A stretch of DNA of 64,000 nt from Eledone cirrhosa (lineage: Eukaryota). Shown here piece after piece: positions 1 through 64,000 of this stretch. Location of the stretch: assembly GCA_964016885.1 (NCBI GenBank), contig OZ024747.1, forward strand, positions 9,362,001 through 9,426,000, in the 5' to 3' direction. The notes below the pieces were generated by a model. It was not told where the DNA came from and searched no databases. It worked only from the letters and a program-made list of their open reading frames with translations. Position numbers and translations under genes: made by a program. Numbering within the stretch: the stretch's first letter is position 1; each line of letters opens with the position of its first letter.

Positions 1-1625
1 TGTACTACATCTGGTTGTGTAGGGGGTGTGTACTGCATCTGGTTGTGTAGGGGGTGTGTACTGCATCTGGTTGTGTAGGGGTGTGTGTACTGCATCTGGT
101 TGTGTAGGGTGTGTGTACTACATCTGGTTGTGTAGGGTGTGTGTGCTGCATCTGGTTGTGTAGGTGTATGTACTACATCTGGTTGTGTAGGGTGTGTGTG
201 CTGCATCTGGTTGTGTAGGGTGTGTGTACTGCATCTGGTTGTGTAGGGTATGTGTACTACATCTGGTTATGTAGGGTGTGTGTACTACATCTGGTTGTGT
301 AGGGTGTGTGTACTGCATCTGGTTGTGTCGGGTGTGTGTACTACATCTGGTTGTGTCGGGGGTGTGTACTGCATCTGGTTGTGTCGGGGGTGTGTACTGT
401 ATCTGGTTGTGTAGAGGGTGTGTACTGCATCTGGTTGTGTCGGGGGTGTGTACTGCATCTGGTTGTGTAGAGGGTGTGTACTACATCTGGTTGTGTAGGG
501 GGTGTGTACTGCATCTGGTTGTGTCGGGGGTGCGTACTGTATCTGGTTGTGTAGGGGGTGTGTACTGCATCTGGTTGTGTAGGGGGTGTGTACTGCATCT
601 GGTTGTGTTGGGGGTGTGTACTGGATCTGGTTGTGTAGGGGGTGTGTGCTGCATCTGGTTGTGTCGGGGGTGTGTACTGCATCTGGTTGTGTATGGGGTG
701 TGTACTGCATTTGGTTGTGTAGAGGGTGTGTACTGCATCTGGTTGTGTAGGGTGTGTGTACTGCATCTGGTTGTGTCGGGGGGGTGTACTGTATCTGGTT
801 GTGTAGGGGGTGTGTACTGCATCTGGTTGTGTAGGGTGTGTGTGCTGCATCTGGTTGTGTCGGGTGTGTGTACTGCATCTGGTTGTGTAGAGGGTGTGTA
901 CTGCATCTGGTTGTGTCGGGGGTGTGTACTACATCTGGTTGTGTAGAGGGTGTGTAATGCATCTGGTTGTGTCGGGGGGGGGGGGGGTACTGTATCTGGT
1001 TGTGTAGTGGGGGGGGGGGTGTACTGCATCTGGTTGTGTAGAGAGTGTGTACTGCATCTGGTTGTGTAGAGGGTGTGTACTGCATCTGGTTGTGTAGAGA
1101 GTGTGTACTGCATCTGGTTGTGTAGAGGGTGTGTACTGCATCTGGTTGTGTAGAGGGTGTGTACTGCATCTGGTTGTGTAGAGGGTGTGTACTGCATCTG
1201 GTTGTGTAGGGGGTGTGTACTGCATCTGGTTGTGTAGAGGGTGTGTACTGCATCTGGTTGTGTCGGGGGTGTGTACTGCATCTGGTTGTGTCGGGGGGGG
1301 GGGGGTGTACTGTATCTGGTTGTGTAGGGGGTGTGTACTGCATCTGGTTGTGTGGTTGTGTAGAGGGTGTGTACTGCATCTGGTTGTGTCGGGGGGTGTA
1401 CTGTATCTGGTTGTGTAGGGGGTGTGTACTGCATCTGGTTGTGTCGGGGGTGTGTACTGTATCTGGTTGTGTAGGTGGGAGGGGTGTACTGCATCTGGTT
1501 GTGTCGGGGGTGTGTACTGTATCTGGTTGTGTCGAGGGGTGTACTGCATCTGGTTGTGTAGGGGCGGGGGTGTACTGCATCTGGTTATGTCGGGGGTGTG
1601 TACTGCATCTGGTTGTGTCGGGGGT
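1..1625. repeat. 28-bp GT-rich minisatellite (CTGCATCTGGTTGTGTAGGGTGTGTGTA), runs off the window start
   Basis: Tandem copies at 28-bp spacing (e.g. 90 and 118) with a variable G-run. Overlapping ORFs are repeat translations. Confidence 0.97.
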
Positions 1626-1646
1626 GTGTTGTGCAGGTTGTTGTGT

Positions 1647-1778
1647 GTTATAGAGTAGGGTGGTGTTTCTGTGGGGTGGGTCATTGCAATGTTATAGAGT
1701 TGGGTGGTGTTTGTGTGGGGTGGGTCATTGCAATGTTATAGAGTTGGGTGGTGTTTGTGTGGGGTGGGTCATTGCAAT
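1647..1778. repeat. 44-bp tandem repeat, 3 copies
   Basis: GTTATAGAGT...GGGTCATTGCAAT starts at 1647, 1691 and 1735. Confidence 0.9.
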
Positions 1779-2289
1779 GATGTGTGGGGCATGTTGTGTG
1801 AGTTGTGTTGTGTATTATAAGTGGTGGGTAGTGTTTTTGTGGTGGTGTATATTGTGTGGGTCATTGTTGTCTGTTATGGTGTTTGTGTGGGGCATTGCAA
1901 TATGTTATGGTGGTGTTGGGTGCTATTTCTGTGGGGGTGTATGCTGTGTGGGTTGTGTTATATATTGTAGTGTTGGGTGGTGTTCGTGTAGAGTCTTGCT
2001 GTGTGAGTTATTGTTAAGCAATACAGTGTAGAGGTTTGGGTTGAGTTTCGTATGTACTTCGTAGGTTGTGTCACGAGGTTATCGGGTGGTGGCGAGGTAG
2101 GGGAGTTGGGGCTGTGTATTACAGTGTTGGATGGTGATAGTGTACAGTATGTATTGGCTAAACTATGTTATGTCTTGTTGATTGGTGATTGAGTGGAGGA
2201 TATATTGTAAGGGTTGTGTTATATCAACGGGTAACAACTGTGTAGTTGTGTGAGTTGTCAATGTTATAGTTTGAATATCAATTATGTAA

Positions 2290-2432
2290 GACGTTAGAAC
2301 GTCGGATAGAATGCTTTGCCGTATCCATTCCAGCTCTCGGTTCTCTGGGTTGAAACCCTGACGAGGTCAACTTTGACTTTCATCCATTCGAGGTCCATAT
2401 AAGAAGAACATCCAGTCTAGTACAGGGGTCAA
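2290..2432 (+). mobile_element. Old diverged tRNA-derived SINE
   Basis: GGGTTGAAACCC B-box-like motif followed by CAACTTTGACTTTCATCCATTCGAGGTC, matching the core of the younger SINE copies. Confidence 0.65.
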
Positions 2433-2922
2433 TTCTTCCTCTCTATATATATTTCTCACTTTCCTTCTCTGGAAGAAATCTACTGTATTCATATCTGGAG
2501 AGGGATGGACTCCGCCAGGTTCTAAAAACTCCGTATTTCAATAAGTCACCACTACCACTCCGTCAGGTGTTTCGGGTATATACACACTATACATACATCG
2601 ATTATATAAGAGTGTGTGTCACGATATTTTATCGGGTAATTAGTGTAAGGATTATGTGTAGAGTTAATTGTGTAGAAAGATGTAGAAAGAGAAAAAATAT
2701 TTTGATGGAGAAGATGATCTCCCACCCCTTGATACAACATGTAAACCGTTTAAGATTATCATCCCTCTTAGGCACCTTTACTTATCGTCTGCTTCACCCA
2801 GTTTATACCCATATAATGGTACCTATATACATATATAGACACCATACATACATACATTTTTATATATATATATAAACGATTGTCAGCAATAAAATGCTTT
2901 GAACATAGTTTTGATTATTCTG

Positions 2923-2989
<67 letters not shown>

Positions 2990-3043
2990 CCATACATACA
3001 TTTATATATATATACATATATATATACACCATACATACATTTC

Positions 3044-3120
<77 letters not shown>

Positions 3121-3138
3121 TTGGTTTGTTTTTATCCT

Positions 3139-3535
<397 letters not shown>

Positions 3536-3562
3536 TTATATATATATATTTATATATATATA

Positions 3563-3727
<165 letters not shown>

Positions 3728-3912
3728 TACAGAATAATCAAAACTATGTTCAAAGCATTTTATTGCTGACAATCGTTTCTTCCAAACATTCCAAACCTTC
3801 CCTGTTTATAATTATATATAGTGTATATATATAGTGTATATATATAGTGTATATATATAGTGTATATATAAGTATAAATAATATTATTATTATATATATA
3901 CATACCATACAT

Positions 3913-3961
<49 letters not shown>

Positions 3962-3965
<4 letters not shown>

Positions 3966-4149
3966 AACAAGTATGACCTCGACGGCAGAGCTCAAGCCGT
4001 TTCGACGGCTATTTCTGGACTCAAATAGCCGTGGAAACGGCTTGAGCTCTGCCGTCGAGGTCATACTTGTTCATATTACCCATTCTATTACCCTAAGTAT
4101 TGAGTACTTTGGTGCGTTATGGTCCATCTGGTTCCTTACCAGAATTCCT

Positions 4150-4152
<3 letters not shown>
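3962..4152 (+). mobile_element. Family A (TA)n-embedded element, fold-back copy; about 18 copies in the window
   Basis: Core TAGCCGTCGAAACGGCTTGAGCTCTGCCGTCGGGGTC...GAGTACT...CCTTACCAC, whole or in part, also near 7420, 9804, 10813, 11721, 20026, 20322, 21586, 23122, 27091, 27486, 27797, 40429, 40526, 43540, 44240, 44452 and 45444. Confidence 0.92.
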
Positions 4153-4182
<30 letters not shown>

Positions 4183-4184
<2 letters not shown>

Positions 4185-4456
4185 GATATTAATAAATGGA
4201 AACTATATTTATAAAACCATATTTATTTCATTATACATATTTCAGGGATACCACATTAAATTATGGTATGCCTTCATCAGGCATACCATAATTTAATGTG
4301 GTATCCCTGAAATATGTATAATGAAATAAATATGGTTTTATAAATATAGTTTCCATTTATTAATATCGTATATCTACTCCAAAAATTTGTCGAGTGCTTT
4401 ATATCAGTTATAAAAATATTTACTTGTTGTATCCCAACAATTTTAAATAGAACTTT

Positions 4457-4460
<4 letters not shown>
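4183..4460 (+). mobile_element. Family B PLE-type 3' end, fold-back with apex in the HHR core
   Basis: 4183-4272 is the reverse complement of 4280-4370. Homologous to 7501-7960. Confidence 0.88.
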
Positions 4461-4519
<59 letters not shown>

Positions 4520-4520
<1 letters not shown>

Positions 4521-4685
4521 AGCAAATTATAAACGTAAACATGTAAGTATGTTTTTGAAACGGTGCGCGAGTTTGAAATTAGAAATTAGAAATTATATGC
4601 TTTCACCGTATTTTAGACTAAAGAAATTTCTAGCCTGATAGTGGGGTTTATAACCCTCGGAGAAATGGAAAAAGATGAGTGTTGC
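4520..4685. mobile_element. Family C element in (TA)n; second, fold-back copy at 8171-8405
   Basis: Near-identical copies AGCAAATTATAAAYGTAAAC...CTAGCCTGATAGTGGGG. Confidence 0.85.
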
Positions 4686-5209
4686 CGTATATATAAATAT
4701 ATATATATTTATATATACACATAAAACATACACGCGCACACACATATACATATGTATATACGTATGTATGTATGCGTGTGTATATATATATATGCGTCTG
4801 TGTGTGTGTGCATATATATGTTTAGAGTGTTGGTAGTACGATGAAATTCTGGTAGTACGATGAAATACTGGTGTATATTTATTGAGTATCGACGCGCGTT
4901 TATATATATATACACATATATAATCAAAATATTCAGGGGTCAGGCGAGAAGAATCAACATCAATACATTCGGCCGTGCCCTGTATCACGAAAAGAAAAAT
5001 AATGTTTCGAGGAAGCTTTTAAATTTTCTTTAAGGATGTTTTCATGTTTTTATAGGTTTTTTATCAGAATTGGTAGTCCTCCATTAAACCCCCATTATAC
5101 AAAATATGTATAACGAAGATTTAAATAAATCTAATTCAACAGATTATGGCCTCCGATCTTTTTAATACTAATATATATAGTATTATTAATACTAATATAT
5201 ATAGTATAT

Positions 5210-5348
5210 AAGGGTGAAAGCAGCGATTCTTTGCTTAAACTTTGATCTGTTATTTTAATAAATATTTGCTCTAGGGTTCTTATATATTTGATATATATTT
5301 ATCCTTATCGAGCCCTCTTTGGAATTTAGTCTTCGCATTAATTATTAT

Positions 5349-5386
<38 letters not shown>

Positions 5387-5560
5387 ACAATAATAAATGT
5401 GAAGACTAATCCAAAGAGGGCTCGATAAGGATAAATATATATCAAATATATAAGAACCCTAGAGCAAATATTTATTAAAATAACAGATCAAAGTTTAAGC
5501 AAAGAATCGCTGCTTTCACCCTTAACGGGATCTTTAGAAGATCCCGTTAAGGGTGAAAGC
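5210..5560. mobile_element. Family D element, inverted copies around (TA)n; others at 9058-9230, 11303-11342, 13430-13668, 21805-21858 and 33990-34120
   Basis: Shared GTTAAGGGTGAAAGCAGCGATTCTTTGCTTAAAC...GAGCCCTCTTTGG, whole or in part. Confidence 0.88.
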
Positions 5561-5580
5561 AAATGAAAGACCTGAGAGTA

Positions 5581-5645
<65 letters not shown>

Positions 5646-5646
5646 C

Positions 5647-5680
<34 letters not shown>

Positions 5681-5681
5681 C

Positions 5682-5712
<31 letters not shown>

Positions 5713-5752
5713 AATATATATACATATATATATATAAATATATATATATATG

Positions 5753-5789
<37 letters not shown>

Positions 5790-6236
5790 GCGATGAAATA
5801 CCCATGATCGTTTGGTAAATCACTGATGAGGGACTCATTTTATAACATGTTATCCATGTGCAACCAGCAGTATTTTTCTCACCCATATTTTCATATATAT
5901 ATATATATATATATATAGTCTCAGATCTTGAATAACGCTCGCCCCCCGTTTATTAAGATCGTTTCCAACCCCACGCTTATTAAATTTTGCTTATCTTTCT
6001 CAGGAAAATGTTTCATGTGATTCATATTGATACAGAAGCTGGAGAATCTAATAATGTTTTATTTATTTTACATTAACAAAAACAACATTATATATGACAA
6101 AAAAAAAAAGAACATTTACAAGAAATCCTATATTTACGAACGTACACTATACAATTACTAAAACACCATTCTTAATCTTGTTATAGTTTTTACAAACGCA
6201 CCCGAGGATTTAAGCTTGTTTTCGTCTTGAAATCAA

Positions 6237-6282
<46 letters not shown>

Positions 6283-6288
<6 letters not shown>

Positions 6289-6392
6289 TTATCATTAATT
6301 AATTAAACCTAATTACATCGGAGTAGTTAATTATTTTTAATTAGCATATTAAGATTAGACATCATATACTTACACATATATATTTATAAAGA

Positions 6393-6397
<5 letters not shown>
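6283..6397. mobile_element. Family M segment; homologous to 8565-8680 (inverted) and 38980-39080
   Basis: AATTAAACCTAATTACATCGGAGTAGTTAATTATTTTT shared. Confidence 0.8.
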
Positions 6398-6464
<67 letters not shown>

Positions 6465-6623
6465 AGTGTATTTAAATATATATATGTATGTATGTATGTA
6501 TATATATTTACGTGTCCCAACGACTTTTTTTAGTCGTTGTTCGCACCAACCGGAGGTATATGGTCTTTAAAGCGATGAAATACCAATGATGGTTGGAAGA
6601 TCACTGATGAAGGACTAACTTTA

Positions 6624-6671
<48 letters not shown>

Positions 6672-6673
<2 letters not shown>

Positions 6674-6870
6674 AGTGGAAGCTTAGTAAAATCGAAGCTT
6701 TGGCTGCGGTCAAGTAAAGTCGACCTACATTAGGAATGAGTTAGCAAAGCACTCAATAAGGGTAGGTCCTTAGAGTGATAACATACGTTTAAATAGCTTG
6801 ACAAATTGAACATTGCGGTAGGCAAAACCCAACTACACAATACCAAAGTAACGAAAGAACTAACAGGTTA
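6672..6870 (-). mobile_element. Family N (TA)n insert carrying the shared 3' bulged hairpin
   Basis: Single copy bounded by (TA)n. Minus strand 6748-6776 reads ACTC-TAAGG-acctac-CCTTA-TT-GAGTGCT. Confidence 0.6.
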
Positions 6871-6964
6871 AAATATATATATATATATATTAAAAATATA
6901 TATATATACTAGAATTGTTGCTTATTCATATATATATATATATATGAATGTATATAAATATATA

Positions 6965-7392
6965 TTGTTATACTTGGGGAGGGTCATATTTGTGTAATAA
7001 TATTGCCAGAATTAATAACAGAACACACTCACTGTTTGGTTGGTTTTTCGCTTCTGTGTCTTTTATATCAGTTAATTTAATTTATTCGGTCCTCAATGTT
7101 ACCATTGACTGACCAACGGTAATAAATACAGATACAATATAGACACAAACACATATATATAGTCTAACTATAGAAGGCCAAGGCTAAACAGATAAAAATG
7201 AATGGAATAACAACAACACTGACCTAAGAGAAGTATAAATAAATAAATAAATACATACACAAGCACAATAACAACAAACACATATAAACACACACTAGTA
7301 AACTAAGATAGAATACAATAACCAATACACAGTCACCCAAACCCGAACACACATCAAACAAAACAGTATACACACACACAAATTCATCGCCG
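6965..7392 (-). mobile_element. Family F element; others at 8012-8085, 9231-9668, 26506-26680, 29034-29188, 45010-45031 and 56333-56513
   Basis: Shared terminus TGACCCTCCC(C/A)AAGTATAACAATA next to (TA)n. Confidence 0.85.
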
Positions 7393-7500
7393 TTATAAAT
7401 ATATATATATATATAGAGAGGAAAAAGTATGACCTCGACGGCAGAGCTCAAGCCGTTTCGAGGGCTATTTCTGGACTATATATATATATATATATATATA

Positions 7501-7957
7501 CAATATTAAATAAATGGAAAACTATATTTATAAAACCATATTTATTTCATTATATATATTTCGGGGATATCATATTAACAATATGCTATGCCTTCATCAG
7601 ACAAAATACAATATAAACAGTTTTATAGATAAATATATTCGACATACCGTAATAAACATCAACTTCATTTGAAGAGGTTTACTCTAGCAGTAAACCTCTT
7701 CAAATGAAGTTGATGTTTATTACGGTATGTCGAATATATTTATCTATAAAACTGTTTATATTGTATTTTGTCTGATGAAGGCATAGCATATTGTTAATAT
7801 GATATCCCCGAAATATATATAATGAAATAAATATGGTTTTATAAATATAGTTTTCCATTTATTTAATATTGTAAATATACTCCAAATATTTGTCGAGTGC
7901 TTTTATATCAGTTATAAATATTTACTAGTTGTAACCCAACAATTTTAAATATAACTT

Positions 7958-7960
<3 letters not shown>
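7501..7960 (+). mobile_element. Family B fold-back insertion (arms about 180 bp, apex about 7686); others at 11863-11953, 22614-22943, 29246-29540, 33030-33097, 34440-34660 and 43750-44211
   Basis: Long near-perfect inverted repeat followed by a unique 3' end merging into (TA)n. Confidence 0.92.
7764..7829 (+). ncRNA. Minimal type I hammerhead ribozyme (family B)
   Basis: Stem I TATTTTGT/ATGAAATA; CTGATGA at 7772; stem II containing CATATT/AATATG; GAAA at 7810; palindromic mini stem III (TATATA); AUA cleavage triplet. Confidence 0.85.
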
Positions 7961-8016
<56 letters not shown>

Positions 8017-8083
8017 ATACTTGGGGAGGGTCATATTTGTGTAATATTGCCAGAATTAATAACAGAACACACTCACTGTTTGG

Positions 8084-8128
<45 letters not shown>

Positions 8129-8404
8129 TAGGCACCAATTCTAAAATATATATATATATATATATATATAAGCAAATTATAAATGTAAACATGTAAGTAT
8201 GTTTTTGAAACGGTGCGCGAGTTTGAAAATTAGAAATTAGAAATTATAAGCTTTCACCGTATTTTAGACTAAAGAAATTTCTAGCCTGATAGTGGGGTTT
8301 ATAACACTCATCTTTTTCCATTTCTCCGAGGGTTATAAAGCCCACTATCAGGCTAGAAATTTCTTTAGTCTAAAATACGGTGAAAGCTTATAATTTCTAA
8401 TTTG

Positions 8405-8520
<116 letters not shown>

Positions 8521-8531
8521 TAATATACACT

Positions 8532-8564
<33 letters not shown>

Positions 8565-8569
<5 letters not shown>

Positions 8570-8717
8570 TGTTTATAAATATATATGTGTATGTATATGA
8601 TGCCTTATCTTATTAAGCTAATGAAAAATAATTAACTACTTCGATGTAATTAGGTTTAATTAATTATAATTAACGTTATATATATATATATGACTGTATA
8701 TATGTATATATATATGA

Positions 8718-8761
<44 letters not shown>

Positions 8762-8939
8762 AACGTTGAACCCTCCTCCATCTCCTCTAAGCGTGAATCT
8801 AATATAACTGTGTATTTTGCACTCCTGTGTTTTGTTTTCTTTATTAATTATATATAAATCATAATATTAATAACATTCGATTCGTTTGCAAGCTAACTGC
8901 CTCACAAAACTCACGAACCCGCAATGTTAGAGCGAAAAC

Positions 8940-8945
<6 letters not shown>
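8565..8945 (+). mobile_element. Composite family M+L element with internal (TA)n; inverted near-identical copy at 38726-39080
   Basis: Both unique segments and the intervening GAGTGTATA microsatellite are collinear in the second copy. Confidence 0.88.
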
Positions 8946-9017
<72 letters not shown>

Positions 9018-9021
9018 CATA

Positions 9022-9052
<31 letters not shown>

Positions 9053-9740
9053 ATATAGTAATAATAATAAATGTGAAGACTAAAATCCAAAGAGGGCTCG
9101 ATAAGGATAAATATATATCAAATATATAAGAACCGTAAGGCAAATATTTATTAAAATAACAGATTAAAGTTTAAGCAAAGAATCGCTGCTTTCACCCTTA
9201 ACGGGATCTTCTGATGTTGCTGTTCCATTCATGAATGGAACAGCAACATCACAACTTACAATTAAGGGCAAAATGAAAACACACACGCACATAGAACAAA
9301 CAACCAACCAGTAACATGTAAATAAACAAATATAAACACACACAGACACCCGGATGTAACACATGCGCAAACTAAGCACACAGCACACACAAAAACAAAA
9401 TGGCGTAGGACAGAACAAAGGAGAGGCACAAAAACAAAGAAGAGGTCACAGAATGTGTGACGAAAGAACTTTGACAATATATAAACAATCATCTGGTTGT
9501 GGAACCAACCAACCAACCGGAAATTTATAAATTCCTAAATTTATAAATTTATTATAGTAAATTGAAGTGAAAGCATCTGGTGCGTGTGTTTCTTATTAGC
9601 AACATGACCCTCCCAAAGCATAACAATATCGGTTTCAACACACGTTTTCAGATAAAGAATCTTGCTAATATACATATATACATATAAGCCAGAAGCCTCG
9701 TAGGGACACATTATAGAAATTTGAGTTTATTATTATTATT

Positions 9741-9792
<52 letters not shown>

Positions 9793-9897
9793 ATATATAT
9801 GTATAACGAAGGAATTGTGGTAAGGAACCAGATGGACCATAACGCACCAGAGTACTCAATACTTAGGTTAGTAGAGTGGGTAATAGGAAAAGATATG

Positions 9898-9993
9898 ACC
9901 CCGACGGCAGAGCTCAAGCCGTTTCGACGGCTATTTCTAGACTAAATTAGAATTTTTAGCCTGGTAAATAAATAGCCGAACTTATCAAGGGGT
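9898..9993 (-). ncRNA. Type I hammerhead ribozyme with U3-A8 core (family A, complete copy)
   Basis: Minus strand: ACCCC TTGATAA G-TT-CGGCTATTT...AAATAGCCG-T-C GAA ACGGC ttgagctct GCCGT C GGGGT. All three stems pair and the triplet is GUC. Confidence 0.82.
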
Positions 9994-10473
9994 ACTTCCT
10001 TATATGGGAAGATTGTAATTGTCAAGAGGATTGGTCAAAATTTGTTGTAAAGACAAATAAATCTTTCATGGCATTTGGTGGGAGGTATGGGTGGCTGAAC
10101 TTGCCGGTAGAACAAAGAGGGAGTGAGTAAAGCCTGTCAGGCGTTGAAAGTGAAATCTATACAGCAGATTCTAAGGATAGTGTATGAAAAGTCGAAAAAT
10201 TGTTCTGGAGAAAAGGAGGAGAGTTTAAAGAATAGGTATGTCGAATGGGAGTAGGAGACAATGAAAATAAAAAATATATATATAAAATTTAGATAGTGAG
10301 AAATGAATAACCCCACCCCCCACCAAAGAAAAACCAGTAGAGTCTAGAAAAAGATGCTATAATTAGTAGGTGTTGCTAATAGAAAAGTTTAGTAGGCAAA
10401 GCTATAGAAAAGTTTAATAAGTAGAGAATGGAAAATACTAAATAAGAAATTGTAGAAGTGGGTAGTGAAAAGT

Positions 10474-10580
10474 ATAATTGTTTCTACTTTAGGCACAAGG
10501 CCAGCAATTACCCAGTGCATTACTGGTACTTTATTTTATCGACCCCGTAAGGATGAAAGGCAAAGTCAACCTCGGCGGGA
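10474..10580 (-). mobile_element. SINE family 1, 5'-truncated
   Basis: Reverse complement of ...CTTTGCCTTTCATCCTTACGGGGTCGATAAAATAAAGTACCAG...AGTAGAAACAATTAT. Confidence 0.9.
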
Positions 10581-10981
10581 GGGGTCTAACACAGCTGCTA
10601 TAAATAGTTAGTAAAGCGTAAAGCGTAATCAGCCAATGCTATCTTACAATTACAGGTTAATAAGTTGAGTAAAGAAAATAGTAAATAGGAAATTTTGAAA
10701 TTGTAGAATTGGAGTAGTAACAAAAAAGAAGAAATTATAGGGGTCTAACACATCTGCTAAAAATAGTTAGTAAAGCGTAATCGGCCAATTCTATCTTAAG
10801 ACGTTCTATTTAGACAGCTAGATCCGAACTGTTCGGATCTAGCTGTCGAAACGGCCGGAGCTCAGCCGTCGGGGTCCTGACCTCTTTTCCTATTACCCAC
10901 TCTACTATCCTAAGTATCGAGTACTCTGGTGCGTTATGGTCCACCTGGTTCCTTACCACACTTTCTTTGTTCTCTCTCTCT

Positions 10982-11063
<82 letters not shown>

Positions 11064-11342
11064 AAAGTGTGTGAAATCGGTGCAGTTAGGTATATTTAAA
11101 AAAAAGGAAAAGAATGACTTCACTTGTAGTTCTAAACAATTTCATTTAATTTTATAATATTATAATTTTACAATTTAGTTTTGTAGATCTAGTAAGTTCT
11201 TTGTTAACTTCAGTGGGGATATTTTTATAGATTCCTGGTTAACTTTCCTGGAGAACTTTCCCGCATTCGTCGGTGGCGAATGTCAAACTGATATATATAT
11301 AAGGGCGATTCTTCGCTTAAACTTTAATCTGTTATTTTAATA

Positions 11343-11406
<64 letters not shown>

Positions 11407-11413
<7 letters not shown>

Positions 11414-11576
11414 GTGACCTTTTTTTTACAAAATGAAAAATAACCGAGGTGTCTTACACGAGTGAAAGTATAAGGAAAAAAGCTGAAATCGAAAATGCAA
11501 CTGGAGTCTTTTTAAAAAAAAAAAATATTTATTTGGTTCCTTTACGCGTTTCGAAACCTGTAAAGGAACCAAATAA

Positions 11577-11580
<4 letters not shown>
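11407..11580 (-). mobile_element. Family G element; others at 12367-12443, 21929-22108 and 27159-27368
   Basis: Shared CGAGGTGTCCTACACGAGTGAAAGTATAA; short fold-back at 11527-11580. Confidence 0.88.
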
Positions 11581-11607
<27 letters not shown>

Positions 11608-11671
11608 TATATACATGGGACAGTAAGCTCGATATATATATATATACATTCATATATACATATATATGTAA

Positions 11672-11723
<52 letters not shown>

Positions 11724-11795
11724 CGGAAGAAATGTGGTAAGGAACCAGGTGGACCATAACGCACCAAAGTACTCAATACTTAGGGTAGTAGAGTG

Positions 11796-11835
<40 letters not shown>

Positions 11836-11951
11836 TGTATGTATATATATATATATATATACGATATTAAATAAATGGAAACTATATTTATAAAACCATA
11901 ATCAGTTATAAATATTTACTAGTTGTAACCCAACAATTTAAATATAACTTT

Positions 11952-12011
<60 letters not shown>

Positions 12012-12308
12012 TGCGGCTATGCTAAGCCGTAAAAGTCAATTATAGTTCTAACTTAAGTAGATTTAGCTGGCCTCCTGTGAGTTTGTAACGTAAATCTCAG
12101 TTCAGAACTCGAACCCAGGTCGTTATGGTTGTAAGTCTAATACTGAGGCCACGTAAATTGTCTTTGGGTTGTGAGAACGTGAGACAAGGGTATGGAAATC
12201 ATACGAGCCGTGTTACGCATATCCGTGTGTAATACTAATGTATGTATGTATGTATGTATGTATGTATGTATGTATGTATGTATGTATGTATGTATATAGT
12301 GCGCGCGG

Positions 12309-12366
<58 letters not shown>

Positions 12367-12569
12367 ATGAAAATGAGTTTTTATTTTAAAATGAAAAAAA
12401 AAACGAGATGTCCTACACGAGTGAAAGTATAATGAAAAAAGATGTATATATATATGTATATATATAATTATATATATGTGTGTGTGTATACATACATGTA
12501 TATATATATCTATATATACATATATATATACATATAAATATACATATACATATCTACACACACACACAG

Positions 12570-12628
<59 letters not shown>

Positions 12629-12831
12629 CTCTTACATATGCATGTTTTTAATTAAGTCGTCGTTTTTAATTAAATATGTATAAAAACACGATTTTTGATA
12701 TTTTTCACATTAATTAAAATGATTTTTATACTCAGTATTAATTTACGTAATCTTGATTGTATACATATTACACATACAGACACACACACAATCATACACA
12801 CATACACACAGACACACACACAAGTATATAC

Positions 12832-13405
12832 ATCATCAACATCATCATCATCATCATTTTAAGTCCGCTTTTCCCTGCCTGCAAGGGTGGGACGGGTCCT
12901 ATTCAGCACAGCATCTCTCCACTTGTCACGGTCCTTCGTCATCTCCACCATGAGCTTCAGCGATCTGAGGTCTGTTCTCACCACCTCCGCCCATGTTTTT
13001 CGTGGTCTATCTCTACCACGTCTTCCTTCAACTGGCATTTCCTGGCACTTCTTCACCCATCGGTCATCCTCCATGCGCATCACATGTCCATGCCACCTCA
13101 GTCTCCTCTCTCGCACACTACATTCTATCCCTCTCAGACTCAGTTTCTCTCTCAACACATCCATGCTGGGTCGTTCATGCACATTGACATTGCACATCCA
13201 ACGGAGCATGCTTGCCTCATTTCTCTCCAGCCGTTGCATATCCTCTGCAGTTGCTGCCCATGTCCCACTACCATGCAGCATCGCGTTCCTCACACAGGCA
13301 TCATATAACCGGCCTTTCGTACGCAGGGAGAAACCCTTCTTCGTCAGCAGAGGAAGCAGTTCCCTAAACTTCTTCCAACCCGTCCTTATTCTAGATACTA
13401 TGGCC
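12832..13405 (-). mobile_element. RTE-clade LINE 3' fragment with (GAT)n tail
   Basis: ORF 12859-13293 has MLHGSGTW, MLRWMC, RRLRWHGHVMRM and RGRDRPRKTW (RTE C-terminal motifs). Tandem CAT tail at 12832-12857. Confidence 0.93.
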
Positions 13406-13719
13406 TAGATACATATATATATATATATTTATATTTATTAAATAACAGATTAAAGTTTAAGCAAAGAATCGCTGCTTTCACCCTTAACTGGATCTTCTGA
13501 AACTGGAGTTTCAGAAGATCCAGTTAAGGGTGAAAGCAGCGATTCTTTGCTTAAACTTTAATCTGTTATTTAATAAATATTTGCTCTACGGTTCTTATAT
13601 ATTTGATATATATTTATCCTTATCGAGCCCTCTTTGGATTTTAGTCTTCAATTTTATTATTATTACTATATTTATTTATATATATATGCGGGTGTGTATA
13701 TGAAAATACACAGAGAATT

Positions 13720-13890
13720 TGATTCGCAATCGATTCCAGGACCGGGCGATGCGTTATATCCTTGAGCAAGACACTTTATTTCACGTTGCTCCTTCTACCA
13801 GGAGTTGCGACCGATGGATAGTATTAGCAATTGGAAAGACCAATGGAAACATTGTTTCCCCGGTCCGATTTGACGAAAGTCGATCGACTG
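13720..13890 (+). mobile_element. SINE family 2 (CORE/V-like CCTTGAGCAAGACACT), 5'-truncated
   Basis: Homologous to 14577-14788 and 56624-56797. Confidence 0.88.
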
Positions 13891-14029
13891 TCGATATATA
13901 TCAAACTATAAGTCGAGGTAAAACTCTCTATCACCCCCTACAATCAAATAACCCAACGAACAAATTCCGAGCACTTTTTAAAACAGTAAGGAGGGAAATA
14001 TACATAAAAATGTGTGTTCTTCACCTTGG

Positions 14030-14153
14030 TGGTTTTGCACCAACACTGGGGCCCCTGAAAGGATAAACCATGATGTGGACCGAGGCGGGATTTAAACTCA
14101 AAACGCAAAGTCCCTGAACAAATAACCAACACTTTAATGACTAAATCGACCAC
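14030..14153 (-). mobile_element. Diverged tRNA-derived SINE-like element
   Basis: Minus strand GAGTTTAAATCCCGCC B-box-like motif followed by TTTATCCTTTCAGGGGCC. Confidence 0.5.
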
Positions 14154-14155
14154 CG

Positions 14156-14200
<45 letters not shown>

Positions 14201-14201
<1 letters not shown>

Positions 14202-14265
14202 AAATCCCCGGCATGTCTTTGTATTGTCCCCTTTCTTGTTGCGCCCTTGTGGCTAATAAAGAAAT
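14201..14265 (+). mobile_element. Short LINE-like 3' end with AATAAA, inserted in (CTAT)n; inverted homolog at 58082-58149
   Basis: GTCTTTGTATTGTCCCCT...GCCCTTGTGGCYAATAAA in both copies. Confidence 0.65.
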
Positions 14266-14290
14266 CTATCTATCTCTCTATCTATCTATA

Positions 14291-14394
<104 letters not shown>

Positions 14395-14395
14395 A

Positions 14396-14535
14396 TGTAT
14401 CAGGGCTTCCTGATGATTTCTTCCGAATGAAACAGTTCTAGTCCTGTAGAAGCCATTTCTATATTAAATATTTATAATCTGTATTTATTGAGTACCTTAC
14501 TTACTGTGGTTACACCCGATTGAACCTGGGATATA
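14396..14535 (+). mobile_element. Family J element with HHR-like core; others at 37540-37708, 45058-45152, 45929-46056 and 56552-56607
   Basis: CTGATGA-TTTC-ttcc-GAAT-GAAAC-agttcta-GTC at 14410-14443; stem I is atypical. Confidence 0.75.
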
Positions 14536-14540
14536 CATAT

Positions 14541-14574
<34 letters not shown>

Positions 14575-14576
14575 TA

Positions 14577-14788
14577 GTCGATCGACTTTCGTCAAATCGG
14601 ACCGAGGAAACTATGTTTCCGTTGGTCTTTCCAATTGCTAATACTATCTATCGGTCGCAACTCCAGGTAGAAGGAGCAACGTGAAATAAAGTGTCTTGCT
14701 CAAGGACATAACGCATCGCCTGGTTCAGGAATCGAACTCACAACCTCACGATTGTGAATCCAATACTCTAACCACTCAGCCACACGCT
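14577..14788 (-). mobile_element. SINE family 2, full length, tRNA-derived head
   Basis: A box TGGCTGAGTGG, B box GAGTTCGATTCC, then GTCCTTGAGCAAGACACT. Confidence 0.92.
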
Positions 14789-14905
14789 ATATATATATTA
14801 ATAAAAGGAATTCCAACTTTGTCTGATTAACTCGTTTTATTTACAATCCGTTAAAATTATAATGATATTATAATGAAATAGTATGGTAGAATATTAAATG
14901 TTAAT

Positions 14906-14944
14906 TGAACAAGTACTTTCATGCTTTCGCAATCTTCAGGTTCA
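14906..14944 (-). ncRNA. Minimal type I hammerhead ribozyme in the PLE pseudo-LTR (family K)
   Basis: TGAAC CTGAAGA T-TGC-gaaa-GCA-T GAAA G-TA-C TT GTTCA; stem III region is the palindrome AAGTACTT. Confidence 0.88.
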
Positions 14945-15007
14945 TATTCAGTGGTGACAGTCAAGTTTGCAATTTTCGACTGTAATGAGAAGGCTAAAAT
15001 GTGTGCC

Positions 15008-15104
15008 TTATATACAGTAAAAAGGGGCTACAGACTGCTAAGTTTTGCAAACTGTATTTCGACTAATCGCTGTGTGGTTTCACTAGATTACTAAAGCTGA
15101 TTGG
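15008..15104 (-). promoter_or_regulatory. Putative pseudo-LTR promoter (CCAAT box and TATA box)
   Basis: Minus strand AACCAATCAG (CCAAT at 15100-15104) and TATATAA (15008-15014) upstream of the HHR. Confidence 0.55.
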
Positions 15105-15352
15105 TTTAGGCGTCACGGCTGGTTGAACATGTCCAACGACTTCTATTTGACCCTATCCAAAGCATTAATTGTTTTGCTATTTTTAGAAATGATGAAAATA
15201 GCATTTTATAGGGTTTTTATAAAAAAATCTTCAGTAATCATCACTATCAACATCACTTTTATTATTATTATTGTTGTTGTTGTTGTTAGTGGTGGTAGTC
15301 GAGATGGCCGTAGGCGTAGTCATAGTAGAAGTAATACCCCTAAGCATTATTA

Positions 15353-17560
15353 TTATTCATTCAGCTTGGGTTGAAATTTATCAATAAAATTCTTTTCTTT
15401 AATTTTTCTCTTGATTTCACTTGGGCTGTGTAGTTTGTAGAATGGAAATATTATAAACATTTTCTGAGCACATGTTGCTAGATGGTTACTCAGGGGTATC
15501 TTACGGACTTTTGGGTCTCTGATTTGTTGTCGGTGCACCCGTGCACGTTCCGATAGTGCATTTCCAGTTTGACCGACATATAGTTCTTCACAATCCGGGT
15601 ATTTAATGCAGTAAATTAGATTTCTGCTTTTGCAGTTCATATTTGCATTTGGGAATATTTTTCCAGTTTTTGTGTTCATATATTGACCAGTATGTATGAA
15701 CTGACATGTGTCACATCGACTATCATTTCATTTAGATACAGTGAATGATTGGTCTTTGTTGTTAAGGTCAAATTTTGCCTTTGTTAGTAATTGCTTCAAA
15801 TTTTTCGGCTGTCTTTTACTAAGAGTCAAAGCTCGATCTGTGATTAAACCTTTTAATTCATTACTTTGAGCAATGATCGGTAGGCTTGTTTTGGAAGTGT
15901 TGGAGATATTCTGGTGACATGGGTTGTGTGTCATTATAAATGGTATGACCAGTTCTTGGTTTCTTCTTCCTTGGGTTGTCCTAAGTTGTTGTATAGGTAT
16001 TTTTATAGCCCGCTGTATGCCATTTTCTATAAGTAGAGATGGGTATTTTTGTTTGAGCAAAAATTCTCTCAGTTCTGTTAGGCGTTTGTTCCTGGTATTT
16101 GTATCTTCTACAATGGTACAAATTCTTCTGGTTAAGCAGTATGGGGTGTTGCGTTTTGTATGAGGTGAATGGCACGACTTAAAATTCAGATATTGATGGG
16201 TGTCTGTGTGTTTATAGTATATATCCGTGGTAATGGTGGTGTCGTTTTTCATTACCATTATATCTAGGAATGGTAATTTGGTACTACTCATCTCTTTTGT
16301 AAATTGGACAGATGGGTGTAGGTTATTCAGAGTATCTAGAGATTCTGTCCAGATGATGAAACAGTCGTGAAGGTTAATCTTCCAAGACTTTTCAATGTAC
16401 TTTCTAAAGTCAGTACTATATTTTTCCTCTATTTCTTGGTAGAGTTGTTGTTCTAAGTATCCCATTACAAAGTTCGCGTAAACGGGAGCAAACTTCGTTC
16501 CCATCGCTGTGCCTCTAATTTGGATGTAATTCTTTCCATTGAAGAAGAATGTGTTGTTTTCCAGAATAAGTTTGACTGCATTTAATATAAATGGCGCTGT
16601 GAATCTGGTTGGAATCACTTCTCTATGTTTTTCCACCCAGTATTTAACCGCTTTTATTCCTAAATCATGTGCAATGTTGGTGTAAAGGCTTACCACATCA
16701 AAACTAAGTAGAAGTGAATTCGTTTCCGTGGTTTTGGGAACATGGGAGAGGAAGTCGATATCATCCCGGATGAAACTGGGTATGTGAATACATAGTGGTT
16801 TCAAAATAATGTCAACAAAATTGCTTAGACGGTGGGTAGGGCATGTTGGACAGCTATAATATGTCTAAGTTTTAAGTCTTTTGGGTGTAGTAATTTAATG
16901 TACTCACTGTTTTGTTCTTTTACTGCCAGTTGGATTTCTTTTGACTTATGAATTTTCGGCAAGCCATACAGGTTGCTGGGTTTTGGCTCAAAATTGGTGA
17001 TGTAGTCTCTTTCCTTATCAGTAAGTGAGTTGTGGTATTTTGAAGCCAGGTTGTTGATCTTCTTCATGATGTTGTGGTCTATATTTGACGGTATTTCATG
17101 GTAGAATGTTGTGTCTTTCAGTTGTTCCTCAACCAAATCTTTGTAGTTTCAGTATCCATTATAACAATTACACCCCCTTTATCTGCTTGTTTAATTATTA
17201 TTGTTTTATCATTTTGTATACGTTTAAGTGCAGACATTTCCGATTTGTTAATGTTTGGCCTAACATTAGTATTACGTCTAAGAGGAAATTTAGACAGGAT
17301 GTCAACGTATTGGTCGAGATAGGTATTTCTTCCTTTTGGCGGAGTGAAATTTGATTTATTCTTTACTAGTGATTCATCACTCTCATTACTTTTATCAGCG
17401 AAGAATTCTACAAGTCCTGATTTACGACAGAATTCTTGGGTATCCTCCTTTAGTTCTTGGTGGTTGACTGTTGGAGTCGGTGTGAATTTCAGTCCTTTTG
17501 ATAGAATTTGCATTTCATCATTGTCAAGATCTCTTTTGGATAAATTAATTATTTTAGGAT
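15353..17560 (-). pseudogene. PLE reverse transcriptase plus GIY-YIG endonuclease ORF, with two frameshifts and one in-frame TGA
   Basis: LSKGLKFTPTP, IIIKQADKGG, LYGLPKIHK, SFDVVSLYTNI, GTAMGTKFAPVYAN, degenerate YxDD (INLHDCF), LPFLDI, RCDTC, NLIYCI..LYVGQT..RARVH. Confidence 0.95.
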
Positions 17561-18284
17561 CTACGTGTTCAGTTGTTTTGGGTATGTTTCCTCCTGGAGT
17601 TTTTCTTTTTCCGGTTTTTGTTGTCCTGACGTTAAAAAATGGATTTTTCTCTGTTCAGGATTTATATTCCTGTTGGTGTTTGTTTGATGAACTTTTGGTC
17701 GTGATATTATACTTAGTTTCGTTATGTTTTTGTCCTATTTTTGGTATTATGTATATTATTTTTCCATTTCTTGTTAGCATTATTTATGGGGTCGACTGTT
17801 ACATGGATATTACTTTTGAGGGACTTTAAAGTACCGTATCAGTAGCAGAAGCCCAACTGATCTCTGACTGAATATATAAAAATTCACTGAATTACAGTAA
17901 TATTACCCATACTCTGCATCAAAACATATGTCTTAGGCATAGGTTTGAGCAAAGTTTTAGTTTCACACATGTATTTGTAATGATATAAAGTTGCCTTAAA
18001 TTCATGACAATCTTGTAACAGTGTTGTTTCTACGTACAGGATGATACCACAAATGTTGACAATACAGTATAAGTATATAAGACAATAAGTATAAAGAAAG
18101 TGTTCCATTGCAGAACTGCTATAAAGATAGTTTATAAAATAGGGTGAAGACCCTTAAATGACGGAAAAAAAGTTGCCATTGTGCGTTTGGGATTTTCTAA
18201 GAATTTCCAACGCTCCGATATTTTCGATATATATATATTTATATATGCACGAGGGTGAGTCATTAATTGTCTGTATTACATTTA

Positions 18285-18636
18285 AATGAAGTAATTCCGT
18301 CGGAAAGGTCCAGGAAAAAAGAGTGCTCTATGTAGGTTACAGAGCTTATTAGTTATGTAATAAACAACATAAGATAATTATTTCATTTACCAGTGGTTTC
18401 TTGAAAGCAAACAAATCTGCTTTCAGTCATTAGAATGAAAAAATCCTCGTGTTTTTATTGAATGTGGATTTGAAAACAAAAATATAAGAAATATTTCTTA
18501 TATTTTTGTTTTCAAATCCACATTCAATAAAAACACGAGGATTTTTTCATTCTGATGACTGAAAGCAGATTTGTTTGCTTTCAAGAAACCACTGGTAAAT
18601 GAAATAATTATCTTATGTTGTTTATTACATAACTAA
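18285..18636. mobile_element. Family I fold-back HHR element with 13-bp target-site duplication; second copy at 31320-31623, related family I2 at 37808-38060
   Basis: TGTATTACATTTA at 18272-18284 and 18637-18649; palindrome centred at 18492/18493 with arms about 145 bp. Confidence 0.93.
18545..18604 (+). ncRNA. Type I hammerhead ribozyme (family I)
   Basis: TTTCATT CTGATGA c-TGAAAGCAGA-tttg-TTTGCTTTCA-a GAAA CC-act-GG TA AATGAAA; GUA triplet. Confidence 0.85.
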
Positions 18637-18786
18637 TGTATTACATTTATGTTGTTTGGTTTCTATTGGCGAGAATACCAGATGCGTGCGCATCACTAGG
18701 CGTGGAAATCCTCAAGTCAGTACGAGGTACGAGGAAGGATTGAACTCGAAACGTCAATTTAGCTGTTTTTATTATTACAGTTATCA

Positions 18787-18974
18787 GGGGCCGTGGATTG
18801 GCAGTATCAGTAGAGCGTCGGACACCATGCTTTGACGCATAGAGTTACGGCACTTGCCATTCTGAGTTCAAATCCCGCCGAGGTTAACTTTGCCTTTCAT
18901 CCTTACGGGGTCGATAAAATAAAGTACCAGTGGTGCACTGGGTGATTGCTGGCCTTGTGCCAAACGTAGAAACA
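18787..18974 (+). mobile_element. SINE family 1, full length, 16-bp TSD
   Basis: A box TGGCAGTATCAG, B box GAGTTCAAATCC, Meta/Sauria-like core GCCTTTCATCCTTACGGGGTCGATAAA; TSD ATTATTACRGTTATCA at 18771 and 18975. Confidence 0.93.
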
Positions 18975-19470
18975 ATTATTACGGTTATCATGATCGTTTC
19001 ACCCTCTGTTTGTTCCAGTGTTTAATTATCCGTTTTCTATGGGTTGGTGTTGTCTCAGGGTTGAAATCCATCGAAGGTTTTCAGCATTGTATGGCAGCAA
19101 TATTTTGACTCTACTGGCTGCCTGCGAATGGATTGAAAACTTGGAAAAGGTTTGTATATCTGTAAGATTTGAAGAGGAAGCCGGACGGTGGATCACGTCT
19201 TATGTTTCTATATAACATTGAACGTATCCTTGATATGGTCCAGTTGTAGAGAAGAGTGGGAGGAGGGGGGTATTGATGAAGTGGCAAGTAACATGCAAAT
19301 TAGTTATAGTTCTGTCTATGAAATCATCACAACACACTCGGCCATGGCTTCCGTAATAACGACAACTTAATTGATGTTTCATGTTGAAATCTGAAGTATA
19401 GTGATAAGAGAGAGAGAGAGAGAGAGAGAGAGCTACAAGGTCTTGCGATGTGCAAGAATTTTTGCACGCG

Positions 19471-19517
<47 letters not shown>

Positions 19518-19547
19518 CGCACACACATACATGTGTGTGTATGTAAA

Positions 19548-19805
19548 GGCGCGTGGCTTAACGGAGAGAGTGTTCGGCTTACGTTCGTAAGGTGGCGAGT
19601 TCGATTCCCAGACCGGGTGGAACATGAGATCTTTTTTCTGTTGCTCAAGTCCAATCGGGGTTGCATCCGTAATTCAAGGTGCTAGACCTGTCACACATCA
19701 CGACACACTGAATCTCCCTGAGAATAACGTTAGGAGTGCACATGTCTGTGGGATGTTCAGGTGGAATCAACCGGAACACTCGTTGCCGGAAACGACGGAA
19801 ATCCA
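19548..19805 (+). mobile_element. tRNA-derived SINE (family 2-related variant); related copy at 60780-60990 (-)
   Basis: GGCGCGTGGCTTAACGG...GAGTTCGATTCC; shared CTGAATCTCCCTGAG. Confidence 0.75.
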
Positions 19806-19844
19806 ACACACACACACACATGTATGTATGTCTGTATGTGTGTA

Positions 19845-20024
19845 ACTGTTTATACTTTTGGCACAAGGCCAGCAATTACCCAGTACATTACTGGTACTTT
19901 ATTTTATCGACCCCGTAAGGATGAAAGCAAAGTTAAGCTCGGCGGGATTTGAACTCAGTCCGTAAAGGGACGTAACTGTGCTGCAAAGCATGGCGTTATA
20001 CCCTCTACCGATACTGCCAATCCA
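19845..20024 (-). mobile_element. SINE family 1
   Basis: Full reverse-complement match to the other copies. Confidence 0.92.
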
Positions 20025-20183
20025 GAAGGAGGTGTGGTAAGGAACCAGATAGACCATAACGCACCAGAGTACTCAATACTTGGGGTAGTAAAGTGGGTAA
20101 TAGGAAAATGTTTAACCCCGACGGCAGAGCTCAAGCCGTTTCGACGACTATTTCTGGACTCTGTCGTCGGGGTTAACCATTTT

Positions 20184-20261
<78 letters not shown>

Positions 20262-20262
20262 A

Positions 20263-20325
<63 letters not shown>

Positions 20326-20694
20326 AAAATGTTTAACCCGACTGCAGAGTCCAGAAATAGCCGTCGAAACGGCTTGAGCTCTGCCGTCGGGGTTAAACAT
20401 ATATATATATATATATATATATAAACGGAAAGAATGAAACGAAATTTCATTTCTCACTCTTAGTACGGCTGTTACTTAAATATAAGTATGTATACGTACA
20501 TACATATATGTATACAGTCGTACAGTAGTATGTATATATACATACATGCACACATATATATATGTACGTATGGATTCACCGAACATTTATTATAATGCTC
20601 GGTGGATTTGTAAACAAACATCCCGAATTAAGCCGAACAGTGTCTAGCAACCACCGTTGCTCATTTGTTCAACACTGACAAATACGTATATATA

Positions 20695-20885
<191 letters not shown>

Positions 20886-20893
20886 TTATCTAT

Positions 20894-21100
20894 CTAAGGC
20901 GGGTAAAATTCCCGAGATCCATGGACGAGTTCTCTCCAGCGGTCTCTGTCCCTCATTATCGCTGCCATATCCTGCATCTCCAACAGACCAGTGTCTGTCC
21001 TTAGGGCATCAACATATGTTAACCTTGGTCTTCCTCTTCTAGTGTGTCCATGTAGGGGCTCCCAAAGGAGCACTGAGTGCAATGTCAACTCTGGATGTGG

Positions 21101-21103
<3 letters not shown>
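20894..21103 (-). mobile_element. RTE-like LINE extreme 3' fragment
   Basis: VLLWEPLHGHTRRGRPRLTYVD...MRDRDRWRELV. Confidence 0.85.
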
Positions 21104-21143
<40 letters not shown>

Positions 21144-21147
<4 letters not shown>

Positions 21148-21547
21148 AGATCAAAAGATGGTTAAAGGAGTTCCATATATTTTATTATGCGCATTTCAAA
21201 AACAAACATCATCAAACAATAATATTTGTGTTTTCATCAGATAAAACAGGAGAACATGATATGAAGGCTAAAAAACACTTGTTGATAGTGCAGTTTTAAA
21301 TCAACATATCCTGCACTATCAACAAGTGTTTTTTAGCCTTCATATCATGTTCTCCTGTTTTATCTGATGAAAACACAAATATTATTGTTTGATGATGTTT
21401 GTTTTTGAAATGCGCATAATAAAATATATGGAACTCCTTTAACCATCTTTTGATCTTATATTATGCATACTCCAGTCCCACAAACTGTAGAGTGCTTCTT
21501 ATCCGATATCTGCATTGCTTTATTGTACTACAATAAAACTCACCTCC

Positions 21548-21551
<4 letters not shown>
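21144..21551 (+). mobile_element. Family H fold-back HHR element; longer minus-strand copies at 24799-25210 and 39521-40315
   Basis: 21144-21292 is inverted relative to 21311-21463; 3' end AATAAAACTCACCTCCTAC also at 40296. Confidence 0.92.
21356..21426 (+). ncRNA. Minimal type I hammerhead ribozyme (family H)
   Basis: TGTTTTAT CTGATGA (21364), stem II, GAAA (21407), T-GCGC-A, TA, ATAAAATA; palindromic TGCGCA. Confidence 0.85.
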
Positions 21552-21589
<38 letters not shown>

Positions 21590-21777
21590 AACCAGTAAGA
21601 CCCCGACAGCTGAGCTCAAGCCGTTTCGACGGCTAATTCTGGACTGAATTAGCCGTCGAAACGGCTTGAGCTCAGCTGCCGGGGTCTTACTGGTTCCTAT
21701 TACCCACTCTACTACCTCAAGTATTGAGTACTTTGGTGCGTTATGGTCCACCTGGTTCCTTACCACATTTCCTTCGT

Positions 21778-21808
<31 letters not shown>

Positions 21809-21884
21809 ATAATAAATGTTTCAGAAGATACCGTTAAGGACTTTAATCTGTTTTAATAAAAACAAAAAAATATATATATATATG

Positions 21885-21935
<51 letters not shown>

Positions 21936-22103
21936 GTGAGGTTTCTTTTACAAAATGAAAAATAATCGAGGTGTCCTACACGAGTGAAAGTATAAAGAAA
22001 AGAAGATGAAATCGAAAATGCAACTGGAGTCTTTTTAGAAAAAAAAAAAAAATTATTTGGTTCCTTTACCGGTTTCGAGTTGAGATGGAGGGTCTGTGGT
22101 TTT

Positions 22104-22141
<38 letters not shown>

Positions 22142-22200
22142 GTACATACATATATTATATATATGTATATATATATATATACATATATATAATATATGTA

Positions 22201-22240
<40 letters not shown>

Positions 22241-22416
22241 TATAGATATATATATGTATATATATATGGATATATATATATATATATATATATAGATAGA
22301 TATATATAGATATATATATATAGAGATAGATAGTGCAAACAATTAAGTAAGAGCCTCAGTTTGCCGTTAGAACTCTGCTATATATATATATATATATATG
22401 CGTATATATATATATA

Positions 22417-22621
<205 letters not shown>

Positions 22622-22747
22622 ATAAATGGAAACTATATTTATAAAACCATATCTATTTCATTATATATATTTCAGGGATATCATATTAAAAATATGCTAT
22701 GCCTTCCTCAGACAAAATACAATATAAACAGTTAACTGTTTATATTG

Positions 22748-22813
22748 TATTTTGTCTGAGGAAGGCATAGCATATTGTTAATATGATATCCCTGAAATAT
22801 ATATAATGAAATA
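22748..22813 (+). ncRNA. Minimal hammerhead ribozyme (family B, CTGAGGA); identical motifs at 29434-29499 and 44015-44080
   Basis: Same fold as 7764-7829, with stem II closed by AGG/CCT. Confidence 0.82.
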
Positions 22814-22942
22814 GATATAGTTTTATAAATATAGTTTCCATTTATTTAATATTGTAAATATACTCCAAATATTTGTCGAGTGCTTTTATATCAGTTATAA
22901 ATATTTACTAGTTGTAACCCAACAATTTAAATATAACTTTCC

Positions 22943-22991
<49 letters not shown>

Positions 22992-23044
22992 CATGTATAT
23001 ATATATATAAAGTATTTCCGTAGAAAAGGTAAAGGAAAGAAGAG

Positions 23045-23124
<80 letters not shown>

Positions 23125-23209
23125 GACGGCAGAGCTCAAGCCGTTTCGACTGCTATTTTAAAATAGCCATCGAAACGTCTTGAGCTCTGCCTTCGGGGTC
23201 ATACTTTTT

Positions 23210-23250
<41 letters not shown>

Positions 23251-23254
<4 letters not shown>

Positions 23255-23360
23255 CATTATAAATTTTAAAGGATTGTAAATAAAACGAGTAAATCAGACA
23301 AAGTTGGAATTCCTCTTATTAATATAATCTTCTATACACAATCATACACACCCGTGTATA
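23251..23360 (+). mobile_element. Family K solo pseudo-LTR 3' end
   Basis: Matches the reverse complement of 14797-14870. Confidence 0.88.
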
Positions 23361-23384
23361 TTTCTCTCTCTCTCTCTATATATA

Positions 23385-23511
<127 letters not shown>

Positions 23512-23769
23512 GTGTAGAACCGGAGTTCAATGGGGAATATATCCGAGATGATATCACGTGAAATAGTCAATGATGATTGTGGAGTAGGAATTTTTGCTTC
23601 AGTTAGGATTTTTAGGATATTGAAGGGAAGGTCGACTAATGAAAGCTTAGACTGAGTGTAGGTATGTTACGGTAGACAACAACACATATCAGGTGGATAT
23701 ACTTACACATATATATATATATGTATCTATATGTATGTATATATATATCCATATGTATGTATATATATC

Positions 23770-23810
<41 letters not shown>

Positions 23811-23869
23811 CTATATGTATGTATATATATATCCATATGTATGTATATATATATATGTATGTATGTATG

Positions 23870-23985
<116 letters not shown>

Positions 23986-24003
23986 TATAGATACATATAT
24001 ATG

Positions 24004-24091
<88 letters not shown>

Positions 24092-24106
24092 TAGATACAC
24101 ATACAC

Positions 24107-24188
<82 letters not shown>

Positions 24189-24270
24189 TTATATATATAC
24201 ACATATATATATATAGATTTACATATATATATATATATATAGAAAGAGAGAGAGGGAGAGAGAGAGAGTG

Positions 24271-24301
<31 letters not shown>

Positions 24302-24306
24302 GTACG

Positions 24307-24341
<35 letters not shown>

Positions 24342-24411
24342 GTATATATATACATATATATATATACATATATATACATATATATATAATATATGTACGT
24401 ATATATATATA

Positions 24412-24692
24412 AATAAAAGGAATTCCAACTTTGTCTGATTTACTCATTTTATTTACAATCCTTTAAAATTTATAATGGTATTATAATGAAATAGTATGGT
24501 AGAATATTAAATGTTAAGTGTTAATTGAACAAGTACTTAACATTTAATATTCTATCATACTATTTCATTATAATACCATTATAAATTTTAAAGGATTGTA
24601 AATAAAACGAGTAAATCAGACAAAGTTGGAATTCCTTTTATTAATATAATCTTCTATACACAATCATACACAATCATACACACCCGTGTATA
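24412..24692 (+). mobile_element. Family K fold-back pseudo-LTR
   Basis: Inverted arms meet at AAGTACTT (24531-24538); homologous to 14797-14918. Confidence 0.9.
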
Positions 24693-24736
24693 TTTATCTA
24701 TCTCTCTCTATATATATATAAATATATATGTGTGTA

Positions 24737-24803
<67 letters not shown>

Positions 24804-25458
24804 AGATCAAAAGATGGTTAAAGGAGTTCCATGTATTTTATTATGCGCATTTCAAAAACAAAAATCATCATGCAATAATATTTGTGTTTTCATCAGATAA
24901 AACAGGAGAACATGATATGAAGGCTAAAAAACACTTGTGGATAGTGCAGTTTTAAATCAACATATGAAAAGTGGTTTTAGATTGATGTGTGATATTGGGA
25001 AAAAAATATTTTATTTAGAGAGGGGGGGGGGTTGGAAAGGATGAAAAGGGAAGGAGATGAGAGGGAGAGATGGGTGATAGAGAGAAAGAGATAGTTTTTA
25101 TAACTGAGAGGAGATATATTTTTTACATAGAGAGGTTGAAAACCGTTGGAAGATACTGTATAAATTAAAAATTTTGAAAATTAACGAAGGGAGGATATGT
25201 GCGAGGAAAATATATATATATATATATATAATATATATATATATAATATATGTACGTATATAATATATATATATATAATATATGTACGTATCTATATAAT
25301 ATATATATAAATATATATATATGTATAATATATATATATATAAAATATTTATATACGTACATATATATATATATATGTACGATATATATATATATTTATA
25401 TATATACATATATATATATATACAAATAAATATATAATATATATACATATATATATGC

Positions 25459-25514
<56 letters not shown>

Positions 25515-25865
25515 TTAATGGGATAACTTTAATTTATTAATAGATTATTATAAACCTCAGTTAAAAGACTGAAGAGAATAAAATAATTCTAATATTTTGA
25601 GCCGGGACTGATACAATTGTCGCACCCCGCCACCCAAATAAAACGCGACATTCTTCGTCAGCCAGATTTAGAAAAGAAGCAGCTTTTGTAGGTATTTCAT
25701 AATTTCTTTTACCGAAAAATACAACGTCTGAATGTATGTATGGTCTACCGTTTGGAATGAGTGGCGTCCCGAATCGGATGGAATGAAGGAAAGATCGTTT
25801 TGGACTTGGTTAAGGTAAACATATGTCACAGGAGTGAACCATTTAGGAAAGAAAATTAAGTCAGG

Positions 25866-25920
<55 letters not shown>

Positions 25921-26187
25921 AGATAAATCTACCAAAAGTTTACGGTAGTGTCCAATCCGTATGAAGAACTCAATGTAATCTGGATGTCTGAAGACAGATT
26001 ATTTCTGAAGACAGCATATATATGTGTAGGTATGTATATTCCCTCTGATAGTTTGTATAAATATTGTACATAGATCTATAGAATATGCATACCAACTCTA
26101 ACACATATATATCCTAGAAACGATCGTAAAATGATGAATTTTTTTAAATATAAGGCACTGTTTCTTTGTTTATTCATTATTTTATTA

Positions 26188-26272
<85 letters not shown>

Positions 26273-26274
<2 letters not shown>

Positions 26275-26349
26275 AGTTGTCGCCAAAACATGTATACACA
26301 CTTCAACAACATTCTGATAAATATGTGTACACATTTTTAGGACAACCTG
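26273..26349. mobile_element. Tiny Tc1-like MITE relic
   Basis: Imperfect TIRs CAAGTTGTCGCCAAAACATGTATACACA / TGTGTACACATTTTTAGGACAACCTG. 26321-26367 is also duplicated in inverted form at 26710-26757. Confidence 0.55.
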
Positions 26350-26438
26350 AATCCATGCTGATATTTGCATATGTGGTTACACAACAGTTAGTTCACCATA
26401 CCGAAACAATTGCCTCACGTTAGCGGATCCTCATATAA

Positions 26439-26490
26439 TAGTACCACTGATGATGTTGCAGATGTGCAACGAAAGAACTTTGATAAACTA
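26439..26490 (+). ncRNA. Hammerhead-like motif (family F-associated); degenerate homolog at 9435-9475
   Basis: CTGATGA t GTTGCA-gatg-TGCAAC GAAAG-AA-CTT. The homolog has GTCACA/TGTGAC before the same GAAAGAACTTTGA. Confidence 0.65.
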
Positions 26491-26673
26491 TATATATATA
26501 TATATTTATATCTGTATTTTTAACCGTTGGTCAATCAATGATAAACATTGATTATCAAATAAATTAACTATGGAGATATAAAAGATACAGAAGCGGAAAC
26601 CAACCAAACAGTGAGTGTGTTTTGTTATTATTTCTGGCAATATTATTACAACAATATGACCCTCCCCAAGTAT

Positions 26674-26712
<39 letters not shown>

Positions 26713-26886
26713 AATATCAGGATGGATTCAGGGTGTCCCAAAAAATGTGTACACATATATATGTGTACACACACACACACACACACACAGACACACACCA
26801 CACACGTATAAATATATATATATAATATATATATACATATATATATATACATATATATATATATACACACATATATATATATATAT

Positions 26887-26927
<41 letters not shown>

Positions 26928-26964
26928 TATATATATATATACACACACACATATATATATATAT

Positions 26965-27055
<91 letters not shown>

Positions 27056-27295
27056 CATATATACATACATACATACATATATATATATGACAGAATTAGC
27101 CGTCGAAACGGCTTGAGCTCAGCCGTCGGGATCTTATTTACTCCTATATATATATATATTAGAAAGTGAGGTTTTTTTTACAAATTGAAAAATAACCGAG
27201 GTATCCTACACGAGTGAAAGTATAAAGAAAAAAAGATGAATTCGAAAATGCAACTGGAGTCTTATTTAAAAAAATATATATATATTTATTTGGTT

Positions 27296-27333
27296 CCTTT
27301 ACCGGTTTCGCAGTTCTTCTGCTTTTCAAAAGG
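27296..27333 (-). ncRNA. 38-nt minimal hammerhead with U3-A8 core (family G)
   Basis: CCTT TTGAAAA GCAG-aagaa-CTGC GAAA C-CG-G TA AAGG. Confidence 0.8.
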
Positions 27334-27413
27334 TGAGTTGAGATGGAGGGTCTGTGGTTTTTCTCACATATATATATTTCTGTAGAAACAATTATTATTT
27401 TCTTTTATATATA

Positions 27414-27489
<76 letters not shown>

Positions 27490-27660
27490 AGATTCAGGAC
27501 CCCGACGGCTGAGCTCCAGCCGTTTCGACAGCTAGTTCCTCTTAAGTTACCCACTCTAGTATCGAGCACTCTGGTGGGTTATAGTTCACCTGGTTTTTTT
27601 ACCACACCCTATCTGATATATAATATAATATAATATAATATAATATAATATAATATAATA

Positions 27661-27760
27661 TAATTGTTTCTACTTTAGGCACAAGGCCAGCATTTATCCA
27701 GTGCATTACTGGTACTTTATTTTATCGACCCCGTAAGGATGAAAGGCAAAGTCAACCTCG
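27661..27760 (-). mobile_element. SINE family 1, 5'-truncated, with long AT-rich tandem tail
   Basis: Core match; 10-bp TATAATAATA repeats at 27621-27663. Confidence 0.88.
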
Positions 27761-27930
27761 ATAATATAATATGTATACATATACATATATTCAGAGACCA
27801 GAATTAGCCGTCGAACGGCTTGAGCTCTGCCGTCGGGGTCTTACTTGTTCCTATTACCCACTCTACTACCCTAAGTATTGAGTACTTTGGTGCGTTATGG
27901 TCCATCTGGTTCCTTACCACATTTCCTTCG

Positions 27931-27999
<69 letters not shown>

Positions 28000-28494
28000 T
28001 AATATATATATATATATACATATATCTTTTGGCGAAAGTCTAAATTTTTCCATCTTTCCAGTGTTAACATGATGTAGAGTATAGGATATCTTTTGTATTC
28101 ATTTAGTCTCAAGCCAGTTGTTTCTTTATTTTTAAACATAATATTTTCTATATATATATACAACTCTGTTTTTGTCGGAAGACATAAATCTTCCCGTAAT
28201 TCCTTTGTTCTCGAACTGTCGTACGTCTTACCAACAATTCGGTTTGGAAATTATTTTCACAAACCTTTATTGCATGTACAATCCCATCTTGATGAGCGAA
28301 ATTGATGCAACAGGTTGCCGTAGTGGTAGAGATGTAGTTGTCGCTTAGGTGTGCATTTTTCTGTTGATATACATACATACACACACAAGGCTATATATGT
28401 AACATTTTCTCTTGGGTTAATCACTACCTTGATTAAATCTTAACCATTTAACATCTCAGGGTATGTCATGTATCATTATATTTTGTCTGATGAG

Positions 28495-28675
28495 TGGATT
28501 GGTAGTATCGGTAGAGGATAGGACGCCATGCTTTGACGCAAAGACTTACGGCCCTTTCCATTCTGAGTTCAAATCCCACCGAGGTTAACTTTGCCTTTCA
28601 TCCTTATGGGGTCTATAAAATAAAGTACCAGTAATACACTGGGTATTTGCTGGCCTTGTGCCAAAAGTAGAAACA
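28495..28675 (+). mobile_element. SINE family 1 inserted at an HHR core, 20-bp TSD
   Basis: ATTATATTTTGTCTGATGAG at 28475-28494 and 28676-28695. Confidence 0.93.
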
Positions 28676-28679
28676 ATTA

Positions 28680-28734
28680 TATTTTGTCTGATGAGGACGT
28701 ACTGTTGTACATCCGAAATATGTATAATAAAATG
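28680..28734 (+). ncRNA. Minimal type I hammerhead ribozyme (B-related)
   Basis: TATTTTGT CTGATGA GGACGTAC-tgtt-GTACATCC GAAA T-ATGT-A TA ATAAAATG. Confidence 0.85.
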
Positions 28735-28884
28735 TAATTGATCAAAAGAACATCTATTTTATTAATATTTATATTTTAATATTAATAACTCCGGAAAATT
28801 ATTTTTTTTTACCGTAGAGTGCTTCCAATTTACTGTAAAACTCATTCTTTGACATAATCATTGAATATCGTTTAACACTTTAAT

Positions 28885-28915
<31 letters not shown>

Positions 28916-29185
28916 AATATATATATATACATACATACATACACATACACATGTGTCACATATATGTGTTCTTTTTATGTATTTTAGTATATACACACAC
29001 ACACTTTTAAATATATATATATATATATATATATTGTTATACTTTGGGAGGGTCATGTTGCCAATAAGAAACACACGCACCAGTTGCTTTCACTTCAATT
29101 TATTATAATAAATTTATAAATTTAGGAATTTATAAATTTCCGTTTGGTTGGTTGGTTCCACAACCAGATGGTTGTTTATATATTG

Positions 29186-29247
<62 letters not shown>

Positions 29248-29536
29248 AAAGTTATATTTAAATTGTTGGGTTACAACTAGTAAATATTTATAACTGATAT
29301 AAAAGCACTCGACAAGTATTTGGATTATATTTACAATATTAAATATATATATACTGCCAATTCAACTTTTCAAATACAAGTCGATGTTGTTACGGTATGT
29401 CAAATCTATTTATCTATAAAACTGTTTATATTGTATTTTGTCTGAGGAAGGCATAGCATATTGTTAATATGATATCCCTGAAATATATATAATGAAATAG
29501 ATATGGTTTTATAAATATAGTTTCCATTTATTTAAT

Positions 29537-29612
<76 letters not shown>

Positions 29613-30045
29613 AAAATAAGAGGACATTTCATGAAATGTCCGTAATCTCCAGTAGACAGCTGATGAAGGGAATGTCCCCCGTTTGTGCTTTCCTCTTATT
29701 TTTAAAAACACTTTATCAAGTAACCACACAGCTCCCTGTTTCTTAAAAAACAAAACAAAAAAAAATATATACATATATTATACATATATATTACTGTATA
29801 TGTTACTATATAAAAGATCGGAGGCCATATTCAATTTGATTCAGGTTTATTTAAAACCCCGTTACTCATATTTCACTGCGGACTATCAACTATGATGCAA
29901 CAACTCTGAATATTATAACCGATACCAAGATTAACTATATAAGAAATAGATTAAAATACAATAAATAAACTAATTAATTAATTAATTAAGAACAAGAGGA
30001 AAGGTTATATTAAAGGGGATTATATGTGGGAAAGAGATGATTATA

Positions 30046-30395
30046 ATTATAATTGTTTCTACTTTAGGCACAAGGCCAGCAATTACCCAGTGCATTACTG
30101 GTACTTTATTTTATCGACCCCGTAAGGATGAAAGGCAAAGTCAACCTCGGCGGGATTTGAACTCAGATCGTAAAGGGACGTAACTATGCTGGAAAGCATG
30201 GCGTCCGACTCTCTACCGATACTGCCAATCCACCGCCCTAACTATAATTGTTTCTACTTTAGGCACAAGGCCAGCAATTACCCAGTACATTACTGGTACT
30301 TTATTTTATCGACCCCGTAAGGATGAAAGGCAAAGTTAACCTCGGCGGGATTTGAACTCAGACTGTAAAGGGACGTAACTATGCTAGAAAGCATC
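30046..30395 (-). mobile_element. Two tandem SINE family 1 copies
   Basis: 30046-30238 is full length; 30243-30395 is 5'-truncated. Confidence 0.92.
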
Positions 30396-30480
30396 TAATT
30401 ATAATGACAACAAATTTATAGCGAAGAAAATTAAAAGGTAAAGAAAATCAAATAGCTGCCAGTAGGCGACAGACCAGAGT

Positions 30481-30550
30481 GTATAGTGTAGATGTTGTAT
30501 AGTGTAGATGTTGTATAGTGTAGATGTTGTATAGTGTAGATGTTGTATAG
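30481..30550. repeat. 16-bp tandem repeat (GTATAGTGTAGATGTT), about 4 copies
   Basis: Read directly from the sequence. Confidence 0.9.
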
Positions 30551-31182
30551 TTATAGTTGAACTGGGTCTAAATTGTTGGAAGCACGATAGCCGTACTCCT
30601 CGCTGGTTCCTCGTGTGATAAAGCTCACGGATTACATCCTGATGTCCGATTACCCGCCTCTCCGGAGCTTCGAGCACTTGATGAGCAGAACGTCAGAGTG
30701 AAATCTTACGATATATAAAGGGAATGTCCGGGAGTGTTTGAGCAATAGGATTGTTCCCCCAGCCTGCGTCAAATATCCGTGAAACCGATCAAAGTCTCCG
30801 GACCAACATGCTTGACCGGTACAGAACTATTAGGTTGTTTCTTTACCAATTAGGTTGTGTAAACCTAAGGTAACTTAAATTGATTATCAAAATAAGACAG
30901 GTCAAAAAGGTTTAGAGATTAATTTAAATGACAGTAAATTACAGTAAATTAGGTGTAGGCTGACTTAAGGTAACTTAAAGGAAATAGCAGATGGACAAAT
31001 TCCTTCAAGAAATCCCGGATAAACCCCCTACACCTGGATATGTCTCCGTAAACAATAACTCTCAAATCCTGATTTGAAAGACTTCACCAGGTGGTGCTAT
31101 TAAGTTAATGGGCGAAACCTATGAAAGTTATCAAAGTAATATAACTATATATATTGATATATATATATAAATATATATATAG

Positions 31183-31262
<80 letters not shown>

Positions 31263-31531
31263 CTATATATATATAACTCTCTCTCTCTCTATATATATAT
31301 ATATATGTATGTATGTATGAATGAAGTAATTCCGTCGGAAAAAGTGTAGGAAAAAAGAGTGCTCTATGTAGGTAACAGAGCTTAATAGTTATGTAATAAA
31401 CAACATAAGGCAATTATTTCATTTACCAGTGGTTTCTTAAATGCAAACAAATTTTGCTTTCAATCATCAGAATGAAAAAATCCTGGTGTATTTATTGGCA
31501 TTGGATTTTGCCAATAAATACACCAGGATTT

Positions 31532-31592
31532 TTTCATTCTGATGATTGAAAGCAAAATTTGTTTGCTTTTAAGAAACCACTGGTAAATGAAA
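31532..31592 (+). ncRNA. Type I hammerhead ribozyme (family I, second copy)
   Basis: CTGATGA at 31539, GAAA at 31573, same stems as 18545-18604. Confidence 0.85.
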
Positions 31593-31699
31593 TAATTGCC
31601 TTATGTTGTTTATTACATAACTATATATATATATATATATATAAATAAATATATATATATATATATATAAATAAATATATATATATATAACTATATATA

Positions 31700-32750
<1,051 letters not shown>

Positions 32751-32850
32751 GAAGGCGGCCGTCCGGACTAGAAACTGCTAAATGTGTGGCCGCCTTCTTG
32801 TCTTTCTGCCTTTTCATCCCCATGGATTATATTCCTTTGTTAAATTTCGA

Positions 32851-32908
32851 ATACCTGATGATGTCACCGGATTCATACTGAACCCGGTCATTGAAATGTT
32901 CATAGTAT
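32851..32908 (+). ncRNA. Type I hammerhead-like motif in a (TA)n insert (32748-32955)
   Basis: ATAC CTGATGA ..ACCGG.TTCA-tac-TGAA.CCGGT.. GAAA TG-tt-CA TA GTAT. Confidence 0.72.
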
Positions 32909-33466
32909 AATAAACCTTTAAGGAATTACACCAGTCCAGCCTCCTGTTATTTTATAATATATATAAATATATATAACTATATATAAATATATATATAACT
33001 ATATATAAATATATATATGAAAATATACAATGATATTAAATAAATGGAAACTATATTTATAAAACCATATTTATTCAATTATATATATTTCAAGGGTACA
33101 TGAAAAGGCGGCCGACAACGGTATATGAAAATATATAAATATATATAACTATATATATATATAAATATATTTATAACTATATAGTTATATACATGTGTGT
33201 GTGTATGTGTGTGTGTATGCAAACGACACTGTAGAATAAGGAAATACAATAGTTTAACGTTTGATATAACAGGGAAAGAGTTTTAACGTTTCGGACATGC
33301 ATACTCTGCCATGCAATTCTATAAGATATGCTCAGTGTGTTTCGAGCTGGGACTTCATGGAACCTGTCCCTCTATCTAACATTCCATCCAACCAGCAACA
33401 TCACTGCAACGTAAGACATTTGGTTGAGTTTAGCTACATATCCAGCGGTAGTTATTTATCTCTCTC

Positions 33467-33544
<78 letters not shown>

Positions 33545-33642
33545 GCACACGCACACGCACACACACACATACACACACACGCACGTACACACACATAGCT
33601 TTATGTTACTGTTGGTATCTCGGTCTCATCATTAACGAACCA

Positions 33643-33732
33643 AGAGTCTGATGAGCTTTTGATTAGAGATTCGGGTTAGATCGACACAGATTGAACCTTG
33701 AGCTGATCAATAGCGAAACACGCGTCACATCT
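33643..33732 (+). ncRNA. Type I hammerhead with long stem II (family O); homolog at 45289-45379
   Basis: CTGATGA GC..TTGATTAG...CTGATCAA..GC GAAAC-ACGC-GTC ACATCT. The homolog has CCGACGA and palindromic GCGC. Confidence 0.8.
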
Positions 33733-33770
33733 GAATAAACTTAATATATGTATATTACTTTATATATATA

Positions 33771-33846
<76 letters not shown>

Positions 33847-33944
33847 TGTTGTTTGTCATCCATCGGTTCCGTGATTCAGCCCTCATAGAGAGTGTGAAAG
33901 GACTGATCCTCTGAATTACAGGTACATCGCATTTTTTTCAGATG

Positions 33945-33993
<49 letters not shown>

Positions 33994-34114
33994 ATAAATG
34001 TGAAGACTAAAATCCGAAGAGGGCTCGATAAGGATAAATATATATCAAATATATAAATTTGAAGATCCGTTAAGGGTGAAAGCAGCGATTCTTTGCTTAA
34101 ACTTTAATCTGTTA

Positions 34115-34180
<66 letters not shown>

Positions 34181-34458
34181 GTGTAACAACGTTTACAGGC
34201 AGCGAGCCATTCGAAGTACTCAATGCTATATAGTACAAAATATTGTTAATATAGGTACACTGTTGTGTAAAGAAGTTCGCATCGTAAGTCCGCGGTATTT
34301 CGGGCAAGTGTCATATACTTTAGTGTTGGGTTGAACTATGCCTTGAGAGAGGTTTACAGTTCAAAACTGCAGAAACCTGGAAATTCACTAGATAGTGAAT
34401 TTCCAACCGATAAGGTATGATTTTCATGGGTACGTCTCTATTTATAAAACAAACTCTG

Positions 34459-34522
34459 TATTTTATCTGATGAAAGCGTACCAATGTTGTCTTGGTACCC
34501 TTGAAATATATATAATAAAATA
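34459..34522 (+). ncRNA. Minimal hammerhead ribozyme (B subfamily with a different stem II)
   Basis: TATTTTAT CTGATGA AAG-c-GTACCAA-tgttgtc-TTGGTAC-c-CTT GAAA TATATA TA ATAAAATA. Confidence 0.87.
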
Positions 34523-34658
34523 AATATGGTTTTATAAATATAGTTTCCATTTATTTAATATCATTGAATATTTACTCCAGTAAACTGTTGAGTGCTCTAA
34601 ATCAGTTATAAACATTTATATTTGTTGGACTTCCAACAAATTAAATACCCCTTCTACT

Positions 34659-34689
<31 letters not shown>

Positions 34690-35120
34690 GTGTGTGTGTG
34701 TAGTCAACAAGAAAAAGCAATAAAATAACGCTTGATTGGAATATGGTCTTAACCTTTTGGGCACAAGTCCTTCATCAAGAGAAGGAAACAATGAGGAGAA
34801 AGAGAGAGAGAGAGAGAGAGGGGGGTGGAATGGAAAGCAGACGAGAGTAAAAAATAAAACGGCAGAGAGGAGATGAAGATAGATGGTATTAACAATACAT
34901 TAAAAACACTATCAGTTTCATAGACATTATTGACAAACGAATGTATTTTCCATTATCAGAAGTTGCATATGAGTCTTGTTATGGCTAATCAACATACTAC
35001 TTCTGATAATGGAGAATTTTATAAAACTGACAGTTTTTTAATGTATTACTATATACATACACACACACACACAGACGCACATACATACATACATACATAC
35101 ATACATACATACATACATAC

Positions 35121-35570
35121 ATGGTGGCTGCCAACTCGTTTTCGAGTACGGCCATTACTTTATATCCATGTAGGAGAACCCCTACCGATGCGCTGAACGA
35201 GTGTGACTTTTTAGTCCAGCCAGCAACTTGAAAACTCTGGTACAAACACTACACTTGTGACAATTATTGACACATAGTGCTGGGCCCATGTGATGACAAG
35301 GGCAGAGAGATCTCCAGATATAAAGCAATGCCTGTGCCGTGAAGCTTTTATAGTGAGCAAAGGCACTGCACAAAGCCAGTCCCACTCTCTTAACCAAGAT
35401 GATACTTACCAAAAAGAAGAACAAGTCAACATCATTGGATACCATCAGAGTTGCAGGTGTTATATCAGAGTTTTCCTTCTCCTAGAATTCTGCCTTGACA
35501 AAGGCTAAGGGGTCATCTCTCCCGGTGATTTTGGATGGCCATTGACCGGGCCGAAGAAAGAGACACTGTC
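35121..35570 (-). mobile_element. Non-autonomous RTE-like element in (TATG)n, 5'-truncated
   Basis: Near-identical to 36525-36927 (+) and 42019-42628 (-). Confidence 0.88.
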
Positions 35571-35675
35571 GACATACATACATACATACATACATACATA
35601 CATACTCACATATACATATACATTATACATATGCTGTATGTGTGTGCGCGTTAACAATCCCTAATATTCACGAAA

Positions 35676-36115
35676 TGGATTGGCAAGGGCGGAGCATTGA
35701 CAGTATCAGTAGAGTCGGTCACCATGCTTTGCAGCATAGAGTTACGGCCCTTTACTTTCTGAGTTCAAATCCGGCTGAGATTAACTTTGCCTTTCATCCT
35801 TACGGGGTCGATAAAATAAAGTACCAGTAATGCACTGGGGTCCATTTAATCGACTTTCCCCTCCCAAATTGTTGGCCTCCCAAATTGTTGGCCTTCTGCC
35901 TATACTAGAAATCATTATTTTCATTCTCTAGGGTGGTGGATTGGCAGTATCGGTAGAGGGTCGGACGCCATGCTTTCCAGCATAATTACGTCCCTTTACG
36001 ATCTGAGTTCAAATCCCGCCGAGGTTGACTTTGCCTTTCATCCTTACGGGGTCGATAAAATAAAGTACCAGTAATACACTGGGTAATTGCTGGCCTGGTG
36101 CCTAAAGTAGAAACA
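35676..36115 (+). mobile_element. Two SINE family 1 copies, the second inserted in the tail of the first
   Basis: TSD ATTATTTTCATTCTCTA at 35914-35930 and 36116-36132. Confidence 0.92.
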
Positions 36116-36524
36116 ATTATTTTCATTCTCTAAACAATATGTGAAACCTTCATTTCGTTTGATTGTTTCAATTTGAACACTCGTCGTCGTTGTCGACGGA
36201 GTGCCTTGCACAAACCTATAAAACAAGTATTTATATCCACATCCATGTACACATCCATCCCTACTTCCATCCATACATACATGCATACGCACATATGTAT
36301 GTGTGCATGTAAGTAGGTAACTATGTAGGTATGTCTACGTATGTACGTATGTATGTATGTAGGTAAGTATGTAGGTAAGTATGTATGGAAGTATGTATGT
36401 AAGTATGTCTGTACGAATGTACGTATGTATGTATGTACGTATGCATGTATGTACGTATGCACGTATGTATGTCCGTATGTATCTATGTATGTATGTACGT
36501 ATATATGTACGTATATATGAATGT

Positions 36525-36927
36525 CCGTGAGAGATGACCCCTTAGCCTTTGTCAAGGCAGAATTCTAGGAGAAGGAAAACTCTGATATAACACCTGCAAC
36601 CCTGATGGTATCCAATGATGTTGACTTGTTCTTTTTTGGTAAATACCATCTTGGTTAAGAGAGTGGGACTGGCTTTGTGCAGTGCCTTTGCTCACTATAA
36701 AAGCTTCACGCCACAGGCATTGCTTTATATCTGGAGATCTCTCTGCACTTGTCGTCACATGGGCCCAGCACTATGTGTCAATAATTGTCACAAGTGTAGT
36801 GTTTGTACCAGAGTTTTCAAGTCGCTGGCTGGACTAAAAAGTTACACTTGTTCAGCGCATCGGTAGGGTTTCTCCTACATGGATATAAAGTAGTGGCCGT
36901 ACTCGAAAACGAGTTGGCAGCCACCAT
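36525..36927 (+). mobile_element. Non-autonomous RTE-like element in (TATG)n
   Basis: AGGAGAAGGAAAACTCTGA RTE 5'-UTR-like motif; ends GGCAGCCACCAT followed by TATG repeats. Confidence 0.88.
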
Positions 36928-37329
36928 ATATGAATGTATGTATGTAGGTATGTACGTATGCAACCAGAAACGACACGGTGAATTAAAAAATTACCATTCC
37001 AAGCTATTAATAACACTGTGAAAATATGTAAAATATTCAAACTTAACCTGTAATATATCCAGAAGGCAAATTGTCGTCGTTAGAATGTTTAGCAGTACAT
37101 ATTCCGGACCTCGACTTTCCGAGTTCAAATCCCACCGAGGTTAACTTTACTTTTCAACCTTTCGAAGTCGGTAAAAAGGTACCAGTTCTGTACTGGATTC
37201 GATTCTTCACCCCCCCCTCTCTCTCTCTCTATATATATTCTCTAAAAAAATTGCCCCCCACCCCCTTTTTTTTTAAAAATGTCTTTCCACCGCTCCCCTT
37301 CAAACCATCGGAACTCTCTTCCTACCCAC

Positions 37330-37370
37330 TGTTCTCCTGATGAAAGGCTTATGCCCGAAACGTCGTTCCC
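37330..37370 (+). ncRNA. Minimal hammerhead-like core of PLE type
   Basis: CTGATGA aaGGC-ttat-GCCc GAAACGTC (palindromic ACGT); stem I poorly paired. Confidence 0.6.
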
Positions 37371-37448
37371 CACCCCCACTCTCAAGCGTGAAACTAAAAA
37401 CCATATCATTTGTACTGCTCTCTGTTTTTGTTCTCTGTTCATTTATTA

Positions 37449-37541
<93 letters not shown>

Positions 37542-37730
37542 TTTATCCCGGGTTCAATCGGGGGTATCCACAGTAAGCAAGGTACTAAATACAGAGCAGA
37601 GTATAAATATTTAATATAGAAAGGCTTCCACAGGACTAGAACTGTTTCATTCAGGAGAAATCATCAGTCTCCCGAATGAAACTGTTCTAGTCCTGTAGAA
37701 GCCTTTCTCTCTCTAAATATATATATATAA

Positions 37731-37810
<80 letters not shown>

Positions 37811-37962
37811 GGTAATTCCGAAGAAAAAGCAAAGGAAAAATGAGTGCTCTATGTATAGAACAGAGCTATTTAATTAGAAAGTGAACAACACAAGATATAA
37901 CTACTCCATTACCAAAGGTTTCTGGATCCCAGACAATATTAATATACGTCTGGATCGTGCAT

Positions 37963-38030
37963 CTCTGTCTGATGAACGCTCTAGACGTGTATTAATATTG
38001 TCTGGGATCCAGAAACCTTTGGTAATGGAG
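37963..38030 (+). ncRNA. Type I hammerhead (family I2)
   Basis: CTCTGT CTGATGA ...TCTAGAC..GTCTGGG... GAAA CC-ttt-GG TA ATGGAG; base of stem II imperfect. Confidence 0.7.
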
Positions 38031-38053
38031 TAGTTATATATTGTGTTGTTCAC

Positions 38054-38206
<153 letters not shown>

Positions 38207-38207
38207 C

Positions 38208-38263
<56 letters not shown>

Positions 38264-38264
38264 G

Positions 38265-38468
<204 letters not shown>

Positions 38469-38470
38469 TA

Positions 38471-38548
<78 letters not shown>

Positions 38549-38595
38549 CATATATATATATACATATACATATACATATATATATATACATATAC

Positions 38596-38730
<135 letters not shown>

Positions 38731-39077
38731 GTTTTCGCTCTAACATTGCGGGTTCGTGAGTTTTGTGAGGCAGTTAGCTTGCAAACGAATCGAATGTTAT
38801 TAATATTATGATTTATATATAATTAATAAAGGAAACAAAACACAGGAGTGCAAAATACACAGTTATATTAGATTCACGCTTAGAGGAGATGGAGGATGGT
38901 TCAACGTTATACATACACATATATATATATATATATATATACACTCATATATATATACATATATACACTCATATATATAACGTTAATTATAATTAATTAA
39001 ACCTAATTACATCGGAGTAGTTAATTATTTTTCATTAGCTTAATAAGATAAGGCATCATATATATTTATAAACACTC

Positions 39078-39108
<31 letters not shown>

Positions 39109-39149
39109 TTGTTGCTTATTCATATATATAATATATATATATATGAGTG

Positions 39150-39202
<53 letters not shown>

Positions 39203-39453
39203 TGTATATAAGTATATATATGTATATATATATATAGTCATATATATATATATATAAATCAAAGGTATAGAAAACATTGTAGCAAAAAGCCAACAGTATT
39301 CCATAATATATAAGTGACTATAGCGTCAAAATGGGAAAAATAATTCAAACTCAACTCAAAGAGAATCAGGATATAGATTCATCCACAGAATTTAGTGAAA
39401 TCCAGGGAAAAATCAATAGACCCTTAACTCATGATAAAATAAAGTTTAAAATA

Positions 39454-39523
<70 letters not shown>

Positions 39524-40312
39524 ATCAAAAGATGGTTAAAAGAGTTCCATGTATTTTATTATGCGCATTTCAAAAACAAATATCATCATGAGATGACATT
39601 TGCGTTTTCGTCAGATAAAATAGGGAGATATGATATGAAGGTTAAAAAACACTTGTGAATAGTGCAGTTTTAAATCAACATATGAAAAGTAATTTAAGAT
39701 TGATGTGTGATATTGGGAAAAAATGAGGGGGGGGGGTGGAAAGGATGAAAAAGAGGAGGAGATGAGAGTAAAGAATGGTGGGGGGGGGGGGAGTATAATA
39801 AGGAAGGATGAGATAGGAGGAGAGATGGGTGATAGAAAGAGAGAGATAGCCTTTATAACTGAGAAAAAATATATATTGTTTCACAGAGAGAGGTTAAAAA
39901 GCCGTTGGAAGATAATATATAATTTAAAAGAAAATTGATGAAGAGAAAAAAATTAAGAATAATGTTAAATTAAGGTTTGTATATTGAAGGGTTTAATAAT
40001 ATGTGCGATGAAAAGAAATTGTTGATATGTATTATTAAAATAAAAATATTCATGTTATTAAGGATATAAGGTGAAAAGAAATAGAAGAATGGATGAATTA
40101 TGAATTTAGGGGAATTAGTTAGTGTTTAAGTTTGTTTTTATGTAATGTAATATGTATGCGTAATATATGTAAATAGTTTGTTTACAAATGAGCGCAGAAA
40201 GCAAAGAAGAAAATAGTGTTTAAGGAAGAGAAGACTCTAACAACAAAATATATATGTTTATGAAGTATTTTCTAATGGAACTATTATTGTACTACAATAA
40301 AACTCACCTCCT

Positions 40313-40429
<117 letters not shown>

Positions 40430-40485
40430 GTCCAGAAATAGCCGTCGAAACGGCTTGGGCTCTGCCGTCGGGGGTTATACTTTTT

Positions 40486-40528
<43 letters not shown>

Positions 40529-40736
40529 CAAAGGAAATGTGGTAAGGAACCAGATGGACCATAATGCACCAGAGTACTCAATACTTAGAGTAGTAGAGTG
40601 GGAAAAAGGAAAAGGTATGACCCCGACGGCAGAGCTCAAGCCGTTTCGACGGCTATTTCTCACTATTTCCCACTCTGCTACCCTAAGTATTGAGTACTCT
40701 GGTGCGTTATGGTCCATCTGGTTCTTTACCACAATT

Positions 40737-40799
<63 letters not shown>

Positions 40800-40997
40800 C
40801 ATACATAATTCTGTCCCCTCGTTATCGAGTATGGCCATTGCACGAGAAAATAAAAAAAAAATCTAATAATAACAATAATAATAATAACCACAACAATAAT
40901 AATAACGACAACAACAACAATAATAATATATATATATATATATATATACACGCGCACACACATAAACATATCTACACACACACACACACGATAGCAA

Positions 40998-41955
40998 TTA
41001 ACGGCGCTGCGATCGAATGTGGCTATTTAGCCCAGCCAATGATCTAAAATGTCTTGCACAGAGTCGGCAACCAAAACATTCACTGGGAATAGCCAGCTGT
41101 GGTTGGAGTTCGTGTACTTTTGCATGTCGCTTGAGCCCTCCTGCTGATTTACATTCTCTACCACATGCTTGGCAAGCATGAGGAGTAGCATCTCCAACAG
41201 CAGCCTGGTAGTCAACCACTGGTCTTACTTTATGACTGCGAAGATGACTTTCGAGTCCAGCTTTGCTTAGGCAGAGTCTCGCACAGACGCTGCCTGTCAG
41301 CGCCATAGGAGGACCTTCGCCGTCTGGAAATGCAACAGCTATGCCCTTCCTCACATCCCGCTTTACTTTCTCGTATGCGATTCGAGATGCCTCAAAGGCA
41401 ACTTTCCCCTCATATACAGTCTTTCTCCATTTATTACGATCAGCAGCAACATTTTCCCATGTATCAGCAGAGATGTTAGCGTCTTTCAAAGAGGCTTTCA
41501 AGAAATCCTTATACCTCTTTTTTGGTTTATGTGGTGGTCGTTTTCCTTTAACTAACTCTCCTTAAAAGAGTTGTTTTGGTATTCTAGAATCCTTCATCCT
41601 GGCAAGGTGACCACTCCACCGGAGTCGTTGCTTAAGCACAAGAGCTTTCCAAAATCTCGACATCACTGATGTGGTCCCTCCATGGATCCGTCTGAGACAC
41701 ATCTGATGGAAACGCTCCAATTGCTTAAGGTGGTGTCGATATGTGACCCAGGTCTCGCAGGCATAAAGAAGAGAAGAGAGAACACATGCCGTGTACACCT
41801 TTACCTTTGTCTTCTTGCATATGTCTCGCCGACCCCAGAGTCGTCTTTCTAGCTTTCCGAAAGCATCACTTGCTTTCCTAATCCTCAGTGGGATTTCATT
41901 ATCAAGGTTGTTGTATCGATTGACAGTGCTTCCCAGGTAGACAAACTGATCAACT
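40998..41955 (-). mobile_element. RTE/BovB-like LINE 3' fragment with C2H2-type zinc fingers, frameshifted
   Basis: VDQFVYLGS, VLSSLLYACETW, RLRWSGHLARM..RIPKQL, DRNKWR, then CQAC..LKRHAKVH and two degenerate fingers. Confidence 0.93.
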
Positions 41956-42018
41956 ACATACACACATACATACATACATACATACATACATACATACATA
42001 CATACATACATACATACA

Positions 42019-42628
42019 TGGTGGCTGCCAACTCGTTTTCGAGTACGGCCACTACTTTATATCCATGTAGGAGAACCCCTACTGATGCGCTGAACGAGTG
42101 TGACTTTTTAGTCCAGCCAGCGACTTGAAAACTCTGGTACAAACACTACACTTGTGACAATTATTGACACATAGTGTTGGGCCCATGGTACCATGTGACG
42201 ACAAGTGCAGAGAGATCTCCAGATATAAAGCAATGCCTGTGCCGTGAAGCTTTTATAGTGAGCAAAGGCACTGCACAAAGCCAGTCCCACTCTCTTAACC
42301 AAGATGATATTTACCAAAAAGAAGAACAAGTCAACATCATTGGATACCATCAGGGTTGCAGGTGTTATATCAGAGTTTTCCTTCTCCTAGAATTCTGCCT
42401 TGACAAAGGCTAAGGGGTCATCTCTCCCGGTGATTTTGGATGGACATTGACTCTTAAGAGCTCCTTTTCCCTTTGACAAGTTTTGTTTTTAGTCCTGTAG
42501 GATGTCCAAAGTCACCCTCCTCACCAAGAAACCTTGGTGGGGTTGCCAGTTTAGTCGCCAACGACCCGACCATGAGGCAGGTTGTACTGGGATACATGTT
42601 ACCAGTAGCACCAACTGGTGACCTGACA
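42019..42628 (-). mobile_element. Longest copy (about 610 bp) of the non-autonomous RTE-like element, flanked by (CATA)n
   Basis: Homology to the 35121 and 36525 copies plus an extra 5' portion. Confidence 0.88.
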
Positions 42629-42754
42629 TAACATACATACATACATACATACATACATACATACATACATACATACATACATAACTTCCACAACAAATTA
42701 GCAAACCATCTTCGATGACGCGCGTTTCACCCAACGGATTCTAGACTCGAGTGT

Positions 42755-42835
<81 letters not shown>

Positions 42836-43194
42836 TACACACTAACACACACATTTGTATTATGTATGTGTACTTGTGTGTAAACCCATCATCATCATCT
42901 AACGTTTAGTTACAGATGGTCCACCCGTTTAAGTCCAGTTACCTCTGTCGTACATTTGGTATCTCCAATATTCTCAAGAAACAGTGTTAATAAAATGAAT
43001 AATAATTTATGCGGCTTGTTTGTCTTGAATATTTTAGTAATGCGGCCCATCTTTTGATGAGTTACATACTTTGCGGACCACTGCTCGAAAAAAGGTTGCT
43101 TATATCTGATTTAAACCATATCTCATTAAATGAGTAATTGTGAGAAACCCAGATTATAGCGAATATATTTCCTATAACCTCGTCAATATATAGC

Positions 43195-43369
43195 AGCATC
43201 GGTAGAGCGTCGGACGCCATACTTTACAGCAAAGAGTTACGGCCCTTGCTATTCTGAGTTCAAATCCCGCCGAGGTTAACTTTGCCTTTCATCCTTACGG
43301 GGTCGATAAAATAAAGTACCAGTAATACACTGGGGTAATTACTGGCCTTGCGCCAAAAGTAGAAACAAA
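43195..43369 (+). mobile_element. SINE family 1
   Basis: B box, core and 3' end match. Confidence 0.9.
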
Positions 43370-43540
43370 TATATCTATACATATATTGGCGTGTTTAGTC
43401 CTCCGCTGCCATGGAGGTAATAAACTATGTCCATGGCGTCCCAGGCTATTGACTACTCCCGGAGAAAGACAAGAAAGACAACAGACTTTTAAGATTTTTT
43501 GCTCTTTTTTTGCTTTGACTGCATGCCCATATATGGATTG

Positions 43541-43637
43541 TACCCCTTTATAAGTTCAGCTAGGTTCCTGCCGTTCTAATACTGGTGGCTTAGTATGGGT
43601 CTAGCTGTCGAAACGGCCGGAGCTCAGCCATCAGGGA
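43541..43637 (+). ncRNA. Family A hammerhead, variant subfamily, probably inactivated
   Basis: TACCCC TTTATAA (G5>U) GTT CAGCTAG...CTAGCTG TC GAAACGGC..GCCATC AGGG. Confidence 0.65.
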
Positions 43638-44206
43638 CATGAATCTTTTCATATTTCCCACTCTACTACCCGAAGTATCGAGTACTCTGGTGCATTATGG
43701 TCCACCTGGTATCTTACCACTCCTTCGTTGTTGTTATATATATATATATTTACAATATTAAATAAATGGAAACTATATTTATAAAACCATATTTATTTCA
43801 TTATATATATTTCAGGGATATCATATTAACAATATGCTATGCCTTCCTCAGACAAAATACAATATAAACAGTTTTATAGATAAATAGATTCGACATACCG
43901 TAATAACATCGACTTGCATTTGAAGAGGTTGATATGCCATATCAACCTCTTCAAATGCAAGTCGATGTTATTACGGTATGTCGAATCTATTTATCTATAA
44001 AACTGTTTATATTGTATTTTGTCTGAGGAAGGCATAGCATATTGTTAATATGATATCCCTGAAATATATATAATGAAATAAATATGGTTTTATAAATATA
44101 GTTTCCATTTATTTAATATTGTAAATATACTCCAAATATTTGTCGAGTGCTTTTATATCAGTTATAAATATTTACTAGTTGTAACCCAACAATTTTAAAT
44201 ATAACT

Positions 44207-44243
<37 letters not shown>

Positions 44244-44538
44244 AACCAGTAAGACCCCGACAGCTGAGCTCAAGCCGTTTCGACGGCTAATTCTGGACCA
44301 GAATTAGCCGTCGAAACGGCTTGAGCTCAGCTGTCGGGGTCTTACTGGTTCCTATTACCCACTCTACTACCTCAAGTATTGAGTACTTTGGTGCGTTATG
44401 GTCCACCTGGTTCCTTACCACATCTCCTTCGTTATATATATATATATATATGAAACAGCCATCGAAACGGCTTGAGCTCTGCCGTCGGTGTCTCGAACAT
44501 TTTTCCACATATATATATTATATATTATATATTTTACC

Positions 44539-44573
<35 letters not shown>

Positions 44574-44619
44574 TAAATATATATATATAATATATAATAT
44601 ATATATATTATATATATAC

Positions 44620-44676
<57 letters not shown>

Positions 44677-44773
44677 AATTAATATCTAGTAACATTTAGA
44701 TACATACAGATGCATATCAATGCTAGCAAATATATAGGTTTTGTGGTTCAATGCATGGGGTTGCAGAACAAGG

Positions 44774-45005
<232 letters not shown>

Positions 45006-45150
45006 ATATTGTTATACTTGGGGAGGGTCATACATATATATATTTCAAAATTTAATATTGACATGGCTTCTACAGGACTAAAACTGTTTTCACTCTACAA
45101 ATGTATTTAGTACCTTATTTACTGTGGTGACCCCCGATGTAACTCGGGAC

Positions 45151-45206
<56 letters not shown>

Positions 45207-45876
45207 GTACATATAGGTTAGGGATTGTAACGTCGAGTTGCTGTAGGCTCACCAGATTGTAAAGGAGTCATTCTGTCATTACCATAACAGAAGTCCGACG
45301 AGCATTTGATTCTAGAGTCGGGTCCGATCGATACAGATCGAACCTTGAGCTGATCAATCGCGAAACGCGCGTCACATCTCAATAAATATAATGAAGATTT
45401 AACACTTCATCTTTTTTATCATTATATATATATATATACAAAGAGGGTGACCATAACGCACCAGAGTACTCAATACCTAGGGTATTAGAGTAGATAATAG
45501 GAAAAAACTCAGTTCGGACCTAGCTGTCGAAACGGCCGGCGCTCAGCCGTCGGGGACCTGACTCTTTATATATATATATATATATATAATTTTGGTATGT
45601 TTATATACATTTTTTCTTCTAACTTTGATTTTATACCTAATTGTGTATGGTTGACGATATATTTAATCGATTCCCACGTGCTATTGGAAATGGTGGGTAA
45701 ATATTCTATGGCTGTCGATCGCGAATAGATAGCTGTCGTTTATTTACCTATTATTTCTTCATAGGTGTCTTTTAATCTTATAGTCTGGTTTAATTGGTTT
45801 TTAGTGTGGTTGATTATGCTGATTGGGAGAGGAAATGGTGTATATATTTTATCAAATGATTCTAAGGACATATTTT

Positions 45877-45931
<55 letters not shown>

Positions 45932-46057
45932 AGAAGCTTCTACAGGACTAGAACTGTTTCATTCGGGAGAAATCATCTATATTAAAATATTTATACTCTG
46001 CTTTGTATTGAGTAGCTTACTTACTGTGGTTACCTCCGATTGAACCCGAGATAAACT

Positions 46058-46164
<107 letters not shown>

Positions 46165-46580
46165 CTGTCTGTCTGTGTGTACATCCATACACAGATACAC
46201 AGTTAATCAGACGTACACTGCGACAAACAGACAGACTAATTGTCTACTAATTCAACAGTCAACCGTTAAAATAGACCAATAATAAACATGGACGGCTTTT
46301 CTCTTGTCTTCCTCCTCCTCCTCCCTCCCGCCACCTTCACTGCCATCCTTACTTTTCTCTTAGTCAAGCTCCTCCCTTTTTATTCACCTTTCTTATCCTC
46401 CCTCTCCTCCTGCCTCACACTCTCTCCTTCGTCACTGGCCAACGGTGTTATTACCTCCCACCACCACCACAGACATACACACAGACAGGCATACAGACAG
46501 AAAAAACAATTACATGACTTTCTCATAATCTTCTCTCACCCGCCTCTTTATTGTCTTTCACCTCGTAATTCCTTTCCTGC

Positions 46581-49500
46581 CTACCACCACTGACAACATA
46601 ACATACACAACATACACAACCACAACCAACACCACCATCACCACCATCAACACTACAACTACCAACACTACCACCACTAACAACACAACATAACCAACCA
46701 CAACCAACACCACCATCAACACTACAACTACCAACACTACCACCACTAACAACACAACATACACAAACCACAACCATCACCACCATCACTACTAAACTAC
46801 CAACACTACCACCACTAACAACACAACATAACCAACCACAACCAACACCACCTTCACCACCATCACCACTACAACTACCAACACTACCACCACTAACAAC
46901 ACAACATAACCAACCACAACCAACACCACCATCACCACCATCAACACTACAACTACCAACACTACCACCACTAACAACACAACATAACCAACCACAACCA
47001 ACACCACCATCACCACCATCACCACTAAACTACCAACACTACCACCACTAACAACACAACATAACCAACCACAACCAACACCACCATCACCACCATCACC
47101 ACTACAACTACCAACACTACCACCACTAACAACACAACATACACAAACCACAACCAACACCACCATCACCACCATCACCACTAAACTACCAACACTACCA
47201 CCACTAACAACACAACATAACCAACCACAACCAACACCACCATCACCACCATCAACACTACAACTACCAACACTACCACCACTAACAACACAACATAACC
47301 AACCACAACCAACACCACCATCACCACCATCACCACTAAACTACCAACACTACCACCACTAACAACACAACATAACCAACCACAACCAACACCACCATCA
47401 CCACCATCAACACTACAACTACCAACACTACCACCACTAACAACTCAACATAACCAACCGCAACCAACACCACCATCACCACCATCACCACTAAACTACC
47501 AACACTACCACCACTAACAACACAACATAACCAACCACAACCAACACCACCATCACCACGATCACCACTACAACTACCAACACTACCACCACTAACAACA
47601 CAACATACACAAACCACAACCAACACCACCATCACCACCATCACCACTAAACTACCAACACTACCACCACTAACAACACAACATAACCAACCACAACCAA
47701 CACCACCATCACCACCATCAACACTACAACTACCAACACTACCACCACTAACAACACAACATACCCAACCACAACCAACACCACCATCACCACTACAACT
47801 ACCAACACTACCACCACTAACAACACAACATACACAACCACAACCATCACCACCATCAACACTACAACTACCAACACTACCACCACTAACAACACAACAT
47901 ACCCAAACCACCACCATCACCACCATCAACACTACAACTACCAACACTACCACCACTAACAACACAACATACCCAACCACAACCAACACCACCATCACCA
48001 CCATCACCACTACCAACACTACCACCACTAACAACACAACATACCCAAACCACCACCATCACCACCATCAACACTACAACTACCAACACTACCACCACTA
48101 ACAACACAACATACACAACCACAACCATCACCACCATCAACACTACAACTACCAACACTACCACCACTAACAACGCAACATACCCAAACCACCACCATCA
48201 CCACCATCAACACTACAACTACCAACACTACCACCACTAACAACACAACATACCCAACCACAACCAACACCATCATCAACACTACAACTACCAACACTAC
48301 CACCACTAACAACACAACATACACAACCACAACCATCACCACCAACAACACTAAAACTACCAACACTACCACCACTAACAACACAACATACACAAACAAC
48401 AACCAACACCACCATCACCACTACAACTACCAACACTACCACCACTAACAACACAACATACACAACCACAACCATCACCACCAACAACACTACAACTACC
48501 AACACTACCACCACTAACAACACAACATACACAAACCACAACCAACACCACCATCACCACTATAACTACCAACACTACCACCACTAACAACACAACATAC
48601 ACAACCACAACCATCACCACCAACAACACTACAACTACCAACACTACCACCACTAACAACACAACATACCCAACCACAACCAACACCACCATCAACACTA
48701 CAACTACCAACACTACCACCACTAACAACACAACATACACAACCACAACCATCACCACCAACAACACTACAACTACCAACACTACCACCACTAACAACAC
48801 AACATACACAAACCACAACCAACACCACCATCACCACTACAACTACCAACACTACCACCACTAACAACACAACATACACAAACCACAACCATCACCACCA
48901 TCACCACTACAACTACCAACACTACCACCACTAACAACACAACATACACAACCACAACCATCACCACCAACAACACTACAACTACCAACACTACCACCAC
49001 TAACAACACAACATACACAAACCACAACCAACACCACCATCACCACTACAACTACCAACACTACCACCACTAACAACACAACATACACAACCACAACCAT
49101 CACCACCAACAACACTACAACTACCAACACTACCACCACTAACAACACAACATACACAAACCACAACCATCACCACCATCACCACTACAACTACCAACAC
49201 TACCACCACTAACAACACAACATACACAACCACAACCATCACCACCAACAACACTACAACTACCAACACTACCACCACTAACAACACAACATACACAAAC
49301 CACAACCATCACCACCATCACCACTACAACTACCAACACTACCACCACTAACAACACAACATACACAACCACAACCATCACCACCAACAACACTACAACT
49401 ACCAACACTACCACCACTAACAACACAACATACACAAACCACAACCAACAACACCATCACCACTACAACTACCAACACTACCACCACTAACAACACAACA

Positions 49501-52500
49501 TACACAACCACAACCATCACCACCAACAACACTACAACTACCAACACTACCACCACTAACAACACAACATACACAAACCACAACCATCACCACCATCACC
49601 ACTACAACTACCAACACTACCACCACTAACAACACAACATACACAACCACAACCATCACCACCAACAACACTACAACTACCAACACTACCACCACTAACA
49701 ACACAACATACACAAACCACAACCATCACCACCATCACCACTACAACTACCAACACTACCACCACTAACAACACAACATACACAACCACAACCATCACCA
49801 CCAACAACACTACAACTACCAACACTACCACCACTAACAACACAACATACACAAACCACAACCATCACCACCATCACCACTACAACTACCAACACTACCA
49901 CCACTAACAACACAACATACTCAACCACAGCCATCGCCACCAACAACACTACAACTACCAACACTACCACCACTAACAACACAACATACTCAACCACAAC
50001 CATCACCACCAACAACACTACAACTACCAACACTACCACCACTAACAACACAACATACACAAACTACAACCAACACCACCATCACCACTACAACTACCAA
50101 CACTACCACCACTAACAACACAACATACACAACCACAACCATCACCACCAACAACACTACAACTACCAACACTACCACCACTAACAACACAACATACACA
50201 AACCACAACCATCACCACCATCACCACTACAACTACCAACACTACCACCACTAACAACACAACATACACAACCACAACCATCACCACCAACAACACTACA
50301 ACTACCAACACTACCACCACTAACAACACAACATACACAACCACAGCCATCGCCACCAACAACACTACAACTACCAACACTACCACCACTAACAACACAA
50401 CATACACAAACCACAACCATCACCACCATCACCACTACAACTACCAACACTACCACCACTAACAACACAACATACACAACCACAACCATCACCACCATCA
50501 CCACCAACAACACTACAACTACCAACACTACCACCACTAACAACACAACATACACAAACCACAACCAACACCACCATCACCACTACAACTACCAACACTA
50601 CCACCACTAACAACACAACATACACAAACCACAACCAACACAACCATCACCACCATCAACACTACAACTACCAACACTACCACCACTAACAACACAACAT
50701 ACACAAACCACAACCAACACAACCATCACCACCAACAACACTACAACTACCAACACTACCACCACTAACAACACAACATACACAAACCACAACCATCACC
50801 ACCATCACCACTACAACTACCAACACTACCACCACTAACAACACAACATACACAACCACAACCATCACCACCATCACCACCAACAACACTACAACTACCA
50901 ACACTACCACCACTAACAACACAACATACACAAACCACAACCAACACCACCATCACCACTACAACTACCAACACTACCACCACTAACAACACAACATACA
51001 CAAACCACCACCAACACAACCATCACCACCATCAACACTACAACTACCAACACTACCACCACTAACAACACAACATACACAAACCACAACCAACACAACC
51101 ATCACCACCATCACTACTACAACTACCAACACTACCACCACTAACAACACAACATACACAAACCACAACCAACACCACCATCAACACTACAACTACCAAC
51201 ACTACCACCACTAACAACACAACATACACAAACCACAACCAACACCACCATCACTACTACAACTACCAACACTACCACCACTAACAACACAACATACACA
51301 AACCACAACCATCACCACCATCACCACCATCACTACTACAACTACCAACACTACCACCACTATCAACACAACATACACAAACCACCACCAACACAACCAT
51401 CACCACCATCACTACTACAACTACCAACACTACCACCACTAACAACACAACATACACAAACCACAACCATCACCACCATCACCACCATCACTACTACAAC
51501 TACCAACACTACCACCACTAACAACACAACATACACAAACCACCACCAACACAACCATCACCACCATCACTACTACAACTACCAACACTACCACCACTAA
51601 CAACACAACATACACAAACCACAACCATCACCACCATCACTACTACAACTACCAACACTACCACCACTAACAACACAACATACACAAACCACAACCATCA
51701 CCACCATCACCACCATCACTACTACAACTACCAACACTACCACCACTAACAACACAACATACACAAACCACCACCAACACAACCATCACCACCATCACTA
51801 CTACAACTACCAACACTACCACCACTAACAACACAACATACACAAACCACAACCATCACCACCATCACTACTACAACTACCAACACTACCACCACTAACA
51901 ACACAACATACACAAACCACAACCATCACCACCATCACTACTACAACTACCAACACTACCACCACTAACAACACAACATACACAACCACAACCAACACCA
52001 CCATCACCACCATCACCACTACAACTACCAACACTACCACCACTAACAACACAACATACACAAACCACAACCATCACCACCATCACCACCATCACTACTA
52101 CAACTACCAACACTACCACCACTAACAACACAACATACACAAACCACAACCATCACCACCATCACCACCATCAACACTACAACTACCAACACTACCACCA
52201 CTAACAACACAACATACCCAACCACAACCAACACCACCATCACCACTACAACTACCAACACTACCACCACTAACAACACAACATACACAAACCACAACCA
52301 TCACCACCATCACCACCATCAACACTACAACTACCAACACTACCACCACTAACAACACAACATACCCAACCACAACCAACACCACCATCAACACTACAAC
52401 TACCAACACTACCACCACTAACAACACAACATACCCAACCACAACCAACACCACCATCACCACTACAACTACCAACACTACCACCACTAACAACACAACA

Positions 52501-55500
52501 TACACAAACCACAACCAACACCACCATCACCACTACAACTACCAACACTACCACCACTAACAACACAACATAACCAACCACAACCAACACCACCATCACC
52601 ACCATCAACACTACAACTACCAACACTACCACCACTAACAACACAACATACACAAACCACAACCATCACCACCATCACCACCATCACTACTACAACTACC
52701 AACACTACCACCACTAACAACACAACATACACAAACCACAACCAACACCACCATCACCACCATCACTACTACAACTACCAACACTACCATCACTAACAAC
52801 ACAACATACACAAACCACAACCAACACCACCATCACCACCATCAACACTACAACTACCAACACTACCATCACTAACAACACAACATACCCAACCACAACC
52901 ATCACCACCATCACCACCATCAACACTACAACTACCAACACTACCACCACTAACAACACAACATACACAAACCACAACCATCACCACCATCACCACCATC
53001 AACACTACAACTACCAACACTACCACCACTAACAACACAACATACACAAACCACAACCATCACCACCATCACCACCATCAACACTACAACTACCAACACT
53101 ACCACCACTAACAACACAACATACACAAACCACAACCATCACCACCATCACCACCATCAACACTACAACTACCAACACTACCACCACTAACAACACAACA
53201 TACCCAACCACAACCAACACCACCATCACCACTACAACTACCAACACTACCACCACTAACAACACAACATACACAAACCACAACCATCACCACCATCACC
53301 ACCATCACTACTACAACTACCAACACTACCACCACTAACAACACAACATACACAAACCACCACCAACACAACCATCACCACCATCACTACTACAACTACC
53401 AACACTACCACCACTAACAACACAACATACACAAACCACAACCATCACCACCATCACCACCATCACTACTACAACTACCAACACTACCACCACTAACAAC
53501 ACAACATACACAAACCACCACCAACACAACCATCACCACCATCACTACTACAACTACCAACACTACCACCACTAACAACACAACATACACAAACCACAAC
53601 CATCACCACCATCACTACTACAACTACCAACACTACCACCACTAACAACACAACATACACAAACCACAACCATCACCACCATCACCACCATCACTACTAC
53701 AACTACCAACACTACCACCACTAACAACACAACATACACAAACCACCACCAACACAACCATCACCACCATCACTACTACAACTACCAACACTACCACCAC
53801 TAACAACACAACATACACAAACCACAACCATCACCACCATCACTACTACAACTACCAACACTACCACCACTAACAACACAACATACACAAACCACAACCA
53901 TCACCACCATCACCACCATCACTACTACAACTACCAACACTACCACCACTAACAACACAACATACACAACCACAACCAACACCACCATCACCACCATCAC
54001 CACTACAACTACCAACACTACCACCACTAACAACACAACATACACAAACCACAACCATCACCACCATCACCACCATCACTACTACAACTACCAACACTAC
54101 CACCACTAACAACACAACATACACAAACCACAACCATCACCACCATCACCACCATCAACACTACAACTACCAACACTACCACCACTAACAACACAACATA
54201 CCCAACCACAACCAACACCACCATCACCACTACAACTACCAACACTACCACCACTAACAACACAACATACACAAACCACAACCATCACCACCATCACCAC
54301 CATCAACACTACAACTACCAACACTACCACCACTAACAACACAACATACCCAACCACAACCAACACCACCATCAACACTACAACTACCAACACTACCACC
54401 ACTAACAACACAACATACCCAACCACAACCAACACCACCATCACCACTACAACTACCAACACTACCACCACTAACAACACAACATACACAAACCACAACC
54501 AACTCCACCATCACCACTACAACTACCAACACTACCACCACTAACAACACAACATAACCAACCACAACCAACACCACCATCACCACCATCAACACTACAA
54601 CTACCAACACTACCACCACTAACAACACAACATACACAAACCACAACCATCACCACCATCACCACCATCACTACTACAACTACCAACACTACCACCACTA
54701 ACAACACAACATACACAAACCACAACCAACACCACCATCACCACCATCACTACTACAACTACCAACACTACCATCACTAACAACACAACATACACAAACC
54801 ACAACCAACACCACCATCACCACCATCAACACTACAACTACCAACACTACCATCATTAACAACACAACATACCCAACCACAACCATCACCACCATCACCA
54901 CCATCAACACTACAACTACCAACACTACCACCACTAACAACACAACATACACAAACCACAACCATCACCACCATCACCACCATCAACACTACAACTACCA
55001 ACACTACCACCACTAACAACACAACATACACAAACCACAACCATCACCACCATCACCACCATCAACACTACAACTACCAACACTACCACCACTAACAACA
55101 CAACATACACAAACCACAACCATCACCACCATCACCACCATCAACACTACAACTACCAACACTACCACCACTAACAACACAACATACCCAACCACAACCA
55201 ACACCACCATCACCACTACAACTACCAACACTACCACCACTAACAACACAACATACACAACCACAACCAACACCACCAACACCACCATCACCACTACAAC
55301 TACCAACACTACCACCACTAACAACACAACATACTCAAACCACCACCATCACCACCATCACCACTACAACTACCAACACTACCACCACTAACAACACAAC
55401 ATACCCAACCACAACCAACACCACCATCAACACTACAACTACCAACACTACCACCACTAACAACACAACATACTCAAACCACAACCAACACCACCATCAC

Positions 55501-56110
55501 CACTACAACTACCAACACTACCACCACTAACAACACAACATACTCAAACCACCACCATCACCACCATCAACACTACAACTACCAACACTACCACCACTAA
55601 CAACACTACATACACAACCACAACCAACACCACCATCACCACTACAACTACCAACACTACCACCACTAACAACACAACATACTCAAACCACCACCATCAC
55701 CACCATCACCACTACAACTACCAACACTACCACCACTAACAACACAACATACCCAACCACAACCAACACCACCATCACCACTACAACTACCAACACTACC
55801 ACCACTAACAACACAACATACTCAAACCACAACCAACACCACCATCAACACTACAACTACCAACACTACCACCACTAACAACACAACATACACAACCACA
55901 ACCAACACCACCATCACCACCATCAACACTACAACTACCAACACTACCACCACTAACAACACAACATACCCAACCACAACCAACACCACCATCACCACTA
56001 CAACTACCAACACTACCACCACTAACAACACAACATACTCAAACCACAACCAACACCACCATCACCACTACAACTACCAACACTACCACCACTAACAACA
56101 CAACATACAA
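46581..56110. repeat. 9.5-kb C/A-rich satellite, monomer about 69-79 bp, with higher-order structure
   Basis: Constant ACTACAACTACCAACACTACCACCACTAACAACACAACATA plus a variable tail that changes in 9-bp steps; almost no G on the + strand. Confidence 0.97.
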
Positions 56111-56127
56111 CAACCATCTATTATATA

Positions 56128-56309
56128 TGGATTGGCAGTATCGGTAGAGGGTCGGACGCCATGCTTTCCAGGATAGTTACGTCCCTTTACGATCTGAGTT
56201 CAAATCAAGCTGAGGTTGACTTTGCCTTTCATCCTTACGGGGTCGATAAAATAAAGTACCAGTAATGCACTGGGTAATTGCTGGCCTTGTGCCTAAAGTA
56301 GAAACAATT
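56128..56309 (+). mobile_element. SINE family 1
   Basis: Full match. Confidence 0.9.
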
Positions 56310-56507
56310 GTATATATATATATATATATATATCGTTTCTGAATTTGTTTAGCAAGATTCTTTATCTGAAATCGTGTGTTGAAACCGATATTGTTATACT
56401 TTGGGAGGGTCATGTTGCCAATAAGAAACACACGCACCAGTTGCTTTCACAAGTGAAAGCAACTGGTGCGTGTGTTTCTTATTGGCAACATGACCCTCCC
56501 AAAGTAT

Positions 56508-56552
<45 letters not shown>

Positions 56553-56623
56553 TGAAATGGCTTCTATAGTACTAGAACTGTTTCATCCGAAGGCAATCAT
56601 AAGGAACCCCCCCCCCCCCACAT

Positions 56624-56797
56624 CTTTCCATTGGTCTTTCCAATTGCTAGTACTGTCTATCGGTCGTAACTCCAGGTAGAAGGAGCAACGTGAAATAAAG
56701 TGTCTTACTCAAGGACATAACGCATAATTCGGTCCGGGAATCGAACTCACAACCTCACGATTGTGAATCCAATTCTCTAACCACTCAGCCACGCACC
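56624..56797 (-). mobile_element. SINE family 2
   Basis: Homologous to 14620-14788. Confidence 0.9.
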
Positions 56798-56813
56798 TTC
56801 ATATATACGCGCG

Positions 56814-56900
<87 letters not shown>

Positions 56901-57486
56901 ATAAAATTGCAATTCAGCAGTGAAACGTTCTTAGAAATATAGAGAGAGACATGTGATGTTTTTCTCACTGGTACTGCAAAGGGAGTCGTGTGAGTATGTT
57001 CGTGTTTATATAGAACATGTTCTACGTAGAAGCCGATGATATGCGGAAATAGTCGAAATATCGAGAACATAAATCCGCCGATCAATTTAGTTCGTAAAAT
57101 ATTTTACAAATGTATTGGAATTATTGAAATCAATATTATGAATGTGATATAAAATTAATTTATAGAAACGAACTGCTATAATAAATAATTATAGAAATAT
57201 GAAAGAAATTTGTTTTTGGTGTAACTATAAATAGGTCAAACATACTGAAAAAGAAAGCAGTATTAGAAAGAACTATAAATGACATAAATGCGAAGAAAGG
57301 AGAGTGGAAAATCCTGGACGATTAGGCAAAGGAAGAAAGAAAGAGAGAAGGAGTTAGGGTGATAGATTACACCTATGTCAGAGCGGTGTTTCAGCTGCAC
57401 CCGCGGACAAAATGCCAAAGGCATTTCCGCGGACAATGACCAGCAGCGACACCCGGTGCAACAGCCACCCCACCTTATTTTGGGGA

Positions 57487-64000: not shown

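Follow-up and report, generated by a model that had tools for sequence, protein, structure and literature searches.

The locus described here, a 96-nt minus-strand segment of a 64,000-nt stretch of Eledone cirrhosa DNA (contig OZ024747.1; the whole stretch is hereafter the window), raises the question of whether a repeat with a UUGAUAA core is a hammerhead ribozyme, which element carries it and what it does there. Sequence inspection and minimum free energy (MFE) prediction agreed on a type I hammerhead, with three helices round the core and open at stem I (Table 1), confirming the stems I–III, the UUGAUAA core, the GAAA and the GUC triplet given in the initial annotation. The predicted fold has an energy of −30.1 kcal/mol (z −2.77) and was matched in 2 of 200 shuffles, while pair probabilities calculated with flanks were 0.98 for stem I (ACCCC/GGGGU), 0.95 for stem II and 0.95 for stem III. 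All bases required of a hammerhead (U4, G5, A6, N7, A9, G12, A13, A14, A15.1-U16.1, H17) are present, and positions 3 and 8 form a Watson-Crick pair, U3-A8. Stem II consists of G10.1-C11.1, a 2x1 U loop, a lower helix (9978-9970/9936-9928; CGGCUAUUU/AAAUAGCCG) and an upper helix, with GAAA standing 3' of it, and the GUC triplet places the predicted cut between 9903 (C17) and 9902. No loop 1–loop 2 contact was identified in this copy, whose stem II is too long for the usual loop-loop contact. Rfam returned no hammerhead match at 9898-9993 even at E 10, in line with the earlier expectation that consensus searches overlook a U3-A8 core. Among the family matches within the window, this copy is, as had been noted, the only one with an intact core. 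The copy at 43541, previously cited for a changed stem II with retained pairing, does pair there (CAGCUAG/CUAGCUG), but belongs to a different, older subfamily and has a damaged core (UUUAUAA, AUC triplet). With the fold and core of a hammerhead, the segment is likely a self-cutting ribozyme, which, as part of the terminal repeat that a Hydra-clade Penelope-like element (PLE) carries, likely cuts the element RNA after GUC at its 3' end.

Table 1. Coordinates in the window of the hammerhead, its parts and the adjoining copies.
Feature	Position	Strand	Basis or detail
Type I hammerhead, U3-A8 core	9898..9993	-	sequence, MFE fold, pair probabilities
Core strand UUGAUAA (U3-U4-G5-A6-U7-A8-A9)	9982..9988	-	U3 = 9988, N7 = 9984, A8 = 9983
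Long stem II, 56 nt	9926..9981	-	fold and subfamily comparison
TTAGT motif, A = 9943; commonest copy start, putative transcription start 41 nt before the cut	9941..9945	-	copy ends
Stem III, 5 bp; 9-nt loop UU GAGCUC U with GAGCUC palindrome	9904..9922	-	fold, subfamily comparison, pair probabilities
80-nt "tail" between two insertion 3' ends	9804..9883	-	loose ends at L045:2331 and 2411
Element 3' UTR, 5'-truncated at ~10799, with unrelated repeat at ~10479-10580	9994..10799	-	genome copies
Adjoining short A3-subfamily (older) copy, fold-back junction	10800..10971	+	sequence, family matches
A3-subfamily copy, compensated stem II, damaged core	43542..43729	+	sequence

Searching the 3.0-Gb genome with a 19-nt stem III pattern gave 74,072 exact matches, a figure larger than the number of insertions, many of which hold two arms. 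A core was found upstream of only 6,570 of these matches (8.9%, a lower bound as the pattern demands an exact core match), and about 91% are without a recognisable 5' half of the core. One anchored pattern sorted the cores into U3-A8 (4,999), C3·A8 (1,481), U3·G8 (58) and C3-G8 (32), each count containing a few chance matches, so that 4,999 of the 6,570 matched cores have the Watson-Crick pair U3-A8. Counting the window copy itself, its 30 best matches, a set chosen by similarity, likewise all have U3 and A8. The possibility that the window copy is a chance double mutant is ruled out by these counts, U3-A8 being the family majority (4,999 versus 32 C3-G8). Consensus and Rfam searches consequently overlook thousands of hammerheads in one genome. 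Whole subfamilies carry the core CUGAGAA (C3·A8), and one small subfamily carries UUGAAGA (U3·G8). The C3-G8 copies were considered as proof of covariation and rejected as such: by reading, 14 of the 32 matches look genuine, which is not above the 17 expected from independent A8-to-G changes on C3·A8 copies. Comparison of the copies thus shows no covariation between positions 3 and 8. Of the earlier claim, the presence of U3-A8 as a pair stands, but its description as compensatory is weakened by the 1,481 C3·A8 copies and by C3-G8 counts at or below independent decay; the 3-8 pair is kept in this family, but not strictly. Rescue of C3·A8 by A-to-I editing (C3-I8) was rejected as well, since editing would leave G8 in the cDNA, and copies of this kind amount to ~1%.

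The ends of the genomic copies point to where the element RNA may begin and end. Within a set of 121 matches (50 fetched regions plus the window), which leans to short copies because several whole-core regions were fetched separately or not at all, 110 stop at most 22 nt from GAAAC, 4 stop at 24-32 nt and 7 run through. Copy ends are spread over −11 to −22, with the A of TTAGT at −18: across the genome, 2,727 matches of the A1 subfamily stop at −17, 4,315 at this A and 1,582 at −19, while 3,747 reach −20 or beyond, and 22%, 45% and 30% of A1 5' ends stop at −17, at the A and at −19, respectively. Copies of subfamily A3, with another stem II, stop in the same register, and inversion joints peak at the A too (two public runs from one sample, with contigs perhaps not independent of the assembly). 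The start motif reads T[T/C]AGT, and the start A is often preceded by an extra G: by eye, G stands before the A in 52 of the 100 first listed rows versus 19/100 and 16/100 at the neighbouring positions, and C in 42 of the 100 first listed rows. Adjoining sequence can template 6 of the 14 G-before-A cases inspected, and the extra G is rare in A2 (2/31) and A3 (0/9). An extra G is a mark of cap copying, and T[T/C]AGT resembles an initiator motif. At the other side, two 3' ends were found, …CCTA at ~9884 and …CGTTA at ~9804, both followed by (TA)n and lying ~20 and ~100 nt past the predicted cut site. The same kind of signature, two internal reverse transcription start sites that define a tail, is described in the available part of the report on the Anolis element PAc (PMC11167929).

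The pile-up of copies at one A, together with the extra G, fits a capped transcript that starts inside the ribozyme. We therefore favour, with a probability of about 0.6, a reading in which transcription starts at the stem II A, so that the RNA's 5' end would carry half a ribozyme and its 3' end a complete one, and in which internal reverse transcription follows a nick in (TA)n, most cDNAs ending at the RNA 5' end. RNA polymerase II would start at this A and give a capped transcript whose 5' end, because the start lies inside stem II, would hold no more of the ribozyme than its 3' half and be unable to cut itself, while the 3' copy reached by read-through would be whole and would cut after GUC. 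The element enzyme would nick (TA)n, and reverse transcription would proceed from two internal sites, one 20 nt and the other 100 nt beyond the cut. Most cDNAs would then run to the RNA 5' end and stop, producing copies of ~60 and ~140 nt as well as head-to-head pairs, and a minority would continue into, or start from, the 3' end and produce longer copies such as the one at 9898-9993. Insertion ends would in this way predict the start and end of the RNA to the base. A promoter within the terminal repeat has a precedent in Drosophila Penelope, where it lies in the pseudo-LTR (PMC2377424, in the part available). A counterpoint comes from 30 junctions between repeat and ORF, at which the upstream ribozyme is whole in 16, partial in 9 and absent in 5; the 16 whole ones require an extra jump or an upstream start. 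Neither a start site inside a PLE hammerhead nor a C3·A8 lineage was found in the literature searched, of which coverage was partial, and the variants of Lunse et al. 2017 may bear on this novelty.

The same ends could arise differently, if the transcript had a whole ribozyme at both ends (or were circularised by two cuts and ligation) and the stem II ends reflected reverse transcriptase stalling or self-priming at the hairpin. A circle model has been proposed (PMC4209133, in the part available), palindromic junctions have been taken as self-priming on an antisense template (PMC3846280), tandem full units occur in this genome (L296-L299) and the ends are spread over ~10 nt. However, three subfamilies that differ in their stem II helices all have the peak of stops at one base of the conserved T[T/C]AGT. 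Stem II is AU-rich, whereas stems I and III, which are GC-rich, are for the most part read through. Stalling also leaves the G excess before the start A unaccounted for, and a circle has no 5' end. We regard this explanation as doubtful, although it is the strongest competitor of a start inside stem II.

If transcription does start inside stem II, the RNA would after cleavage end in the same 41 nt as at its capped start, and we tentatively propose that this 41-nt terminal repeat guides a jump of the reverse transcriptase between the RNA ends, 5' to 3', in the manner of LTR elements. Short copies, which number in the tens of thousands, would be strong-stop cDNAs that failed to jump, and the two RNA ends would perhaps be brought together by their palindromic GAGCUC loops. 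A hairpin dimer through the 2+6+1 palindromic loop was computed to be favoured by 9-17 kcal/mol; this loop resembles the HIV-1 dimerisation loop. Such a jump, if true, would assign a definite function to PLE hammerheads and account for the origin of pseudo-LTRs and tandems. The role of PLE hammerheads and the origin of pseudo-LTRs figure as open questions in the available parts of PMC8557442, PMC2377424 and PMC11167929.

Whether the ribozyme needs to cut at all was addressed through its core. A C3·A8 mismatch is expected to impair hammerhead cleavage. Impaired cleavage is reported for the 3·8 mismatches G8C and C3G (PMC11167929, in the part available). A tree was built from 330 columns that cover 3' UTR and ribozyme but leave out positions 3, 7 and 8 (43/116 copies), after 10 of 126 copies had been dropped as rearranged and with C3-G8 and most U3·G8 single mutants left out. 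The tree requires two changes at position 3, a single change being rejected (p-AU 1.4e-44). When the root is assumed to lie on A3, the most diverged subfamily (0.18 pairwise versus 0.026-0.059), it gives the order U3 to C3 and to U3 again in the youngest subfamily, and places the window copy near the base of the C3 branch. The 1,481 C3·A8 copies and the two changes at position 3 suggest that cutting is probably not required for the spread of the element. Its spread would accordingly have gone on for long while the ribozyme was poor or silent, which agrees with hammerhead core mutants of PAc still inserting in vitro (PMC11167929, in the part available). The family constitutes a natural experiment, since it has all four combinations at positions 3 and 8, persisted for long with a mismatched core and includes a young copy that is intact.

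These observations also lend something to the view that the repeat is a decayed ribozyme, no longer cutting and retained as a sequence that acts as promoter and binds protein. Position 3 varies freely next to a fixed A8, the 1,481 C3·A8 copies and the small U3·G8 subfamily have spread, and a promoter role of the DNA could account for conservation of the 3' half. Across subfamily majorities, some labels of which leaked between groups, N7 takes all four bases while U4, G5, A6, A9, GAAAC and GAGCUC are unchanged; the bases flanking the palindrome in loop III vary between subfamilies. A free N7 with fixed U4, G5, A6 and A9 is the pattern expected of a hammerhead core. That the 5' core strand keeps these four bases and a free N7 in subfamilies up to 40% apart upstream, and that the youngest subfamily has U3-A8 plus the predicted fold, argue against mere decay, which we consider unlikely and less probable than stalling.

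Predicted folding of the copies further suggests why this family would hold U3. All three stems were predicted for 47 of 87 U3-A8 copies, 0 of 22 C3·A8, 0 of 8 C3-G8 and 2 of 13 U3·G8 copies, and when the U3-A8 copies were scored with C3, the number fell from 47/87 to 10/87. Since C3 would lengthen the run of four C in stem I, it likely slips into the C4/G4 stem with shifted pairing, favouring U3-A8 in this family. The pairing of stem II is retained between subfamilies, as the initial annotation had it. In 29 hand-picked copies, 88.7% of cells are paired versus 85.4% in shuffles, and pairs changed on both sides number 6, which is not above the 5.4 of shuffles (218 of 500 shuffles). Between the A1 and A3 lineages, both partners have changed in three stem II pairs, swaps that separate just these two lineages, and in no pair of stems I and III. 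A built-in off switch, in which stem II GCCGU pairs with ACGGC in the half form, was also considered and rejected as not general, being predicted in 54 of 66 A1 and 13 of 18 A3 copies and only 7 of 48 A2 copies.

Longer copies extend upstream through the 3' UTR (0.7-1 kb) into an ORF, the identification of which the initial annotation had proposed. The window copy itself is a ~1-kb, 5'-truncated piece without ORF. At locus L208, an intact ORF of 719 aa lies between two hammerheads 3,118 bp apart and contains, in order, RWR37, DKT117, YRDD348, WFNPP, CNCPDRSIC572, VIY591..YIG606, CNLC670 and CKH698, so that a single frame encodes reverse transcriptase (RT) followed by a C-terminal GIY-YIG endonuclease. 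The CxCX5C linker, CxxC and CxH are present, and the CCHH cysteine pair between GIY and YIG is absent. A C-terminal GIY-YIG with Hydra motifs was found in 20 of 20 loci fetched by ORF end plus intact copy. According to the available part of Craig et al. 2021 (PMC8557442), the Hydra clade is defined by a C-terminal endonuclease, an RWK-like motif, DKT, CxCX5C, CxxC, CxH and the lack of CCHH. The element shares the further Hydra-clade traits of a length of ~3 kb and insertion in (TA)n; the canonical C3-G8 hammerhead noted for all listed Hydra members is replaced by U3-A8, a difference in an accompanying trait and not in the protein definition. By domain order and motifs, with published sequences compared by eye, the parent is a Hydra-clade PLE. 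Pfam and PDB sequence searches with the ORF were uninformative, a single-sequence fold reached pLDDT 33.5, and a protein search gave 2,216 relatives at ~40% identity whose names were not useful. The idea in the initial annotation that the hammerhead is the missing ribozyme of the Naiad clade, to which Naiads without canonical hammerheads, their insertion in (TA)n and the existence of octopus Naiads had lent some appeal, fails for this family: Naiads have an N-terminal endonuclease and a DKA motif (PMC8557442, in the part available), whereas the ORF found upstream here has a C-terminal GIY-YIG (L208 and 20/20 loci), DKT and all Hydra motifs, and (TA)n is targeted by Hydra elements too.

Two further features of full-length elements were recorded. 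Positions 3649-3880 of L208 appear to hold a 231-nt leader with one out-of-frame upstream ATG and a 13-codon frame inside the tail. The youngest subfamily forms a tandem at L296-L299 (G000:C1:91.475-91.489 Mb), where at least four full-length units follow each other with 3,542-bp spacing, and similar arrays occur at C1:437.20 Mb.

Comparison with known systems, each as far as the available part of its source reaches, places the family close to Hydra-1_Obim and the Hydra clade (Craig et al. 2021, PMC8557442), with which it shares domain order, motifs, the lack of CCHH, the ~3-kb length, the (TA)n target and a type I hammerhead in the terminal repeat. Its hammerhead differs from that of Hydra-1_Obim. 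The Hydra rows of File S2 in PMC8557442, read by eye, have in 26 of 26 cases a CUGANGA core (C3-G8), a stem II that is short and 1-3 nt in loop III, in contrast to the Eledone family with U3-A8, 56 nt in stem II, 9 nt in loop III and a 3' UTR 0.7-1 kb long. Given the C3-G8 cores and short stems of all 26 published rows, the combination of U3-A8 and a stem II of 56 nt is new for the Hydra clade as represented there. The core swap itself is not new: natural U3-A8 hammerheads, stated to be active in vitro, were described by Perreault et al. 2011 (PMC3088659), with the same core covariation; the part available describes neither a retroelement context nor a long stem II for them. Cervera and de la Pena 2014 (PMC4209133) reported ~1,300 PLE hammerheads with U3-A8 in Schistosoma mansoni. 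These Cercyon PLEs resemble the present family in having U3-A8 in the PLE repeat, thousands of copies, G10.1-C11.1 and a palindromic loop 3, but belong to another PLE clade, and their hammerheads are minimal, have little or no stem III and need dimers, whereas the Eledone hammerhead, with a stable 5-bp stem III, is predicted to fold as a monomer. The Poseidon element PAc of Anolis carolinensis (Frangieh et al. 2024, PMC11167929) likewise has an AT-rich target and a hammerhead dispensable for insertion in vitro, but its core is canonical C3-G8, its cleavage protein-assisted and its tail inside the ORF, and the available part of that report describes no ribozyme-internal start.

The window and the fetched loci contain other repeats as well. 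A tRNA-like short repeat, GCCTTTCATCC…GGTCGATAAA, probably a SINE, occurs at 10479-10580 (minus strand), where it interrupts the element 3' UTR, and at ~43255-43360 (plus strand). Motifs of the form CUGAUGA…GAAA and long palindromes in other repeat families at 43830-44130, 7600-7780, 28688 and 37337 are possibly canonical minimal hammerheads of other PLEs. Long tandem arrays occupy 46658-56116, 59043-63606 and 1-1629, with 69/70/79-nt C/A-rich units, (ACC/ACT)-rich open frames and a 28-nt unit. A 378-aa open frame at 15731-16864 (minus strand) bears RT motifs of another PLE type (…GTAMGTKFAPVYAN…) and resembles the Neptune rows in the available part of the PMC8557442 alignment. Pieces of other PLE families were seen in two fetched loci, namely a second Hydra-like ORF at L202 3653-5008 (minus strand) and a Neptune-like endonuclease at L047 1582-2313 (plus strand).

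Follow-up and report, generated by a model that had tools for sequence, protein, structure and literature searches.

Within the stretch of DNA that we analysed (64 kb, hereafter the window), 38 nucleotides of the minus strand at 27296-27333 form a complete type I hammerhead motif with a U3-A8 core. From its anatomy and context, the motif is very probably a minimal hammerhead of the kind carried by Penelope-like elements (PLEs), and of the published U3-A8 subtype. It lies in one copy of a short dispersed repeat, here called family G. The explanation that we favour, and consider probable as a whole, is that this small hammerhead descends from the pseudo-LTR of a PLE, that U3-A8 was inherited, that cutting took place in tandem dimers, and that the window holds a truncated copy set in a (TA)n tract.

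Anatomy of the 38-nt motif and its expectation by chance

Read from 27333 to 27296, the minus strand gives CCUU / UUGAAAA / GCAG-AAGAA-CUGC / GAAA / CCGG / UA / AAGG. A U3-A8 hammerhead had been proposed here in an earlier, sequence-only reading of the same DNA, and sequence and anatomy agree with that proposal over 38 nt. The parts of the motif are as follows:

27296-27333, minus strand: type I hammerhead with U3-A8 core, 38 nt, read from the sequence and found by descriptor scan
27330-27333, minus strand: 5′ strand of stem I, partner 27296-27299, 4/4 pairs Watson-Crick
27323-27329, minus strand: core U3 U4 G5 A6 A7 A8 A9, with U3 at 27329 and A8 at 27324
27310-27322, minus strand: stem-loop II, 4 bp including G10.1-C11.1, loop of 5 nt, no extra base after A9
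27301-27306, no strand assigned: palindrome ACCGGT (A15.1 to U16.1), modelled as joining two copies through a 6-bp helix III

The motif thus has the three helices of type I, the core N3-U4-G5-A6-N7-N8-A9 / G12-A13-A14, the A15.1-U16.1 pair and an H17; all stem pairs are Watson-Crick and the type I anatomy is complete. The cleavage triplet is GUA, with a predicted cut after A17 (27300). The canonical C3-G8 identity is replaced by U3-A8, a published variant, and positions 3 and 8 are Watson-Crick compatible in this copy of family G. The small size had been singled out as noteworthy, which we do not uphold: 38 nt is ordinary, because a canonical-core hammerhead of 37 nt also lies within the window (14907-14943), and published rows measure 34 and 38 nt.

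The expectation by chance was estimated from 2530 block-wise dinucleotide shuffles of the whole 64-kb window. The full descriptor (U3-A8, palindrome and G10.1-C11.1) found 0 matches in these shuffles, U3-A8 with the palindrome found 9, U3-A8 with wobble stems 34 (0.013 per window), and the loosest form (any letters at 3 and 8, wobble stems) 555 (0.22 per window). Because the strict descriptor was fitted after the motif had been seen, a fair chance range is 0.001-0.013 per window; the motif is non-random. That it is a mere hammerhead-like string in AT-rich repeat DNA is therefore hardly credible. Such a reading can point to the loosest descriptor, to a monomer fold that is not unusually stable (z -0.94), and to an Rfam scan of the window at the gathering threshold, which gave 0 hits and no hammerhead. 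It is opposed by the empty count for the full descriptor, by the conservation of the hammerhead 3′ half in every family G copy that reaches that part, and by the abundance of similarly built hammerheads in the window (more than 20). Two weak Rfam matches around the motif (MALAT1 and CRISPR-DR47, E 0.2-0.8) are unrelated and were dismissed as chance.

Family G and the other hammerheads of the window

The window is AT-rich, laden with microsatellites and probably from an animal genome, in which a SINE may point to a cephalopod. It holds four copies of family G:

27160-27372, minus strand: copy 1, 213 bp, carries the 38-nt motif, (TA)n on both flanks
21930-22114, minus strand: copy 2, both ends as in copy 1, 25-nt deletion through the hammerhead, 168/185 aligned letters as in copy 1
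11408-11580, no strand assigned: copy 3, cut short within the hammerhead, with a fold-back at 11552/11553
12367-12447, minus strand: copy 4, diverged 3′-end fragment without the hammerhead part, 66/81 letters as in copy 1

Copies 1 and 2 coincide at their ends within about 2 nt despite an identity of 91%. Copy 2 is missing exactly 25 nt, comprising the 5′ strand of stem I, the core and most of stem II, with the junction at ~22076/22077. The loss of core and stem II by a deletion of about 25 nt had been noted earlier and is confirmed, while the position then given (22066-22085) was slightly off, the hammerhead remnant lying at 22063-22076. Copy 3 had been described as folding back at the GAAA, and its centre (11552/11553) does fall inside TTTC/GAAA, the arms pairing over ~27 bp with 2 mismatches. 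The core is retained by only one of the four copies (copy 1), and stems I and II are both present in one copy only. All three copies that extend into the 3′ half retain it as GAAAC-NN-GTA-AAGG (4/4 arms). At the helix III palindrome, two copies have ACCGGT, and the two arms of copy 3 have ACGCGT and ACCTGT. The ACGCGT loop variant was considered as covariation and discounted, and it may postdate insertion, because its twin arm disagrees. An open frame of ~70 codons through copy 1 was likewise rejected as a gene, because it is interrupted by indels of copies 2 and 3.

An ORF belonging to family G was not found within the 64-kb window, nor does a tandem array of its unit occur among the 99 tandem-repeat rows of the window; the copies are dispersed. 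All three long copies, one of which folds back, have (TA)n at their ends. PLEs are reported to insert in (TA)n, to be truncated and to leave fold-back or inverted copies (10.1101/2021.04.23.441226, as far as its accessible text goes), and truncation, inverted copies and microsatellite targets are all seen in family G. Since the family is without an ORF, its PLE origin rests on analogy, and from this likeness we infer that copy 1 would be a short, truncated, ORF-less remnant inserted in a (TA)n tract.

Beyond the window, family G is abundant: 2012 contigs of one sequencing run and 1975 reads of another cover the same 98 bases, in a comparison that took in 98 of the 209 family G bases (the half without the hammerhead) and 4 of the 19 listed runs. 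Sampled family G words are present in 14 runs under 11 organism labels; the contig and read alignment took in 3 of these 14 and one additional raw-read run. No RNA run was among those listed, which speaks neither for nor against the abundant linear and circular RNA typical of non-LTR retrozymes. Exact-pattern scans for further copies gave 0 in metagenome contigs, viral contigs and prokaryote genomes. At about 27221-27225, many family G contigs and reads stop in (TA)n, which leaves ~60 bases to the end at 27160; by analogy, the two preferred downstream ends may recall the 'tail' ends of PLEs.

Hammerheads are common in the window. Scanning both strands with a descriptor gave 14 of type I, 13 with C3-G8 and one with U3-A8 (the 38-nt motif), and beside family G there are at least five further hammerhead-bearing repeat families, many as inverted pairs. 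Features outside family G include:

9893-9996, minus strand: family A hammerhead, U3-A8, C17, long stem II, 5-bp stem III, z -2.59
About 43526-43659, plus strand: diverged family A copy, T3 and A8 kept (near 43543), G5 lost
15353-17654, minus strand: broken Penelope-type element, weak RVT_1 match, GIY-YIG above cut-off
14907-14943, minus strand: 37-nt C3-G8 hammerhead, U17, 6-nt palindromic helix III, ~410 bases past the stop of the broken element
21178-21426, 22654-22813, 31417-31592, 43794-44080, 7528-7844 and 18366-18619: C3-G8 hammerhead inverted pairs of three families, all A17

The family A hammerhead can probably fold as a monomer. T3 and A8 are present in both family A copies that retain the 5′ half, and 19 of the 21 family A matches span the 3′ half only, often as fold-back pairs; no family A ORF was seen in the window either. 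Families G and A had been called unrelated, and at the sequence level we agree, as no significant similarity was found outside the core, although in short non-coding repeats this is no proof of two origins. The hammerhead of the broken PLE (14907-14943) differs from the family G motif. In one of the three inverted-pair families helix III is an AT-only palindrome, ATATATAT. At about 37875-38060 there is a long imperfect hairpin with a C3-G8 hammerhead core and a very long stem II. Positions 46621-56116 and 59066-63874 are occupied by CA-rich tandem arrays of great length and extreme GC skew (a 79-bp unit in ~127 copies, and also periods of 3, 15 and 45 bp). Other fragments resembling LINE reverse transcriptase or mariner-type transposase were noticed by eye at 12859-13404, 40998-42056 and 32146-32532; a Pfam scan of two of them gave no hit.

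Predicted dimer folding, probable origin of U3-A8 and competing explanations

In the energy model, closing A15.1-U16.1 costs energy in the monomer (+0.7 vs -4.7 kcal/mol), and the two-strand model builds the 6-bp palindromic helix III with a probability of 0.999. The earlier claim of a dimer-type palindromic stem III is therefore supported, the 6-nt ACCGGU being present, and as modelled the palindromic helix is stable only as a dimer. We envisage that tandem copies in the transcript of the source element would swap strands, that their palindromes would join as the 6-bp helix III, and that each core of the tandem dimer would then cut after GUA; a double hammerhead of this form has been proposed for PLE motifs. 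The lowest-energy predictions for monomer and dimer both pair U3 with A17, which lengthens stem I; this pair has a predicted probability of 0.56 (monomer) and 0.46 (dimer), and the fold that contains it is better than the active-type fold by 1.7 and 1.4 kcal/mol, respectively, figures that show only that a competing pair exists, because the tertiary 3-8 pair is unscored by the model. Two local control motifs with C3 and A17 gave a 3:17 pairing probability of 0.0, because C and A do not pair. When the 213-nt unit was folded alone, the predicted probability was 0.014 for stem I and 0.27 for stem II.

Since U3 can pair with A17, in the manner of the inhibitory C3-G17 pair, weak cutting is predicted. 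The C3-G17 pair is the presumed basis of the NUH rule, and G17 lowered the rate of one hammerhead ~20-fold (PMC3884650, accessible text). The published activity of U3-A8 hammerheads, in the portions of the sources available, is mixed: they are called active in vitro with reference to an earlier paper (PMC3088659), and in a saturation mutagenesis activity was rescued only by a G3:C8 swap and not by U3:A8 (PMC9901934). Minimal PLE hammerheads cleave weakly even as dimers (PMC4209133, in the text available), and in a lizard PLE cleavage was protein-dependent and dispensable for insertion in vitro (PMC11167929, in the text available). For the source element we expect that cleavage would have been slow and dimer- or protein-dependent, because stems I and II have 4 bp each, the 3-8 pair is the weaker U-A, and the U3:A17 alternative exists. 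The sole near-full sibling of copy 1 (copy 2) lies 5 kb off and is without a core; as a solitary copy without an intact tandem partner, copy 1 is probably inert.

A different view of the same letters is that U3-A8 with A17 is the true state but barely cleaves, the transposon RNA retaining the motif for its structure or for protein binding. Such a view overlaps with the explanation that we favour and differs from it in activity alone, and we regard it as unlikely, if worth keeping in mind. The modelled U3:A17 pairing in monomer and dimer speaks for it, as do the slowing of one hammerhead by the analogous G17 (PMC3884650, in part) and the lizard PLE, which cut only with protein and inserted in vitro independently of cleavage (PMC11167929, in part); on the other side, the catalytic letters and the 3-8 pairing are all intact, a state that would scarcely be expected unless the active fold were under selection, and in vitro activity is stated for U3-A8 ribozymes in the accessible part of PMC3088659. 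The vehicle may also be seen differently. Family G could be a fixed-length, non-autonomous unit of ~210 nt (a solo non-LTR retrozyme or a SINE-like PLE derivative) for which a PLE enzyme uses the unit's own small RNA as template, and not a piece cut randomly out of the pseudo-LTR of a full element; the ribozyme reading would be unchanged. The shared ends of copies 1 and 2 at 91% identity would fit such a unit, the length is one that non-LTR retrozymes also have (170-400 nt; PMC7229834, accessible text), and retrozymes have been argued to be non-autonomous PLE derivatives with solo forms (10.64898/2026.07.22.740005, accessible text). Yet the unit forms no tandem array in the window, its upstream end is defined by two copies only, retrozyme hammerheads are mostly canonical with loop-loop contacts (as far as PMC7229834 is available), and many contigs and reads end ~60 nt earlier downstream, in the manner of alternative PLE 'tail' ends; on balance this view seems rather improbable. 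Less likely again is a combined version, in which family G is an abundant, non-autonomous PLE derivative of fixed length (~210 nt) in several related species, equipped with a U3:A17 brake and with a U3-A8 acquired independently of that in the monomer-type U3-A8/C17 hammerhead of family A. Here U3:A17 would extend stem I and hold back the core until remodelling by a second copy or by the PLE protein, and would so be nature's equivalent of the inhibitory C3-G17 pair.

The favoured explanation also supposes that U3-A8 would have come from the source element and not from decay in copy 1, and inheritance of this kind we hold to be highly likely. The contrary supposition, by which the family core is canonical C3-G8 and copy 1 acquired U3-A8 by two transitions after insertion (C to T and G to A), appears to us a slim chance. 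The core is indeed known from one copy only, both changes run from GC to AT in an AT-biased genome, and at least six hammerhead families of the window are C3-G8 against two U3-A8; moreover, A17 is usual among the local C3-G8 families, is absent from both published U3-A8 rows and clashes with U3, which gives a slight lean towards a C3-G8 ancestor. Copy 1, however, is little diverged: it deviates from the majority at 3 of the 98 sites compared, all in the half without the hammerhead, and from copy 2 at 1 of 37 upstream columns, and the remainder of the 38-nt motif is perfect. Position 3 or 8 is changed in none of the 20 canonical cores of the window, although several of these are twins within inverted pairs and do not count separately. 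For a per-site rate between 0.03 and 0.075 and a prior between 2/56 and 1/6, inheritance is favoured over double decay by odds of 7:1 to 220:1. Word sharing points the same way: two runs from other organisms contain 10/20 and 8/20 of the sampled 31-letter family G words, and the contigs of both differ from copy 1 at several sites in the compared half. A shared core accounts for this 2 to 120 times better than a differing core, a weak line of evidence in that the estimate depends on how much of the A/T tract is shared and uses the same 20 words for both runs, with the sampling scheme unspecified and some records omitted.

Published relatives of the motif

The closest published company of the motif is the set of minimal PLE hammerheads described by Cervera and De la Pena (2014; PMC4209133), to which the following comparisons refer within the accessible text and alignment of that paper. 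Like family G, these are type I, with a short stem I, G10.1-C11.1 and a palindromic 15.2-16.2, and they are mostly solitary. In Schistosoma mansoni, Cercyon PLEs are reported there to show U3-A8 covariation, with ~1,300 hits that are for the most part single motifs, and in the 56-row alignment two rows are U3-A8, one of them (Cercyon) having the UUGAAAA core of family G, while one further row has U3 with G8. The shortest rows are 34 nt by our count from the alignment. A row from Marsupenaeus (shrimp) resembles family G in its length (38 nt, again by our count), 4-bp stem II, absence of an extra base after position 9, 6-nt palindrome and A17. Family G differs from most rows in having no extra base after A9, from the three printed mollusc rows in that these are all C3-G8, and from the two printed U3-A8 rows in that it combines U3-A8 with A17, whereas these carry U17 and G17. 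The place expected of a PLE hammerhead is the pseudo-LTR of an element with Penelope reverse transcriptase and GIY-YIG endonuclease; family G has no ORF in the window.

C3-G8 covaries to U3-A8 in several natural hammerheads outside this set (Perreault et al. 2011, PMC3088659), and the text available gives these examples, unlike family G, no link with PLE repeats or a dimer-type helix III. A short palindromic stem III is shared by family G and the small PLE variants of Lunse, Weinberg and Breaker, which cleave as dimers according to the accessible part of a review (PMC6765202). Non-LTR retrozymes are likewise non-coding units of ~200 nt that contain a type I hammerhead (PMC7229834; 10.64898/2026.07.22.740005), and family G differs from them, as described in those portions, in having no tandem array and no room for the canonical contacts between loops 1 and 2.

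The recurrence of U3-A8, which the sequence-only reading had suggested, is already in print, both for PLEs (PMC4209133) and for other natural hammerheads (PMC3088659), at least as seen in their accessible parts. That reading also suggested that the variant is functional, which would rest on the single copy with a core, where a U3:A17 pair may damp activity. The swapped U-A core and the need for a partner copy are published, and family G is a fresh example of them. Our literature search, with most subscription papers outside its coverage, returned nothing on PLE hammerheads of cephalopods or on U3 with A17, and the combination of U3-A8 with A17, which may already have been published, is the sole feature for which we found no match in print. 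Family G adds one family and one animal genome to the published U3-A8 PLE hammerheads. The window offers a modest test case for core variants, in that it holds side by side motifs of 37-38 nt with C3-G8/U17 and U3-A8/A17, and a long motif with U3-A8/C17.
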